Shown: positions 1 to 64,000 of the stretch, in pieces
Numbering within the stretch: position 1 is the first letter of the stretch
How the letters are laid out: each line of letters starts with the position of its first letter
Source of the DNA: Paecilomyces variotii
Lineage: Eukaryota
Assembly: GCA_004022145.1 (NCBI GenBank)
Contig: RCNU01000005.1
Length of the DNA: 64,000 bases
Reading direction: 5' to 3' (one strand)
Program-made: the position numbers and the translations under genes
The notes under the pieces: generated by a model
Told to the model about the DNA's origin: nothing
Database searches by the model: none
Seen by the model: only the letters and a program-made list of their open reading frames with translations

Positions 1-650
1 AGACGAATATTTTGGCTAAGATTCGGAATAGCAGTCCAAAGGAACTATAATCAAGAAGAGAAGAAAGATCTTGTACCTATCTGTCGTGTATGAGAAGTGC
101 CATATTAGGAAGGTGCAGAATGCAATAGTAGCGTCCGATAAAATGGGCATAATACGCATTCATACGACCTCTCAATCCACTACCAAGCTGCATAAATAAA
201 TGACAGCTTCCTTACCTGAGCTGATCGATTGATGAACCAGCAATGTCCCTCATATCTTAAATGGCATTCATATGCAATGTCGCTGTGGAGCGATGGACTA
301 CTAAGTGGCAAGGAAAAAGATTCAAGGCACGGGTTGTAATAGATATAATTGATTCCTCACTCGTTTACTTTTGTGAAAATCTCTCTGCTAATACTCCGCA
401 GTACTGCTAGCAATAGCGCTGCGCTATGAACGGGGAGATAGAGAGAAGGGTAGCACATGATGCTAGCCCAGAGTGCCTCTATCCCCTCCAGTCACATATA
501 GACTGCCTTTTCCATGACTTCCATCCGTATGAAGGTTGAGGGAAGTAGTGGTCTAATTAATAATGTGGCACTCTTCGTTACTGCTGCAGGCCAGGACTCG
601 TTTGGCATGATAGCCCTCAATATAACCTGGCTAGACAAGAATCGCAGAAA

Positions 651-2666
651 TCAGTGCGTAGTCTTCTCGAGGATTGTCTTCAACATCTCGTTTCCAACAC
701 GGACAGCTTCTGGGAATCGTGGAGCAAAGTAGCTCTGGATGCGCTCGAACCGGTCTTTGTAAGAGCCGAAATCTCCGAAGGAAACGCAGTCGGACCACGC
801 CTGAGAGAAGATGGTATAGTTAGTAAGATGGTCAATGGGATAATAGTGGAACAACTGTGCAGTAAGATTTCCATCCCGAGACTGGGAAAGAACTAATAAA
901 CTCGCTGACTTACCCGAGCTGCGAACGTAAATTCCAAGTCATCAGACCGGAATGTGTTGTCATCAATTGCAATGTCCAAGACCTCGTCGAGGAGATCAGG
1001 GTTACGGAAGAGATACTCCGTCACTCCAAGCCAGAGTCGGAAAAGCTTGATACTGTCAGTGCTTCCTTGGTAGAAGAGGTTAACAAAGAGGGGAGGACAC
1101 ATACCGGTGTTGAACAGATCATATGGTCATAGGGAACGATGCCCAGCTTCGACCAGCAGTCCACGATGGCTAGCAGACTAAGATGGTTATTCGGAGGAGC
1201 CTTCTCACGGGATACCTTGGAAAGAGAGAATCGATCAAGAACTTCATCCTTTAACAGCAGATCTTGTCCTTCAGTGCCGGCTTTAAAAACTGCTGCGCCT
1301 GCTGCTTTCACACGCCGTTTCAGTTCTTCTCTGTGACCGCCAATCATCAACTTGTAGAGATCGGTCACTGATTCGGCATATTGTCTGATCTGTTTTTTGG
1401 CCGACGGATTAAGGATAGCCAAACCGGCGTAAACATGCCACTTATTCGCATAGATACGTAACGTGATATTGATCTTGACGTTTTCAATACCTCCAACCCA
1501 ACGGTTGATTTCCCAGGGGAACTGGTTGTTTGCCGCCCAAGCAGTACCCATACTGAGGAAAGCAGCATGTGTAACAGCCTGCGTGTCTGCCGTTATCCGG
1601 TCGTGCATCTCACCAGTGAGATAGACATACTTCGACTCAAATGACGAGAACACTTGTTCAACAAATCTGAGGCTTTTGTCCGTAGCTCGATGCTGGATGA
1701 GTACCTAGCAGACGAAACGTTATCAGACGATCTTGCCCGGGGATATCTGTGAGGTAAGCTCCTACCAGAGGCTGGCCTTTGGGATTAACATTAGGGCCAT
1801 GCAGAGAATGGCATGAGAGGATCTCTACGTCGGGGGGCAAATGTTTATCGAATGCCGCTAACTCTGGCGCTTTGCAGGATGTCTGGCCGCCAACGATGGC
1901 ACCGACCTTCGTTGCTTTCCGGGGGTCAGATACAGAAAGTTGAAGGAGATAGCTATCATCCGGGGCAACATACATGGCCCATACTCGGCGACTACTTTGT
2001 CAATAGCACCGGCCTCTACGCTGTAAATAATATAATCGCTAATTCTTGACACCAGGTGCCCATTTGGATATATGGTGATATCTTGCTACATACAATGAGT
2101 TTCCGACGGAGAAACAATGGCGGTCAACGTACTTGGGATCCAGAGAATTCGTCTTTCAGGGCCTGATAATTATCCGGCCTATCACAGGCGTTGATTCTTC
2201 AAGAATACTATTAGCAGGGATCGCTATTTACCGTGAACCGTATCAAAAAAGTTCCTGCCTGCTGCATCTCGGGTTAGCACCAGAGTAATAAGAAGGTAGA
2301 GTGTTCCAAATGATCAAAGGTGAAATGAAGATGTCAGAAAAAGATAGTAAGGTAGCGTGGTTTTTACATCATTGACGACCTGTCAGCTGACTTCCAGCGC
2401 CAGAATGGCAAGGAAGCCAACTGCCAGGCCATGCTCGAGCCAAATGCACTCTAGTCATCATGCAAGGGAGTCTGGAGGGGAAAGCGGTTCGGAGAGAATG
2501 GAGGATGCCTTACCATGAAAACAGAAACTCGGTCCCATGACTCATAAGAGACGACAAGGGGGGTAAGTTACCTCCAACCCGCCTTGCTCAAAAGACGAGC
2601 ATACATCTTCCCCATGTCACCCATCCCGATGATGCCAATGGAGGCATTGCTCTTGTTGAGATCCAT
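651..2666 (-). CDS. TYR1: Prephenate dehydrogenase (NADP+), multi-exon
   Basis: Exon ORFs read MDLNKSNASIGIIGMGDMGKMYA (Rossmann GxGxxG), SRISDYIIYSVEA, GGQTSCKAPE..SCHSLHGP, HDRITADTQAVTHAAFLSMG, and a C-terminus RFPEAVRVGNEMLKTIL. ATG at 2666, stop at 651. Confidence 0.93.
2332..2463 (-). ncRNA. snR13: Box C/D snoRNA, snR13/SNORD15-like, intronic in TYR1
   Basis: Minus strand shows C box ATGATGA (2455-2461), guide GAGTGCATTTGGCT followed by D' CGAG (2434-2437), a C'-like ATGATGT, a GCTACCTT element (2349-2356) and D box CTGA (2334-2337). The guide and GCTACCTT are complementary to LSU rRNA AAGGUAGCCAAAUGC, and the layout matches yeast snR13 as I recall it. Confidence 0.85.
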
Positions 2667-3212
2667 GCTGGACCAGGATTGCTCTGTTATCAGATCTGTG
2701 AGTGTGTGAGTCCGCCAAAAATGTCGAGAAGGTGACACCGTTAGAAGGAAAGCAAGCGGTCGACATATGACCTGACAAATGCGATCCTCCAAACAGTGCT
2801 CCTTAGGATCAAGGTCGCCAGCAAGAAAGAATTCTTGCTGGACCTGGATAATTGACAAAGATGGAAGACGGAGATGCCAGAGATCGCGGACGCTGAAGAA
2901 ATAGGTCGCAATTCCTGCCAGCGCTAGTCCATTTCCACGCATCGTTCCCCGGGCCGACTCGGAACCGAGCCACCAAATTGATTGATACCTGACAAGTCAG
3001 GCAGCATCAGGCAGCAGCTCGCTTCCTTCTGGTCCGTGCGGCCTCACCGGCCACGATGAGCCAATCATCGTTTTTGAAGGAAATTCTAGGGCACACACGG
3101 CGGGTTTTCGGCGTGCGAGTCTACAGTCGTCGTCGCATCGTGAGAGCTTCATTTTGTTCCTTTCTCTCTCCATATTCCATCCACACAGACCCCGGTCCAC
3201 CACAGTCACAAG

Positions 3213-3888
<676 letters not shown>

Positions 3889-4656
3889 ACATGTGCGCTA
3901 CACTTCATCAAGCACCTTCTGTATCTCTATTACAGTTGGTCCTTGGTCGGATTGGAGGGTACATGCGGGCTGCGCCTGCGAATGTGGATGGAATAAACGC
4001 GAAGAACGGCATTTTCGCCTGGTCTTCTCTTTTCCTTTTCCAAAAGGTCTATTCTCAGTTTTGGGCATTCTGTAGCTTGCCTGTATGACACCAGCTATAT
4101 GAACGATTAATGAAGAACTGAACTGAGAGCAAAACATTTCTCCTCTCGTAGATTCATTAACTAAATGACAAATTTCTAGCGAATCAACACAGTATCAAAT
4201 ATACTCTCAGCAAATTATAATAGCAATTGTAGCTGAACGCCGTTGTTGCGTTGCGAACCTGCATATCAATTCGACCCCGCGGAGCTGGCTAGAAATTTCT
4301 TGACCAAATTCGGAAATGCAACATGATGTAACTGCATCGCGGGAAGCTCTGCAGAAATCACCATCGTCGCAAACAAGAGCACAACCATAATCTTGTGAAA
4401 TTTACGACCTCTTTTGGTAGACTACTTACTATACGCCATAATATCCCAAGTCCCAATCCACCCCCCCGGAAGCCGACTGTCTCTACTTAAGCTACTTACT
4501 TTCAGACCCCGCAAATTTCGCAACATTTTCCACCGCCTCAGTTCAATCATCAATGAGGGACAATACATCACCCACGAGAACAACCCCCGGCTCATAAAGA
4601 GCTAAACAAGAATACACACAGAATCTACACACCTCCTAAACATACGACATAACACA

Positions 4657-6045
4657 ATGCCTCCCCAATCCTCACCACTTCCAACACCAACGATCCTTCT
4701 TCCTGGCCTTCCGCCAAAAACCCTCGTCGGCATCGACCTACTCTCATTCACCTCCACTGCCAATTTCCACGGTATTCGCGACTTACCTGAAGGATGGCAC
4801 TTTCTCTACACCGGGACGACGGAGAGCTTTTCCCTTCGGTGTGGAGGATGGTTTTATATCGGAGATATTCAATCCGCTACTACTACTGGTGCAGCCTCGA
4901 CAGCTCTGACTCGGCGGAGGTTAGGTGGCGCGGACGCGACGGAGATTCGTGTCTGGAAGTGGAATCAAGATGTTGAAGCTCTAGTGCCTATAATCGGAGA
5001 GAGTAGTGAAGAGAAACAAGAGGCGATGCGATATAAAGCGAATCTCAGCGCGATCTGGCAGAGCGGGGGTCTATTTCGGTATCGGAGTCGGATATCCTCT
5101 ACGGCGGCGGGGGGACGGGAGGAGGATCGGGATTTGGATGATGAGGATAATCAGAAGGAAGGGAGGAGCGATTGGGTTGGATTGACGGGGAATATTTCGC
5201 CGCAGTTACTGTCGCGTATTCTGGGAGATCCGGAGGTTGATGTTGATGGGAAGCCGAGATGGACGGTGACGTCTGGGAGTACGGCGCAGAGGGATGCGGA
5301 TCAGATTCCGGGGCTGACGTCTCGAGAAGCTGCTGGAATTACTGCGGAGCAAGAGAAAGATTTGCGGTTTTTGCCTGTGGATTTGAAGCGGACGTGGCGT
5401 GAGGGTGCTATTGGGAGGGAAAGGACAGAAGCTGCTCAGGATCGATCATGGGCGTTGGGCGATCTTGTACGGAGGGTCGCGCAGGACGGAGATGAGCAGA
5501 TGGGAGAGAGGCAGGTTCTGGGTGAACTGCAGTTTACGTTTCTTATGGTTCTGACACTGATGAATTATTCGTGTCTCGAACAATGGAAGAGACTGCTGAG
5601 CTTGATATTCACATGTCGAGCTGCCGTGACTGCACGGGAGGGATTCTTTACGGATGTGCTACGACTCCTACGGTTACAATTGAAGCGTTGCGACGATGTG
5701 GAAGGGGGTTTATTCGAGATGGATGGGGAAAATGGCGCCGAATTCCTCATCAAGCTACTCACGGGCTTCAAACGGACGGTGGATGAACTAAGCGATGGCG
5801 TCGGTTTTGCAGTCAAGTTTGAACTGAAGGTATTCGAGAAATGGGTCAAGGAGGAATTCAACTGGGAGCTTAAAAAGGAGGCCATTGTCAAGAGAGGCAT
5901 GCTTGAGTTGGAAGATGGAGAGCGGGTGGAGATGGAGATGAACGATGCCGACGAAGAGGACGAGACGGGCGAATATGCACCTGTGATCGTCGATCTGGGC
6001 GAGAGGGAAGGCAGTTCATCTCTGGAGCTAGATATGAAGGATTAA
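4657..6045 (+). CDS. AAR2: AAR2 family U5 snRNP assembly protein
   Basis: Single 462-aa ORF with VGIDLLSFTST.NFHGIRDLPEGWHFLY and LGELQFTFLMVLTLMNYSCLEQWKRLL, both typical of AAR2. Confidence 0.88.
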   Translation: MPPQSSPLPTPTILLPGLPPKTLVGIDLLSFTSTANFHGIRDLPEGWHFLYTGTTESFSLRCGGWFYIGDIQSATTTGAASTALTRRRLGGADATEIRVWKWNQDVEALVPIIGESSEEKQEAMRYKANLSAIWQSGGLFRYRSRISSTAAGGREEDRDLDDEDNQKEGRSDWVGLTGNISPQLLSRILGDPEVDVDGKPRWTVTSGSTAQRDADQIPGLTSREAAGITAEQEKDLRFLPVDLKRTWREGAIGRERTEAAQDRSWALGDLVRRVAQDGDEQMGERQVLGELQFTFLMVLTLMNYSCLEQWKRLLSLIFTCRAAVTAREGFFTDVLRLLRLQLKRCDDVEGGLFEMDGENGAEFLIKLLTGFKRTVDELSDGVGFAVKFELKVFEKWVKEEFNWELKKEAIVKRGMLELEDGERVEMEMNDADEEDETGEYAPVIVDLGEREGSSSLELDMKD

Positions 6046-6456
6046 TGAGTAATGAATCAAATCAGAAAGCACATATGCTGCGGCGCTCTGGGAAGCTGCA
6101 TGAATAGTTTCATCGTCATTGAGAGGCTGTGTTGGTCACACATGATATCAAATTTCGGAGAATCATAGTAGCTGTGTCCTAACCCATTTCAAAAAGACCC
6201 ACCCAACCATGCGAACGCTGGAATATCGGGGCTTTTTTTCGGAACAAAAAGATGAAATGAGTAAAGAAAAGTTGTTTATTTCAGAGACCTGGCCTAGTCT
6301 ACCACCAGTTGAGAAACAAGCCGGTATCCCACACATGATGGCCACAACCACATGCGATTTTTCTCCCATTTCATTTTTTCCCTTTCCCCCGCATGAACGA
6401 AGAAAGAAACAACCAGAACCGCCAAACAGCACCCTTTTTGCCTGACTGGTAGCCGT

Positions 6457-7215
6457 TTAACGGTAGGATTTCTGGTAGCGGGCACGGGCACCGGGACCGC
6501 CGAACTTCTTGGGCTCTGCCCGACGGTTGTCGGCAACGAGCAGTGTGCGGTCGTACTGTACAAGAGCCTGCTTGAGCTGGTTCTTGGAGTGCTCGTCAAC
6601 GTACTTCTGGTAGTAGGCGACGATGGACTTGGCGATGGCCTGGCGGATGGCGTAGATCTGAGAGACGTGACCACCACCGGTAACGCGGACGCGGATGTCG
6701 ACACCGGCGAACTTGTCGAGGCCGACAATCAGAAGAGGCTCGTAGACCTATATATTTGATGATCTGTCAGAGACAACCGTATCCTTCACTGATCGCAACG
6801 AAGACGATCGTCGCTTTCCGGGTATAGCTGATAAAAGGATTCGTCGTACCTTGAAGCGGAGGATCTCGGGCTGAACGAGCGAGAGGGGCTGGCCGTTAAC
6901 CTTGATGAGGCCCTTGCCTGCCTGTTGTTCTCAAGTCTCAGCATTTTGTTCATTCATTTTCCATATTGTCCATGCCAATCTCTCTTCTCTCAATTCCAAA
7001 TCCTCTCTCATTCTCCCATATTCCATCTCCAAATATTCGATTCCAAGGGAAACAGTCCATCCGTACCTTGCAGTGGGCGACGGCAGTAGCTATAATTTAA
7101 AATCCTCCAGTCAGTAAATTTATTCCAGACCCAACAACTTCCAAAACAATCTCGCGCATCAAAACTCACCCGTCTTCTTCTTGCCGAAGCATTGCACACT
7201 CTGGGTAGAAGCCAT
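6457..7215 (-). CDS. RPS16: 40S ribosomal protein S16 (uS9), 4 exons
   Basis: [79 protein letters not shown]. Confidence 0.97.
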
Positions 7216-7656
7216 GGTGGGTATGGATGGCTTTTGCCGGGTGTCGAGAAGGGGAGTGTGCGAAGGGGTGGTGTCGTTGTCGTCGTCGCAAGTCTTCCAA
7301 CTCGATTCGAGGTGTAAAATCCCAAGGTGAGTTGCGGGTGTGCGGGCTTTCGCTTAGTGTGCGCGCTAGTGCTACCTAGGGCTTTCGTTCCGCTCGTTGA
7401 GAACCTGAGGCTGCCATATCTTAGGTAGTCCGAGCATGTCACGTGAAGTAGGCGCCCGGTCGGACGAGCCAGAATCTCCGAATAGGAAAGTTCGGAGAAA
7501 ACACAGGTGATGAGCTTTGGTTGTTGGTCGACTGTTCCCCCGTTGATACCCAAGCTTTCGGCCGTCGACGCGGTTCGATTGTCTATTTGATTCTTTCTTC
7601 GTTTCGTTCTACCTCACTTTGCTTTCCAGGGTTCAATCCCCTCCTGAGTCTTCAAG

Positions 7657-8432
7657 ATGTCGCAGACCGTCGGAAAGGTAAAGGAATTCAATATCATATC
7701 TCTCCCCAATCCGCCAATTCCATACATGCCAACTGACCATGTCCTTTTTTTCCCTCCTTAGACTCGTCTCGCATACTCTCGCGCCTGGCACTATGTCGAC
7801 GTCGGATCTGACCCTCGATCTCTCGGCCGTCTAGCCTCCTCCATCGCCATCCACCTGATGGGCAAACACAAGCCGATCTACGACCCCTCCACAGACTGCG
7901 GTGACTATGTTGTTGCTGTCGGATGCCACGACCTGCGGGTGACGGGCAAGAAGAAACTGCAGAAGAAGTACTACACGCACACGACCCGGCCCGGTAGCTT
8001 GAAGAGCATGACGATGGACAAGATGTTTGAGAAGTGGGGAGGCGGAGAGGTCCTGAAGCGCGCTGTTAGGGGCATGTTGCCGAAGAACAGGCTTCGGGAT
8101 CAGAGATTGGCTAGATTGAAGAGTGAGTGCAATGGTTATTCTTCTTTTCTTTGGCGGGGGGATGTATAAGTCCATATGGGTATTATCAGGCTTTCTAGTC
8201 GACGTCTGAAACCTTCCGGAAGTTGGCTTTGATATATACTTTTGATGAGACATGCTTGGAATCTTGATTTATATACCCTGAATGGTTGATGGCTAACGCA
8301 TCTATAGCCTTCGAAGGTCTCGCGCACCCCTACAAGGAGAATATCGTGAAGATCGGTAATCAGCCCGTGATTGGACAGCTGCCCGAGGTGCAGCAAGCGT
8401 TCGAGAAGGCCAAGGAAGAGTCGTCACCATGA
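7657..8432 (+). CDS. MRPL23: Mitochondrial large ribosomal subunit protein uL13m, 3 exons
   Basis: [78 protein letters not shown]. Confidence 0.93.
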
Positions 8433-8816
8433 AAAATCTTTCTACGGTCGGATCTATGTAATTTATTCATGTTCATCTTTTTCCTTTCCTTTCTTTTTTT
8501 CACCTTCAAGCTCGCAGCGCATGGGTGTGGAGTCCGTCGGGATTTTGAAATGCAAATGCTATTTTGGCATGGTGTCAACTGAGCTTGCTCCTCCTTCCAG
8601 TGGTTTAGGAGGGAAGCCTCATTTTCTACGGGGTAGAACACGTTCTTCTGATGAATCCAGTCTTTTTCATTATGTATCATAAAAAGGAACAGATAAAGAT
8701 CTCAAATGCTAGAATCAAAATGCCCTACGCCGCTTTATGTTCCATGCAGACGCTGCAACTACCGTCATACGCCTTTCTGGCCACTACCGGACCGTCTAGA
8801 TGTCTCTAGTATGCGA

Positions 8817-9865
8817 TTACAGTTTTGCGTTTTCTCGCTTCTCGCCAGATCGCGCGACGCTGCACTTGATCAGACCATTAGGGTTGGTTTGCGGGGCATA
8901 TACTTCGGCATCCTTGCCGGTGTTCTTCAGACCCTTGTGCCAGCTGAGATCTATAGACACAAGTTCGATTAGTATCCGGTCATCTGCAGAGGCAGAGTAA
9001 TCGACCACTTACCAACTTCAAAGTAGTGCTTGTTGGGCAGAGAATACTCGACCGTCTCGACCAGCGGGACAGCCGCGAGGATCTTCTCTGCCATGTTATA
9101 CATAGTCGCCTGTACACTGGCGCTGTTTTCCTCCGCGAAGGTCTTGAGGGTGATATCCCGCGCAGCAGTCCATGCCTCGTCGAATTTGGGAATCTCAGCT
9201 CGGACGGCAGCGAGGTTCTCAAAGAGCTTCCAGTCCCAGCTGGCGTCAACTTCCGTGCTGAGGATCCGATCCCATGTCTCCGGAAGAGTGGTGTACTCGT
9301 CGCGGATAAAGCCCCAGAACTGGGAATTGGTGCTCTTGAGAACCAGAAGGCCCGCGATGGCGGATTTGATCTGAATGCCCTTGCCTTCGGTGACGTCGAC
9401 CTGGACGTTGCGTGTTTCGTTGCCGTCGCGGAGGAAGGAGTGCGGATGTGGTTGGCCGTCAATGGTCATGCGGGTCCAGCGGTGCGTAACGACGTTGACG
9501 TGAGCAGTGTGGACGTGGGCATATCTCTCGATAAAGTGAGTGCCCAGAATGGACCCAAATAGCTCTGGGGGAGTGACGGGATTCTGCTTTGCGAGGATGT
9601 AGATAGTGTTCTTGATCGTGTCTGTGGCTACGATCACGCTGTTGTCGGCCGCTGTGTATCTATAGAGGGGAGGGGCATGTTAGATGTCTCTCGTTGCGCG
9701 CTGGATATTGTCAATTTCAACTTACGAGGCGTCAATCTCCCCCTCCAGCAGCACACACACAGTCATCTCGACCACCGTGTGCACCCCTGTCTCCTGGTCA
9801 CGGTGCACCTTGTACACACGGACGTTATCTTTCCCATAGCGGGCCGATGCAAGTCTGGCAGTCAT
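8817..9865 (-). CDS. uaZ: Urate oxidase (uricase), peroxisomal (PTS1 AKL), 3 exons
   Basis: MTARLASARYGKDNVRVYKV..IVATDTIKNTIYILAK..LVLKSTNSQFWGFIRDEYTTLPETWDRILST..YSLPNKHYFE..IDLSWHKGLKNTGKDAEV..AKL*. Confidence 0.97.
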
Positions 9866-10274
9866 GACGAACAGCAGGGTAACGGAGTCAAGTGGGAGAG
9901 AAGGAAGCCAAGTCTATCTATCGTGACCTCGAGAGGGAGCAGAGAAGAAAGTAATGTCAAGACGCTGCTTGAATGAATTGTCTACCACAGTCTCCAGAGT
10001 ATGTGTTCGTTGGGGGGAGCTGGTTCTCTTATAAGGGTGGCTTATCAAGCTGCGGAAGCTCCCAAGACCGGATAACGCGCAGGTCACCGGAGACGAGCGG
10101 ACAGCAGAAACAGCAGGGGGAAAGACTGTCCTCGAATATGCCTGGGGTAACTAACTATGACTACTACTGGATACTGAGTAACACGGGAAACTGCCAGTAG
10201 TGAAGCTCTCCAGGCCAGAAGCCAAAGAGCCCGATCCCCGAAGCTGACAGGAGCAGGACAAGACAAGACAGGCA

Positions 10275-10288
10275 TCGGGCAGCTCCGA
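10275..10288. promoter_or_regulatory. UaY (purine-utilisation Zn2Cys6 activator) binding site upstream of uricase
   Basis: TCGG-GCAGCT-CCGA matches the TCGG-N6-CCGA consensus, ~410 bp upstream of the uaZ ATG. GATA (AreA-type) sites flank it near 10041, 10071 and 10434. Confidence 0.75.
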
Positions 10289-12178
10289 AGCCCGCAAGAA
10301 GGGCCTGGTGACGGCCGGCGGGCAGGGCTGGCAGGGAGCACGTTGGTTGGTGCCCGTGCTGGCGGTGGATCGGCGGCACGCTAACCAAAGGCTTTCAGAG
10401 CGAGATCGCTTGGGCGGGTCCAGGCACGGGCATCTTATCAGTCCGTCCCCTCTCGAATGAGTTATTCACGCCTGTCATCTCGATATGTATGTACGGTAAT
10501 TAATCAATCAATCAACTAACAATGGCTTCATTCTATTATTCTATTATTCTTCCACCGGGATTTGGATTGGGATCTCTCTCTGGATCGACAGCAAAAGTTC
10601 TTCAAAACACTGCTCTTGACTCCTCTCAGCAGACACGGGTGGCTCCGTCTCGGCCGTCTCTCACCCCGCAACCGTGGGACGTCCCGCCATAACGTCTGAT
10701 TCCCTTAAGTAATCTATATATCACGTTTGTTCATCCCTCCAGGAAAGTTTCTATCTATATCCTCGACCGGTGTTTGAGACTCTTGAGACCCTCGCGCATT
10801 CGGATTCTGGTTGACACGTATTCTATAGCAGTTCTCATTGCATCCATTCGCGACTCGAGTACCTATCATCAGCAGAAAAATGGCTGGAAAACACTGCAAG
10901 ACCACATCTGCAGTAAGACCGCAGTGCATGTCGTAATTACATTTGTTGATGGAGCACCCCTTGACTCTGGACGCTTCTCATCCCGCGGCGTGCGTCGTCT
11001 GTTGGTCTGTTGGTTGTTCGTTCTCCCACGAGTCAGGCTGCAGAGACCCCCCTGGGAGTTCAATCTCGCTCCGAGAAGACGACATTGGGAAATAACCCAC
11101 CATCCTGCCATCCACGACATTCCTGCAGAGGATAATAATGGTACCTTTGGAGGACATTGGTGGACAGTAGTAGTTCCCACCGGCCAGGACCCTTCTTTCA
11201 TGCTGGTCATGGCTTGAACGGGGATCCTCGGACCGTCTGGAGCGAATCCGCACCCAGCTCCTGTCATGGCCGGCGACGATGGATGCCAGACCTTCCGTCG
11301 TCGTACCACTTCGCTATCCCCGTCCAGGCGGAGTAGGGCGAATTTCCGTTCGGGATCCTTTGGGACTCGCTTTCTCCCATGTGACGATGTGGTAGCCTCC
11401 GTGAAGGGTCAAAGATGCTGTGACCGGTTACCTCCGACGCACGTTACCTATTACTGCTCACATTAGTCCCCGTAGCTTCTTATTATTATCCTGAAGAAGA
11501 TCTTAGACAGCCAATTTCGCGCCAGTAAATTGGTAAATAATCAGTCAGACCGTCCTTCCATTGGGAAAGGGGCCATGCAGAAGTTGATATCCGTTTGCTG
11601 CTTAATAGATCCACCATCGAGAGAACAAAAATGCCTCGAATTCTGGTCATCTGGAGTAAAGGACGACCTGGGACTTGTTCATGCCTGCGTCTGACAAGAT
11701 GTCGCAGAGAAGTCCGTTATGAGAAAGCCTGAGGCATTCTTAGACATGTCTTAGTCAGCCTCACCAACGCGCCAAGGACAACTCCAGGGCGGAGAAGAGC
11801 GAAGAGCGATACGCCAACCAGAGAGGACAAACCAGCTGCTAGACTGCCTGCGTGTTGCTTGCGAGGTTGAAACATCTCTTTGAGATATCCTCGATCCTAT
11901 CCCTTTGCTCATCACCGTGGTATTCCAGAGGAGGGACGTGTCGAGGGCCGTACCACTCGTTGTCAGCCAGCACTTCCCCTCCTTCGTAGAGGCGCCGCAT
12001 CCCGACTCACCGATCGTGTCCCTGACATCGAATCCGCTCCCTTCGGCGCTCGTGAAGCCCTGCAGCTGAAACTGCCCGCGGTAGACACCCCGTTCGTTAT
12101 ATACGAGCTCAATGCGACATCCCGACTTCCGATCCATGTGCGGGAAGTGATACACGGGTCGATCCTAGATGGAGATCC

Positions 12179-15100
12179 ATGGCGTCCGGTTATAACCTAG
12201 GGTCCTCGGGGGCACCATCCCAACACCGTGGGGTGGATGGACGGTCATTATCAAGTCATGAAGGCTCTGCTGATGGGAGCTGGACGGAGACGGCCTCGCG
12301 GGGAAACCGAAATGGACGTTCTGGCTCTGGAGGCAGCAGCAGCATCGGTCCGCGAGGTACCTCGCTTACTCCATCCCTCCCTCCACCTGGCAGTTTCAGC
12401 TCGGATTTGAAGAGTATGAGCACGTCGCGGAGTACGACGCCACGACAAGAAGTGTTGTTCCCCAGGCAGGGTAATAATACCATCGAGGAGGATGAGGTTA
12501 CCGGCACAGAAGAACGGCAGGCAGTTCTTAGGGACAAGATTGCAAAAGAAATGAAGATCAAAACAGGCACAGAGAATATGTTGGAGGCATTGCTGGCCAA
12601 GAATCCAAAGCAGACAAAGGACCAGCGAATGAAGGTCGAGTCGGAGTTGAGTTCGGCAAACCGCAAGCTCGCGGAGCTCCATCATGAGCTGGAAGAGGAA
12701 TTGTTGCGTGCACAGGTGCCATCGACACCACCCCGAAATCGTATCTCTACATTATTTCGGGGCAGTCCCCTACGGTCCCCTTCTCGACAGGTGGACGTCG
12801 CCGATGAGGACCAGATAGAGGCTGACGGGGAGACGGAGTCGCCTACGTACGTCCTCTCGGAGACTCTCCAGGCTCTGGAGATCGAGGGGATGTCGCCAGA
12901 TTATTACGTGGAGAGGGCGAATAGCTTGGTGGAACTATTCAGACGATATCCAACGCTTAAATACGATTTGGCATGGTCAGTATTTGGATTGCGGGTGCAG
13001 GTGATGCTCCTGAGCGATAGCAGAGAGGTCATTGCGGCGGGGTACCGATTGACTCGCTATGCCATTGCGGATCGCAAGTCGATCCAGATCATAAGGTCAT
13101 TACACACAGACGAGTTGGTCATGCTTTCTCTTGTCAAAGAATCAAAGGCTAGCATGGAACGCGAGCAGGCCTTGAAATTCGTGAGAGCTTTTCTAGATGT
13201 CAAAGATGGAGTTCGCGAGATATCCCTCGCGGTCCTTAGGACCATCGTCTCTGTCGCGGAGCATCATGAGGACCGCTTGAAGAATATCACCCTGATGACT
13301 CTTGCGGAAATCTTGGTTAAAGACCCAGAGTTGCTCTTCAGCGCCGGTGGCTATGGTCCTCTGAACGACGCCCTTGCTGAAGGGACCTTTGGTGCATCGG
13401 AGAGTCTAATGGCCAGCTTTTTGCACATACTCGATCGACCGCAGAGCAGAAAGTACCTTCGAGGTGGTTGCGAGCTAGAATCGGTCCTCACTCCTTTCAC
13501 TGATTCGATAGCGGATAATATCCGTAATGGACGACTCAAATCTTCTGCAAGAGCCATCTCGGCCATGCTGAAGACCTGGCCAGGATTGCTGACACTGGCC
13601 AAGGATCGAGGCAGACCTCTCCGTTCCCTCCTGGAATCCTTACATTATCCCGATCCCCAGGCTAGGGATCTCATTATGGAGCTTCTGTTCGATGCTTTAC
13701 GTATCAAACCTCCTTCATGGTCGTCGTCTTTCCTAGCTGGCAGAAGGCTTACCACTTATGGTCGAGTATCCAACCTCAGGTCGGAAACCGACACCAAGCA
13801 ACTGCGTGCCTTCTATGATAAAGAGAGCAACCGGTTTGACCTCACAGCTCATTTCTCGGCTCTCATACTGGCAACCCTGCTGGATGCCGGGCTAGTCACG
13901 GTAATGGACATCGCAGCTCATCTTGCTATTACATTTACTAATCATTCTGCAGGCTCTCTCCGACCTTATTGAAGATGAGACGGACCTATCACTGAAGCGA
14001 AAGGCTACCTTGCTCCTCACCGAAGTCCTTAAACTTGCGCATCACTCGCTCCCTCGGTCGATCAGCGCTGGCCTCCAAGTACTTCCCCATCTACTTCCGG
14101 CTGCTGTCAACTTCAACTCCGACAAGCATGACATTTCCACATCAACTATCTACCAGATAGAAAGTATCAACCGCACTCTCACCAAGTCCGGCGGTTTCTC
14201 GACAGAGTCGGGCAGATATGCTGTGGATGCAGATATATCAGCTTCGCTGCTGTCGGGGGAACAGGCTAAAAATAAGCTGAGTGCCACAATGGACGAAACG
14301 CAGTTCCGCAATTTGATTCTAGAGACCCACGTCCTGAATACGGTCAACTACGTTAAATGGAAGTGGGATTTGATCCACCGTATCGTCGAAGGCCCCCTCA
14401 CGAATCCGAAAAGACTAGACGAGGCTATCAAAGGATCCAAGTTCATGAAGCGGCTAATTGGATTCTATCGACCCTTCAAATATAGGTTCTCCATGATTCC
14501 AAACACAAAGCCCAATTTGCGTTACATACGGACGGGCTGTGCTCTAATGCGGACGCTAGTGCAGAGCGCGGAAGGATCGAAATATCTGGCCGAAAATAAG
14601 TTGTTGAGGCAAATCGCGGAATGCCTAGCTCAAGTGGATCGAATGAGCGGATTGACTTCGTCTTCGCCGTTATTTTCAAGGGATCAGATGTCAAATACAC
14701 TGAGCGGTGGCTATTTCGCTTTACTGGGAACTCTAAGTTCCGATAGCAACGGACTGGCCATGATGGAGAGATGGCACATGCATAACATGTTCTATCATAT
14801 AATAGAACTGAAGGATCGAAACGACTTGATCCAAGCGCTCCTTGGAAATATGGACTTCAGCCTTGAGAGCCACCTCAGAGTCATATTATCCAAGGCCCTT
14901 ACCACATGCTCGAAGGATATCCGTATCTTTGCAACCAGGTTCCTCCGGAAATATGCCGTAGGCAATTCCTCACTTTCACCAAGCGGTACGGGAATAGGAA
15001 ATGCCGACTGGGTCGTGAAACTGCTCGTTACGCAGCTCTATGATCCAGATGTTGCGGTTTGCCAGGTTGCCGTCAAGATTCTTGAGGAGGCTTGCAATCA

Positions 15101-16275
15101 GCGCGACTATCTTGAGTACGTAGTCAGATGTCGACCTTCTCTCGACCATCTTGGCGAAATCGGTGCACCTCTCCTTCTGCGCTTCCTTTCAACCTCTGTA
15201 GGATATCACTACCTTGACGGTCTTGATTACATTACCCAGGAAATGGACGACTGGTTTCTGGGTCGAAACGATGCTTACGTGGGGCTTGTTGAGGCCTCCT
15301 TATCCCGAGCTTACGTCGACCAGCCTCGCAGGAACAGCTTTGTAGGTGACGATCTCGTTGAAATGCAAGACATCGGTCTTCTTCCCCCTCATTTCTATAG
15401 GGAACTTGCTCGCACCACTGAGGGCTGCAGGCTCTTGGAGCAGTCTGGGCATTTCAACGAATTTGCATCCACGATACGAGATTTCGAGTTGACAGAAGAG
15501 GACCCCGAGCTGCTGCTGAAAGTAAAAGGCTGTCTCTGGGCGGTGGGTAACGTCGGATCGATGGAGCTGGGAGCATCCTTCCTCGAAGAAACGGATATCG
15601 TAAAGGATATTGTCAAGATTGCTGAAGAAGCAGAGGTCTTGACCATGCGAGGAACAGCATTCTTTGTCCTTGGACTGATATCCAGGAGCCGACATGGACT
15701 GGAGATGCTTATAGAGAACGGATGGGATTCTGCGGTGGACCAGAAAGGAGATTCCTTGGGACAATGCCTGCCTATGGACTTGAGCAAGCTGTATACTGTG
15801 AGTCACGTTCAACGGGCGTTTGAAGAATCGTTGTTGATCCGGTTATACCAGATATCTTTCCCTAAACTTCCTCGGAATTCGCAATTTAGACGTGTTTCTC
15901 GAGAGTTGTTCAAGGCAGCGACAACGGACTCGAATCCACTGAACGAAAAGATTTTGAAATCTATAGTGGATATGGGTAACACCGTGCTGTCTAAACGAGC
16001 TGCCACCGAGCTTCAGAGGTGAGTTGAAACCATCCCAGCGCTCTCTATATGAAATGTCGGATCTAACAGTACATCTTTGTAGCCTGAAAACAAAGCATCC
16101 TGAATGTTTCCGCCAGGTCGCCCTTTTCCGAAAGACCCTTATGATCCTGGAAAGTCATCACTACCGGCTCCCGGCCAGACGCTTTGCTCTAGACCTCTTT
16201 GACAAGAGCGTGATGAGGCGGGTCGTCCTTGAAGAAGATACAGATAGCGACTCTGACAGCTCTATGTCGCAGTAA
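12179..16275 (+). CDS. AVO3: TORC2 subunit Rictor/Avo3/Ste20 (HR1 + RICTOR domains), 4 exons
   Basis: HR1-like LRDKIAKEMKIKTGTENML; RICTOR_N motif WSSSFLAGRRLTTYGR; PPHFYRELARTTEGC; LKVKGCLWAVGNVGS. Introns at ~13901-13952, ~15798-15851 and ~16019-16082. Confidence 0.93.
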
Positions 16276-17376
16276 GGGTTGTTGCCTCCGTCCTTTTTTT
16301 GGCATTTCTATTGATAGTTCACCTCGGTTGCATGACTCAAACCGTTGTTTGATGAGTTCTGACACATATACCCTGATTTCGTGTTCTCTTTTCGGTCTGC
16401 CATATTTAGCGGTATCTCTTACCCCCAGTTCCGTATAACGTCGAGATTACCCCTGCGCTACATCCTATTTTGGCGCCATGGCGATGTCGTATTTTGAGGT
16501 GATGGATACCCCCGTGCTTTCCACCTCTATTTCCCCCCTTCGCACCTCATGTTCCTTTTTACCATGGTGCGATATGAAATGGTATATGTTGCAAGCGTTG
16601 TTGCCGTGTTTTATGTGCTCGCCTCTTCTGTGTTTTGATTGGTGTCTTGGTGCTTGCTTATCAAAGAAAACTGAACGGGTGGGACAGGAGGTGGAGTTTA
16701 TTTTTTTATCGCGAAAGGAGAGAAAAAGTATTCTGCGCGCCTGGGGTTGTTGTCATTGATGGCTGGTTTGAACAGATGTAACGGTTGCATATTGCGTGAA
16801 ACACGAGAATTCAAAGGGATCAGTTACCTATATTCAGCGAGAAATTAGCAATTTTGGCATATCATCAGAATCAGTCGATTTCAGTAAGAGCGCTCATGAG
16901 AAGTAAATGATAGGTCTTGACCTTGTTGTATATATTCAAGAACACATATATATTCAAGAACGTGATAGCTTCTCTAGTGCAATGCATGCAGCTAACCAGA
17001 TCCACCTTCCTTGCCGATCAATAGTTCTTTTCAAATGACAAACAGAATTTCTTATTCAATTGTTGAATAAACTATTCTACTTATTGTTATTGTAATCTGA
17101 TCTGTTTGTATTCAGACCATTTAGTAGTTAGCTCCGCACTGTCATCCGCGGGTAGTCTAACTAAGTATTTACATAACAGCCGCGGATCTTCTTACCGTAT
17201 GCCGATGCCGCTCTCTCTATTTCGCGAACAAGCAAGCTACATATGACCATTACTATTACAATCGCATCGCATCGCAGCAATATTTATCCCTGGTGGAAAA
17301 GTGGCATTTTTGTATATTATTAACCAACTCTCTATCCTTTCTAATTCGCGAGCGAGTTGCGCTTTTTTCTTTTCTT

Positions 17377-19115
17377 ATGTCGGCGCAAGATTCCAACGCC
17401 TCGGACTTTCCGCCTACCTCCGCAGCGCGAGATGATGTTAGAGACGACGACAACGTCACAGCTCAGAGTAGCTCGCCCACGCCAGACTCGACGATACGGA
17501 CGGATGTATTAGATCCTTATATCAATCCTGCTGCTATTGTACGGTTAATTCAGTGTCCGCGATGCAATCTGCCCTTACGGAACCCGCTCCGATTGCCGTG
17601 CGGAAAGACACATTGTCGATCATGTCTGCCGCCGGTGTGGAAGCGGCCGAGAATCACATATCCGGTTGATGAGGGTCGAGAGGATGGGTTCACGTGTTGG
17701 TGGTGCGAGAGCGAACATGCGCTGGGCGATTGTGGCGTGGATGTCTTAGCTGCGAAGGTTGTCGAGCTGTTTCGATCGGTGCTGGAGGGGGAACATGCTG
17801 CTGGTCAGTATGGCGGAGGGGAAAACAGAGTCGTTGTTCGGTGGAGACAACCTGGTGTAACTGGCAAAGAGGAAGATGATATTCCGGAGGAAGCTGTTGT
17901 TGACGGAAGTCGTTTGCGCGGTACCTATATGCTGGTAAAGGAAGGGCGACTCAAGCACGAAGCTCTCGGTGTGACTTACGAGCCGGATGGGGAGTTCGAT
18001 GAATCCGAGAAGGCGGTATTGGAAAAGATCAAGGACGTTACGAGGAACGAGCTTGATTGCCAAGTATGCTATTGTCTCATTCTGGATCCGTTGACGACTC
18101 CTTGCGGACATACGTTCTGTCGAAAGTGCCTGGCTCGGATCCTAGATCATTCCAATCTCTGTCCGATTTGTCGAAGAAAGATCAGCATGCCACCAGCAGT
18201 GAGTTCTGAGCCTGTCAATGGGTTGTTATCGCGTCTCTTGGATACGTTTTTTGAAAATCAAGTTTCTGCACGAAGAGAAGCTGCCGCGAGAGACGAGGTT
18301 GGTCTCAATGATGGCAGAGCTTTGCCCTTATTTGTCTGTACCCTTTCCTTTCCGACGATGCCGACTTTCTTGCATATTTTCGAGCCTAGATATCGTCTCA
18401 TGATTCGACGAGCGCTGGAAAATGGTGGGCGGAAGTTTGGTATGGTTGCCTTTAACCATTCCGGATCGCCTCAAGGGGAACTGGGGAGAAGCCAATTCAT
18501 GCAGTACGGCACTGTCCTTGTGATTGATAGGTTTGAGCTGCTTCCCGATGGCAGAAGCCTTGTTTCCGCAGTCGGTGTATCTAGATTCAAGGTGCTAGAA
18601 TACGCTCTCGTGGATGGGTATTACGTTGGAATAACTGAGCGTGTCGATGATGTCTCGTTAGCTGAGGAAGAAAGGATCGAATCAACAGAAACTGCCGCAG
18701 CAGCAGTCACTATGCCCATCCCAGAAGAAGGCGGTACTGCTGAAGTGCCCCTCGAGTCTCTCTCCACCCAGCAACTGTTGCAGATTGGTCTGGACTTTGT
18801 GGACAAACGGCGTGCCGATTCTGCACCATGGCTGCATCGCCGTATTCTAACTGCCTATGGTGATGTGCCGACAGATGCAGCGCGGTTCGCCTGGTGGCTT
18901 GCCAGCATCCTCCCTATTCCAGAGGAAGAGAGATACTCTCTACTTCCTACAACGAGCGTGAGAGAACGCCTGAAGATCACAGCTCGCTGGGTAAAGAAGC
19001 TGGAAACCATCACGGACTGGTAGGTTCCTAAAATCTCCATTATATCCCGCACTGTTCTGACAGCACAACTCCTGCACGAAGGTCAACGAGCACTTCAGCA
19101 TGTGCGGTCTTATGA
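17377..19115 (+). CDS. crgA: CrgA-like RING finger / LON-substrate-binding domain protein (LONRF family) ending in CaaX (CAVL)
   Basis: Two RING motifs (CPRC..LPCGKTHCRSC and CQVC..TPCGHTFCRKC..CPIC) and LON_N LPLFVCTLSFPTMPTFLHIFEPRYRLMIRR. Intron 19020-19081 (GTAGGT..CTGAC..AAG) gives a last exon WSTSTSACAVL*. Confidence 0.88.
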
Positions 19116-19493
19116 CTAGCCGTCCCTCTGCTCCTCTTAGTGATCCTCCCTCTCATTATCGGCCCCTTTACGGCCTCATTCTCCTCTGCTTCTGCGAGGG
19201 TCTCAACTTCTCTTCTCCCCTTCGGTTTCTCCGTCTCTTTCTCATTTGGGCCAAATATCGTGCCGCCTGAGGGCAGTCGTCGCCGCGTTATTCAGCCTGC
19301 CTCTCGGCAGACGGCGACCTATATTCCCCAGACAATAGTCTTGGGAGCCCTCACCCTTCTGTTTGTGGCACGTCTAGCGACCAATGTGGCTCTGGTGAGG
19401 CGGTCGAGGCAACAAAGGCACGATGAGAGAAGACACAGAGTGGTCATTGTAACGGACCGCAGTGGGAATAGAACAGTGAGACGGACGGGTTAA
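19116..19493 (+). other. Putative stop-codon readthrough extension of crgA (125 codons, two hydrophobic segments)
   Basis: In frame with the crgA TGA, context TGA CTA G, no in-frame ATG. Encodes LAVPLLLLVILPLIIGPF and TIVLGALTLLFVARLATNVALV followed by a basic tail. Confidence 0.6.
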
Positions 19494-19941
19494 AGTGGTC
19501 GGGCAGAGGGACGTCGGGTGCAGCCATCTGATCTGAATCCTGAGTAGATTTTCCTGTTCAAAAGTGGAAATGCCCAGCCTGGTATGCCTTTGTTGATAGC
19601 CGGCAAATTGCGCTCTGTGAAGCAAAAAGTCGCGGGTTGTTGGCTAGTTCCCAATATATGCAAGAACTCCAGCTATTCAGTCAGTGAATTTCTGGCTGCT
19701 GTGAAGGAAATGGTGGGTGGGCTTCCCGGTGTGTCCTGCTATAACACCGTCCTCCCCTGAAGGATCCCCCTTATTCATCTCTCCTCACATCTTATCCTTC
19801 GCTGCTGCTGATGTTTAAGCATCACAAAGTTGCTTCATCACCAGGCAAATTCAGGTACCACAGACTGGCCATCCCAGTATCTCGCAGGCTTTCCTTCTCC
19901 TTCTCTCTTTTCGCACGCTTCTGCATATAAGTAAGCGCAAC

Positions 19942-21945
19942 ATGCAGTCACAACTGTCAGAACTATCGAACGCGGTTGGGCACCATCCATATGGGCGCCT
20001 CACTCAGGATTTCCTAGGCAGATTTCCTAAGTCACCACTCCTTAAGGAGGCGGATGTGCCATATGTTGTGGCGCTGGGTAAGAAAGGATGTGGGAAAAGC
20101 TCACTTCTGAGAGCACTGTCAGGCATTCCGTTTCCTACTGGGCTAGATGGTACCGTTATTGCGACAGAAATCGTTCTGCGACAATCCGACTCACGGTCCA
20201 GACATATGACTATGATCTTTCTTACGTCGGAAGTTAGATCAAAGGCACCTCCTGCCATCAGGTTGGAACTCGAGGAGGATTTCGATATCCCGATGCTTAT
20301 TCAGAACGCTGAGACGCAAGCGCGAGATCTCAGAGCATGGGTCACAGGCGAACATATCCTGAGAATCGAAATGTGTGGCTTTGGCCTACCACACATCGCA
20401 TTCGTTGATCTCCCAGGAAAGACCGGTGATTCGATAAAGGACGCCATTGTTGATAAGCTGATGCAGCGATACGTGTCGAATGAGGGCACAGTCGTACTCA
20501 ATGCCATCCCTGGGAGTGACGTCCCCATTGACGTCGATGCCTCTGGACTTCCTCCCAATCGTACGATCAACGTTATCGTCAAACCAGAGACAGTGGATCC
20601 CCAAATATCCCTTGACTATCTGAGATCTCTCTTCGCAAAGCGGCGTACGTCTCATGGCTCACTGAGTTGGCATATTGTGCCTTCCCCAATTGCATCGTCC
20701 ACCGACATATCTTCCATCGTTTGGACTCCGCCGTGGAACTGTCTGCAAAGAATTGACATGGGATTTGAGTCATTGAGGGTCAAACTTCTAGACCTGTGTG
20801 AAGCTCAGTTCCTAACCAGTTTCCCCAGACTTGCGAAAGAAATTGAAGCAAAAGGGAAACATTACGATAAACAAGCTTATGAATGTGACGAAAGCAAAGC
20901 GCGACAACATCTTACGGGTCTCTGTCGCCGCTTCGAAACGTTGGTGAAAACTTCAATAAATGGCGAATACGAGGATTCTTTCTTTGAGATAGGGGACTTC
21001 AATCTTCGACGGTTGAAACTCACTATCGATGAAACTAAGCACTATCTCCGATCTCGCCTGCAGAGGAGAGCTCAGGAAACAAGGCTGCTGGATGAAAATG
21101 CTCCCTCGTCCTCCATTAGTGACTTCCTCGCAGCGTCGCAAGAAGGAGCAGAGCTTACACAACAATTTGACCTTCTACTCCAGCAAGACTCCAGTCAGCG
21201 CTCGTCAGATCTCGAAGGCAAGGGGCTAGTCGAGAAATTCATTTCTATTCTAACCGCAGACTGGTCATTCATCATCGAAGAGTGCATGTATAGAGCGACA
21301 CAAGGTTGCTTATTTCTCATGCAGGAGATTCTTCAGCACACTACGGTCCCACAGGTTTCAAAAATTCTTGATAGACGTGTTTTAACGCCGGCTTTCAGAT
21401 CGAGGGAGACAGCTGCTCTGGCTAAAGTGCGTGAGCTAGCTGCGTCGCGCTGTCAACCAGAGACTGTCGCAGTAACTCCAGAGTTACAGCGCGAGCTGGA
21501 GAAACTACAAAAATGCCTGGACGGGGCCCATGGACCCGAACACCGAGAAGCCGTCTACTCGAACATTTTATGTTGCTCGCGGCTTTACTTTGGACTCTGT
21601 CTCGAGGCCATCATTGAGAAAGTTGAAAAAGAAGTGATCGAGAAGTGCTTACTAGAGGGACTACCCGAGCTTCTCCTGCAAACAGTGAACGACATTAACA
21701 TTCCTCGAAGCTCTCTACGCCAAATGCTCAGAAAGCACCGAGAAAAATTGACCAGACTGTTCCGCCAGACAGAGTGCAAAGTTGCATATCTCCAGAGCAA
21801 AAGCGATGGATTCCGGACCTGTCCGTCTGAGGAATCACGCGAGGCTGCTGGGCAGCGAGTACTTCTGGGATACCGTCTTAAGGATCCCCCTGTTTACATC
21901 TCCGATCAGTATATGGACTCACAGCTGAAGAGAGGACCGAAATAA
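19942..21945 (+). CDS. Divergent dynamin-family (Mx/DLP-like) GTPase, intronless
   Basis: G1 GKKGCGKSSLLRALSGIPFP, TVIATEIVLR, G3 FVDLPG, G4-like VKPE, and a helical stalk with AIIEKVEKEVIEKCLLEGLPEL. Confidence 0.8.
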   Translation: MQSQLSELSNAVGHHPYGRLTQDFLGRFPKSPLLKEADVPYVVALGKKGCGKSSLLRALSGIPFPTGLDGTVIATEIVLRQSDSRSRHMTMIFLTSEVRSKAPPAIRLELEEDFDIPMLIQNAETQARDLRAWVTGEHILRIEMCGFGLPHIAFVDLPGKTGDSIKDAIVDKLMQRYVSNEGTVVLNAIPGSDVPIDVDASGLPPNRTINVIVKPETVDPQISLDYLRSLFAKRRTSHGSLSWHIVPSPIASSTDISSIVWTPPWNCLQRIDMGFESLRVKLLDLCEAQFLTSFPRLAKEIEAKGKHYDKQAYECDESKARQHLTGLCRRFETLVKTSINGEYEDSFFEIGDFNLRRLKLTIDETKHYLRSRLQRRAQETRLLDENAPSSSISDFLAASQEGAELTQQFDLLLQQDSSQRSSDLEGKGLVEKFISILTADWSFIIEECMYRATQGCLFLMQEILQHTTVPQVSKILDRRVLTPAFRSRETAALAKVRELAASRCQPETVAVTPELQRELEKLQKCLDGAHGPEHREAVYSNILCCSRLYFGLCLEAIIEKVEKEVIEKCLLEGLPELLLQTVNDINIPRSSLRQMLRKHREKLTRLFRQTECKVAYLQSKSDGFRTCPSEESREAAGQRVLLGYRLKDPPVYISDQYMDSQLKRGPK

Positions 21946-23014
21946 AGGCATACTGAAAGTGCTTTGTGGTTATCAATTCCGAGTCTGGCTCGAGTGCAGA
22001 TGGTCTCTTGCATGGAAATCTTGTCCTTTTTCCCTTTTCATTTCATTTTTTCCAGAGTCTCGATTTCATCATAGATCCATTACCTAGTCGCGTTGTGCCT
22101 TTTTTCACAATAACATGTATTCTAGAATAAGCATTAATTCCTCTCACTGGAGCACATCCATCACACTTCTTCGTGTCTAAGTCCAATTAGAAATTATCAA
22201 AAGAAAGATGATATGATAGACTCTAAATGTGCAATATCGCAAGCGGGCTAGATCTTGCATCGTGATAACAGCGTTGAGCCTGTCCTTTGTGAGCCTGTCT
22301 ATTTAGTCCTCGAACACTAATAAATTTAGTATACTTCTTAGGACAATGGAATAGTTGTAGCCTGTTTACAGGGTAGATAATCCAGTAAGTCCTCGGGGAA
22401 GCAAGCAAGACAATTTATCGTATTCGACATATATTAGTTCAAACCATTTCATATATGTAATCCGACACGATCGTTACCGATTGCGGACATATACCATGGT
22501 CGTCACGAAAGATAAAACATCCACGAAGTCGTCTTATTAAAATTTTTATGGCCAGTCTTCTTGAGTCCGTATCCATCCAACGTTGAAGGATGCTACCCGT
22601 CGCGAGGTAATAATAAAGGAATAGAACAGACCGGATAGCTCATGAGAGAAGGAAAAAAAGATGAACAAGCCTGGAAGAAGATTCAATGCCTGTATTAATT
22701 GTACAATGAAAAAGAAGCCTTCCATCTGTGCAGACCCAAGGGTAAGAAAAAGCAAAGAAAGAAGAAACAAAGACAATGAAGAATCGGTTCTTCGTTCCTT
22801 CTTAAAAAGTAAAAACCTCCCTCCGTACGTCCCGACCCGTATTACACCTCCTCCCCAACTTCCGCATTATAAAGAAAAAGTTAGGGTTTCCTCGTCGCTT
22901 CATGATGCAGGTAAATGCTATAGTGATGGTGGTCGAATATCAACCCGGCCAAAAGAGGTCCTGGAAAGAATAGGACTTTCCGAGAGGTGGAGGAAAATAT
23001 ATTTTGATCATCAT

Positions 23015-23865
23015 TTACTTGCGGCCGTATCTCGCCTTACCGAAGGAGAAAGGGACGTAGCGGTACTTGATCATGTGCTGGATCTGTCGTCGCACTGTAA
23101 TGGAGATGTGTTAGTAAATATTCTTGGTTGGATATGGCGCTCTCGTCATTGGACAGATCGGAACAAAAAGCGCGCAGACCATGTATAGAGTAGAAAGGCA
23201 GAAGGACTTACTCGTCAGGAAAAAGAGAACGAGCCAGTAGACCACCAGGACTGGCCAGAACACGGGAATGTCAAAAATCTCGAACCACGAGCAAAGGAAT
23301 CCAATGGCGATGGCAACTGTGGCTTTGTGCCAGAACTTGAATTCTGGGAGGCGACGAATGAACGGACGGAATTCGTCATCGTTCTTGGTGGGAAGGCTGC
23401 TACCAGCATCGCCGTCCTCCAGGCCCTCATCCTGGGTGAGGGACGGGTCGAATCGCGGAGAGAGGAAGGCGAGGAAAAGGTTCAAGAGGTAAATACCGAG
23501 GGTGTATGCGACTGCATAACGTAGATTCAAATTAATATACCGGTCATCCAGAATCTCGGAGAGTATCAACTGCAAATCAAGACCTACCGATATACCACCC
23601 CTGCGCGAAGACAATGCGCAAGAAGAAAATGAACAGGAGTACTCCGGTGCCCACCCACCGATAAGTCGTGTAGGGTGTTGACGCGTCCAGATAAGCTTGG
23701 TATTGCTATTTTCAACTGAGTTAGCCCAATGAGCCATATGATTATCGATACTATCCATGAATCCATGCGAATCTATGGCCTTGAAGGATTGCTCACCCTA
23801 TGAAGTTTGGAGGTTTGTGCAGACACGGCCGTAAACGGCGACTGTTCCGGCTCTGGGACGTCCAT
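23015..23865 (-). CDS. RER1: Golgi-to-ER retrieval receptor Rer1, 4 exons
   Basis: YTLGIYLLNLFLAFLSPRFDP..DEFRPFIRRLPEFKFW..FDIPVFWPVLVVYW..RRQIQHMIKYRYVPFSFGKARYGRK*. Confidence 0.96.
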
Positions 23866-24170
23866 TGTGCAGCACGGGCGGAGTCTTGGGGCTATCGATC
23901 GGTCTCCGAATGAAATATAAATCTCCGGACCTTTCGGTTGCCAGCGCAGGACAAAGAAAAAGGGAAACGGAAGAAGGACACGGCGGGTTCGTCGGGATTG
24001 CGTTGTCGTGCTTCGAGATGGGAAAAGTGTCAAGTTGCTGGTTGGTGGCGCAGCAGCCTCATTTGTGGCTGGTTCATCTAGTATACCTTTTCAGTACTAG
24101 CGCATCCAGGAACCGAGCACGGGATGTGGCTGATGGGAGTATTCCACGTGACATGGCTGGCCGCGGTTTT

Positions 24171-24220
24171 CCTCGGGCCGGTCGGGGTTTGTTGCGGGGA
24201 GAAGTATGGGGGTTCCTCGG
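24171..24220. promoter_or_regulatory. Two CCTCGG (FarA/FarB-type fatty-acid response) elements upstream of echA
   Basis: CCTCGG at 24171-24176 and 24215-24220, 140-190 bp upstream of a beta-oxidation gene. Confidence 0.55.
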
Positions 24221-24360
24221 GCAGTTTATTTCTAATGATGTTTAATAGACAGCTTGTCGTCGTCCGTCCACCCGTCTGGCAATAGATAATATCTAGACCT
24301 CATTATTCCCTATTTTCTGTCTTCCTTACTATCAATTGTCTTGTTCAACAATTGAACGTC

Positions 24361-25432
24361 ATGTTTGCTAGGCGCTGTTCCCGGCTGGTCGCCACGAAGA
24401 CGGCCGTCCCTTTGACATCCTACCTTTCTAGAGTCGGCAGGCCGTACTCTTCTGCTGCACCAGCTTACGAGAACATCCTGACGGAAACACCAAGGCCAGG
24501 TGTTGGTCTCAGTAAGCATATAGAACCCATAGAAGCTTCTCTAGAAATGAATGTGACAGCAATTGAGTTGCTGACTCGAATTAAGTTACTCTCAACCGTC
24601 CCAAGGCTCTCAATGCCCTCTCCAGCTCCGTTTTCAAGGAGATCAACGATGCACTTTCCAAGTACGAGGAGGACAAGGATATTGGCGCCATCATCATAAC
24701 TGGCAGCGAGAAGGCCTTTGCTGGTATGCTCTCAAGAATATGCCCTTCGTATGCGGCGCATCTGCTAACCCTGGCGTGCTTCCAAAGCCGGTGCCGATAT
24801 CAAGGAAATGGCTCCTCTGACCTTCTCCTCTGCCTTCTCCAACAACTTCATCGCCCCCTGGTCTCATCTGGCAAACAACATTCGCAAGCCGGTTATCGCG
24901 GCTGTTTCTGGCTATGCTTTGGGTGGTGGCTGTGAGCTGGCCCTCATGTGTGACATTATCTACTGCACCTCGAAGGCCACATTTGGCCAGCCAGAGATCA
25001 AGCTGGGTATCATTCCCGGCGGTGGTGGCTCTCAGCGCCTGACACAAGCCGTGGGGAAGAGCAAGGCTATGGAGCTCATCCTGACGGGCAAGAACTTCAG
25101 CGGAAAGGAGGCCGGCGAATGGGGTGTCGCTGCTAAGGTGGTCGACGGTGGAAAGGACGAACTCCTGGAGGAAGCCCTTAAGACTGCCGAGACAATTGCC
25201 AGCTACAGCAAGGTCGCCGTTCTGGCTGCCAAGGAAGTAGTCAACAAGAGCCAGGAGCTCTCTCTCAAGGAAGGTGTTGAGTATGAGAGACGCATCTTCC
25301 ACGCTCTATTTGGCACCAGGGATCAGAAGATCGGTAAGTACATATGCCTTGACTTGGACAATCCGCGGCTAACGAGGCTTAGGAATGACGGCTTTCGCGG
25401 AGAAGAAGAAACCGGAATGGTCAAACGAATAG
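24361..25432 (+). CDS. echA: Mitochondrial enoyl-CoA hydratase, 4 exons
   Basis: Arg-rich presequence [75 protein letters not shown]; end [15 protein letters not shown]. Confidence 0.93.
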
Positions 25433-25673
25433 ACAAACTATGTCTTGACTGGGATCTGTATTGTAGCGCTACATAACAATGTGACGATTCTGATTTGCAT
25501 ACCTTCTCTTCAGGTCAGATCTTTAACGACTTGCCACTTCACACGATCGCCCAGGAGACACCGAAGGTCATAACCCATTGTTGTGCCTAATAATCGACCC
25601 ACGTGACAACAAAGAAGGGTCCCCGGTGTCCCCCATTCACCAGTCCCCATATAATTCCAAGCAAAGATCTCTC

Positions 25674-25897
25674 ATCGAACAGAGGAGCCCTGGTAGTGCA
25701 GTGGAGATAACTCTAGACTACCTGCATTGCACTACCAGAGCTCCTCTGTTCGATCCCCGGAGGGAACCCTCCAGTGACTCCCTCTGGGGATCAGGGGATC
25801 AGTAAAACCCTGCCCGGGCGGGGTTTTCGTAGCACCTTCAGACTGACTACCACCAGAAAACCAGTCTGAGAGTGTGAGCTTTTTGCCTTTTTTTTTT
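25674..25897 (+). ncRNA. Candidate Pol III-transcribed structured RNA (tRNA-derived / milRNA-like)
   Basis: 30-bp hairpin (25674-25703 with 25725-25754); A-box-like TAGTGCAGTGG (25694-25704); B-box-like GTTCGATCC (25748-25756); three more hairpins; T5 and T10 runs at 25880-25897. Confidence 0.5.
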
Positions 25898-26366
25898 CTG
25901 GGAGCTGACATTGTTTGGTGTAGCTCTCGATGTTTTTTTGAGTTTCCTATTTAGGAAGTTGTGATGCGGACAGTGATAACTGCTACTAGCGGACACCCTT
26001 TCCCCACAGTTATTATACTAATGCTACAATCTGACTCCAGTCCACATAGAAGACTGTACCAGCATATAATGATTTAACTGTAATAAGAGAGGCACAGTTA
26101 CGCTACTTCTTAAGTGCCTGTCGAGCATATTATGGTGCAAGAAAGGCATATACCTGGATCGAGACGCAATCCAGCCGTTATTAAAAGCTCATGTCACATT
26201 GATATTGATATTGGGGCTAATCCTTAGAAGAACAAAAAGAAATCAATCACAAAAGCGATCGTAATCCTCTCCTGCACACAATACTAATAATACAGTCAGG
26301 GACATCTTATCAGACCCCAAGGAAATTCCGATCCAAGCAAATTCACATCCACATTCCCTTTTTAAC

Positions 26367-26777
26367 TCAACGGCTCAGTCCCAGAGGGTTCTCAGTAGAC
26401 TGTTCGACCTTCCTATCTTGTCCTTCACCAAGACCGCTGATCGTGTCGTTGGCAGTTTGACCAACGCCCTTGGTCGTGTTTCCTAATCCTTGACTGGCGC
26501 CGCTGACTGTGTTTCCAAGGCCTTGAGTCGCATCTCCAGCCGTCTTGCCTAGGCCACTTACGATACCACCGACAGTGTTCGTGACGCCGCCGACGGTCTT
26601 GCCTAGAGTGTCGGTGATACCGCCTAGGACGGTGGCTGGATCGGTTAGTTTGGTAGTTCGAGGTATACAGGATTGGGAAAAGGGGGTGGCTCAAGGTATT
26701 GTTGTGATAGGAAAGGAGACGCGAATAATAATACACGTACGGTTCTGTTCGCTGTTGTCTCCGCTACCAGATGACAT
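26367..26777 (-). CDS. Small Gly/Thr-rich LEA/hydrophilin-like protein with 11-mer repeats, 2 exons (~100 aa)
   Basis: MSSGSGDNSEQN, then intron GTACGT..CTAAC..CAG, then PTVLGGITDTLGKTVGGVTNTVGGIVSGLGKTAGDATQGLGNTVSGASQGLGNTTKGVGQTANDTISGLGEGQDRKVEQSTENPLGLSR*. The spliced product is absent from the ORF track. Confidence 0.8.
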
Positions 26778-27999
26778 ATTGATAGATTTGTTCGTGACTT
26801 GGATGTATGGAAGCACAAGATAGAGAAGTATCGTGCCACTCAAACGTGGAAAGTAATAGCTTAGGTATATAGTAATCAATTATTCAGTTATAGACACTTG
26901 CACAAGAGTCAAAAAAACAAACAACTCACAAGTCCGTCGAAGATTTAAATATTCATCAATTACCACCTTGTTGACGTTCTGAGCCTGATCTGATGTAGGT
27001 GGTGATCCTGAAAGCTAGAGTACCATACACGCCAAGTATGATATCATCCGCGTTCCATATTTTTCTCCATACAATGACATTTTCAAGCCCACGCCCTCCC
27101 GCCGGCTCCACGAATCATCGCGCGTGCTACCCCATAAGGAACCGATTGGTTTAACAATGATGATGATGCGGCGGCGTTGACACATCCTGCTATGCTTCGT
27201 ATGTTGACATGGGTCTTGGGAGGGGTTGTGGGGGTATCAGTGATGTATAGCTTGCGAGTCCGCTATTATCGAGAGGAGAAGGCGATCTGATAGGAGAACC
27301 GTGAAATATAGTATAGTAGACATTGGGTATGAAGTATGGTATGGCTTTGGTTACGACTTGCCTTATCTGACAGGCATGTGATAGCATCTTTTATGATAGT
27401 AGGTTGGATCCGTAATGTATGGTAGGGTCAATGATTGTTGTGACTATTTAGTACAGGCAATTTATCTTAGTAGTTTTGGCACGGAATAATATATTAACTC
27501 TATGTGCGCAGAGAGATGTCCAGTGTTATCCTTTATGCTTCCATATAGAGTGTAGTTTATTGAAAATGTCAAGAAATAATAATAAGAAAACAATGGGTCG
27601 TTCTGATTTATCATGTAAATGTCACTGGATAACTGATCGCAGTAGTCCGACTGTCCGAGAGTCTGCTTGTTTGAATTTCATCATTGATCTACAGCTCTGG
27701 ACTGTCGCTCTGTTTCTTTAGAGAAGACCGGCTTACCCGCAAAACACGACAACATAATACTTAGTGGAGAATAGAAATCTTTCTACAACTGAAAGAATGA
27801 ACCAAGAATTGAAATTAAAATTCCTAATGGGAATGCAACTGCAGAACTCAGTTCAATAACGCAACGCCCCAGGACATCCATATACACGCCAAACTCCAAT
27901 ACAATATGACACCAGCAGCCCTCGCCCATCGCGCGTATAAGACTGGGATTGTCTGGCCTGACACCAAAGGATGACCCGAGTAATTATCTCTTTGCGCAA

Positions 28000-29950
28000 C
28001 TTCTGTCGCCATGGACCAGGTTCAACCTTCTCTTTGCTCGTTATATGAGTGGATCTCTCTGGAGTGCCATTCGTCCTGAAGAAATCTTGTCAACCAAGGA
28101 CTCGACCTAACGGATATGTGTGAACAGGTTGGGAGTGTCGTGATTTTGGTTTTATTGCCATATTTGCGAGAAGCATTCCGTGAAGCCATAACGTAGTTGC
28201 TACCATTTGTACTGCGTTTGTCAATGATGGCCAAAAGACGAGTCAACCTTGATCGTAGGAAGCCAATAACTCTGCAACTCCGCATGTTAACTTTGGAGTA
28301 TTTGATCTGACAGTAGCTGACCAAAACGACAGTGGAAAGTGACTCAGCTATATTTGGAAGTGATAATGCAATGTCCCTGAAACCAGCTGACGAGTATGTA
28401 AGCAAAGCAGCATATAAGCAGAAACAATCTAGTCAGTCAAGTATGCCAATCTTGAGTTTGTTATTGTCCCACAAAGTGGCGCCTGGATCGAGTTTGTAGG
28501 TAATACCGGTGGCTATTTCCGTAGGTTACAGAAACCGTGGCCGATAATGGATCACAGAAGCACCACACCTAAGTAAAAAGTTAGCACTGCTCCTTCTCCA
28601 TTAGTGCATATAGATCGATGACTCGGAATCGGAAATATGCCTGTGCCCAGGGTGGTTTGGCGGTACTTCGGACGGAAATGACAAGTATATTCGGTAGGAA
28701 TAATCCCAATCAGGCAGGCATGTTGATCGTATAGACTTCCGAGATCTGCCCCGATAGTGACTGCTTGAGATGTCTCTGTATCCTTTCTATGGCCTGTGAA
28801 TCGTAGTATCCTCGAGTGTGTCGCTCACTATAAGTTAGGAAGGCATGAACGCGGAATCTGGATCATAAGCATCGTTCTTTTGTCAGTGTTTATCTTCCTT
28901 TTGTTCATCCTCCTTCTATTGTATCCTCACGTAACAGAGCCGATCTGTATAGCCATCATCTTGTCTTTCTCTTTTATAATTTTGAAGACAGAATCTTGAC
29001 CAGCTTCTGGATAGCCCAAGGTATTAATAAACTCATGCACTCTCCATGAACTTCAAAAGAGCGGTCTCTCATCTTTATATCCACATACGATCAGCAGAAT
29101 CGACAGGCCAGACCATAGCAATGCTTTCGAGGTGAGAACGCTATGGATGCTGATACTTATGACTTTCTCCTAGGCTTTCTTGAAATCGGGTCAGTTTCTC
29201 GACGTTACGGCCACAAGTAACTTCAATATACCAACCATAATCACGGACACCGAGCAAAAGATACACTTGGATGCTCCTCCGGATCTTTTCGCAGGAAAGT
29301 CATCCTTTATACCCGTACTTCTTAATGACCACAACCTCACACGTTCCTCTATTAGCCAAAGATGCCGAGTCTTGAGACCTGCCAGTAAGGAACGACCCCC
29401 GGGTACTGCTCCGGACCTTGTCAAAACCACAGAGAGATATGAGTTTAGCGTTCACCTCTCCTTTCAGAAACGAGACATTCATCATTAAAGCAAGGATTTA
29501 CACTTTTGTTCCCGAAGAATCGTGCGAAGACATCCTCCTATGTGGATAAAAACAGGGTCTTGTGAGCTCAGCGTTTGCTGACTCCTTGTCCTCTTCAGAA
29601 ATTATGACCGATTCTATCATCAAGGCAAGGGATTCCCAGTTGTTACGATCTGAGGCCTTGGCCTGCGATGAGAGACTCTGGTTGTGATGCTCAGTCCATG
29701 TGGCTAACCCCCTGCCTTTCAGAAAATCTAGATATTCTCATCATCGAGGCAAGTGATTCCCTTGTTGCGACCTGAGGCTGCGGCCAGTGATGACAGACAC
29801 CGGGTATGATGCTCAGTCCATGTGTCTGACCTTTTGCAGGTGGTCCACACCTCTCGGAGATGAAACAAGTTAGTTGATCAATGTCTGAATTACCTGCCTT
29901 AGAGGGTTCAATAGCCTGCAGTGTATATAGGTTATATTTATCGCTTACCT
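28000..29950 (-). pseudogene. Probable decayed gene of unknown (possibly kinase-like) fungal family
   Basis: Protein-like fragments in changing frames (KLISLCGFDKVRSSTRGSFLTGRSQDSASL..EVVVIKKYGY; DPGATLWDNNKLKIGILD; YRDISS) interrupted by stops. No long ORF. Confidence 0.35.
29594..29826. repeat. Degenerate tandem direct repeat, ~121-124 bp unit, 2 copies
   Basis: TTCAGAAA..CATC(A/G)AGGCAAG.GATTCCC..TTGTT.CGA.CTGAGGC..GATGCTCAGTCCATGTG occurs starting at 29594 and again at 29718. Confidence 0.8.
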
Positions 29951-31882
29951 TGTTCGCGAAACAACCGAGAAAAACCGTAGGAGATCTCTTCTCCAATCGG
30001 GGAAGAGTGAAGTGATAGATTCAGTCACAGACGCGTCCGGCTGGTTGATAAGCCTGACCACATAGGCGCGGTGTGAATACTTGGGTTATGTAGTTAGCAG
30101 TCAAGTGATGCCTGGGAAAACCGACACCCACTTTTAGAAGTGTTAATCCAATTTTGGTGAGTCGCCAAACCCTGTTTAATTATTGAATGTGAAATCTTCA
30201 TAACATTTTACATCATTTACCGTATGACTCTTAGAATAATCTTTATCTGCGGCATCATCTCCAGGCTGCCTTCTCACTGTTAACTATTCCTCGGTTCCAC
30301 AACTACTAGCCAGAGATATAGCTTTGGTGGTAGAAGTTAGTCCAGACCAGGATACCGATTACCTTGATCTCAACGTAGTGCAACTATTGAGGGCGCCTAA
30401 TTGCCTGCTAATAGTGCCGCGTCTCATTGATTAACTCCTACGCGGTAAGTCTCACGGAGAAAAAGTGCTTTGTGAGACAGAAGACAGGACGGATCTGACG
30501 GTCCCGAATAGCAAATCCATCGGAATTACAGTCCCTTTAGGGGCACTGTGCGCGATTCAAACTTTCTAGAATCACTCGCACGCCCAGATAGTAGCAGATA
30601 ACAGCAGCTAGCAGTTCGATCTAGACAATTCCCCAGTCAGGAAATAGGATGCGAACTCGGCCGTAGCTCATCCGGTCTGGCATGATTTATCGGGCTGCAA
30701 AGGAACACGGCCAGAAAAGTCGGAGGAATCTGTGCTAATACTGGAAACCAACATTGGAAATCAACATTGGGATTAACAATGCATTCGAACCCCCTTAACT
30801 ATCTGTTTTTCGGGGGAGCATTGACCGGTCTGCGGGCCCAGACGTGTTTATCGAGCCAGGTATGGCAATATGTTTGTAATATGTAGTTCTAAGAATGGCG
30901 TAGGAGAAGAGGGGATGATCGAATAAGATCCTGCGATTCGGTGAATAATCCAAAGGAAACGGTGGGAAGCTTGCTTGATTACCAACTGGCAACGAGCAGG
31001 CCTATCGGCTATCGCTGACCTATATCACGTGACACAATAGCGCGTCCAACATAATCCATCTAACATCGACTGCGGTCCAGACCATGAGTTTCTGGCCGTG
31101 ATGTTCGAGCCTGCTAGAGCTGACAAACGGAGATCTCGCAAGACCCGGTTGGAGAGATGATAGATAGAATGCTCGTGACATGTGTTGCGTCAAGGACATT
31201 GGAGAAACTTCCCCGCAGACTTGATGGGACCAACCCCGGCATTGTATGTACAGTACATATGCATTGTGTTGTATTGGAAAGCTGGAGAAATCGTGTACGT
31301 GGATAGATACATATCTTACAGTCGAACAGTACATATCTTATTGGGAGTTTGTATCCACTGTTGTGCGGGGTAGAGATTCGGGCCTCGAGGCGGAGACCAA
31401 GTCGGAACCGCAGAGAATAATGCTGATGAATGAATGAATGAATTAGCAGTGCATTCTAGATCCATACGGGTAAAGAAGCTGGGGAAAACGTCATACTTAG
31501 GGATGAACCTCTCCTAGCTGGATCGATTTGATGACAACCGAGGTCTGATGAGCGCTGGCCTAGACAAAAACACACGGCCCCACGGGAGCTATTGGTATGT
31601 TGACATGGATGATGAATCCCCATAACAGGATGATTCTGATTTCGTTCCCCAGACCGTTAGTCTCGTGGTGTCTGATAGATGGATCGAGAATGGCTTTCTC
31701 CCAAGCTGATAAATCTCTCCAACGGCGCACTTCCGTGTCCAGAGGGCGGTATATAATCTCCTTTCGTCTTCTATCTGCTGCTCATCGTAGACTCAACCCT
31801 GCATCTCCCTGCTGACAATTGAGCAACTGTATCCATTATACGAACTGTTTTCTGTATCATACTGCGATATTGAACCGCCATC

Positions 31883-33615
31883 ATGGGTAAAGACGATGAG
31901 CCAAGTATGAACCCAGGCACCTATTTGCCCATTTCCATAGCTGGCAGCTGGTACATATCTTTGGAGATCTGGATAAGTAACTGACGATGACTTCCTTTCT
32001 TCCAGAGACCTACCGCTACAATGAGAACCCGACCTACACTACGTCCAATGGCTGCCCGGTGAGTCTATTCGACCGATCACGGCAACGTTGAAGTTCTTAA
32101 AGCGTACTAATGTGCCCGTATAGGTCATGGACCCAGAAGCTTCATTGCGGGTTGGTGCAAATGGACCCCTTCTGCTCCAGGACTTCCACTTGATCGACCT
32201 GCTAGCACACTTCGATCGAGAGAGAATCCCGGAGCGGGTTGTTCATGCAAAGGGTGCTGGAGCTTATGGAGAGTTTGAAGTCACAGACGACATCAGTGAC
32301 ATTGTATGTTTTCCACTTTGAATCTACAACTTGCACAGCGGCTAACATGAGGAATCAGACTACTATTGACATGCTCAAGGGTGTTGGAAAGAAGACCAAG
32401 TTGGTCTCACGGTTCTCTACAGTCGGTGGGGAGAAGGGTTCAGCAGACAGTGCTCGTGATCCTCGCGGTTTCTCACTCAAGTTCTATACAGAGGAAGGTA
32501 ACTGGGACTGGGTATTCAACAACACTCCAGTGTTTTTTGTCCGTGACCCATCCAAGTTCCCTATCTTCATCCACACTCAAAAGAGGAACCCTCAGACCAA
32601 TCTGAAAGATGCTACTATGTTCTGGGACTATTTGTCAACCCATCAGGAGTCTGTTCATCAGGTCATGCATCTGTTCAGTGACCGCGGTACTCCATACTCC
32701 TATCGCCACATGAACGGCTACTCTGGGCATACCTACAAGTGGATAAAGCCAGATGGAACCTTCAACTATGTCCAGATTCACTGCAAGACCGACCAGGGAA
32801 GCAAGACCTTCACCAATGAAGAGGCTGGCAAGCTCGCCTCAGAGAATCCTGACTGGCATACGGAAGATCTCTTCAACGCCATCGAGAAGGGCGAATACCC
32901 TTCCTGGACCTGTTATGTCCAGGTCCTCAGCCCTGAGCAGGCTGAAAAGTTCCGTTGGAACATATTTGATCTAACCAAGGTCTGGCCACAGAGCGAGGTT
33001 CCGCTGCGTCGCTTCGGCCGATTTACCCTGAACAAGAACCCGCAGAACTACTTTGCCGAAATCGAACAGGCAGCCTTCTCACCTTCGCACATGGTTCCTG
33101 GCGTGGAGGCTTCTGCCGATCCAGTGCTGCAATCCCGTCTATTCTCCTACCCAGATACGCACCGTCACCGCTTGGGAGTCAATTATCAGCAAATCCCGGT
33201 CAACTGTCCTCTCCGTGCCTTCAACCCCTACCAGCGTGATGGTGCCATGACTGTCAACGGCAACTATGGCGCGAATCCTAACTACCCATCAACTTTCCGT
33301 CCGTTGACCTTCCGTCCTGTCAAAGCCAGCCAGGAGCACGAGAAATGGGCCGGTGCAGCAGTCGCCAGGCAAATCCCCGTCACGGACGAGGACTTCGTCC
33401 AGGCCAACGGCCTCTGGCAGGTCCTGGGCCGTCAGCGTGGACAGCAGGACAACTTTGTCAACAACGTGGCTAGTCATCTGTGCAACGCTCACGAGAGAGT
33501 CCGTAAGCAGACTTACGGAATGTTCACCCGCGTCAACAAGGATCTCGGTGCACGAATCGAGAAAGCTACCGAGGCCAATGTCAAGAAACAGTCTCACATC
33601 CCCGCGCGTCTGTAG
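31883..33615 (+). CDS. catC: Small-subunit monofunctional catalase with PTS1 (ARL), 4 exons
   Basis: [61 protein letters not shown]; heme ligand motif [18 protein letters not shown]-terminal ARL*. Confidence 0.95.
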
Positions 33616-33681
33616 ATACTATGAGCAAACAATAAAACTGGAATATTCATACAGCGCTGAGCAACCCTACCGGTCTCGCCC

Positions 33682-34341
33682 TCAGTACACCCCATCCTGG
33701 ACCTCATTTGAGGCATCTTCCATGTACATCCCATCGCCCAAAGACGTCCATAGCCGTATTAGATTAAAGACTGAACAATTCATCCACCCTTCAAAATTAG
33801 TCTTCTCTCCCTCTTCAAGTTCTGGAAATGCCTCCACAGCTGGAACAAACCATTTCCGCAGCTCTGCATAACAGCGCTCCCCATGCTTCTCCCGATGCTC
33901 CTCTGGCATCATTGCCTCGCCCAGTCGTTTGACAGCCACCTCATCCATCACCAAGCACGCGCGATACTTGTTCCATGCATCTTGCTTATCTTGAGCTTCT
34001 ACCCAGCCTTCAAAATGCCTCCGCACTGCGTCAAACGAAGCCTCGTTCAGCATGGCTGGCTCCTCGATCACGGTCAGCTGGTGGCGCGCCCAGAGCTGAT
34101 CGTTGGGCGTGGGATCCGGGTTTTCCAAGCCGTACTCGTGAAGATCTTCGTAGACTCCCGCCTTGATCCAGGAAGTGAGGATTTCGATTGCTTTGTGGAA
34201 CGCGGGGTCGGAGCGGTAGGTTGTGCGGTAGACGACCCAGCCCCAGGTCTTTTCGCGCATGTCCTGGAGCATGCGACGGGAGTTGCGGTTGAAGTCGATA
34301 GATTTTATGGTCGCTTCGTCGAGTTGAGCCGGTCCGAACAT
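33682..34341 (-). CDS. Hypothetical fungal protein (WGWVVYRTTY-motif family)
   Basis: 219-aa ATG-started ORF with WGWVVYRTTY..LNEASFDAVRRHFEGW..YRACLVMD, a pattern I recognise from uncharacterised ascomycete proteins. Confidence 0.7.
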   Translation of the reverse strand: MFGPAQLDEATIKSIDFNRNSRRMLQDMREKTWGWVVYRTTYRSDPAFHKAIEILTSWIKAGVYEDLHEYGLENPDPTPNDQLWARHQLTVIEEPAMLNEASFDAVRRHFEGWVEAQDKQDAWNKYRACLVMDEVAVKRLGEAMMPEEHREKHGERCYAELRKWFVPAVEAFPELEEGEKTNFEGWMNCSVFNLIRLWTSLGDGMYMEDASNEVQDGVY

Positions 34342-35204
34342 GATGGATAATTGTTCAAGAGATGTGTATTGGGAAGAGAGAGATAGAGAGATTGAGAGTG
34401 TATGTGTTTGAGAAAGATCTGGGAGAATGATTTAACAGAGCAGGAAACAGTGTCTCCTTAGTGTTGAGCAAGCCTGGATGTCTATATATGTAGGGGAAAC
34501 AATGATGTTAAACTTGCAAATATACCATGCAACCAGGCTTTCGAACCACATTGTTTACTGGTGCCATTCATTTATGCAGTGTAGATCCTCCGCACGGCTA
34601 AGCTTACATGAGTAGCAGAAGGCCCCATCCATGGGGACATCCTATCATTAGTAGGTTCGCAGACTACAAACAGTAGTTTCGAGCATATCGTGGATAATAT
34701 CAGAGAGCCGCCCTGCGTTATGGAATGAACGGAAATAGGAGAATTTCTGAAGTAGTCTTGCATTTATAATAATGTACACACCGCGAGAAATTGACCCAAC
34801 CGCAATCAATGCCGGTGTCCACTTTGAACGCCAAACGCTTGTGCTACCCGCCATCCCCGGTGAAATCGACTTCGTAAGACAAGTAAGAAAGACAGATCCC
34901 ATTATATCAGCTTTATCGTCTCGAAGAGCTTGCAACGGAGGAAGTTTTCGATTTATATCTCAACATTTACAAGGACGAAAGTAGAAAAAAGAGAAAAAGA
35001 GAAAGCAGGATGTAACCATGTCGAAAATGCAGTGGATTTCCGATCCGCTTATGGTATCGCATGAGTCAAGAGATGGAATAATGTTGAGGCCGGAGACGGC
35101 TCAAGATGATTGATTCAATGGATCCCATTTTAGAATGGGGGAGGCGCCTGAGTATAGCGCTATATTCGGCCTAATAATTCATCGACAAGACGACGGGGAC
35201 AGTA

Positions 35205-36780
35205 TCAATCCTCGTTCATATCCTCGTCTTCCGGTTCTGACTGCCTCTCTTCACTTCGTTCGCGGTCAGACGCCCTCTCTTCCTTCTCGCCCTTCTCCTC
35301 ACCAGCAGGTTCATTTTCACCAGCAGGTTCCTCTGGAGGTGGCGGCAGGGTTTTTGCGAATACGGGGTCGATCGCTGCCCGGTGCAAAGAGCGTTTGTAG
35401 ACTTCAGCCTCATCAGGATCACGCACAACAACCTGGATTTGATCGACCTGATCCTCCTTCGCCTTAGGACGAGTTGGCGCCAGACCAGCCTGGGCGATAG
35501 TACGAGCACGCTCAGGCTTAAGCCGAGTTTTACCCAATATCGGGTAGTAATAGGCTCCTTTCTGAGTGAGGCGTGTGCTGCCCTGGTCAGACACTTCTGA
35601 CGGATCGAATAGCGTGAGTGCAATGTCGCGTTGCTTTTGCTCTGTACTAAGGGTTTGGCTGCTGGTAGCATAGGTGCGAACCCGATCATAGCGGTGAAAC
35701 TTTTGCTTGTCGGGCCCTTCATGTGTGTAATTCTCCTCATTATCGCGGTCTGGGTTGGATATTTTGAGACTGTTCTTGATCTTTTTCGCAGCCCCTTTCT
35801 TCTCTGGTAGGAAAAGATCATAATCCCACGGGATAGGACCAGGATCGGGGTACAGATTAGGATTGGCCTTGTGTAGGGCCGTTTTAGTCGCGTGCTCCTG
35901 GCAGACTCTTTCCTCTGGCGCCGAAGGCACGAGGATGGCGACATCCATGCGTTCATCTCGCCTTCCTGAGATCCCTTGTAGGGGTGCCTTATCAAACTTG
36001 AACTGGACGAATCCACCAGGATCGGGGAAGCCTTGCAAATCTGGGAGCACAGGTAAGAAGCCTGTAGGCTTGAGTTTGGGGTTGTCAGGATGCGTTGGAT
36101 GAGCCCATGCATCAAGCTCTGCTTTCGTCGGCGTATGTCCCTTGATTCTGCTCGGAGTGTCTTCGCCGGTGTGCTTGCTCTGAGGATATGCAATATCGAA
36201 TCCCTTCTGGATGTATTTCTTGATATATGTGGGATCATCACGGGAAACATTTGTCTTCTCTGGCTGGTTGCGTGGCTTGGGTCTGATGGGGGTTGTCCTC
36301 ACGCTTCCCGTGCTCACTTGGCCAGCGGAGATGTACTGTGTGCGACGCAGGAAACTGACATTCGTGTTCTTAGGAGCTGGGTTTTTGAGTTGATCCAAAG
36401 TCGTCAAGAGGGCTAGATCGGCTGGATCTACAGGAGGAGGATTCTCCGGCGCCATAATAGCTATGACGAACAAATTAGACTCGGGGATCGAGTTCTGGCG
36501 CTGCAAGGACCTTACCGCTCTCATCACCTAAATGGAGACCTGGGATCCCCACTAGATCAATTGGCATACCACCTTCTGCGTCCACGTCTATGTTTAGCTC
36601 CTCGCGCCTTGCCATGTTTGAAGCAAAACCTGGAGTAAGGAAGCGCTCCAATCCCTCATGTGGGATGTCAAGGAACTTTGGTGGCATATCGGGAGGAGGA
36701 AGATCATTTCGGTATCGCAAAGAGGCGATGTACTCCTGGTGAAAGCCCTCGGAAGGGCGGCCATCCTTAGGCTTCGACAT
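35205..36780 (-). CDS. PAF1: RNA polymerase II-associated factor Paf1, 2 exons
   Basis: HQEYIASLRYRNDLPPPDMPPKFL..DAEGGMPIDLVG..VSFLRRTQYIS..HPDNPKLKP..PVLPD. Intron at ~36461-36515. Confidence 0.92.
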
Positions 36781-37398
36781 GACTTGACCCTCGGCAAGTA
36801 AATAAATGGGCGTCAGCGGAAAGTGTTCCTGGCTGGTAAACTGTTAATCAGGAAATGCGCGTTGAAAGTGTAGGTACTGAACTCACAAGAGCCACGCGTC
36901 TCGGGATGAGAGCTTCCAGGACCAAGATATAAACTTTAATCTGGAACGGCACGGCTTTGTTTGAGTGAGCCTGTCCTCAAAAATGCCAAAGGTAAGCTCT
37001 GCGAGAGGGACTCTGAGCACTGGGAAGGCAATCATGAAGCGAAACTCACTGAGCAGTGAGAGGCGCTATTCTGCCTTAATTTACCGCCTTATAGTTACGG
37101 CTAGCGTATACTTATGGTATGGAGCTGGGAATGGAGATTTGCCGTTCCGACTTCGGGGAAGAAGTATTTCTTTATATAGCACCTGATTGAGATGCGCTAA
37201 TATTTGTCTCTGATCATAAATGGACTGCAGCCGAAGTTTTACATGCAATAGCGAATAATCTGCTCTTTTACCCATTGAATCGCCTATCTTACACCCAGAA
37301 AACACACCGTAAATAGACACCCAGATAACCAGTACGCGGATTGTCGTCGCCTCTTAAAGGTCGATAAGGGCAAACTCGGTTTTTGTTACAAGCAAGGA

Positions 37399-39791
37399 TC
37401 AGTAAGCCCACATGCACTTGTATGCCAGAAGCCGACTACCTAGCCGATCATACTCCAGCTGTCCTATCCAGCTGTCGTTTGTCCCGCTGAGTTTTCCGAA
37501 GACGCTGGCACCTTTCCAAACCACCACCTGCGGATCAAGCTCTCTCGGTGGCGTGCCAATCATGACTTCTTTGGCATATCCCGGTCGAAGAGTTTGTAGA
37601 CGTTCTTCCAAGAAGGGATGGAAACCCGAGATTAGGCTGCCTCCTCCAACCACCATGATTCCACCGAGGAAATCACGCATTTTGCGGTCATCTGAACGTG
37701 CACCGTGAGTGATGGAGGTGAATATGGCACTGTCCAGTGGAAAGATGGGGAGAACATCATCTCTTTCCTCGACCGCGGGCATACGGGGCGTTTGGGACGA
37801 AGTCTGGCCCTGTGCGCCGGGGATGGGAGTGTTTGCACCACCTGCCTGCGGCGTTCCCGTGACCTCTGGCCCTGGCGATCCTGCAACAGATGAACGGGGG
37901 GTCGCGTCGAGATCTTGCACTCTGACCAGTGCGTTTATTTGCTGTGAGCGGCTTGGGGTGGATTGCACATCCAACAGGCTCGGATGATTTGCATCTCCAT
38001 TAGTCTGGGAATTAGCGGATGGAGGAGCAATTGCCGCCAAGATCTCTGACTGTGCTGCCGACACAGGATCGTTGAGCGAGCCATCGTAGATATCACGGGA
38101 TGGAGATATCAGTTTCCTCCTGCCTTCCAGCTTCCGCGAATTATCGAATATCGTGGGTTGAAAGTAACCCATGGGTGCGAGAAGAACTTCATCGTATGCT
38201 TTGAAGGTGAATTTCCGGGTATCCTGACCAGAGATCCGCAGATGAAAGTCGAAGACCTGCACAGAGACATTCGCCTCGTACATCGTGCATACGTTTTTCT
38301 TCAGCTCTTCCGCCAGTAGGAAGTCGTATCTTCGTCTCAGGTCAATATCGGCGTAAGGGAAGTGATCGTATAGCATCATCTTGATGAACGTTTCAGTCAC
38401 GTCAGCGCCGCCGTACTTCAAGTTGACCCGTGAGTTCTCAATACACATCCCTTCCTCCACACAACATATCGATGTCTTCTGCGCCCCAATGTCCACAACA
38501 CACGTGGAGGTGAAGCCCGCGCCAAAGGAAGCTGCCAGGCTTTCCTGGATGAAGCACACACGAGCGAACGCGAACTCCCTCATAAGCATTTCCAAGATCT
38601 GTGTCACATACGACTTTTCATAGAGATCGGGAATGACAAACACACAGGAATATTGCGGCCACTCCTTTTTGCTGGTCAAACCCAGCTGAGTCTTGATCGC
38701 GTCTTCCAGGATCAACGAGATGTCCAGAAACAGGAGTCTTTTACTGTTGTAATCCTTCTCGTTGCACCACCCATATCGGATTGGCCAGAAAAGCTTGTAG
38801 CGAGGATTTGATGTATCAGGGATTCTCAAGGCTGCCTGTCCAGTAATGAACTCCGGAGCGGGGTCGGCAATTTCTGTCCACTCCACGCGCATCGGATCGT
38901 TGTGCTCTGAAATGGTCTCCGGAGGTGTCCGTCGATTGTAATTCACTACCATCTCCTTAGAATTTGGAAGCGTTCGTCTTTTATTCTGACGCATGTGCGT
39001 CTTGAGCTCCGAAGACATCGCCGTGTACTGGGAGGCGAACTGGAGGGCCGTCAGTGATTTATTCGACAACCGCAATATATCGCGATAGACGTACCTCTGT
39101 ACCAAACATCTTTTCAGGTTCCATCAGTGAGTCGTCATCCAGCTTCTGCCTCTTTGGGATTGGCTCTGTCCCCTCTTCCTCTGACTCGTTTTTGGTGGAT
39201 TTCCGTGCAATAACCATAGGGACGGTCTTGGGTAATGCATCGCTCGCTAATCCAATTCGCAGGTTCTGGCTCCCGACATGGATTACTATCACCTTTGAAC
39301 CCAGAGCTTCTGTAGCGGCCTCCTCAGCATCATCCATGGGAGTATCACCGTCTATTTCACCATCTCCTTCTAACTCTTCTGTCTTCCCCATTGCAAGAGC
39401 GCGATCCCGATCCTTTGCGCTTTTGGTCATTCGATTTCTCACTTCTTCATTTTGTAGTCGGAAGGCTAGCAGCTGATCATCCCTCTTGAGATAGTCTCTG
39501 CAGGCCAGAAACACGTCAGTAAACCAGTGTGGTCAATAACACTACCGTAGGCGTCCAAGCGCAGACAGAGACTGAGAAAGTGAGGTTGCATACGTATAGT
39601 AGTTTTTCTGGTTGATCGGAGGTATCTGGGGCCAGCTCGAGAGCTCCATGTTGTTATCTGTACGCTCCAGGCCTTCACAAGTATATTCGTCAGCGTCAAC
39701 TCCGCAAGTATTGTTGAGTAGCAATGCGCTTGATCGCGGATTACTTACCCTCATCCCGAAGGAGTGCCTTGCCGGATTTCTTCCCAACCAT
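37399..39791 (-). CDS. ARP8: INO80 complex actin-related protein Arp8, 4 exons
   Basis: MVGKKSGKALLRDEG..WPQIPPINQKNYYT..DYLKRDDQ..IVIHVGSQNLRIGLASDALP..CVVDIGAQKTSICCVEEG..WKGASVF. Confidence 0.95.
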
Positions 39792-40448
39792 TTTGCTTGC
39801 TCCCTGTCTTCCTCAGCGCTACTTCGGCGACTGTTCCAAATCGATTCCAAAGATAGTAAATCGAGGGGTATTGGCGCAGTGCGGAGGATCGCGGTTGGCG
39901 GTTGGTGCTGATGAGGTGATGAGACACTTCAGGCGGTCGTCATTAGAGAGGCGTGAAAGACTTGAATTTATGAAACCGCCTTTGTCGTGATAGCAGAGAG
40001 AATGGAACCCCGACGAGAGCGCCACAGTAATGGAGAGCCCTCAGTGAATAATGCGGATGGTCCGTCTGCTTCCCTTGGCTTTCAATCCCGGAGAGCGCAA
40101 AGCTTGGGCCACGCAGATCGGCCAGGGCGCGCCCGCCTAGCCAACGCCAGCTGGCCCCGATGCGGTCACCACCAGAAGTTCAAGATTGGCGCTCTCCCTT
40201 CACAGTTCGTTCAGTCTAACAATCAATCGAAATCGCTCATTGTACAAACGGTCTGGATCCGCTCACGAGGACATGTCATAGTATTTATCGCATCTGTATA
40301 CTGTTTTGCTTCATCATCCTACGCCTTTTTCTCACGTCCTCGTACCTTCAGTGGCTGCAACCTCGACCTACGGTTGCCGTCAACATCTCGCAGTCTGCCT
40401 CTTGCTTGACCGTCTGGACGGCTGGAAATATTCTATACAGATAGCACA

Positions 40449-41328
40449 ATGGGCGTTTCCTTGTCTCGTCTGGTTTCCTTGTTCTGGTCCAAAAAGGAAA
40501 TCCGTGTTCTCATTCTTGGACTTGTATGTTGGCTGCCTTCTCCCCAGGCCACGCGACCAGAAGTATCAAACAGTATAGGTTCGATACTGACTCGGGTCTC
40601 GATGATATAGGACAATGCCGGCAAGACAACTCTGCTATACAGATTGAAGGTATGAAAGCCAGTCGTGATGTTATCTTAGCCTGTTCTCGCTAACAGTTGT
40701 TACTCTTCCGCGCAGATTGGAGAAGTTGTGACGACAATACCGACTATCGGCTTCAACGTCGAATCTGTGACATATAAGAACCTCAACTTCAATGTCTGGG
40801 TACGTTGAGTCCCTAAGTGGCAACCCGCCCGAGACGTCACTAGGACACAAGCGCTGACTGGGGCATTGATACTTAGGATCTCGGAGGCCAAACATCTATC
40901 CGTCCATACTGGAGGTGCTACTATGCAAATACTGCTGCTGTCATTTTCGTCATTGATTCGACAGATGTTGAACGATTAGGAACTGCTGCAGACGAGTTGG
41001 CGGCTATGTTGAATGAGGAAGAGCTTCGGGACGCGGCATTGCTGGTCTTTGCCAACAAGCAAGACCAGCCCGGTGCCAAAGGCGCTGGTGAAATATCGGA
41101 GGCTCTGAAGCTAGGAGAGCTCCGTGATAGAAATTGGAGTATTGTTGCATGCTCTGCCATTGACGGAAAGGGCATTAGTGAAGGAATGGATTGGTTGGTG
41201 GTAAGTATACTCCTGTTATCCAAGACATCCCGTCAGTCGCAGGTCGCCTCTGTTTGGGCTGCATTTCTCTTATGTAGACAGATGCTTACATCACTGTGCA
41301 GCAAACAGTCCAATCTGAAAACTCATAA
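40449..41328 (+). CDS. ARL1: ADP-ribosylation factor-like GTPase Arl1, 5 exons
   Basis: [72 protein letters not shown]. Confidence 0.95.
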
Positions 41329-42378
41329 GCGCAGGCGTCTTTGTTATCGTGTCACGAATCCTCACTAATACCACTCGCCTGGCGTTCTCCGTCTTTTACC
41401 TCACTTTCCTCGGTTAGACTCTCGGCGGAGGGCCGTAAAGGCCGCGCCATTTTGTATATCACAAAATCATCGAGTTTCACAGCCTAGCAATAGGCCACTA
41501 CCGATTACTTTAATTTGAGAACTTTGTATCCAAACCGTCACGAAAAGATACCAATCTAAGAATGTCTCACTGTGTAGGCAATGCCGTATATTGATGAGTA
41601 CCTACACATCCCGTACCTTTCCTAGGTCCAAGCATGCGACGGCAGCTACATAAGCGGAAACGAGTTTGCAGAAGTCCTCAATTGCTAGGTTCAATTTCGA
41701 GGCCAGCGTAATTTACTTATTCGAGAAAAACAACACTCAAGGTCGATACTATTGTGGTAGTATTGGAAAGGCTTCCATGCCATCTACCTAAACTTTCCCG
41801 TTAGTTAGTGCGTTTCTCATTGGTAAATTGTTTCGAGAAAGTCGGCAGCTCGTCAATTACTATGGAAAGTTTCGTGAGGGGTAATAGATGACCACAGAGC
41901 CTCCAAGAGAGCACGGACGATAGGAGCTTCTGAAACATATCGCATTTTGAAGCGTCTTTCGGCAACATAGAAATGCTTTTTACGCTCGTATCAGTGGTAT
42001 CATGTCTTATCTCGCCTATCAATCGTTGTGGTTATCGAGCTTCCTTATCCGAGATCGATCTGGGATGCTTAGGTAATTATATGCTTCGATTCGCCGTATC
42101 TTGGTCCCTTTTATCGCATTTTTGGCTCTGGCCAGGAGAGTGGGGTTGACTTGTTATTAATATTAAGAGAGTCTGGCACTACTGTTGAGGGTCCCTTTAG
42201 ATATTCTCCTAATCCCGACACAAAGAAACAAATTCTTGAGGTATCACGTTCCGCATCAGCATTCGTTGGACACTATAAACTTGAACGACTACCTGCGTTT
42301 CTCGAACATCTTCTATCCGGCAGTGGCTTTGGAAGAACTACATTATATCCTCTAAAATCATAGAAGAACGTATCGGCC

Positions 42379-43987
42379 ATGGAGTTTACAGAAACACAGA
42401 TTGCTGCAGTCGTCCCGCCTGAAGGGACAGCGTCACACCGTCTCGTTGAAATTGACACCAAATATCCGAAGCCCGTTCCACAAGAAGGCGATTTACTAAT
42501 TAAGCTGGAGTATTCTGGCGTGTGCCATTCTGATGTGCACAGCGTTCGCAGGGAGACACCAATGTTGACGGATGTGGCGGGGCATGAGGGGGTGGGGACG
42601 GTCGTGGGCGGTAAGTTGCATACTCAGATCTAGAGGTGAATTTTGAATTTTGGACATGGAATATGATATTGATTAGATTGTTTTAGTGGGAGCTGGTGTC
42701 AATGAGGAAGAGTGGAAGGGGAATCGAGTCGGTGTCCGGTTGGTCTCCTATTCTTCTACCTCATGGGTCACGTACATGAGGTCCTATTTGAGATTTATGC
42801 TGAATCTGGGGAAAGATGGCTGTATAGTTCATGTTTGAACTGTGAAATATGTGCCGTCAACAACACATCGTGTCCGTATCAAAAGAATGCCGGTGCAGTA
42901 AGTCAAGATTCCGATCCAGACTGTTTTCCCGAAAGAACGTTTCATTGACCGAGGTTCAGAATGTCCCAGGAACTTTCCAGCGTATGAGAGCTATTTATCT
43001 TACAATGGAAGTCGATTCTGATGATGAGTAGAGTATATCGTGGCGCCAGCTCTCCATGTTACGAAGATCCCTCCGCAGCTATCCCCGGACGAAGCTGCGC
43101 CACTTCTATGCGGTACATCTGACATTGAGGCTGTCAGCATAACTTGGACCTAGCTGACCAATTACTCTAGCCGGTATTGCAACGTATTCCTCTATCATGA
43201 AAGCAAAGACACGACCAGGTGATTGGCTGGTCCTTCTAGGAGCAGGCGGTGGGCTTGGACACATGTGAGACTTTAATCCAAGAGGGCTGAGTAGAGGCTG
43301 ACTGTTCTAGGGGAATTCAAATAGCAGTAAAGAAGGGATTGAAAGTAATTGCTATTGATAGGTAGGATGACCGTTCCTTGCTTTATGAAAAGGGTGCGCA
43401 ACTCCGTGCAATTACTAACCAACATGGATACCATAAGTGGCGAAGCAAAGAAGAAGTTGTGCCTTTCTTTAGGGGCTACAAGCTTCCTCGACTATAAGAC
43501 CGACGACATAGAAGCTGAAGTCAAGTCATTGACATCCGGGCTCGGTGCACATGCAGTGATATGCTTGGCAAATAATGAGAAAGCCTATGCACAAAGTATG
43601 CGGATGCTGCGTAGAACGGGTATCCTTGTTTGCGTTGGTATACCGAATATACCCTTTAACCTTCCTGCAACGCCTCTCGATATGATCGTCAAAGGTAAGG
43701 ATCTCAGCTTCTTAGTACCCTGGATGTTATACTACGGAAAATCCCCACATGTACCTCAGATCTGCGGAGAAGTTCGAACATCCACTGATCAATGAGGTCT
43801 AGGTCTTACAATCGTGGGCAATTCTGCAGGCACGGCCAAAGAAATGGAGGAGTTGATGGAAATGGCGGTGGCGGGTGATGTAAAGGCACACATCGAGGTT
43901 TTCGACTTTGAGCAAATTGCTACTGTGCTGGAGAGACTGGGCAGGTCAGAAATTGACGGGAGGGCCGTCGTCAAAATTCCCGAATAA
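42379..43987 (+). CDS. Zinc-dependent alcohol dehydrogenase (MDR), many introns
   Basis: GVCHSD..GHEGVGTV (Zn ligands), CLNCEIC..CP structural Zn site, APLLCAG, GAGGGLGH, and end GRAVVKIPE*. Confidence 0.88.
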
Positions 43988-45371
43988 CTGGAGAATGATA
44001 TTTCTACATTTACTCTACCTAGACCACCTCGAAGATCTGCGGAGTCTGTGGATCTAATACCCCTTGATCCATGCGCTAAAAGTGGCGTCTTCTCGTGCGT
44101 CAATGATTAACACCATTGAGGAAAGGATATGGATTACGACCAGTTATTACCCCATATTTTCATATGATTCAGCTTTCTGGACACTGTTGCTGTCCGCAAT
44201 AGATACTTCCGCTCTTATCTTTTCCCGTGTATCAAAGAAGGGGAAAGTACTAGTAGTAAGGTACGGGGGCTTCCGGAGGTTGATCACCGCAGCTTTTAAC
44301 TATTTTTGCCCTTGATCCTTACACATCAAACTACATTCAAGAGACATAGAGAACATAGCAATCCTTCCCATGATGATTTTATTCTGGGATACATTTTAGA
44401 GCCAGATCGCTTCCCTACTGGCAGAATTGAAATAAAAAGAAGAAAAGAAAAGGACAAAAACTAGAGTACTATGTCAAACTTCGAAAAGCCCGGTAGTTAC
44501 TACAATTCCCTTGTATAGCTATACGCAAAGAGTTGCCCAGATAGCTTCTTGTCTTGGTATGGACATCGGGTCCGAATCGGAGCATTGACAGTTACCGAGA
44601 CTCATCCGAAGGGACACATCAGGGGCCCCGCATGATCGATGATCTTCCCCAAGACGGGGGCGAGAAGGGTCTGTCTTAAATAATGTGTCCATTGGTTTTA
44701 ACTGAAGCAGAGAATCAATGAGATGCTTACGGTATTGACTCCCCAGAGACATGGCCGTCCTGTAGGCCGCCCTTGTAACTCGTGGTAGATCACGCTGTTC
44801 CCATTGGCTGATACCCGACTCTGATCCAACAACTTCAACCTTTGGCCATGCAATCGCCCGGAAAGACTACAGCGACATTCCTCGAGACGCCGTGTCCAGA
44901 ACGTGTTTGCACATGCTATAAAGACGCGTTATTACTTGATATTGCTTCCCTTGAGGCTCCTTTTCAGGCGTTGAGAAACCCTGTCGTAGCCCGTGTACTC
45001 CCTGCACTCCACTCGATCCAGCAACGACAATTCGGAACGAGAGCAGATCCCATCTTTACTAACTGCCTTGCTGATCTGAAGCATTGCCGCCGCACGGTTT
45101 GAATGGCCTCGTGCTATACGTGCCGGCTAGTCCACACTGCGTCTATCTTATCTTTCGACACGCATGTGTTCTCCTGATAGGATATCGTGATGTTGTCCGT
45201 ATACTTTCAGCCATTTCCTGCTACCGAGGGGCATGGTGGGCCTGCAGATGAGCTCCCTAGGATACTTGAAGCGATGTACTCAAGTACCAGTCGTTTCTTC
45301 CTCGTTTGTGCTTTGCTGGTGTCTCCTCGAGCTTCAGTACAACTGGTAGAGGACCACGTCGCGATTATACA

Positions 45372-48224
45372 ATGAGTCTGGCTGACAGTCTCATTGCGGG
45401 ATCTATCCCGAGTAGCCTGAGCTCGCCTCATGGCTACATTGCCATTGCTGCTTTCTTTGTCTCTGTTCTTATCGTTTCTGTTCTGATCTTCTCTTCCCAA
45501 AATGCGAAATCTGACTACAATAGCGGGATCTGGACCTATCTTAAATTCGCATATGCAAGCTTCTTGAAACCTCATGAGAAGGGCGGCAATGGCCAACAGC
45601 AGGCACTGGAGAGCTTTTACAAGACTCAGGTACGGAAACCCGCGTCCTGCTGACGATTACACTACTTACCGCGTGCAGGCGTCCGTCTATGATGCGACTC
45701 GTTCACGGCTCCTCCGGGGCCGCGAGGATATGCTTGGCCTGCTCGCTGCACAGCTGAAGCTGAAGAGCGAGAAGCAGGGCGCCAAGGCTCAGAAGCCTAT
45801 CTGGGTAGATGTAAGTATATCGTTCATTGTCACATTCAGCGGGCTAGGCTAATTTTGTCAGATTGGAGGAGGCACTGGGTAGGTCGTCGGCATATTCTCA
45901 TCAGTGACACATCTCTTAACCGCTCATTAGATACAATATTGAGGCAATGGCTTCCTTCCTCCCAGTCGACTCATTTTTCTCCCGCGTCTACCTGGTCGAT
46001 CTATCACCGTCGCTTCTCGAGGTCGCCCGTAAGCGATTCGAACGATTAGGATGGAAAAACGTAAGTGTGATTTGCATTGACGCTCGGTCTTTTCGCCTTC
46101 CGAAAGGTGATGATGGAGCCGATATTGTCACTATGAGCTATAGCTTGTCTATGATACCAGGTGAGAATATATCCGGACCGCGATAGTCAAGTCAACTGCT
46201 AATGGATGGCAGACTACTATAGTGTGGTTGATTCCTTCACCTCCCTTCTGAAACCCTCCGGTATTATTGGAGTCTGCGACTTCTACGGTAAGCAAAATTT
46301 CATCGGTATTTCGGTTTCGGGAACTGAGTGGGCGAAATAGTGCAAAGCATAGTTGATGTTTCGTCACGGAATTATACTGGAGGGGCCTTCAACCGCCATG
46401 TGAACTGGCTGGGACGCGCATTCTGGCGTGCTTGGTTCGAGGCTGACAGGGTTAATCTTGAGGCTGCCCGCCGCGATTACCTGGAATACCGCTTTGGTAC
46501 TGTCATTTCAGCAAGCGAGAGAAATTACCTTCTAGGAGGTATCCCTTATTATATCTTCATCGGTTGCCAGAAGGACGTTGCCTCCAACCCTTCCAGCATT
46601 GAGCAACTGGATGCATCTTTCACAGAGTCTCCTTATCTCTCACCAGCGAACCATCGGAAGGAGATTGACGTCGCGATCGAACAGAGCGAAAAGGAAATCC
46701 GGTCCAAGGCATACGAATCGGCAGTTATCAACCTCAGCGCGAACCTGCCGCTCCCTTCGTCTTTCTACCAGAATCACCATTACCGAGTCTACTACAACGA
46801 TCTGCTGCCCAAGCACACCCAGTTCCAGAATGAGTACATTTATGCTTTCACATGGGAGGATCCCCGAGTAGACCACCGTCTGCTAAACATTGGACCTGAT
46901 GATGTTATCTTGGCCATCACCAGTGCCGGAGATAACATCCTGGATTACCTGCAGAACAACCCCAGGAGAGTGCATGCGGTAGACCTCAACCCTAACCAGA
47001 ACCACCTCCTCGAACTCAAAGTGGCAGGGTTTAGTGCGTTGAGCTACGGGGATTTCTGGAAGATTTTCGGAGAAGGCAAACATGAGAAGTTCCGTGAGCT
47101 CCTCATCTCTCAACTCAGCCCACACCTTTCTAGTCAGGCCTTCCAGTATTGGCTCGAGCATTCTCATGTCTTCACATCCGCCTCTGGACGGGGGCTCTAC
47201 GAGACTGGCGGTTCTCGCCACGCAATCAAGATGGTCCGATATTTGTTCAAGGTCTTTGGCCTTGAAAAGGAAGTGAAGAAGCTGTGTGAAGCTCAGACCC
47301 TGAACGAGCAGCGGGAGATCTGGCCCCGTATCCGTGGAGTACTGATGAGCTCCCCTCTCCATTATGCTATCGTTTCAACAGAATGGTTTGCTTGGAAGGC
47401 TGCCGGTGTACCGCGCAATCAAAGGAACATGATTATCGATGACTACCTCAAGAGGAATGGCCTGACTCATGACATGAAGACGACCAAGGATGTCAGCGGC
47501 AAGGCTATCTGGGAGTATGTCGTCGACACGTTGGACCCGGTCGTCAAAGACACAATGATCAGCAACGACAACTACTTCTACTATCTCTGTTTGCAGGGAC
47601 GCTTCTCGAGAAGGTAGGGGATTATTACCACGACGATTGCTGTTTCACGTGCTGATTGCAAGCAGATGCCACCCTACTTATCTGAGCCCGAAAGCTCATG
47701 CGAAATTGTCGTCATCTGGTGCCTTCGACGGTCTCCGGATTCATACGGACGAGATCAACGAGGTTATTGCAAGAATCACGCCAGGGACTCTGACGATCGC
47801 AGTGGTGAGTTCAAAAAGCTTTCCTAATCGAGAATGTACTTACGCGTTTCTAGGTCATGGACTCAATGGACTGGTTCGACCCCAAGGGCGATGCAGCTAC
47901 CTCACAAGCCAGAACATTCAACCGTGCTCTAAAGATGGGAGGCCGCATTTTGCTAAGGTCAGCCAGTATCGAACCCTGGTATATTGAGAACTTCGAGAAG
48001 AGTGGCTTCTCCCCACGCCGTGTAGGCGCTAGATTCCCCGGGTCGTGTATTGATCGGTAAGTGATACGAGGCAGATATTTTGTCTACGTTACAAAAAGAT
48101 GCTAATTGACTTTAGTGTAAATATGTACGCGTCTACTTGGATATGTACGAAGACTGCAGAATTGGGACGCCCTGGCTCTGGTCCCAGCCAAAGATCGAAT
48201 AGTGTTGAACACTTGGAGATCTAA
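45372..48224 (+). CDS. BTA1: Betaine lipid (DGTS) synthase, BtaB-BtaA fusion
   Basis: N-terminal TM; QQQALESFYKTQASVYDATR.RLLRGRE; WVDIGGGTG; MSYSLSMIP; YIYAFTWEDP; ITSAGDN; VDLNPNQNHLLELK; IDRVNMYAS. Confidence 0.93.
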
Positions 48225-48760
48225 ATTTTCGATTCTGCGAGCGTAAAAGAAAAAAGAAAATAGAAAAAAAGAAAGAAAAACTATAGGTTCTTTACTTAAC
48301 GCCTATATCTAGAAATTCTATTAAAGTGCGAGATTACCTACTTTTCGAAGATCCAAATTTGATTCTATAGATTATCGTGGCAGGTGCGGTCAGATAGTAT
48401 ACGGTGCCGGCGGCCTACTGCCCGTTGCGGTGTAAATTATGTAGCCTCTACTGTACGACTGTGGGAATCGCGCCGGGTCTCGTCACTTTTGCCCGTGCAC
48501 CTATCCGCGCCATCTGGATACACTCATAAAGCTGGAGATAGCAAATCAATCACCTACCTATTCAGTACCTGGTACGTGTCACGTGATTGCTGCCTCATAC
48601 ATGTCGTACCTCTTTCATTAACGCTGATTTCATCTTGTTCCTTCTTATATCATTTTCAGCCTCTCCCTTACCTCGAAGTGCATTCTCCGTGTTCATTATA
48701 TCTTTGTGATACCTTCTGGACGTACGCCTCAGTAGCAAAAAGCGTCAAGTCATCCTCAAG

Positions 48761-49772
48761 ATGGCTGGAAATATCTTCTTTGCTAGAGGTTTTGACAAAA
48801 TGAGGATTGAATTTGACGATTATCCGCACCCATTGATCCTAGGACAGAAGATTCTGGAAAGGAAGACTCAACTCGATGAGATGTCATGGGAAACGGACCG
48901 GGTTGCTTCTCAAGCTTGGGCAATTTATGTCTGTGAGAACCTCAACGACCCTACTGATCAGGCAATCATGAAAATATACATGCAGTATGCTTGCTACTTC
49001 TTGAAAACTCTATGGTTGCTAATTCTCTTATAGAATTCCCTATGCAGGATCAGAGTTCGATACACCGCAGCTGAGGGCCTCGCAAGCGCTAGAGCTCCAG
49101 GGCTTTGCAAGATCAGAATATAATGCTCTTAAGCTGTTTACGGAAAAGGCCTGCCCCTCAACTCCAAAGCTCCTGGCATCTAAAGTAGATACTCAAGGCC
49201 CACAGGACTTGGTTCCTGGTGGTTTCATTGTCTATCTGTTAATGGAGAAGTTACCTTGTTGTCGCCTGGAAGATGAGGTCTTCTGGAACTTAGATGAATC
49301 TGAACGTGCCGATATCCGACAAAAGTTCAAGGAAGCATGGATGTATGGTTTCCCACTTTCCTACTACATCTCTTACTCTCGGCAACGCTTTTTCTAACCT
49401 AGTAACTCTTCGCAGTTCTTGTTACAACGCCGGCCTTGTACTTTATTTAGGCAACACCGATAACATTCTGTGGGATGCTGCAACCAAAAGACTGTGAGTG
49501 ATCGCAACCATTCTAGTGCTAGGAAAGTGTAGATCTCTAGAGCTAATTATATTGTGCCACACTATAACAGCTATTTTACAGGGTTCCAGTACACTTGTTC
49601 ATCAGAAGAATATGCACAAGGATGGGATGATAAGCAGTTGAGGCTATGGTTTCTGTCAAAACCACCCAAGTACCTCCTAAAGCGACCCACTAGAGATCCG
49701 AAACCAGAGGATTCTCTAATCGCCTTACGTGATGGTTCCAGGCGTGAAATATCAGATGTTTTTGGAAGATAG
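48761..49772 (+). CDS. Kinase-like-fold fungal protein with degenerate catalytic motifs, 4 exons
   Basis: Introns at 48985-49033, 49343-49415 and ~49495-49570 give AIMKIYMQIPY..RASQA..EYNALKLFT..TPKLL..VPGGFIVYLLMEKLP..NILWD..YFTGF. Confidence 0.65.
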
Positions 49773-50960
49773 ATGAGCAGTTCTGTTGTAGTTTCCTCTC
49801 CAGGACATTGTTGATCTAGACACGCGGATAACTGATATATGTGTGAATCATGCCCAATGATATAATAGCTCTCTACTTTGGAATCAGAGCGTTTAGGCTA
49901 TAGATTGCTACCTTGAACTTCAGCAATATCTGTTCTAGGGGTTTGTTCTGTTCCTTTTATTTTTATTCATTTCCCTTCACGTAGACACGCATCGTAATAT
50001 CCCTGTCACGTGTCGTCTAGCTTCAATAATTCAAGTATAAAAGTCTTCATTGAACTTTCTAGGATTTTTCATACTGCATGTGGTTGAGAATATGGTTTAT
50101 GAATGGTTCTCCTACCTGTAGTTTCCAACCATACTCACATAGAAGGGGGGAATATCTAACCCAATTCCATTAACTCAAGTACCTCTATTTTCAGCTATAG
50201 TCATGCATAGAGAGTGAATTCTGGCACTAGAGGCCTAGTAGTAGGGGATCTCCCTCAAAATCTGCTTTAGGCTTAGTTCAGTGCACAGTGATAGCATACC
50301 AGGTAGATACCTACCTAGTAGGTAGGTACCTATGTAGGTACCTAGCTTTGATCTTTCGACCTACCCCTCTTTCCTTCCCCCAACAGATCCATCACCGAAA
50401 TGGCAGACGATGCTACGAGAGCGCAGGTGACTGGCCTACCAGAAAAAGTGCCTGAAACGATCAGAGCCATCTACAAGTTGATGACGTCGATATAGTATGA
50501 TAGCTGCCTCTTATATGGTTTCAAAATGCTCTAATACCGATGGATTGTAAATATCTGATTGACGCGCCTCGATGGCACTCAAGACCCCTAATACGAAAGT
50601 TTTCTCCGTCTATTTATACCTAAATAGTCCTTCTTTGACCTGTTAATATGCCTCGGGAACTCCGTTTGAAAGATCGCCGTATGATTTAAAACCCCCGGGT
50701 GCTCCCCTGAGAAGCAGATGCGAGACTGCTATCCAGAACGCTTGTATGGCCATTGACTGTTATAACTACTACTGTAACTACAGACGCCGCGGTAACACAA
50801 CAGACCGCTGGTCTTGAGACCGACAAGGTCGATGTTGGTGACACAAATTTTAAATATTTTGGGTACGCTCCCCTCAGATATACCCGTATGGAGAGGGAAA
50901 GAGAAAGAGAGATAAATCACTAACAACGACAGCAAAATATATTACTCTTTCTTCTCCTAG

Positions 50961-51435
50961 CCTCTGACGCCAATTTATCCCATGAGCATGTTGTTCATGG
51001 AGATGAAACTGGGGTACAAGGACGGTTCGAAAGTAATGTAGGCCGAATTGTATCGGCCGTCTTCAAAGCAATGAATGTGCCAATTACCTTAGGTGACTAT
51101 AAGGCTAGCCAAAGGGCAAAGGGCGAAGGCAAAGAACACATGCAACATATCCTTGGTAAGCAAGACATGCATGCATAGTTATTCGACATACATATCAAGG
51201 CTGACTTGACTCTGTAGGCCAAATAGCAGAATACCTGTATTTGGCCAAGTTCAAATTCGGATATATATCAACATATGACGAAACCATATTCTTGAAACAA
51301 GAACTTACCCAAGATGGATGGGTATTGTTTCACAGTAGTATTATCCTTCATTCTAAAGAGTCAGAAGGAGAGCCGTCGTTACGCGAATGCCTTTGGTACA
51401 TAGCGCTGGCAGCGGAAGGGAAAACGATATTTTAA
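50961..51435 (+). pseudogene. Remnant of an Eurotiales hypothetical-protein family gene
   Basis: DETGVQGRFESNVGRIVSAVF..LGDYK followed directly by GQIAEYLYLAKFKFGYISTYDETIFLKQE..SLRECLWY. The middle part appears deleted, and no intact N-terminus is visible. Confidence 0.55.
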
Positions 51436-52179
51436 AGGAAAATGTGTAATCTGGCGGAACTATCATCGCAGTGACGATCAAGCCAAAGGCGCAATGGGTG
51501 AAGAGATGGAAACGAAAATTGTTGCGGATTAGCCTATTGGCTCATTGAATAAGGTGCCTGATAAAATCGGATAGGATGTCTAATTCGTTCTCAGAAGTTT
51601 CTCTTTATCCTTGCATATTACCAAACTAGAATCAGAATGGCTAGGTACCTTTGATAATACGCTGAATGCCTCCAAGCTGCCATGTTTATCCAGGCCCAGA
51701 TCACGTAGGGATTGCTGCAGGTGCTTGACTCCAAGCACAGCCTTTTGAGCTGGTAGGAAAGCGGGTGGTTGGCCGCTCTGGCAACTCCTCAAAGCCATGA
51801 TCTATAACAATTAGCCACTCATTGTCAATGAAGAGAACAGTATGGCAACCTTTCGAGGTGTCTGATCTGCCTATATTTTGAATGGTGGAGATCCTCGCGG
51901 CGGAACGCGCGTCAGCGGCTAATCGCGCAGCACAGCCAACAGCCGCCAGCACGTATGTACTGTACTTGCTGTCTTAATGCCACCCAGCAGCTTCTCCCGG
52001 ATGACAACCTAGCTCAACGGCAGCGCTGCCTACGCTCTGATCAAACAGTTATCTTTCCGTCTCGTCCTCTAGACTGCTCTCATATTTTTGCAGTGAGCAG
52101 GGAGGTCAGGGCCAGCTACTGTTTATTCTGAACCCAGTCAGGGGATGCGCCTGGGGCTAGACCTCCGCAACCGAGCAAC

Positions 52180-53267
52180 ATGGCCATGATGGCTAGTGGA
52201 ACATCCGGCGTTCCTCACGAAGACCACTATGATGACGACTCCCTGCTGGACAATGACTTGATCGATCCCGATGATGGTTTGCTACCTCGTCTCTGGGTAC
52301 GCACGAGCTTTAGCTAACGTGCTCAATCGCAGCTACAGCTATCGAGGCAGACGACCCCCTTCAAGCCGACACTTCCGATCGAGCTCCGCTGACGGGAAAC
52401 ATTCAATCTTCCTCATCTCAAGATGGCGGTATCTCAGGGAACTATCTCACTTCTTCAATTCCTGGTGAGGACCGTCGTGCCCCGCAGAATACCATCGACG
52501 AGAGCGTCTGGGACACTCTGTCGCGGGATCTCCTCGCCGTGTGGGAGAAGATGAGACAGGTCCTTTGGCCCAAGTACCTGCTTGGAGGTATACTCCGGCA
52601 AGGCGGTGGCATTGGAGCTGCTGAGAGAGGAGAGGCGACTGGCTTTAGAGGCGGCTTGAGAGGCATTGTTGGCCGATGGCCGGACGCTGATACGGTGCTG
52701 CAAGGCGGCATGAGTGAAGGCTTGAGAGATTGGGACTTATGGTAATGGCGCCCGGATTGTCGCAAGTCGAGAGTATATGCGTTGGGATTGCTGACACTGT
52801 TACTCTAGGGGTCCTTTGATTTTCTGTCTACTTCTGAGCATGTTCCTCTCCATGCGCGCGAAGGATGAACAATCGTCCCTTGTGTTCTCCGGGGTCTTCT
52901 CGATCGTTTGGATCGGAGAAGCAGTTGTGACACTCCAGATTAAATTGCTAGGTGGAAACATGTATGTGGACCTCGCTCTAATACTCCATGATCTTGAGCT
53001 GACCTCCGTGCGTTTAGTTCGTTCTTCCAGTCGGTATGCATTATCGGATACACATTATTCCCTCTGGTCATCGCCGCACTTCTAAGCGCACTGGGCCTGC
53101 CCATCATCGCTCGGATACCGGTCTATCTTGTGCTCATCGCGTGGTCCCTCGCTGCCGGAGTTAGTATATTAGGGGGCTCGGGCGTGGTCAGGAATCGCGT
53201 GGGCCTTGCGGTGTATCCGCTGTTTGTTTTCTATATTGGTATCGGGTGTTTATGTTTCATTAGCTAA
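52180..53267 (+). CDS. Yip1-domain Golgi membrane protein (YIPF6/Yip4-like), 4 exons
   Basis: NTIDESVWDTLSRDL.AVWEKMRQVLWP..LRDWDLWGPLIFCLLLS..LQIKLLGGN..SFFQSVCIIGYTLFPL..LAVYPLFVFY. Confidence 0.9.
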
Positions 53268-53951
53268 AGGACTGCGGTCTTGGTTTCATTGCAAATGAGT
53301 GTCGGCCGTGCCGTGCTCCACTTTGGCCGGAGGACAATAATTGCCAGCCAGGCATATTAAGCGGTGACGAATTGACGTGTTCGGGGAATTGAGGATGTAT
53401 AGGATAGCCGTGAACTTGATATACTTTCTCTCGTACTCGATTATTATCGACTTAGCCGACAAGCGCGCTATTAATTCGCAACCTAGATCCAACCGGCTGA
53501 GTTGTTTGCTGCGGGGTGAAGTAGTGAAGCGGTCGCCGGGAGACCAAAGAAGAGAAGGCCAACACCAAAGTTCGACCCGCCTTGACTCTCTCGTCTACGG
53601 ATCTCTAGACCTTCTTCCTCCGACTCCTTCTGGTCCGGCTCCGTCTTTCTTCCTAGTCCTTGGGCGCTTGCACGTCTAGAGCTCGTTCCTTGATCTAACT
53701 ACTTCTTCCACTCTGCACTACAGCCAACCGCGGCTCGTTCAAGGCCGGCCGTCACTCTGTCTCGCGAGGTCTGAGCTAGCCCTGGCGTCAATTGGAGCAA
53801 AAGCCGGACTTCTCTCGACATCGCTATCTCCCTTTGTGTAACGTGTACAAGCGAAAGAAGCTGGAGCAGCACCGCAAAACTGCAACGTCCCCCATACTTT
53901 TTTCCGCAAAGCGTAGGGCCCTGAAGTCTCTCCACCCTTGAAAGCAGACGG

Positions 53952-54159
53952 ATGACTAGTGAGTATATCCTTCTGCGATCTTATGCAGGGTCTCTTTCTA
54001 CAACGACCGCAAGGGCGGCCCCTTTTGTTCTTTTCCAGGTGGACTGACTAGAGAAATTTTTCTTCTACAGGAAGCTTGCCTACTACCTACCTGGCGAACG
54101 ATATCCCGACTCTCCTTGCCGTCGCAACACTTCACTCAGCGAAATTGCCTTGCGCGTAA
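53952..54159 (+). other. Spliced upstream ORF (31 aa) in the 5' leader of the RanBD gene
   Basis: ATG ACT A, then intron GTGAGT (53959)..CTGAC..TACAG (54070), then GA AGC TTG..GCG TAA (54157-54159). Confidence 0.4.
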
Positions 54160-54221
54160 ACTTGCAAATAGTTTCAACTTTCTATTTACCCGAATCTACG
54201 CCGATAACCTGATCACCCAAG

Positions 54222-56161
54222 ATGGCGTCTGATACCCAGGAACACAATGGTGCGTCTACTGCTGAGAAAGAGGACCACGTCACCCCGCTACCCCCAGACA
54301 ACACATCGAGCCCAGACTTACCCAGTTCTCCATCATCAGAGGACAAAGAGCCCCAGAACCCCAAAGGTACGAATGAGATTACCCCTCCGCCCTCGGATTA
54401 TGCGGAAAACAAAATCAACCCTGAAGTGGACCCTGGGACCCGGAATCAAGAGCAAAAGGCCACGCAGACCGTTGCCCGCAAAGATGACGCTGCCGTCTTT
54501 CTTATTATTGTCTTCCTTATCTTGGCTCTCTTTTTTACCATGCCAGCAAAGCTAGAGTCTAACAAGAAAAACGTTGGAACAGACACGAATGAGGACCCCA
54601 CTACCTCCGATAACGATAATACCGGCGAGCGCCCCGTTCGACAGAAGCTGAAAGAGACGACTATTGCGGGGAATCCAGAAGTGTCTGAGAATACCGATAC
54701 GAGCGATTCGCGCTCTACTAGTAGAGGACGGGCGTCCAGGAAACGATCCTTCGACGATCTTCAGACGGACAATAACGATGCAGCTGCTGAGTCTAAAGAC
54801 GAGAACAGTCATAGACGAAAGAGATCTCGCGATTCCAAAGAGCTGACCACACCGCCGCCGGAACAGTCGAAGGACGTGGATGATAAATCAAAGATTCTCA
54901 GTCCTAAGAAGAAGAGAAGCATAGATCAACTCGAAAAGGACGATGCCAAGATAGAAGAGCCGGCGGGAAAGGCGACATATGAGAACGGATTATCTGAACC
55001 AGAGAAGAAGAGACACCGCGACAATTCGCAGGAGCGTAGCGCTGCTGAGGCATCTAAGGATGAGGCATCTAAGGTTCGTTTATATCCTCCAGGTCGTTCT
55101 GTTTCCTAGGTCTGACTTACCGAACAGCCTTCTCTGCCCTCTGCGTTTGCCAACACCTCCGCCGTCTCGCCGTTCGCGTCTCTCGCTCCCAAGTCTAAGA
55201 AAGAAGAAGAGGCTCCTAAGACCACTCATGTTACTTCAGCCTCTGCGTTCGCTTCGTCAACTTTTGGGGCGTTTGCGTCTTCGACGCAGTCACCTTTTGG
55301 TTCCCTTGGGGCATCTACGTCGTCTGTCTTCAAGAGCACTTCCACTACTGAATCCGAGAAACCTGCTACTGCAGGGTTTGCGGCTGCCGCTGGACCTTCC
55401 CCATTCGCAGCAGCTGCAACCTCCAGTACTTCTGCCTTTGGCACCCTAGGGTCCGGATTCAGCGGATTCGCCGCTGCTGCTCCCAAGCCAGGAGGTGGAC
55501 TCACGAGCTTTGCTGCACCTGGTGGCCCTGGTATCATTGGCGCCGAAAAGGCGAAGCCATTTGGTTCATCAGGAGATAACTCCGATGAGGAAGGTGAACA
55601 AGATGAAGCCAAACCTGGCTCGGAACTTCCAACTTTTGAGAAGGATAAGGAGGATGAACGGTTCTTTGAGCAGCCGAGTATGATTTGACCATCTCCTCGC
55701 GGACCTTTTTCCCCTCGCAAATGCTAATCTTTTATAGTTGAAACCGGCGAAGAAGAAGAAACGACATACTTCTCTTGCAAGGCCAAGCTGTTTGGCTTCT
55801 CTGGAAAGGAGTGGAAGGAACGTGGACTAGGCACGTTCAAGGTGAATGTTAAGGAACCAAAGGGCGATGGCAAGAAGACTGCTCGGCTTATCATGCGTGC
55901 GGACGGCGTCTTGCGGGTGATGCTGAATACGCCTATCTTTAAGGGCATGACGGTTGGAGATGCTACAGGAAAGGAGCCGTCCACCAAGCAGTTGCACCTG
56001 GCTAGTCTTGAAAATGGACGTTCCGTGCCGCTTCTTCTTCGAGTAAGTTGTCTTCCTGATCTTGGCGCCTACACTTCTCGCTGACATTCTCGCAGACTGG
56101 CAGCAATGACCTTGCAAAGGAACTTTACCACGTGATCCAAAAGCTTCAGGAGGAGCTATGA
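54222..56161 (+). CDS. RanBP1-domain nuclear export cofactor (Yrb2/RanBP3-like), multi-exon
   Basis: NLS-like basic clusters, SAF/FG-like repeats, and a RanBD ETGEEEETTYFSCKAKLF..EWKERGLGTFKVN..ARLIMRADGVLRVMLN. Confidence 0.85.
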
Positions 56162-56973
56162 ACGTCGAGAATAGACGTAGCTAGCAAGCATCTCCTGTGC
56201 GATTGAATTCGGTACATTTCAAGCGAATATTTACGCTGAACGGGCTTCACGTCTGCAACTCTTGAGGTTATCTTACTACGACTAGGGAACAGAGAATTGT
56301 TGTTGGGTCCAGCATGTGCTGGACACCCAATTCTCTCCGCTGGTCAGAAGATATCTCGGATGAAACAGAAATTCATGGGGTCTGATCACGATGTCGTCAC
56401 AGGAGTCAGCTTGCTCAATCCAGTGCGGATTTGGGGCATATCTTGCACTTAAACCGAAAGGTCCGAACAGAATATCATTTATTCTGCGAACGGGCCTTAT
56501 GGGTCTCATCTTTTGGCCGCGGCGGATTGAGTCATTGACCGGGTGTTCTATGTACAGCAGTTCATACTTAAACCTGAGTCAGACCTACGGGCCTCTCGTT
56601 CGTGGTCTTCTAAATCTGTTTCTTTTATGCCGGCGGGCTGTCATTCAAAATAGGCGGTACATTTAGCATAGTTGTTCAGTCGGGGAGTTCTAAGCATGCG
56701 CAATTGGGGCAGGGCGATCTCTTTCATATTCTTTGACTCTGGGTGCATGTTGGAGGTGGGGCTTTCCCCAGCATAGCTGAGCTATTCCATTTCATAAATG
56801 TCAGGATAGAGTCGATTGTTATGTCAACAAAGAATAATAATATTGAAGCACTTTTGCCTAAACTTCCCGTATGGTAAAAACATAAGATTTGACCTGGTAC
56901 CTCATCTGCCCACTGGAGGGGTGTGGAGCCATTAAATTCCGGCCATTATCACTTCAGGTATCAGGAAACCGAG

Positions 56974-58597
56974 TTAAGCATTCGAATGACCTCTATCATC
57001 CTCCGTCTTTTTAGGCATCCGCGGCAATCCCAACCACAACAACAAGATACTCGCGGAAAGCGCAATTATAAATGGCTGCAAGACCTGTACACCGCGCGCT
57101 TCAGCAAGCGCACCCATTGCAAAAGGAAAAACCGAACCTCCCACTCCTCCAACAGCTGCCGCGAAGCCGATAGCGCTGACGTGAAGATTTCGTGGAAGAA
57201 GCTTCGTAGCAACTACAACAGCTGCAGGGAAGAAGGGGCCCAGGAAGAAGCCCTGAAATGAGACTGCTACTGCGGAAGAATAGAAATCCGGTACGAGCCA
57301 GAGGATCAGTCCGGCTGTTATGGCGAGGAGGGAGTATATCTGGCACCGAAATTGTAAGCACTATGTGTCATACGCATGGATATTTCTTTCAATATACTTA
57401 CAACGATACTCAGCTTCTCCCCCAATTTAGGCGTCACGAAGCCCAAAACAACCCTCCCACAGGTGATTCCCAGCCAGAACCCCGTAGCAGTCATGCCACT
57501 GGCGAAGGGCTCTCCATGTCTTACTCTTCTCATGAACGTCACGATCCAGCCGCCCAGAGCAACTTCAATGCCTACATATCCGAGAAGGAAAAGAGCGCAG
57601 ATCCATGTGACCCAGGCGTATTGTTTTTGGAGAAGGGCCTGACGCAGTCCACCCTTGGTCTCTTCCCCAGGGTGGTTATTCTGCGTTGCAGGCGCGCCCG
57701 CATCCCAGAAGGCAGCGAGACAGAAACCAAATTCGATCGTCGCTAAACCGATCTGCAAGGTATATAAGCGAACGGAACTGGGACTTGTATGGGATCTTAG
57801 TCAGAGATGGTCAAAATCTAACATACCATGAGATAATAAAAGTAATACCAGGGCAAATCCGCTCTCGTGATCAGAGAAGTGGCAACGAACGGGCTAAGCA
57901 CGCCTCCGACTCCATAGAAGCCATGCAAAAGCCCCAGGACTTGGTTCGCATTGGCCATATTGCCGATCCAAGCATTCCATCCTGAGTCCGCGAGGCCGTT
58001 TCCAAAACCTGCGAAGATGAACGAAACCACCAGGACTGGATACGGTGGGTGAAGACAATTGACAATGTAGGCGATGATATGGCACCCGGGGCCAATCCAG
58101 GCGACGCCACGACGACCGAATCGATTGTGGATTTTATTGTTAAGTAATGCGGAGCAGATGTAGCCGAAGAGTGGCGAGAAGAATAAGATGGATACAACGG
58201 TGTAGGAGAGGTCGTAGTATGTTTCCAGCTAATCATATGTTTTGATTTGGTTAGTTCGTCATGCGATCTTTTCCCATACTTGGATTGAATTGATATATGT
58301 GCCCCGGTACTGTTATTGTCAACTTACATAAGGAATCAACGGCTACAAAATCATTTAATTCAGTTACAGACTCGATTTCCCTTCTATTGGGAAGCGATAA
58401 CTCACCCCATACGCGGAATCATTCATCCCCATGACGAGAAAACTCCAGAACGTCGCTAGTGTCTTCCATACATTGGACCGAGGAGCGTTCCATCGTTCCA
58501 CCTGCTGGAATACCTGGTGTGGCTCCTGTTCCAGTAGTTCTGGGGATCGATATTCGGGACTTTTGAGATCAGCTAGGGGTATTTCAGTTGCTGCCAT
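56974..58597 (-). CDS. Major facilitator superfamily transporter (BSC6/FucP-like), multi-exon
   Basis: FLVMGMNDSAYG..GFGNGLADSGWNAW..LGLLHGFYGVGGVLSP..YVGIEVALGGWIVTF..FWLGITCGR..GFFLGPLFP..PFAMGALAE. Confidence 0.9.
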
Positions 58598-59378
58598 GGT
58601 GGCTTTGATAGCAATGCTGAGACAAAGATGAGGAGAAGTGGGAAACCTGCGGTCGTCGAAGCGCTCGCCGTCTTAGGTACTTATTGCCAAGAGATGAACT
58701 CGCAGGGCTTTTAGCTAGCTCTGGTGGATAAGACAGTGTTCATGAGCAGTTGCGACTACAAGGGATGATTCTAGTTTGCGCTGATGTCTCTGGATTTTAT
58801 CACAGACCTTTACTTCAACGTCCAAGTTGTCAGTAAGACATTCGTCTCTGATGTATACCTTAGTAGGTACCTAGATAGCGACTATTACACTATTTTTATT
58901 GATGCCTGGAAGAAGCCACAAATATCACCAGGCGCATACATCATATATTGAAGCCTCTTCGACTTCTGCTAAGAGCTACTCCATCATATGACAGATCTAT
59001 ACGATGTTAATGAGCCAGCTTAATAGACCCGTGCACTGTGCAGTTCGTCAGATGCCATCCGCAGGCTACCACTAATTTTGACATCTATATCCCAGGAAGG
59101 ATATATCCACAGTACGATTTCCATACGTGTGGTTATTCCACTCACAACCAAACCATTATAGAAGTTGGAAACATTACATTGTTCATTCTCGGACTTCATT
59201 CTCGGACGTTGATACCCCGCATTATTCTTTCCATCCACGCTATTCCATTTGAAGGTTAATTGCGCACGTGACCACGTGTCTCGCCGCTTCTCACTCCCCG
59301 CCGCAAGTTCAATCTCCAGAGTTATCCATTCGGTGAAATTAGTGATGGTTCGCGGGCAAGGTCTGCTCTGCAGCTGCG

Positions 59379-62300
59379 ATGGCCACCTCGCAAAATGGCG
59401 TGAAACGGAAAAGAGGTCCAGAAGATGATGGGCAACTCAGTTCTCCTTCACCTTCGGCGGACGGCGCGTCAACGCCCGCGACTGAAATCGCGATCGCCAC
59501 AACTGTCCCGACAAAGACGGACGATGGCCCACCTTCTGACCAGGGGGTCAGGAAGGCAGTTCGTGGACGAGGGAAGCAAGGACGAATCTCATCCCCAAGC
59601 GTTGAGACCAGCACAAATGGCGTCGATAGTGACGGCCGACGCAGCAAATCTCGCTCTGCCACGCCTAAGCCAAAGCCAAAGCCAAAGCAAAAACGAACTC
59701 CTTCCGCTCCATGGCCAGAGACGTTCAAGCAGCTCTCAAAAACGCATCGAGCTTTGAACCTCGTCTATACATTCTGCTGCACGAGGAAACATCTCGCCAC
59801 GACATTTGATAAGATCAAAGGTGCTGTGGAGGCTCAGATGGGCGGACGAAATCTGACTGTGGAAGACATCGCACGGGTGAAGGTGCTTGTCCCACATGCA
59901 GTGAGGTTTGAGGTCGTGGATGAGGCTGCCTTGGAAGTTATGGGGGCTGGCGAAGGGGGGCGGGACGACCATAGGTTCATGAGAGGAAGCGGACCAAGTG
60001 CCATTGAAGACGGAGAGAATCTTTCAGTTATCAACATGGATGCGGATAAGGATAGAAACGAAGTGCTACTATTTGAATTCCTCGATGGGGATCTAAAAAG
60101 ACAGGTTCAGCATCCCAAGACCGGAGAACCGACCAAGCCCACCCGCAGGATGAGAGACGAAGATCTCAAAATGCCCGTCTACAGTCAGAAACAAATGCTC
60201 GGCCTCATTGAGAAACGAAATAAGAAGTTTATGGAGGCCATCGATGCGTTTCTGGTGAAGTGTGAAGATGATGGTGTAGATCCGGTCGAGAGACTGGAGA
60301 AGGATAAAGAAGCGCTCATCCCTTCGATGCCCAATAGTGGCACTACTACGCCAGCGGTTCCGCAATTTCCAGCTGAAATTCCGAAAGAACGCAAGTCAAT
60401 CTCTGAGATTATAGCTGAGATTAGGGAGATGGATTGGTATACGGCTCAGATTGTCCCAGATGGTCATAGAGTTTTCAATCCGCAACCACCGGTCTATGGA
60501 GATCTGAATTTTCAGCTTTCCCAGAACATTGTAAACGCCCTGTATAACACCAGAGGCATTACAAAGTTCTATTCTCATCAAGCAGAGGCTATCAATCATC
60601 TCTACGAAGGGAATAATGTCATTGTGTCTACGTCTACGAGCTCAGGGAAATCCCTGATATATCAGGTTCCGATGCTGCACGAATTGGAGAAAGATCCAAA
60701 CAGTAGGGGACTGTATATTTTCCCCACGAAAGCGCTAGCGCAAGATCAGAGACGCAGCATGAGAGATTTGCTGCAGTACATGGACGGTCTGCAGGAGACT
60801 ATTGTGGAGACATTCGACGGAGATACTCCCATGGATGATCGAAATATCATCCGGGACGAAGGTCGAATTATCTTCACGAACCCAGACATGTTACACATCA
60901 CTATCCTTCCGCAAGAAAGCTCCTGGAGAACCTTCCTCAAGAACTTGAAATTTGTCGTCGTGGACGAACTCCATGTCTACAACGGATTGTTTGGCTCCCA
61001 TGTTGCCTTCATTATGCGGCGGCTACGGAGGATATGCGCCGCCGTCGGAAATCGCCATGTTAGATTCATATCTTGCTCTGCTACCGTTGCAAATCCGGAA
61101 GAGCACATGAAAGCGATATTTGGAGTGGAAGACGTGAAGTTGATAGATTTTGACGGTTCTCCAGCAGGCCGCAAGGAATTCATCTGCTGGAATACCCCGT
61201 TTAAGGATCCTGGAGACCCAACTTCGGGACGAGGGGACAGTCTATCCGAGACAGCCAGGCTGTTTTGCCAACTCATACTGAGAGGAGTCAGAGTCATAGC
61301 TTTCTGCAGGATCAGGAAGCAGTGCGAGTTACTTCTCCAGAACGTGAGAAGCGAATTCCAGAGCCTGGAGAGACCGGAAATTGGAAAGCTTGTGATGGGG
61401 TATAGAGGCGGGTACAGCCCTCAAGACCGCCGGAAAATCGAGAAGGAAATGTTCGAAGGGAAACTCATGGGGATTGTTGCAACAAACGCTCTCGAACTGG
61501 GTGTTGATATTGGCTCTCTCGATGCCGTGATAACTCTCGGCTTTCCCTACTCAATTTCCAACCTCCGTCAGCAAAGCGGTCGAGCTGGTCGCCGTAACAA
61601 AGATTCCTTATCTGTCTTAGTGGGCGACAGTTTTCCCACAGATCAGCATTATATGAAGAATCCGGATGAGATCTTCACAAAACCGAACTGTGAACTGCAG
61701 ATTGATTTAACAAACGAGCTTATCCTAGAAGGACATATTCAGTGTGCTGCGTTCGAGATGCCTATCAGGCCGGAGGAGGATAGTCATTACTTTGGAGAAA
61801 ACCTCGGAGAATTCGCTTCAAGCAGACTCATCAAAGATGGCCTGGGGTTCTACCATTGCCACGAGAGGTTTCGTCCTCAGCCTTCTAGATATGTCTCGAT
61901 AAGAGATACAGAGGAAAACCACTTTGCCGTCATCGACACCACCAACAATCGCAACATTGTCCTTGAGGAAGTCGAAGAATCGCGCGCTTTGTTCACTATC
62001 TACGAAGGTGGCATCTTTATGCATCAGGGTGAGAAGTACATCGTGAAGGAGTTGAATCCCGAACGGCGTTTCGCGCGTGTTGTTCGTGTTCACGTCGACT
62101 GGAGTACACAACAGCGCGACTTCACAGATATAGATCCTATCGAAACCGAAGCCATCCGCTCCATCAACGATGCATCCCGCGCCTTCTTTGGTTCTATCCA
62201 GATTCATTCCGTGGTTTACGGGTTCTTCAAGATCGACAAGCGCGGCCGCGTGCTCGATGCCGTCGCCGTGGACAATCCCCCAATCGACATCCTCAGCAAG

Positions 62301-62981
62301 GGTATGTGGCTCGACGTGCCCAAACGCGCCATGGAAATCCTCGAGTCCAGGAGACTCAACATCGCAGCCGCCATCCATGCTGCTGAACACGCGATTCTCT
62401 CTTTGATGCCCACATTCGTGATCTCTACCCCCGGTGATGTCCGCACAGAGTGCAAAGTCTCCAAGAAGGAACTAGGCAAGAATCTCAAGCGAGCAAACGA
62501 GTCTCGTCATCGGTCGTCCAAACCAGACCCCATCGACCTGCGACCTCCAGCGCGCCAAAGACCTGCGCGTCTCACATTCTATGATGCCAAAGGCGGTTCC
62601 TCCGGCTCCGGTATCGCGAGTAAAGCCTTCGAGTTCATCGACCTCCTCCTTCGCCGTGCGCTCTCTCGCATCGAGACATGCACCTGTGTCACGCCGCAAG
62701 GCTGTATCGAGTGCGTCTGCGATGAGCGCTGTAAAGAGCAGAACGTGGTGATGAGCAAAGCTGGCGCGGGTGTCGTGCTGCGATGTCTCCTCGGTTATGA
62801 TGTCGATGTCGACTCTCTCCCCTGGGGAGAGGACTTTGAAGGGGAGGAAGGAAGTGGTGAGTTGGCGGGTGGTTATGAGACGGTTGTCGAAGCGAGAGAG
62901 GTCCCCCTCCGTCCTGACGCGAGGATAATCGGAGAACGCACGAATGATGACCAAGCATTAGGGCAAAGGGAAATGGACTGA
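59379..62981 (+). CDS. HRQ1: RecQ4-family DEAH helicase Hrq1 with C-terminal Cys (DUF1998-type) domain
   Basis: YSHQAEAI, STSTSSGKS, FPTKALAQDQ, TNPDMLH, VVDELH, SATVANP, YRGGY, ATNALELGVDIG, QQSGRAGRR, and C-terminal CTC..GCIEC. Confidence 0.95.
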   Translation: MATSQNGVKRKRGPEDDGQLSSPSPSADGASTPATEIAIATTVPTKTDDGPPSDQGVRKAVRGRGKQGRISSPSVETSTNGVDSDGRRSKSRSATPKPKPKPKQKRTPSAPWPETFKQLSKTHRALNLVYTFCCTRKHLATTFDKIKGAVEAQMGGRNLTVEDIARVKVLVPHAVRFEVVDEAALEVMGAGEGGRDDHRFMRGSGPSAIEDGENLSVINMDADKDRNEVLLFEFLDGDLKRQVQHPKTGEPTKPTRRMRDEDLKMPVYSQKQMLGLIEKRNKKFMEAIDAFLVKCEDDGVDPVERLEKDKEALIPSMPNSGTTTPAVPQFPAEIPKERKSISEIIAEIREMDWYTAQIVPDGHRVFNPQPPVYGDLNFQLSQNIVNALYNTRGITKFYSHQAEAINHLYEGNNVIVSTSTSSGKSLIYQVPMLHELEKDPNSRGLYIFPTKALAQDQRRSMRDLLQYMDGLQETIVETFDGDTPMDDRNIIRDEGRIIFTNPDMLHITILPQESSWRTFLKNLKFVVVDELHVYNGLFGSHVAFIMRRLRRICAAVGNRHVRFISCSATVANPEEHMKAIFGVEDVKLIDFDGSPAGRKEFICWNTPFKDPGDPTSGRGDSLSETARLFCQLILRGVRVIAFCRIRKQCELLLQNVRSEFQSLERPEIGKLVMGYRGGYSPQDRRKIEKEMFEGKLMGIVATNALELGVDIGSLDAVITLGFPYSISNLRQQSGRAGRRNKDSLSVLVGDSFPTDQHYMKNPDEIFTKPNCELQIDLTNELILEGHIQCAAFEMPIRPEEDSHYFGENLGEFASSRLIKDGLGFYHCHERFRPQPSRYVSIRDTEENHFAVIDTTNNRNIVLEEVEESRALFTIYEGGIFMHQGEKYIVKELNPERRFARVVRVHVDWSTQQRDFTDIDPIETEAIRSINDASRAFFGSIQIHSVVYGFFKIDKRGRVLDAVAVDNPPIDILSKGMWLDVPKRAMEILESRRLNIAAAIHAAEHAILSLMPTFVISTPGDVRTECKVSKKELGKNLKRANESRHRSSKPDPIDLRPPARQRPARLTFYDAKGGSSGSGIASKAFEFIDLLLRRALSRIETCTCVTPQGCIECVCDERCKEQNVVMSKAGAGVVLRCLLGYDVDVDSLPWGEDFEGEEGSGELAGGYETVVEAREVPLRPDARIIGERTNDDQALGQREMD

Positions 62982-64000
62982 CCGATAGATTTTGATACCA
63001 ATGACGCCTTTAGATGAAAATAATGCATTCATGAGAGATATATATATATATACTCGAACCGTTTCGCGAGTATTGACTAATGAAACCCGCAGACTCATCT
63101 GTTATCCCCCGTCTTGGTAGGCTACCAATCAAGTGAAAGGTTCCATTTAATACGTTTAAAGACATACATATATCTCAAGACGGACATATCAAGTAAGCCG
63201 CCAGAATTAATATTATTTCATGTTTCCCTTGATACCCCAAGGCAAGTCTGCTATTACGAATCTAATGTACACTGAAATATGCAATATTGCGCAAAGCCGG
63301 ATACCACGACTGATAGCAAATGCTCCGTGTATACTTCTCAAACAGAAAGATCCTCGAAAACCCAATGTAGAATTACCGCGATAATGGGTATATATCAAAA
63401 TAGTGTACTGTATAGGGGTAAACTTTAAAGTATCAATCGTCGTGGGGTGGATGATAGGGATATTAACAGAGGAACTGGAAAATAGGCTGTTGTCAATCTT
63501 AGGAAAATAGTGGGGGGCAAAATTGTTTATTAGAGCATAATACAAAAGGTAACACCGACAGCCATGCAGCAACAAAAGCTAGGTATCACATGTCGATAGG
63601 GATGTGAGAAATGTAAATCAAAGATACAGGAATTAGAAAGGTGTATAGATAGACGCCAAGTTCGCACGAGGAAATGCGAGAAAAATATCATAATGTAATG
63701 GTATCCGCTTTCGAAACACAACTGCATGGAAGAATGAAGGGTAATATTACATGGAAACATGAAGGGCTTGACAAGGTCAGAAGCGCACAGGCGACCGGTC
63801 ATACCAATGACTTCTGAAACATGCATAACTAGCCGCGCGGGGATTGGAAGTCAATCAAGACTCCTATCTCCACAGGTGGGTTTTCATCATGATACTTCGA
63901 TTTATCATTGGCCACCTGAATAGTAGAAGGCTAAGGAGGGTGAAATCCTCGCTGCAGCCTCAAAATGCACGAGGAAAGGATCTGGCGGGGATCTCGGATC

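What the first reader, a model, noticed from the sequence alone, without database searches (positions are those of the whole stretch)
19082..19493. CrgA-like RING/LON ligase: CaaX stop in a UGA-CUAG readthrough context followed by an in-frame two-TM extension (candidate prenyl-to-transmembrane anchor switch)
Seen: after intron 19020-19081 the last exon encodes ...SACAVL and stops at TGA 19113-19115. The next bases are CTAG, and the same frame stays open for 125 codons to TAA 19491-19493 with no ATG, so it cannot be an ordinary separate gene. The extension begins with LAVPLLLLVILPLIIGPF and has a second hydrophobic stretch TIVLGALTLLFVARLATNVALV followed by RRSRQQRH. Established: UGA-CUA(G) is the best-known programmed readthrough context in animals and fungi, where it has been described mainly for short cryptic PTS1 tails. 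CaaX ending in Leu is a geranylgeranylation signal that works only at the C-terminus, and Mucor CrgA has an isoprenylation motif. Inference: termination gives a prenylated protein, while readthrough buries the CaaX and gives an integral-membrane isoform, so one stop codon would set how a putative E3 ligase is anchored. I do not know of this being described.
Basis: partly seen in the sequence, partly recalled or inferred. Interest (0 to 1): 0.88.

Follow-up and report, generated by a model that had tools for sequence, protein, structure and literature searches.

The report
Leaky stop adds membrane anchor
A fungal ubiquitin-ligase-like gene ends at a stop codon in a known "leaky" context, and the 125 codons behind it encode two membrane-spanning helices that are conserved in the same frame across many moulds, so some ribosomes probably read through to make a membrane-anchored version.

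Summary
The window comes from Paecilomyces variotii. Its CrgA/LONRF-like RING-LON gene ends ...SACAVL-TGA-CTAG, and the same frame stays open for 125 codons with no ATG. RNA-derived contigs from two runs confirm the intron 19020-19081.

The extension is conserved as protein:
- A profile built from 15 other Eurotiales tails finds it among 1359 six-frame ORFs of the window at E 7e-18; the next hit has E 0.36.
- It aligns from the first residue after the stop with a Penicillium-like locus whose 23 bases around TGA-CTAG are identical.
- Forty-five divergent clusters carry it.
- Substitutions peak at third codon positions, omega is about 0.24, and 3 of 3 strain SNPs are synonymous.
- Aspergillus candidus and A. 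campestris have Trp at the stop position, and one ENA contig has Arg.

Programmed UGA readthrough giving a two-helix membrane isoform is the best explanation (confidence about 0.8). Translation itself is untested. The prenyl-to-membrane switch is specific to some lineages: 25 of 28 Eurotiales short tails lack the CaaX cysteine. Four literature searches found no description of this.

The parts
17377..19019 (+). Exon 1 of the CrgA/LONRF-like gene (RING fingers plus LON substrate-binding domain)
   Evidence: Pfam LON_substr_bdg E 5.4e-32 and RING families, with 2 stretches for zf-C3HC4_2. 99% identical to the named P. variotii protein P0001.
19020..19081 (+). Intron (GTAGGT...GAAG), phase 2
   Evidence: The joint 19019|19082 (skips 62, GT..AG) is seen in contigs of runs X5 and X10.
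19082..19112 (+). Exon 2 coding tail (W)STSTSACAVL. The CaaX-type box CAVL lies at 19101-19112.
   Evidence: Sequence. P0001 ends ...SACAVL. Cys at -4 is also present in Thermoascus P0003 and Rasamsonia P0035.
19113..19119 (+). TGA stop followed by CTAG, the readthrough context
   Evidence: The 23-nt block GTCTTATGACTAGCCGTCCCTCT is identical in L001. The UGA CU(A)(G) motif is shown to be leaky in U. maydis and human cells (PMC4207609, passages).
19116..19169 (+). Extension residues 1-18, LAVPLLLLVILPLIIGPF: predicted membrane helix 1
   Evidence: KD19 maximum 2.48. AlphaFold2 helix at residues 2-21, pLDDT 64-79. LAVPLL directly follows the stop position in L001, P0076, P0166, P0125, P0137 and P0149.
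19218..19250 (+). Conserved loop motif PFGFSVSFSFG (extension residues 35-45)
   Evidence: Aligned with the PFS(F/L/M)S(V/I)S(V/I)SFG motifs of the orthologues.
19332..19397 (+). Extension residues 73-94, TIVLGALTLLFVARLATNVALV: predicted membrane helix 2, preceded by the conserved TYIPQ
   Evidence: KD19 maximum 1.91. AlphaFold2 helix at residues 72-110, pLDDT 91-95. Q72, V75 and G77 are present in at least 90% of 42 sequences.
19398..19421 (+). Basic stretch RRSRQQRH after helix 2
   Evidence: The R-rich block is conserved in the alignment (R.RRRR in the consensus).
19491..19493 (+). TAA, the end of the extension frame
   Evidence: A close relative (P0122, 79% identity) runs 16 residues further.

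Best explanation
The UGA at 19113 is a leaky stop. Most ribosomes terminate there and make the 558-aa RING-LON protein ending in CAVL, a geranylgeranyl-type CaaX box. A fraction decode UGA with a near-cognate tRNA, helped by the CUAG context, and add 125 residues. These residues form a hydrophobic helix directly behind the stop, a loop of about 55 residues with a conserved FS.S.SFG motif, a second conserved helix (TYIPQT.V.G...), and a basic tail.

The long isoform would be an integral-membrane hairpin with the RING and LON domains and the basic tail on the cytosolic side. Its CaaX would be internal and therefore unusable.

Shown here: the anatomy, the splice junction, protein-level conservation of the extension in frame, and the identity of the stop context in one other genus.

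Inferred: that readthrough happens and at what rate, the membrane topology, prenylation of the short form, and any functional consequence.
For: 1. Homology in frame.
- An HMM built from 15 other Eurotiales tails, with the window excluded, hits the ORF 19116-19490 at 61.1 bits, E 7e-18, among 1359 six-frame ORFs. The next best hit scores 7.1 bits.
- BLASTP against the L001 extension gives 63.9 bits, E 9e-19, with 41 of 104 residues identical. The alignment starts at residue 1 after the stop in both sequences.

2. Breadth.
- A profile search of 1.84 billion representatives gave 45 proteins at E<=1e-3 and 23 at E<=1e-10.
- 14 of 120 orthologue gene models carry the same TM2 motif.
- A homologous tail is present in Myotisia sp. 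(Onygenales).

3. Coding signature.
- Window versus L001 differences by codon position are 44/36/72 over 101 codons. Nei-Gojobori omega is 0.24, with dS saturated.
- Strain variants: 3 of 3 inside the extension (19226, 19418, 19421) are third-position and synonymous by my reading. The 402 nt after the TAA hold 7 variants plus a 16-nt insertion.

4. Stop and context.
- L001 has ...SLNSVL-TGA-CTAG, with 23 identical bases.
- Wrong-frame gene models ending LMTSRP (P0046, P0050, P0106), LMTTRP (P0056) or S(Y/C)D-stop (P0017, P0026, P0052, P0065) imply the same bases. This is inferred.

5. Sense codons at the stop position.
- A. candidus P0076 and A. campestris P0166 read ...TPLL-W-LAVPL.
- P0125 reads ...NSVL-R-LAVPLL, and P0137 reads ...TSVL-W-LAVPLL.

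6. RNA.
- A spliced contig runs from the CDS through the whole extension (X5).
- No good-consensus in-frame intron could remove the TGA. The available donors are GTCAAC, GTGCGG and GTCTTA.

7. Known biology.
- UGA CU(A)(G) drives readthrough in a fungus and in human cells (PMC4207609, passages).
Against: - There is no direct evidence of translation past the stop.
- DNA of the stop region is in hand for only two Eurotiales (the window and L001). All other contexts are inferred from protein models.
- The Trp in P0137 comes from an automatic ORF call that may have read TGA as Trp, so it may not be a TGG.
- The window's extension on its own found nothing at E<=10 in the 5.8-billion-protein database.
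- Contigs cannot place the poly(A) site. A contig of run X11 joins 19385-19729 by a + strand intron to the 5' region of the downstream gene. RNA over the distal extension may therefore partly belong to another transcript.
- The first helix lies in a CT-rich tract where all three frames are open, and it has only moderate model confidence.
- No conserved downstream RNA structure was found; only 3 invariant pairs were predicted.
Confidence: 0.8

Rival explanations
1. Alternative splicing, not readthrough, joins the LON domain to the extension. An intron would remove the stop, as many automatic gene models assume.
For: 14 of 120 orthologue models reach the extension through predicted introns. Contigs drop rare isoforms, so a minor splice form cannot be excluded.
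Against: - These models use different, mutually inconsistent junctions.
- In the window, the only in-frame GT..AG pairs that remove the TGA have poor donors (GTCAAC, GTGCGG, GTCTTA), and every one would delete helix 1.
- Amino-acid conservation starts at the first codon after the stop (LAVPLL) and ends at the last codon before it, which leaves no room for an intron.
- The two spliced contigs show only the 19019|19082 joint.
Confidence: 0.06
2. The extension is a separate small membrane protein. It would be translated on its own from a non-AUG start or from its own transcript, and it only happens to lie behind the ligase gene.
For: ORF callers list it as a stand-alone protein of 49-164 aa in most of the 45 clusters. 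The X11 contig shows that other transcripts cross part of the region. Non-AUG initiation is cited for Mucor crgA itself, in a reference-list entry of PMC5715946.
Against: - The extension has no ATG in the window.
- It is in frame with the upstream CDS in both DNA cases (window and L001).
- It is fused to the upstream CDS through a sense codon in A. candidus, A. campestris and P0125.
- Conservation begins exactly at the stop.
Confidence: 0.05
3. A-to-I mRNA editing turns UGA into UGG in some life stage, as described for stop-loss editing in Fusarium. Termination would then be removed at the RNA level.
For: Stage-specific editing-mediated stop-codon removal exists in Fusarium graminearum (PMC13123824; search listing and abstract only). 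The outcome, Trp at the stop, matches the sense codon in A. candidus.
Against: - No G variant at 19115 appears in any of the 4 runs laid. These are contigs, so rare variants would be lost.
- The conserved feature is the CUAG after the stop, which is the readthrough signature.
- From recall, not tested here: fungal editing prefers U before the edited A, whereas here it is G, and such editing is not reported for Eurotiales.
Confidence: 0.03
4. The extension is not translated in stop-bearing species. It would be a relic of an ancestral constitutive C-terminus, or be conserved for an RNA-level reason.
For: Some lineages have the extension fused constitutively. The ORF is open by chance in 1.4-1.9% of shuffles.
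Against: - Two stop-bearing lineages in different genera (the window and L001) keep the frame open. Between them the extension shows a third-position excess and omega 0.24.
- Similarity is at the amino-acid level, at 39% identity.
- Within-species variants are synonymous in 3 of 3 cases.
Confidence: 0.06

Closest known systems
Functional translational readthrough at UGA CU(A)(G) that creates peroxisomal isoforms (U. maydis Tpi1; human LDHB and MDH1)
   Same: A UGA stop followed by CUA(G), a conserved in-frame extension, and one mRNA giving two differently localised isoforms (PMC4207609 passages; PMC4359377 abstract).
   Different: The payload here is 125 residues with two predicted membrane helices, not a short PTS1 tail. 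The extension also buries a CaaX box, and the protein is a RING-LON ligase-like regulator rather than a metabolic enzyme.
Mucor circinelloides CrgA and Fusarium CarS (RING-finger, LON-domain repressors of carotenogenesis)
   Same: The domain architecture, RING fingers plus a LON substrate-binding domain. CrgA has a C-terminal isoprenylation site (PMC5715946 passages), as the window protein has CAVL.
   Different: That review mentions no readthrough or membrane extension for CrgA or CarS, and CarS is said to lack the prenylation site. The function of the P. variotii gene is unknown.
Predicted transmembrane helices in readthrough extensions of Drosophila and Arabidopsis
   Same: The idea that readthrough can add a membrane helix: 8 extensions in fly (PMC3840789 passages) and 8 of 144 in Arabidopsis (PMC9293766 passages).
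   Different: Those cases are predicted helices on unrelated proteins in animals and plants. In the passages read, none is paired with a CaaX box that the extension would bury. This case is fungal, has two helices, is conserved across at least two orders, and has natural stop-to-sense variants.
A-to-I editing-mediated stop-codon removal in Fusarium (Dbf2)
   Same: A stop codon is bypassed to make a C-terminally extended isoform in a filamentous ascomycete (PMC13123824, abstract only).
   Different: That mechanism acts at the RNA level. Here the conserved signal is the post-stop CUAG, and no edited base was seen in the contigs.

Membership tests
Programmed UGA-CUA(G) translational readthrough | UGA stop followed directly by CUA, ideally CUAG | tested here: met
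   TGA CTAG at 19113-19119. The same context is in L001 and L005, and L004 has TGA CTA T.
Programmed UGA-CUA(G) translational readthrough | In-frame downstream ORF conserved as protein (purifying selection) | tested here: met
   Profile E 7e-18. BLASTP E 9e-19. 45 clusters. Codon-position differences 44/36/72 and omega 0.24.
Programmed UGA-CUA(G) translational readthrough | Stop codon and context conserved among orthologues, or replaced only by sense codons | tested here: inconclusive
   DNA was seen for only 2 Eurotiales, and both have TGA-CTAG. Eight wrong-frame models imply the same bases. Sense codons occur in P0076, P0166, P0125 and perhaps P0137. No genome-wide DNA survey was possible.
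Programmed UGA-CUA(G) translational readthrough | Extended protein or ribosome footprints detected | not testable with these tools
   Only assembled contigs of RNA runs were available. There were no Ribo-seq or proteome data.
CrgA / CarS / LONRF family (RING plus LON N-terminal domain proteins) | RING finger(s) and a LON substrate-binding domain in one protein | tested here: met
   PF02190 E 5.4e-32, and PF13923 with 2 stretches, E 1.5e-13. Orthologues are named 'ATP-dependent protease (CrgA)'.
CrgA / CarS / LONRF family (RING plus LON N-terminal domain proteins) | Role as a repressor of carotenogenesis or as a ubiquitin ligase | not testable with these tools
   This is a functional property and was not addressed.
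CaaX-prenylated proteins (GGTase-I type, CaaL) | Cys at -4, two mostly aliphatic residues, and Leu at the C-terminus | tested here: met
   CAVL directly before the TGA. Leotiomycete orthologues keep C(T/N/S/G)(V/I)(L/V/I/F) in 20 tails among 120 models.
CaaX-prenylated proteins (GGTase-I type, CaaL) | CaaX conserved among close orthologues | tested here: not met
   Only 3 of 28 Eurotiales short tails have Cys at -4 (P0001, P0003, P0035). The other 25 have N, T, Y, A, H, L or S.
CaaX-prenylated proteins (GGTase-I type, CaaL) | Protein is actually prenylated | not testable with these tools
   This is a biochemical property.

The most novel reading that the evidence does not exclude
An old programmed UGA readthrough, present in Eurotiales and probably Onygenales, makes an integral-membrane isoform of the CrgA/LONRF-type RING-LON protein. 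A single-helix version may exist in Hyaloscypha and another fungus. Where the CaaX box is kept, as in P. variotii, one stop codon decides between a lipid anchor and a two-helix protein anchor. In some lineages the choice has been hard-wired by mutation of the stop to Trp or Arg.
Probability: 0.55. Interest if true: 0.85.

Novelty: new variant of a known kind. Interest (0 to 1): 0.74.

Why it matters
Functional readthrough in fungi is known mainly for short peroxisomal tails. This case would show the same UGA-CUAG signal delivering a whole membrane anchor to a regulatory RING-LON protein. That would change the protein's topology and cancel a prenylation signal.

It offers a directly testable system, with TGA-to-TGG and TGA-to-double-stop alleles, and natural 'fixed' variants in Aspergillus section Candidi. 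With it one can ask how a cell partitions a ligase between soluble or lipid-anchored and integral-membrane pools.

It also explains a widespread annotation problem. Among 120 orthologue models, 39 stop at exon 1, 14 invent introns to reach the extension, and 38 others run into the intron or a wrong frame. ORF callers list the extension as an orphan small protein.

Tried and rejected
- Whole genome: none is held for this window, so no genome-wide count of TGA-CTAG genes could be made.
- Searching the 5.8-billion-protein database with the window extension alone ('longer' lengths) gave nothing at E<=10. A profile search was needed.
- The extension has no Pfam family.
- The protein atlas did not place L004 or L005 taxonomically. 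L005 was placed by a homology search instead: 95% identity to a Hyaloscypha variabilis protein.
- The X2 metatranscriptome contig is unspliced and says nothing about splicing. Parts without contig cover in X10 and X11 are not evidence.
- Consensus RNA fold downstream of the stop: only 3 invariant pairs and no covariation.
- Alternative acceptors. The AG at 19062-19063 is in frame but sits directly on the CTGAC branch-like site. Both spliced contigs use 19081|19082.
- Selenocysteine: rejected. Fungi lack the machinery, as stated in PMC4207609 (passage).
- Earlier notes of this scan: nothing relevant.
- Supplementary tables of the readthrough papers, for example the candidate lists of PMC4207609, could not be seen. 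They may list further fungal candidates.

Full report
**What is there**

The window is from Paecilomyces variotii. The exon-1 translation is 99% identical to a named P. variotii protein of 558 aa (P0001), and that protein ends ...TDWSTSTSACAVL.

The gene encodes RING fingers and a LON substrate-binding domain (PF02190 E 5.4e-32; PF13923 with 2 stretches). This is the CrgA/CarS/LONRF architecture.

The gene anatomy is as follows:
- Exon 1 runs from ATG 17377 to 19019.
- The intron is 19020-19081.
- Exon 2 (19082-19112) adds STSTSACAVL.
- TGA lies at 19113-19115 and is followed by CTAG.
- The frame stays open for 125 codons, with no Met, to TAA at 19491.

The neighbours are a RICTOR gene upstream and a dynamin-family gene downstream. 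Neither explains the ORF.

**RNA**

Only assembled contigs were available. The 1241-nt X5 contig goes from the spliced CDS through the TGA and the whole extension, unspliced, to 19784.

The X2 contig is unspliced and uninformative.

An X11 contig covers 19385-19729. Its loose end matches the window sequence from about 19846. This implies a + strand intron that joins the region to the 5' part of the downstream gene. Contigs cannot place a poly(A) site, so the presence of the extension in the crgA mRNA is consistent with the data but not proven.

**Is it more than chance?**

ORF length alone is weak evidence. The frame is open in 95 of 5000 dinucleotide shuffles. The first 50 codons lie in a pyrimidine-rich tract, where the other two frames are open as well.

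**Comparative evidence for coding**

This evidence settles the matter.
- Among 120 orthologue gene models from Eurotiales, 14 contain a tail with the motif (T)YIPQTLV.G.FLAIF.AQ...N..Q..R.RR. It corresponds to the window's TYIPQTIVLGALTLLFVARLATNVALVRRSRQQR. Several also contain the FS.S.SFG motif.
- An HMM built from 15 such tails, with the window left out, finds the window ORF 19116-19490 at 61.1 bits, E 7e-18, among 1359 six-frame ORFs. The runner-up has 7.1 bits.
- A metagenome locus from a Penicillium-like genome (L001, 53% identity in the main protein) reads ...SARSSLNSVL-TGA-CTAG..., followed by 155 open codons.
- The two extensions align from residue 1 (LAVPLL...) at 63.9 bits, E 9e-19.
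- Their differences fall 44/36/72 on codon positions 1/2/3, and omega is 0.24 with saturated dS.
- A profile of the two extensions finds 45 cluster representatives (50% identity clusters) at E<=1e-3 among 1.84 billion proteins. Most are ORF-caller fragments of 49-164 aa.
- One full-length model is from Myotisia sp. (Onygenales).
- Within the P. variotii group, the three variant sites inside the extension (19226, 19418, 19421) are all third-position and synonymous. Five of 5 sites in exon 1 are third-position. The intron has 3 variants in 62 nt. The 402 nt behind the TAA have 7 variants plus a 16-nt insertion (codons read).

**The stop and its context**

The 23 bases GTCTTATGACTAGCCGTCCCTCT are identical between the window and L001, although the proteins are only about 55% identical.

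Eight wrong-frame gene models imply the same bases in further Aspergillus and Penicillium species. They end ...LMTSRP...LMTTRP or ...S(Y/C)D-stop. This is an inference from protein strings, not a reading of DNA.

Several sequences have a sense codon exactly at the stop position:
- A. candidus and A. campestris have Trp (...TPLL-W-LAVPL) and a continuous 700/702-aa protein.
- An ENA contig has Arg (P0125...NSVL-R-LAVPLL).
- P0137 has Trp. It comes from an automatic ORF call that may have read TGA as Trp, so I do not count it as firm.

**Why readthrough rather than splicing**

- Conservation runs up to the last codon before the stop and starts at the first codon after it.
- The sense-codon species are collinear, so there is no room for an intron.
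- The only in-frame GT..AG pairs that would remove the TGA in the window have poor donors and would delete helix 1.
- The annotators' introns differ from genome to genome.
- UGA followed by CU(A)(G) is the motif shown to be leaky in Ustilago maydis and human cells. Selenocysteine is excluded in fungi (PMC4207609, passages).

**What the extension would do**

Hydropathy gives two segments: residues 1-18 (maximum 2.48) and 73-94 (maximum 1.91).

AlphaFold2 on a 42-sequence alignment gives helices at residues 2-21 (pLDDT 64-79) and 72-110 (pLDDT 91-95), with a low-confidence loop between them.

With the basic block RRSRQQRH behind helix 2, a hairpin that keeps both ends in the cytosol is the simplest topology. 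This is an inference.

**The CaaX part**

CAVL is a CaaL box. The review PMC5715946 (passages) states that Mucor CrgA has a C-terminal isoprenylation site.

Leotiomycete orthologues keep ...SSC(T/N)V(L/V). In Eurotiales, however, only 3 of 28 short tails have the cysteine (P. variotii, Thermoascus, one Rasamsonia).

The prenyl-versus-membrane switch is therefore plausible for P. variotii. In Aspergillus and Penicillium the short form would simply lack an anchor.

**Beyond Eurotiomycetes**

- L005 is 95% identical to a Hyaloscypha variabilis protein. It reads ...SSCTVV-TGA-CTAG, followed by a 35-codon extension that begins with a hydrophobic stretch.
- L004, an unplaced fungus, reads ...NCTML-TGA-CTA-T, followed by 17 hydrophobic codons.
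- L002 has TGA-AGT-TGA and no extension.

Two of the three non-Eurotiales loci whose tails could be read suggest a tail-anchor version. I have no conservation test for them.

**Novelty**

Four full-text searches found no paper on this: CrgA+readthrough; LONRF+readthrough; readthrough+Aspergillus+C-terminal extension+stop codon; readthrough+CaaX+stop codon+membrane anchor.

Transmembrane helices in readthrough extensions have been predicted in Drosophila (8 cases) and Arabidopsis (8 of 144) (passages), so the principle is not new.

The fungal RING-LON case appears to be undescribed. Its distinctive features are the two helices, the buried CaaX, the deep conservation and the natural stop-to-sense variants. 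Supplementary tables of the readthrough papers could not be read.

**Verdict**

Translation, prenylation and function remain to be shown.

Noticed in passing
orthologue models P0001-P0120: Public gene models of this gene disagree widely. Of 120 models, 39 end at exon 1 and 28 have the short tail. 14 graft the extension on through differing predicted introns, 38 run into the intron or a wrong frame, and 1 has no recognisable motif. The readthrough structure would explain this disagreement.
   Followed up: partly
L005:822-929 and L004:5502-5555: A Hyaloscypha-like locus (...SSCTVV-TGA-CTAG plus 35 codons) and an unplaced fungal locus (...NCTML-TGA-CTA-T plus 17 hydrophobic codons) have a CaaX, the same leaky context and a single hydrophobic extension. 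This may be a tail-anchor form of the same device outside Eurotiomycetes.
   Followed up: partly
window 19729-19845: A contig of run X11 covers 19385-19729 and then continues with letters that match the window from about 19846. This implies a + strand intron, either in a long 5' UTR of the downstream dynamin-family gene (ATG 19942) or in a transcript that reads on from crgA.
   Followed up: no
window 19710: Three runs (X2, X5, X11) carry a 16-nt insertion behind 19710 relative to the window, in two variants that differ in the last base.
   Followed up: no
window 53953 and 54045 (+ strand): There are two further TGACTAG heptamers on the + strand, and five on the - strand at 2451, 13892, 28429, 33470 and 47130. 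I did not check whether any of them is a gene's stop codon.
   Followed up: no
P0122 versus window 19491-19493: A close Paecilomyces relative (79% identity over the extension) lacks the TAA at this place and runs 16 residues further. The far C-terminal end of the extension is therefore variable, while both helices are conserved.
   Followed up: partly
window 13905-16019 and 19942-21942: The flanking genes are a RICTOR homologue (RICTOR_M E 3.4e-40) and a dynamin-family GTPase (Dynamin_N E 4.7e-07). I see no link between them and the finding.
   Followed up: yes

What the first reader, a model, noticed from the sequence alone, without database searches (positions are those of the whole stretch)
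25674..25897. Unannotated highly structured element with Pol III A/B boxes and a T-run terminator between two convergent genes
Seen: four consecutive hairpins. H1 pairs 25674-25703 with 25725-25754; H2 is GATCCCCGGAGGGA/TCCCTCTGGGGATC (25752-25792); H3 is AAAACCCTGCC/GGCGGGGTTTT (25804-25827); H4 is TCAGACTG/CAGTCTGA (25838-25869). T5 and T10 runs follow. An A-box match (TAGTGCAGTGG) and a B-box match (GTTCGATCC) lie 54 nt apart, close to tRNA spacing, and the flanks resemble tRNA ends (CCCTGGTAGTG.. and ..GTTCGATCCCCGGAGGGA), but no cloverleaf forms. I cannot match it to U1-U6, SRP, RNase P/MRP or 5S motifs. Inference: a tRNA-derived ~200-nt Pol III ncRNA, a milRNA precursor or a SINE-like element.
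Basis: partly seen in the sequence, partly recalled or inferred. Interest (0 to 1): 0.7.

Follow-up and report, generated by a model that had tools for sequence, protein, structure and literature searches.

The report
Dispersed fungal Pol III RNA family
This folded stretch looks like one of at least 14 scattered genes in a mould genome for small RNAs made by the tRNA polymerase; they share an undescribed, structurally conserved tail, part of which also appears in a SINE-like element of Aspergillus, but no transcript or function has been shown.

Summary
The hairpins, A box, B box and T-runs are real. BLAST saw one copy, but motif searches of the genome found 14 full-length relatives on 9 contigs, plus decayed pieces. 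A model built without this copy finds it at E=3e-20. All share a tRNA-like A/B-box head folded into a 5' hairpin, a variable middle and a conserved 3' module (H3, CGUAR, H4, UGUGAGC, oligo-U) with compensatory changes. Upstream TATA, CAAAG and CACGTG sites and some downstream flank are shared, and no target-site duplications were seen. This points to copying as DNA rather than current retroposition. A diverged relative keeps the element. No Rfam family matches. H3 plus CGUA also occurs in the published 5S-headed AfuSINE3-1a of Aspergillus fumigatus. Best reading: a Pol III RNA gene family of tRNA/SINE-like origin whose 3' module binds a protein (0.5). Rivals: a SINE (0.25) or a milRNA source (0.12). 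No discrete transcript was shown.

The parts
25600..25607 (+). CACGTGAC upstream site (bHLH-type; label recalled)
   Evidence: CACGTG-like site within 130 nt upstream of the A box in 10 of 13 members vs 1 of 30 tRNA loci; also upstream of both U1 genes, so not family-specific
25610..25639 (+). CAAAGAA and CCCATTCA upstream motifs
   Evidence: CAAAG 12 of 13 vs 3 of 30 tRNA loci; CCCATTCA 6 of 13 vs 0 of 30; this flank aligns with that of L143
25650..25666 (+). TATA element (TATAAT) and CAAAG at -44 and -33 from the A box
   Evidence: TATA-like word at -43 to -46 in 10 of 10 members examined; strict TATAWA 9 of 13 vs 1 of 30 tRNA loci (this copy misses the strict form); similar layout at the SRP RNA gene
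25674..25884 (+). Predicted Pol III transcript, about 210 nt; start inferred at about 25674-25678
   Evidence: A box 20 nt from the inferred start; leave-one-out HMM hit 25678-25884, E=2.9e-20; transcript not shown
25674..25754 (+). H1: 30-bp 5' hairpin holding the A box in its 5' arm and the B box in its 3' arm
   Evidence: 28 WC + 1 GU of 30; all 13 members form an H1 of 21-38 pairs; double changes beside the B box in L144 and L167
25694..25704 (+). A box TAGTGCAGTGG
   Evidence: the minus-strand mirror lacks the final G (sequence)
25748..25756 (+). B box GTTCGATCC
   Evidence: GTTCGA and the final C invariant in 13 of 13
25755..25803 (+). H2 and linker: variable middle domain
   Evidence: fold; differs in length and sequence among members, 190-264 nt overall
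25804..25827 (+). H3: conserved hairpin; this copy lacks the apical GCCAAAAGC loop of most members
   Evidence: alignment; covariation; its T-run is exactly 4 long in 13 of 13
25828..25879 (+). CGUAR linker, H4 (25832-25845/25862-25875) and UGUGAGC: the invariant 3' module
   Evidence: TTTTCGTA.CA and TGTGAGC invariant in 13 of 13 (these motifs were also used to find the members); 3 of 6 H4 base pairs show double changes
25880..25897 (+). Pol III terminator T5 and backup T10
   Evidence: T5-T9 directly after UGUGAGC in 13 of 13
25946..25955 (.). CArG-like site CC(W)6GG downstream (label recalled)
   Evidence: 4 of 13 members vs 1 of 30 tRNA loci; lies in flank shared with L148 and aligned in relative X21
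24586..25499 (+). Neighbour, 3' part: enoyl-CoA hydratase gene, poly(A) at 25499
   Evidence: Pfam ECH_1 E=8e-49; spliced contigs and poly(A)
26176..26776 (-). Neighbour: small Gly/Thr-rich protein gene, convergent
   Evidence: ORF, no Pfam, intron 26636-26740 and 3' ends

Best explanation
The element is one gene of a dispersed family of Pol III small RNAs of tRNA/SINE-like origin that now spreads and decays as DNA, flanks included. Shown by sequence: hybrid promoter layout, terminator, family membership, conserved fold, shared flanks. Inferred: TFIIIC binds the A and B boxes and TBP/TFIIIB the TATA; Pol III starts about 20 nt before the A box, reads through the T4 in H3 and stops in T5; La binds the 3' oligo-U (general Pol III knowledge). 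The RNA folds into a 5' hairpin, a variable middle and a fixed 3' module. Because the invariant letters sit in the H3/H4 junction and not in an exposed guide, the RNA most likely works as a protein-binding scaffold or decoy, not by pairing with targets. The facing CGUA/GAG strands fit a bulged-G (loop E / sarcin-ricin type) motif on paper (recalled, untested). The partner protein is unknown.
For: 14 full copies on 9 contigs; leave-one-out E from 9e-13 to 1e-55 for 13 of 13; L207, not in the model, scores E=1e-34. Covariation on a MAFFT alignment: 96.7% of 244 cells pair, 5 of 19 pairs with double changes, 0-1 of 500 shuffles, slid controls 33-52%. Folding z -2.5 to -9.8 in 13 of 13. Upstream flanks alike in 26 of 78 pairs, vs 1 of 78 further upstream and 0 of 435 tRNA pairs. 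Homology runs past both RNA ends, e.g. L142/L147 from -225 to +42. In relative X21, 25682-25981 aligns (38 substitutions, 28 gap letters) while the next 190 nt do not.
Against: No discrete transcript: X18 has no listed piece on the element, the X17 contig (depth 2.7) starts 107 nt upstream of the inferred start, the X24 contig crosses the terminator, and the X21 contig joins the element to the neighbour's mRNA. Members were found by the motifs that look invariant, so that invariance is partly circular. Covariation among related paralogs can beat shuffles without function. Partial copies (L168, L172, L174) and the AfuSINE3-1a link fit a retroposon. Absent behind echA in 4 of 4 distant fungal loci. 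No partner protein identified.
Confidence: 0.5

Rival explanations
1. A low-copy tRNA-headed SINE. The 3' module is a SINE central domain or the LINE-recognition site, and structure is kept because only folded RNAs retropose.
For: Head-body layout with A/B boxes. H3+CGUA occurs in AfuSINE3-1a (regex 0 hits in 549,859 non-member bases). Different heads on one domain fit SINE domains such as CORE (PMC3531059 passages; head-swapping itself recalled). Three 3'-only or decayed copies.
Against: 14 copies vs SINEBase's 100; no simple-repeat or A tail; no target-site duplication in 10 of 10 examined; untranscribed flanks shared; no RT or endonuclease domain in 43 frames near copies; orthologous copy kept in a relative.
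Confidence: 0.25
2. A Neurospora-type Pol III milRNA gene: Dicer cuts H1 into 20-24-nt guides.
For: H1 here is a near-perfect 30-bp stem at the 5' end. Neurospora milR-1 to -4 are Pol III products with T-runs, and TATA-like and A/B elements are marked for them (PMC3547838).
Against: The other 12 members have bulged H1 stems (7-18 nt bulge-free). The best-kept part is the 3' module, not an H1 arm. This copy's motifs are absent from the fungal milRNA compendium supplements, apart from one B-box word in a tRNA-annotated locus. May still hold for this copy alone.
Confidence: 0.12
3. The DNA is what matters (TFIIIC/Pol III-bound boundary between genes), or the hairpins act in a long 3' UTR of the minus-strand neighbour; the RNA is incidental.
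For: X21 contig runs from the neighbour's mRNA into the element; conserved DNA-type sites on both flanks.
Against: Compensatory changes in H3/H4; full-consensus boxes and terminator only on +; neighbours differ from copy to copy; main neighbour mRNAs end outside.
Confidence: 0.09
4. A known RNA class too diverged for Rfam (7SK-like LARP7/MePCE RNA, vault, Y/sbRNA, or one of the unclassified Afu RNAs).
For: 3' hairpin directly before oligo-U resembles LARP7 substrates (PMC8917221 passages). Several Afu RNAs of 220-350 nt remain unclassified (PMC2377427 passages).
Against: No Rfam match at gathering score or E<=0.05; SRP, MRP, U1 and a weak RNase P match lie elsewhere; Pof8-like scored 0 in the 5 Eurotiales rows seen; no 5'-3' terminal stem.
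Confidence: 0.04

Closest known systems
AfuSINE3-1a (5S-headed SINE-like element, Aspergillus fumigatus; PMC5063351, Table 1 and results read; related there to SINE3-1_AO)
   Same: Its body holds the family's H3 pattern in order (TGCC, CCAAA-GCA, GGCGGG, TTTTCGTA); by eye a helix follows CGUA and closes shortly before a T-run; low copy (about 5), transcribed by RT-PCR.
   Different: 5S head with type 1 promoter instead of A/B boxes; no CGTAGCA/CGTAACA or TGTGAGC; the table sequence begins and ends with the same 7 letters (a possible duplication).
AfuSINE2 tRNA-related elements (same paper)
   Same: tRNA-like head without cloverleaf, low copy, gene-rich regions.
   Different: 0 of 5 longer family motifs occur in the paper's text or table; only TTTTCGTA appears, in 2 of the 8 AfuSINE2 sequences. 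They have degenerate boxes and reported duplications and are unrelated to each other.
Neurospora milR-1 to milR-4 (PMC3547838, parts 1-2 of 5 read)
   Same: Intergenic Pol III hairpin RNAs (pri-milR-1 about 170 nt) with T-run terminators and TATA-like elements.
   Different: Not described as a family with a shared 3' module; milR-1 lacks A/B boxes; small-RNA products untested here; their sequences are in figures I could not see.
Plasmodium RUF6 GC-rich ncRNA family (PMC9670795, passages read)
   Same: 15-member dispersed Pol III family with A and B boxes acting through bound proteins: a model for how such a family can work.
   Different: No homology claimed; RUF6 is tied to var genes, while these copies have mixed neighbours.
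SRP RNA gene of the same genome (G000:C86)
   Same: TATA about 41 nt and ACAAAG about 35 nt before the A box, B box, T-run.
   Different: No sequence or model match; single copy.

Membership tests
SINE (SINEBase definition, PMC3531059) | Short (<1 kb), interspersed, non-tandem repeat | tested here: met
   190-264 nt, 14 copies on 9 contigs
SINE (SINEBase definition, PMC3531059) | At least 100 copies (exception for repeat-poor genomes) | tested here: not met
   14 full, 3 partial, 2 doubtful; lower bound from exact patterns
SINE (SINEBase definition, PMC3531059) | At least 60% identity to a tRNA over 60 nt | tested here: inconclusive
   53-58% to the best of 32 tRNA sequences (of 61 matches); above a boxes-kept null at p<=0.03 in 6 of 13, uncorrected
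SINE (SINEBase definition, PMC3531059) | 3' tail of simple repeats | tested here: not met
   T5-T9 terminator, then unrelated T/GT-rich flank; ATTT repeat after one member only
SINE | Target-site duplications | tested here: not met
   Longest shared flank words 4-5 nt near the ends in 10 of 10 examined, no formal control; old duplications could have decayed
SINE | LINE-derived 3' region or shared central domain | tested here: inconclusive
   No RT domain in 43 of 73 frames scanned near copies; LINE 3' ends not searched directly; H3 shared with AfuSINE3-1a
fungal milRNA gene | Dicer-size hairpin in a Pol III unit | tested here: met
   H1 30 bp in this copy only
fungal milRNA gene | Precise 20-24-nt reads from one arm, Dicer-dependent, Argonaute-bound | not testable with these tools
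   Only assembled contigs were laid
tRNA | Cloverleaf with anticodon arm | tested here: not met
   ARAGORN 0; no call over the element with introns allowed and a lowered threshold; Rfam
Rfam families incl. SRP, RNase P/MRP, U snRNAs, Afu sRNAs | Score at the family's gathering threshold | tested here: not met
   0 in window; best sub-threshold 27.8 bits vs 94; 0 at E<=0.05 in 6 further members
7SK-type RNA | LARP7/Pof8 partner present | not tested
   Not searched in G000; literature rows for 5 Eurotiales show Pof8-like 0
7SK-type RNA | Conserved GAUC/GAUC stem (recalled) | tested here: not met
   No invariant GAUC in alignment A4
Pol III type 2 gene | A box, B box, oligo-T terminator, no internal T5 | tested here: met
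   13 of 13; L207 has a degenerate A box
Pol III type 2 gene | Pol III/TFIIIC occupancy and transcript with defined ends | not testable with these tools
   needs ChIP, Northern, RACE

The most novel reading that the evidence does not exclude
An unrecognised class of Eurotiales Pol III RNAs defined by a portable 3' protein-binding module (H3-CGUA-H4-oligo-U) that has been joined to either tRNA or 5S promoter heads. Elements filed as Aspergillus SINE3 would then be host RNA genes of the same class, and the class would form a fungal RNP with a cellular job.
Probability: 0.25. Interest if true: 0.8.

Novelty: new variant of a known kind. Interest (0 to 1): 0.55.

Why it matters
The Pol III output of filamentous fungi is poorly charted beyond tRNA, 5S, U6, SRP and a few milRNAs (own knowledge). 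A 14-gene family with covarying structure and its own upstream promoter, missed by BLAST and Rfam, gives a defined motif and model to search for across moulds. It also makes testable whether fungal SINE-like units are parasites or domesticated RNA genes. If it is only a SINE, it is still a rare tRNA-headed one sharing a domain with a 5S-headed one.

Tried and rejected
BLAST of the element on its own genome found only itself; misleading, since paralogs are 51-61% identical. Syntenic search with echA in metagenome contigs: 4 of 80 loci had a Rer1 neighbour, and none of the 80 held the element (4 loci also by models); at about 70% protein identity these are distant. Viral contigs: 2, 9, 0 and 0 pattern hits; the first 2 lack A/B boxes, the 9 gave no model match at E<=1. 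Prokaryote genomes: 1 AT-rich hit without stems. All taken as chance. U1 link: a 12-nt identity with U1 stem-loop 2 is locked in H1 (14 kcal/mol to open), 1 of 303 tiles also reaches 12, and paralogs lack it. G after the terminator (16 of 16) is uninformative: 25 of 30 tRNA loci have it. 7SK/LARP7 idea weakened. MITE rejected: no terminal repeats round the unit, strand-specific boxes. Runs X17 and X18 look poly(A)-selected, so lack of cover proves nothing; 4 of 24 listed runs were laid. Look-ups of earlier findings by sequence, by relatives and by words across genomes returned nothing. A whole-genome scan with the family model was not possible, so the census is a lower bound.

Full report
Observation. 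The described features are present: H1 with 28 Watson-Crick pairs, 1 G-U and 1 mismatch of 30; H2, H3 and H4 arms at the stated places; A box 25694-25704; B box 25748-25756; T5 25880-25884; T10 25888-25897. The region folds at z = -8.3 and is the most stable of 580 tiles in the window. Two corrections: H1 and H2 overlap by 3 nt, and H4 is 14 bp long. Both boxes sit inside H1, but their last consensus letters lie outside it, so only the + strand has complete boxes (sequence). The left neighbour is an enoyl-CoA hydratase gene with poly(A) at 25499; the right neighbour's mRNA ends near 26176-26232. Earlier notes call the organism a Paecilomyces mould (not checked by me); introns and gene content fit a filamentous ascomycete.

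Not a catalogued RNA. Rfam gives 0 matches at gathering score in the window. The 24 matches at E<=10 near the element are generic and far below cut-off. ARAGORN finds no tRNA over it. SRP, MRP, two U1 genes and a weak RNase P match lie elsewhere in the genome.

A family. BLAST found one copy. An A-box/B-box pattern found a second unit, which defined shared 3' motifs. Pattern CGTAGCA..TGTGAGC gave 12 hits (control 4), 8 of them full units. An H3 pattern gave 10 hits at 9 loci (control 0), all units, 2 new. TGTGAGCTTTTT gave 20 hits (control 2): 13 full units, 1 local tandem duplicate, 3 partial copies and 3 unrelated. A linker pattern gave 16 hits (control 5): 12 known, 1 new full unit with a degenerate A box (L207), 2 doubtful and 1 unrelated. 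Total: 14 full copies on 9 contigs, a lower bound. A profile built without this copy finds it as the only hit in the window at E=2.9e-20, and each of 13 members is recovered when left out. This copy is 51-61% identical to the others; two subfamilies are 84-94% identical within.

Anatomy. Each of 13 aligned members has a 5' hairpin holding the A box and closing at the B box, a variable middle, then H3, TTTTCGTA(G/A)CA, H4, TGTGAGC and T5-T9. All fold better than shuffles (z -2.5 to -9.8, 60 shuffles each). On the MAFFT alignment, H3 and the H4 base pair in 96.7% of 244 cells; 5 of 19 pairs have double changes; 0-1 of 500 shuffles reach these values and slid structures give 33-52%. Relatedness can inflate this test, and the motifs used to find members are invariant by construction. 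The H3 T-run is exactly four long in 13 of 13, and no T5 occurs inside, as expected if Pol III must read through. This copy is an outlier: it lacks the apical GCCAAAAGC loop of H3 and alone has a near-perfect H1.

Promoter and mode of spread. Upstream, CAAAG occurs in 12 of 13 members, a CACGTG-like site in 10, strict TATA in 9 and CCCATTCA in 6, against 3, 1, 1 and 0 of 30 tRNA loci. The SRP gene has a similar TATA/ACAAAG layout. The 95 nt before the start are alike in 26 of 78 member pairs, against 1 of 78 further upstream and 0 of 435 tRNA pairs. Local alignments run past the RNA on both sides with variable ends: L142/L147 from -225 to +42, this copy with L143 to -77 and with L148 to +91. 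No target-site duplication was seen in the 10 members examined. No reverse transcriptase or endonuclease domain was found in 43 frames within 1.5 kb of 19 loci; I scanned 43 of the 73 frames listed, leaving out mostly overlapping ones. A Pol III transcript cannot carry untranscribed flanks, so copying as DNA, or strong selection on the promoter, is inferred. L172 differs from its subfamily mostly by C-to-T and G-to-A changes, by eye, which suggests RIP-type decay.

Relatives and transcription. Four of 24 listed runs were laid, all as contigs. X21 and X24 are spliced, so RNA, and come from a relative with 38 substitutions in 545 nt of echA. In X21, 25682-25981 aligns with 38 substitutions and 28 gap letters, similar to the neighbour's coding sequence (36 in 265), while the next 190 nt do not align. 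Of 6 listed deletions in the element, 4 fall in unpaired positions and 2 at helix ends (unpaired fraction 0.36); 22 indel rows were not shown. A loose end in X24 gives an H4 5' arm that pairs better with the window's 3' arm; the relative's own 3' arm was not visible. Against a discrete RNA: the X21 contig continues into the neighbour's mRNA, X17 covers 25567-25819 at depth 2.7, X24 crosses the terminator and X18 shows nothing on the element. The X21 contig begins 8 nt inside the inferred start, a weak hint only. The element is absent behind echA in 4 of 4 distant fungal loci.

Link to known elements. Earlier notes on other copies named AfuSINE2 as closest. In PMC5063351 (abstract, introduction, parts 2-4 of 6, passages and S1 Table read; figures not seen) five longer family motifs have 0 occurrences and only TTTTCGTA appears, so AfuSINE2 is not a homolog by this test. 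But AfuSINE3-1a, a 5S-headed element, carries TGCC, CCAAA-GCA, GGCGGG and TTTTCGTA in the family's order and spacing. A regular expression for this, loosened after seeing the paper, has 0 hits in 549,859 non-member bases, and either half arises in 0.00025 of random 4-kb sequences. After CGTA the sequences diverge, though a helix closing before a T-run is visible by eye. I could not score it with the model. By SINEBase criteria (PMC3531059, passages) the family is short and interspersed but fails copy number and tail and falls just short on tRNA identity (53-58%). It is built like a SINE and may descend from one; membership is not met.

Mechanism. Shown: promoter layout, terminator, family, covarying fold, shared flanks. 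Inferred: Pol III transcription of a 190-265-nt RNA ending in oligo-U, bound by La (general knowledge), with the H3-CGUAR-H4-UGAGC junction as a protein site. The facing strands fit a bulged-G loop on paper (recalled). I put 0.5 on a selected protein-binding RNA family, 0.25 on a SINE, 0.12 on milRNA production, 0.09 on a DNA or 3' UTR role and 0.04 on a known class. Neurospora milR genes (PMC3547838, parts 1-2 of 5) and Plasmodium RUF6 (PMC9670795, outline and passages) are working models, not homologs. A 7SK-like reading is weakened by Pof8-like scores of 0 in the 5 Eurotiales rows seen (PMC8917221, passages, section 11, supplement rows).

Novelty. Ten literature searches found no description of this family; they cover open-licence papers and bioRxiv only. 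Also seen: PMC9757828 (abstract, section 10, 9 supplements searched), PMC12871901 (abstract), PMC2377427 (passages; supplements unreadable), PMC3890542 (listing, 4 supplements searched, 0 hits), PMC6416283 (passages) and bioRxiv 10.64898/2026.05.29.728754 (passage search; supplements closed). The unread Afu supplements, the lncRNA atlas tables and Repbase could hold relatives. Three earlier notes of this scan describe what appear to be other copies; they are not independent evidence. Verdict: a new variant of tRNA-derived, SINE-like Pol III RNA, interest 0.55.

Noticed in passing
window 39329-39352 and 60816-60839: 24-bp inverted pair, 23 of 24 complementary, 21.5 kb apart.
   Followed up: no
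window 53522-53578 (+) and near 11316 (-): Two more strict A-box/B-box pairs, 48 and 97 nt apart, with no nearby T5, tRNA or Rfam match; probably chance.
   Followed up: partly
window 26367-26776 (-): Small spliced Gly/Thr-rich repeat protein without Pfam match, covered by many deep contigs in X18.
   Followed up: no
window 25721-25732: 12-nt identity with stem-loop 2 of this genome's U1 RNA, including AUUGCAC (U1A site, recalled); buried in H1 and absent from paralogs.
   Followed up: yes
window 25946-25955; L144, L146, L148 downstream flanks: CArG-like site 27-61 nt after the terminator in 4 of 13 members vs 1 of 30 tRNA loci.
   Followed up: partly
L168:1471-1512 (G000:C5): A 3' fragment of the family supplies the last codons and stop of a 444-aa frame without Pfam match.
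   Followed up: partly
G000:C45:10411-10449 (L175/L176): The 3' end of member L144 is duplicated in tandem (27-nt unit), giving a second terminator.
   Followed up: no
L200 (G000:C12) and L205 (G000:C67): Two doubtful, decayed copies that share about 21 nt around the linker with each other.
   Followed up: partly
L131 (G000:C5:7367-7455): ARAGORN calls an intron-containing tRNA with a TTA (stop) anticodon; intron placement is uncertain.
   Followed up: no
window 23114-25499; L003-L006: A Rer1 gene lies upstream of echA here and in 4 of 4 distant fungal loci.
   Followed up: partly
window 29640-29709 and 29762-29831: 70-nt direct repeat, 80% identical.
   Followed up: no
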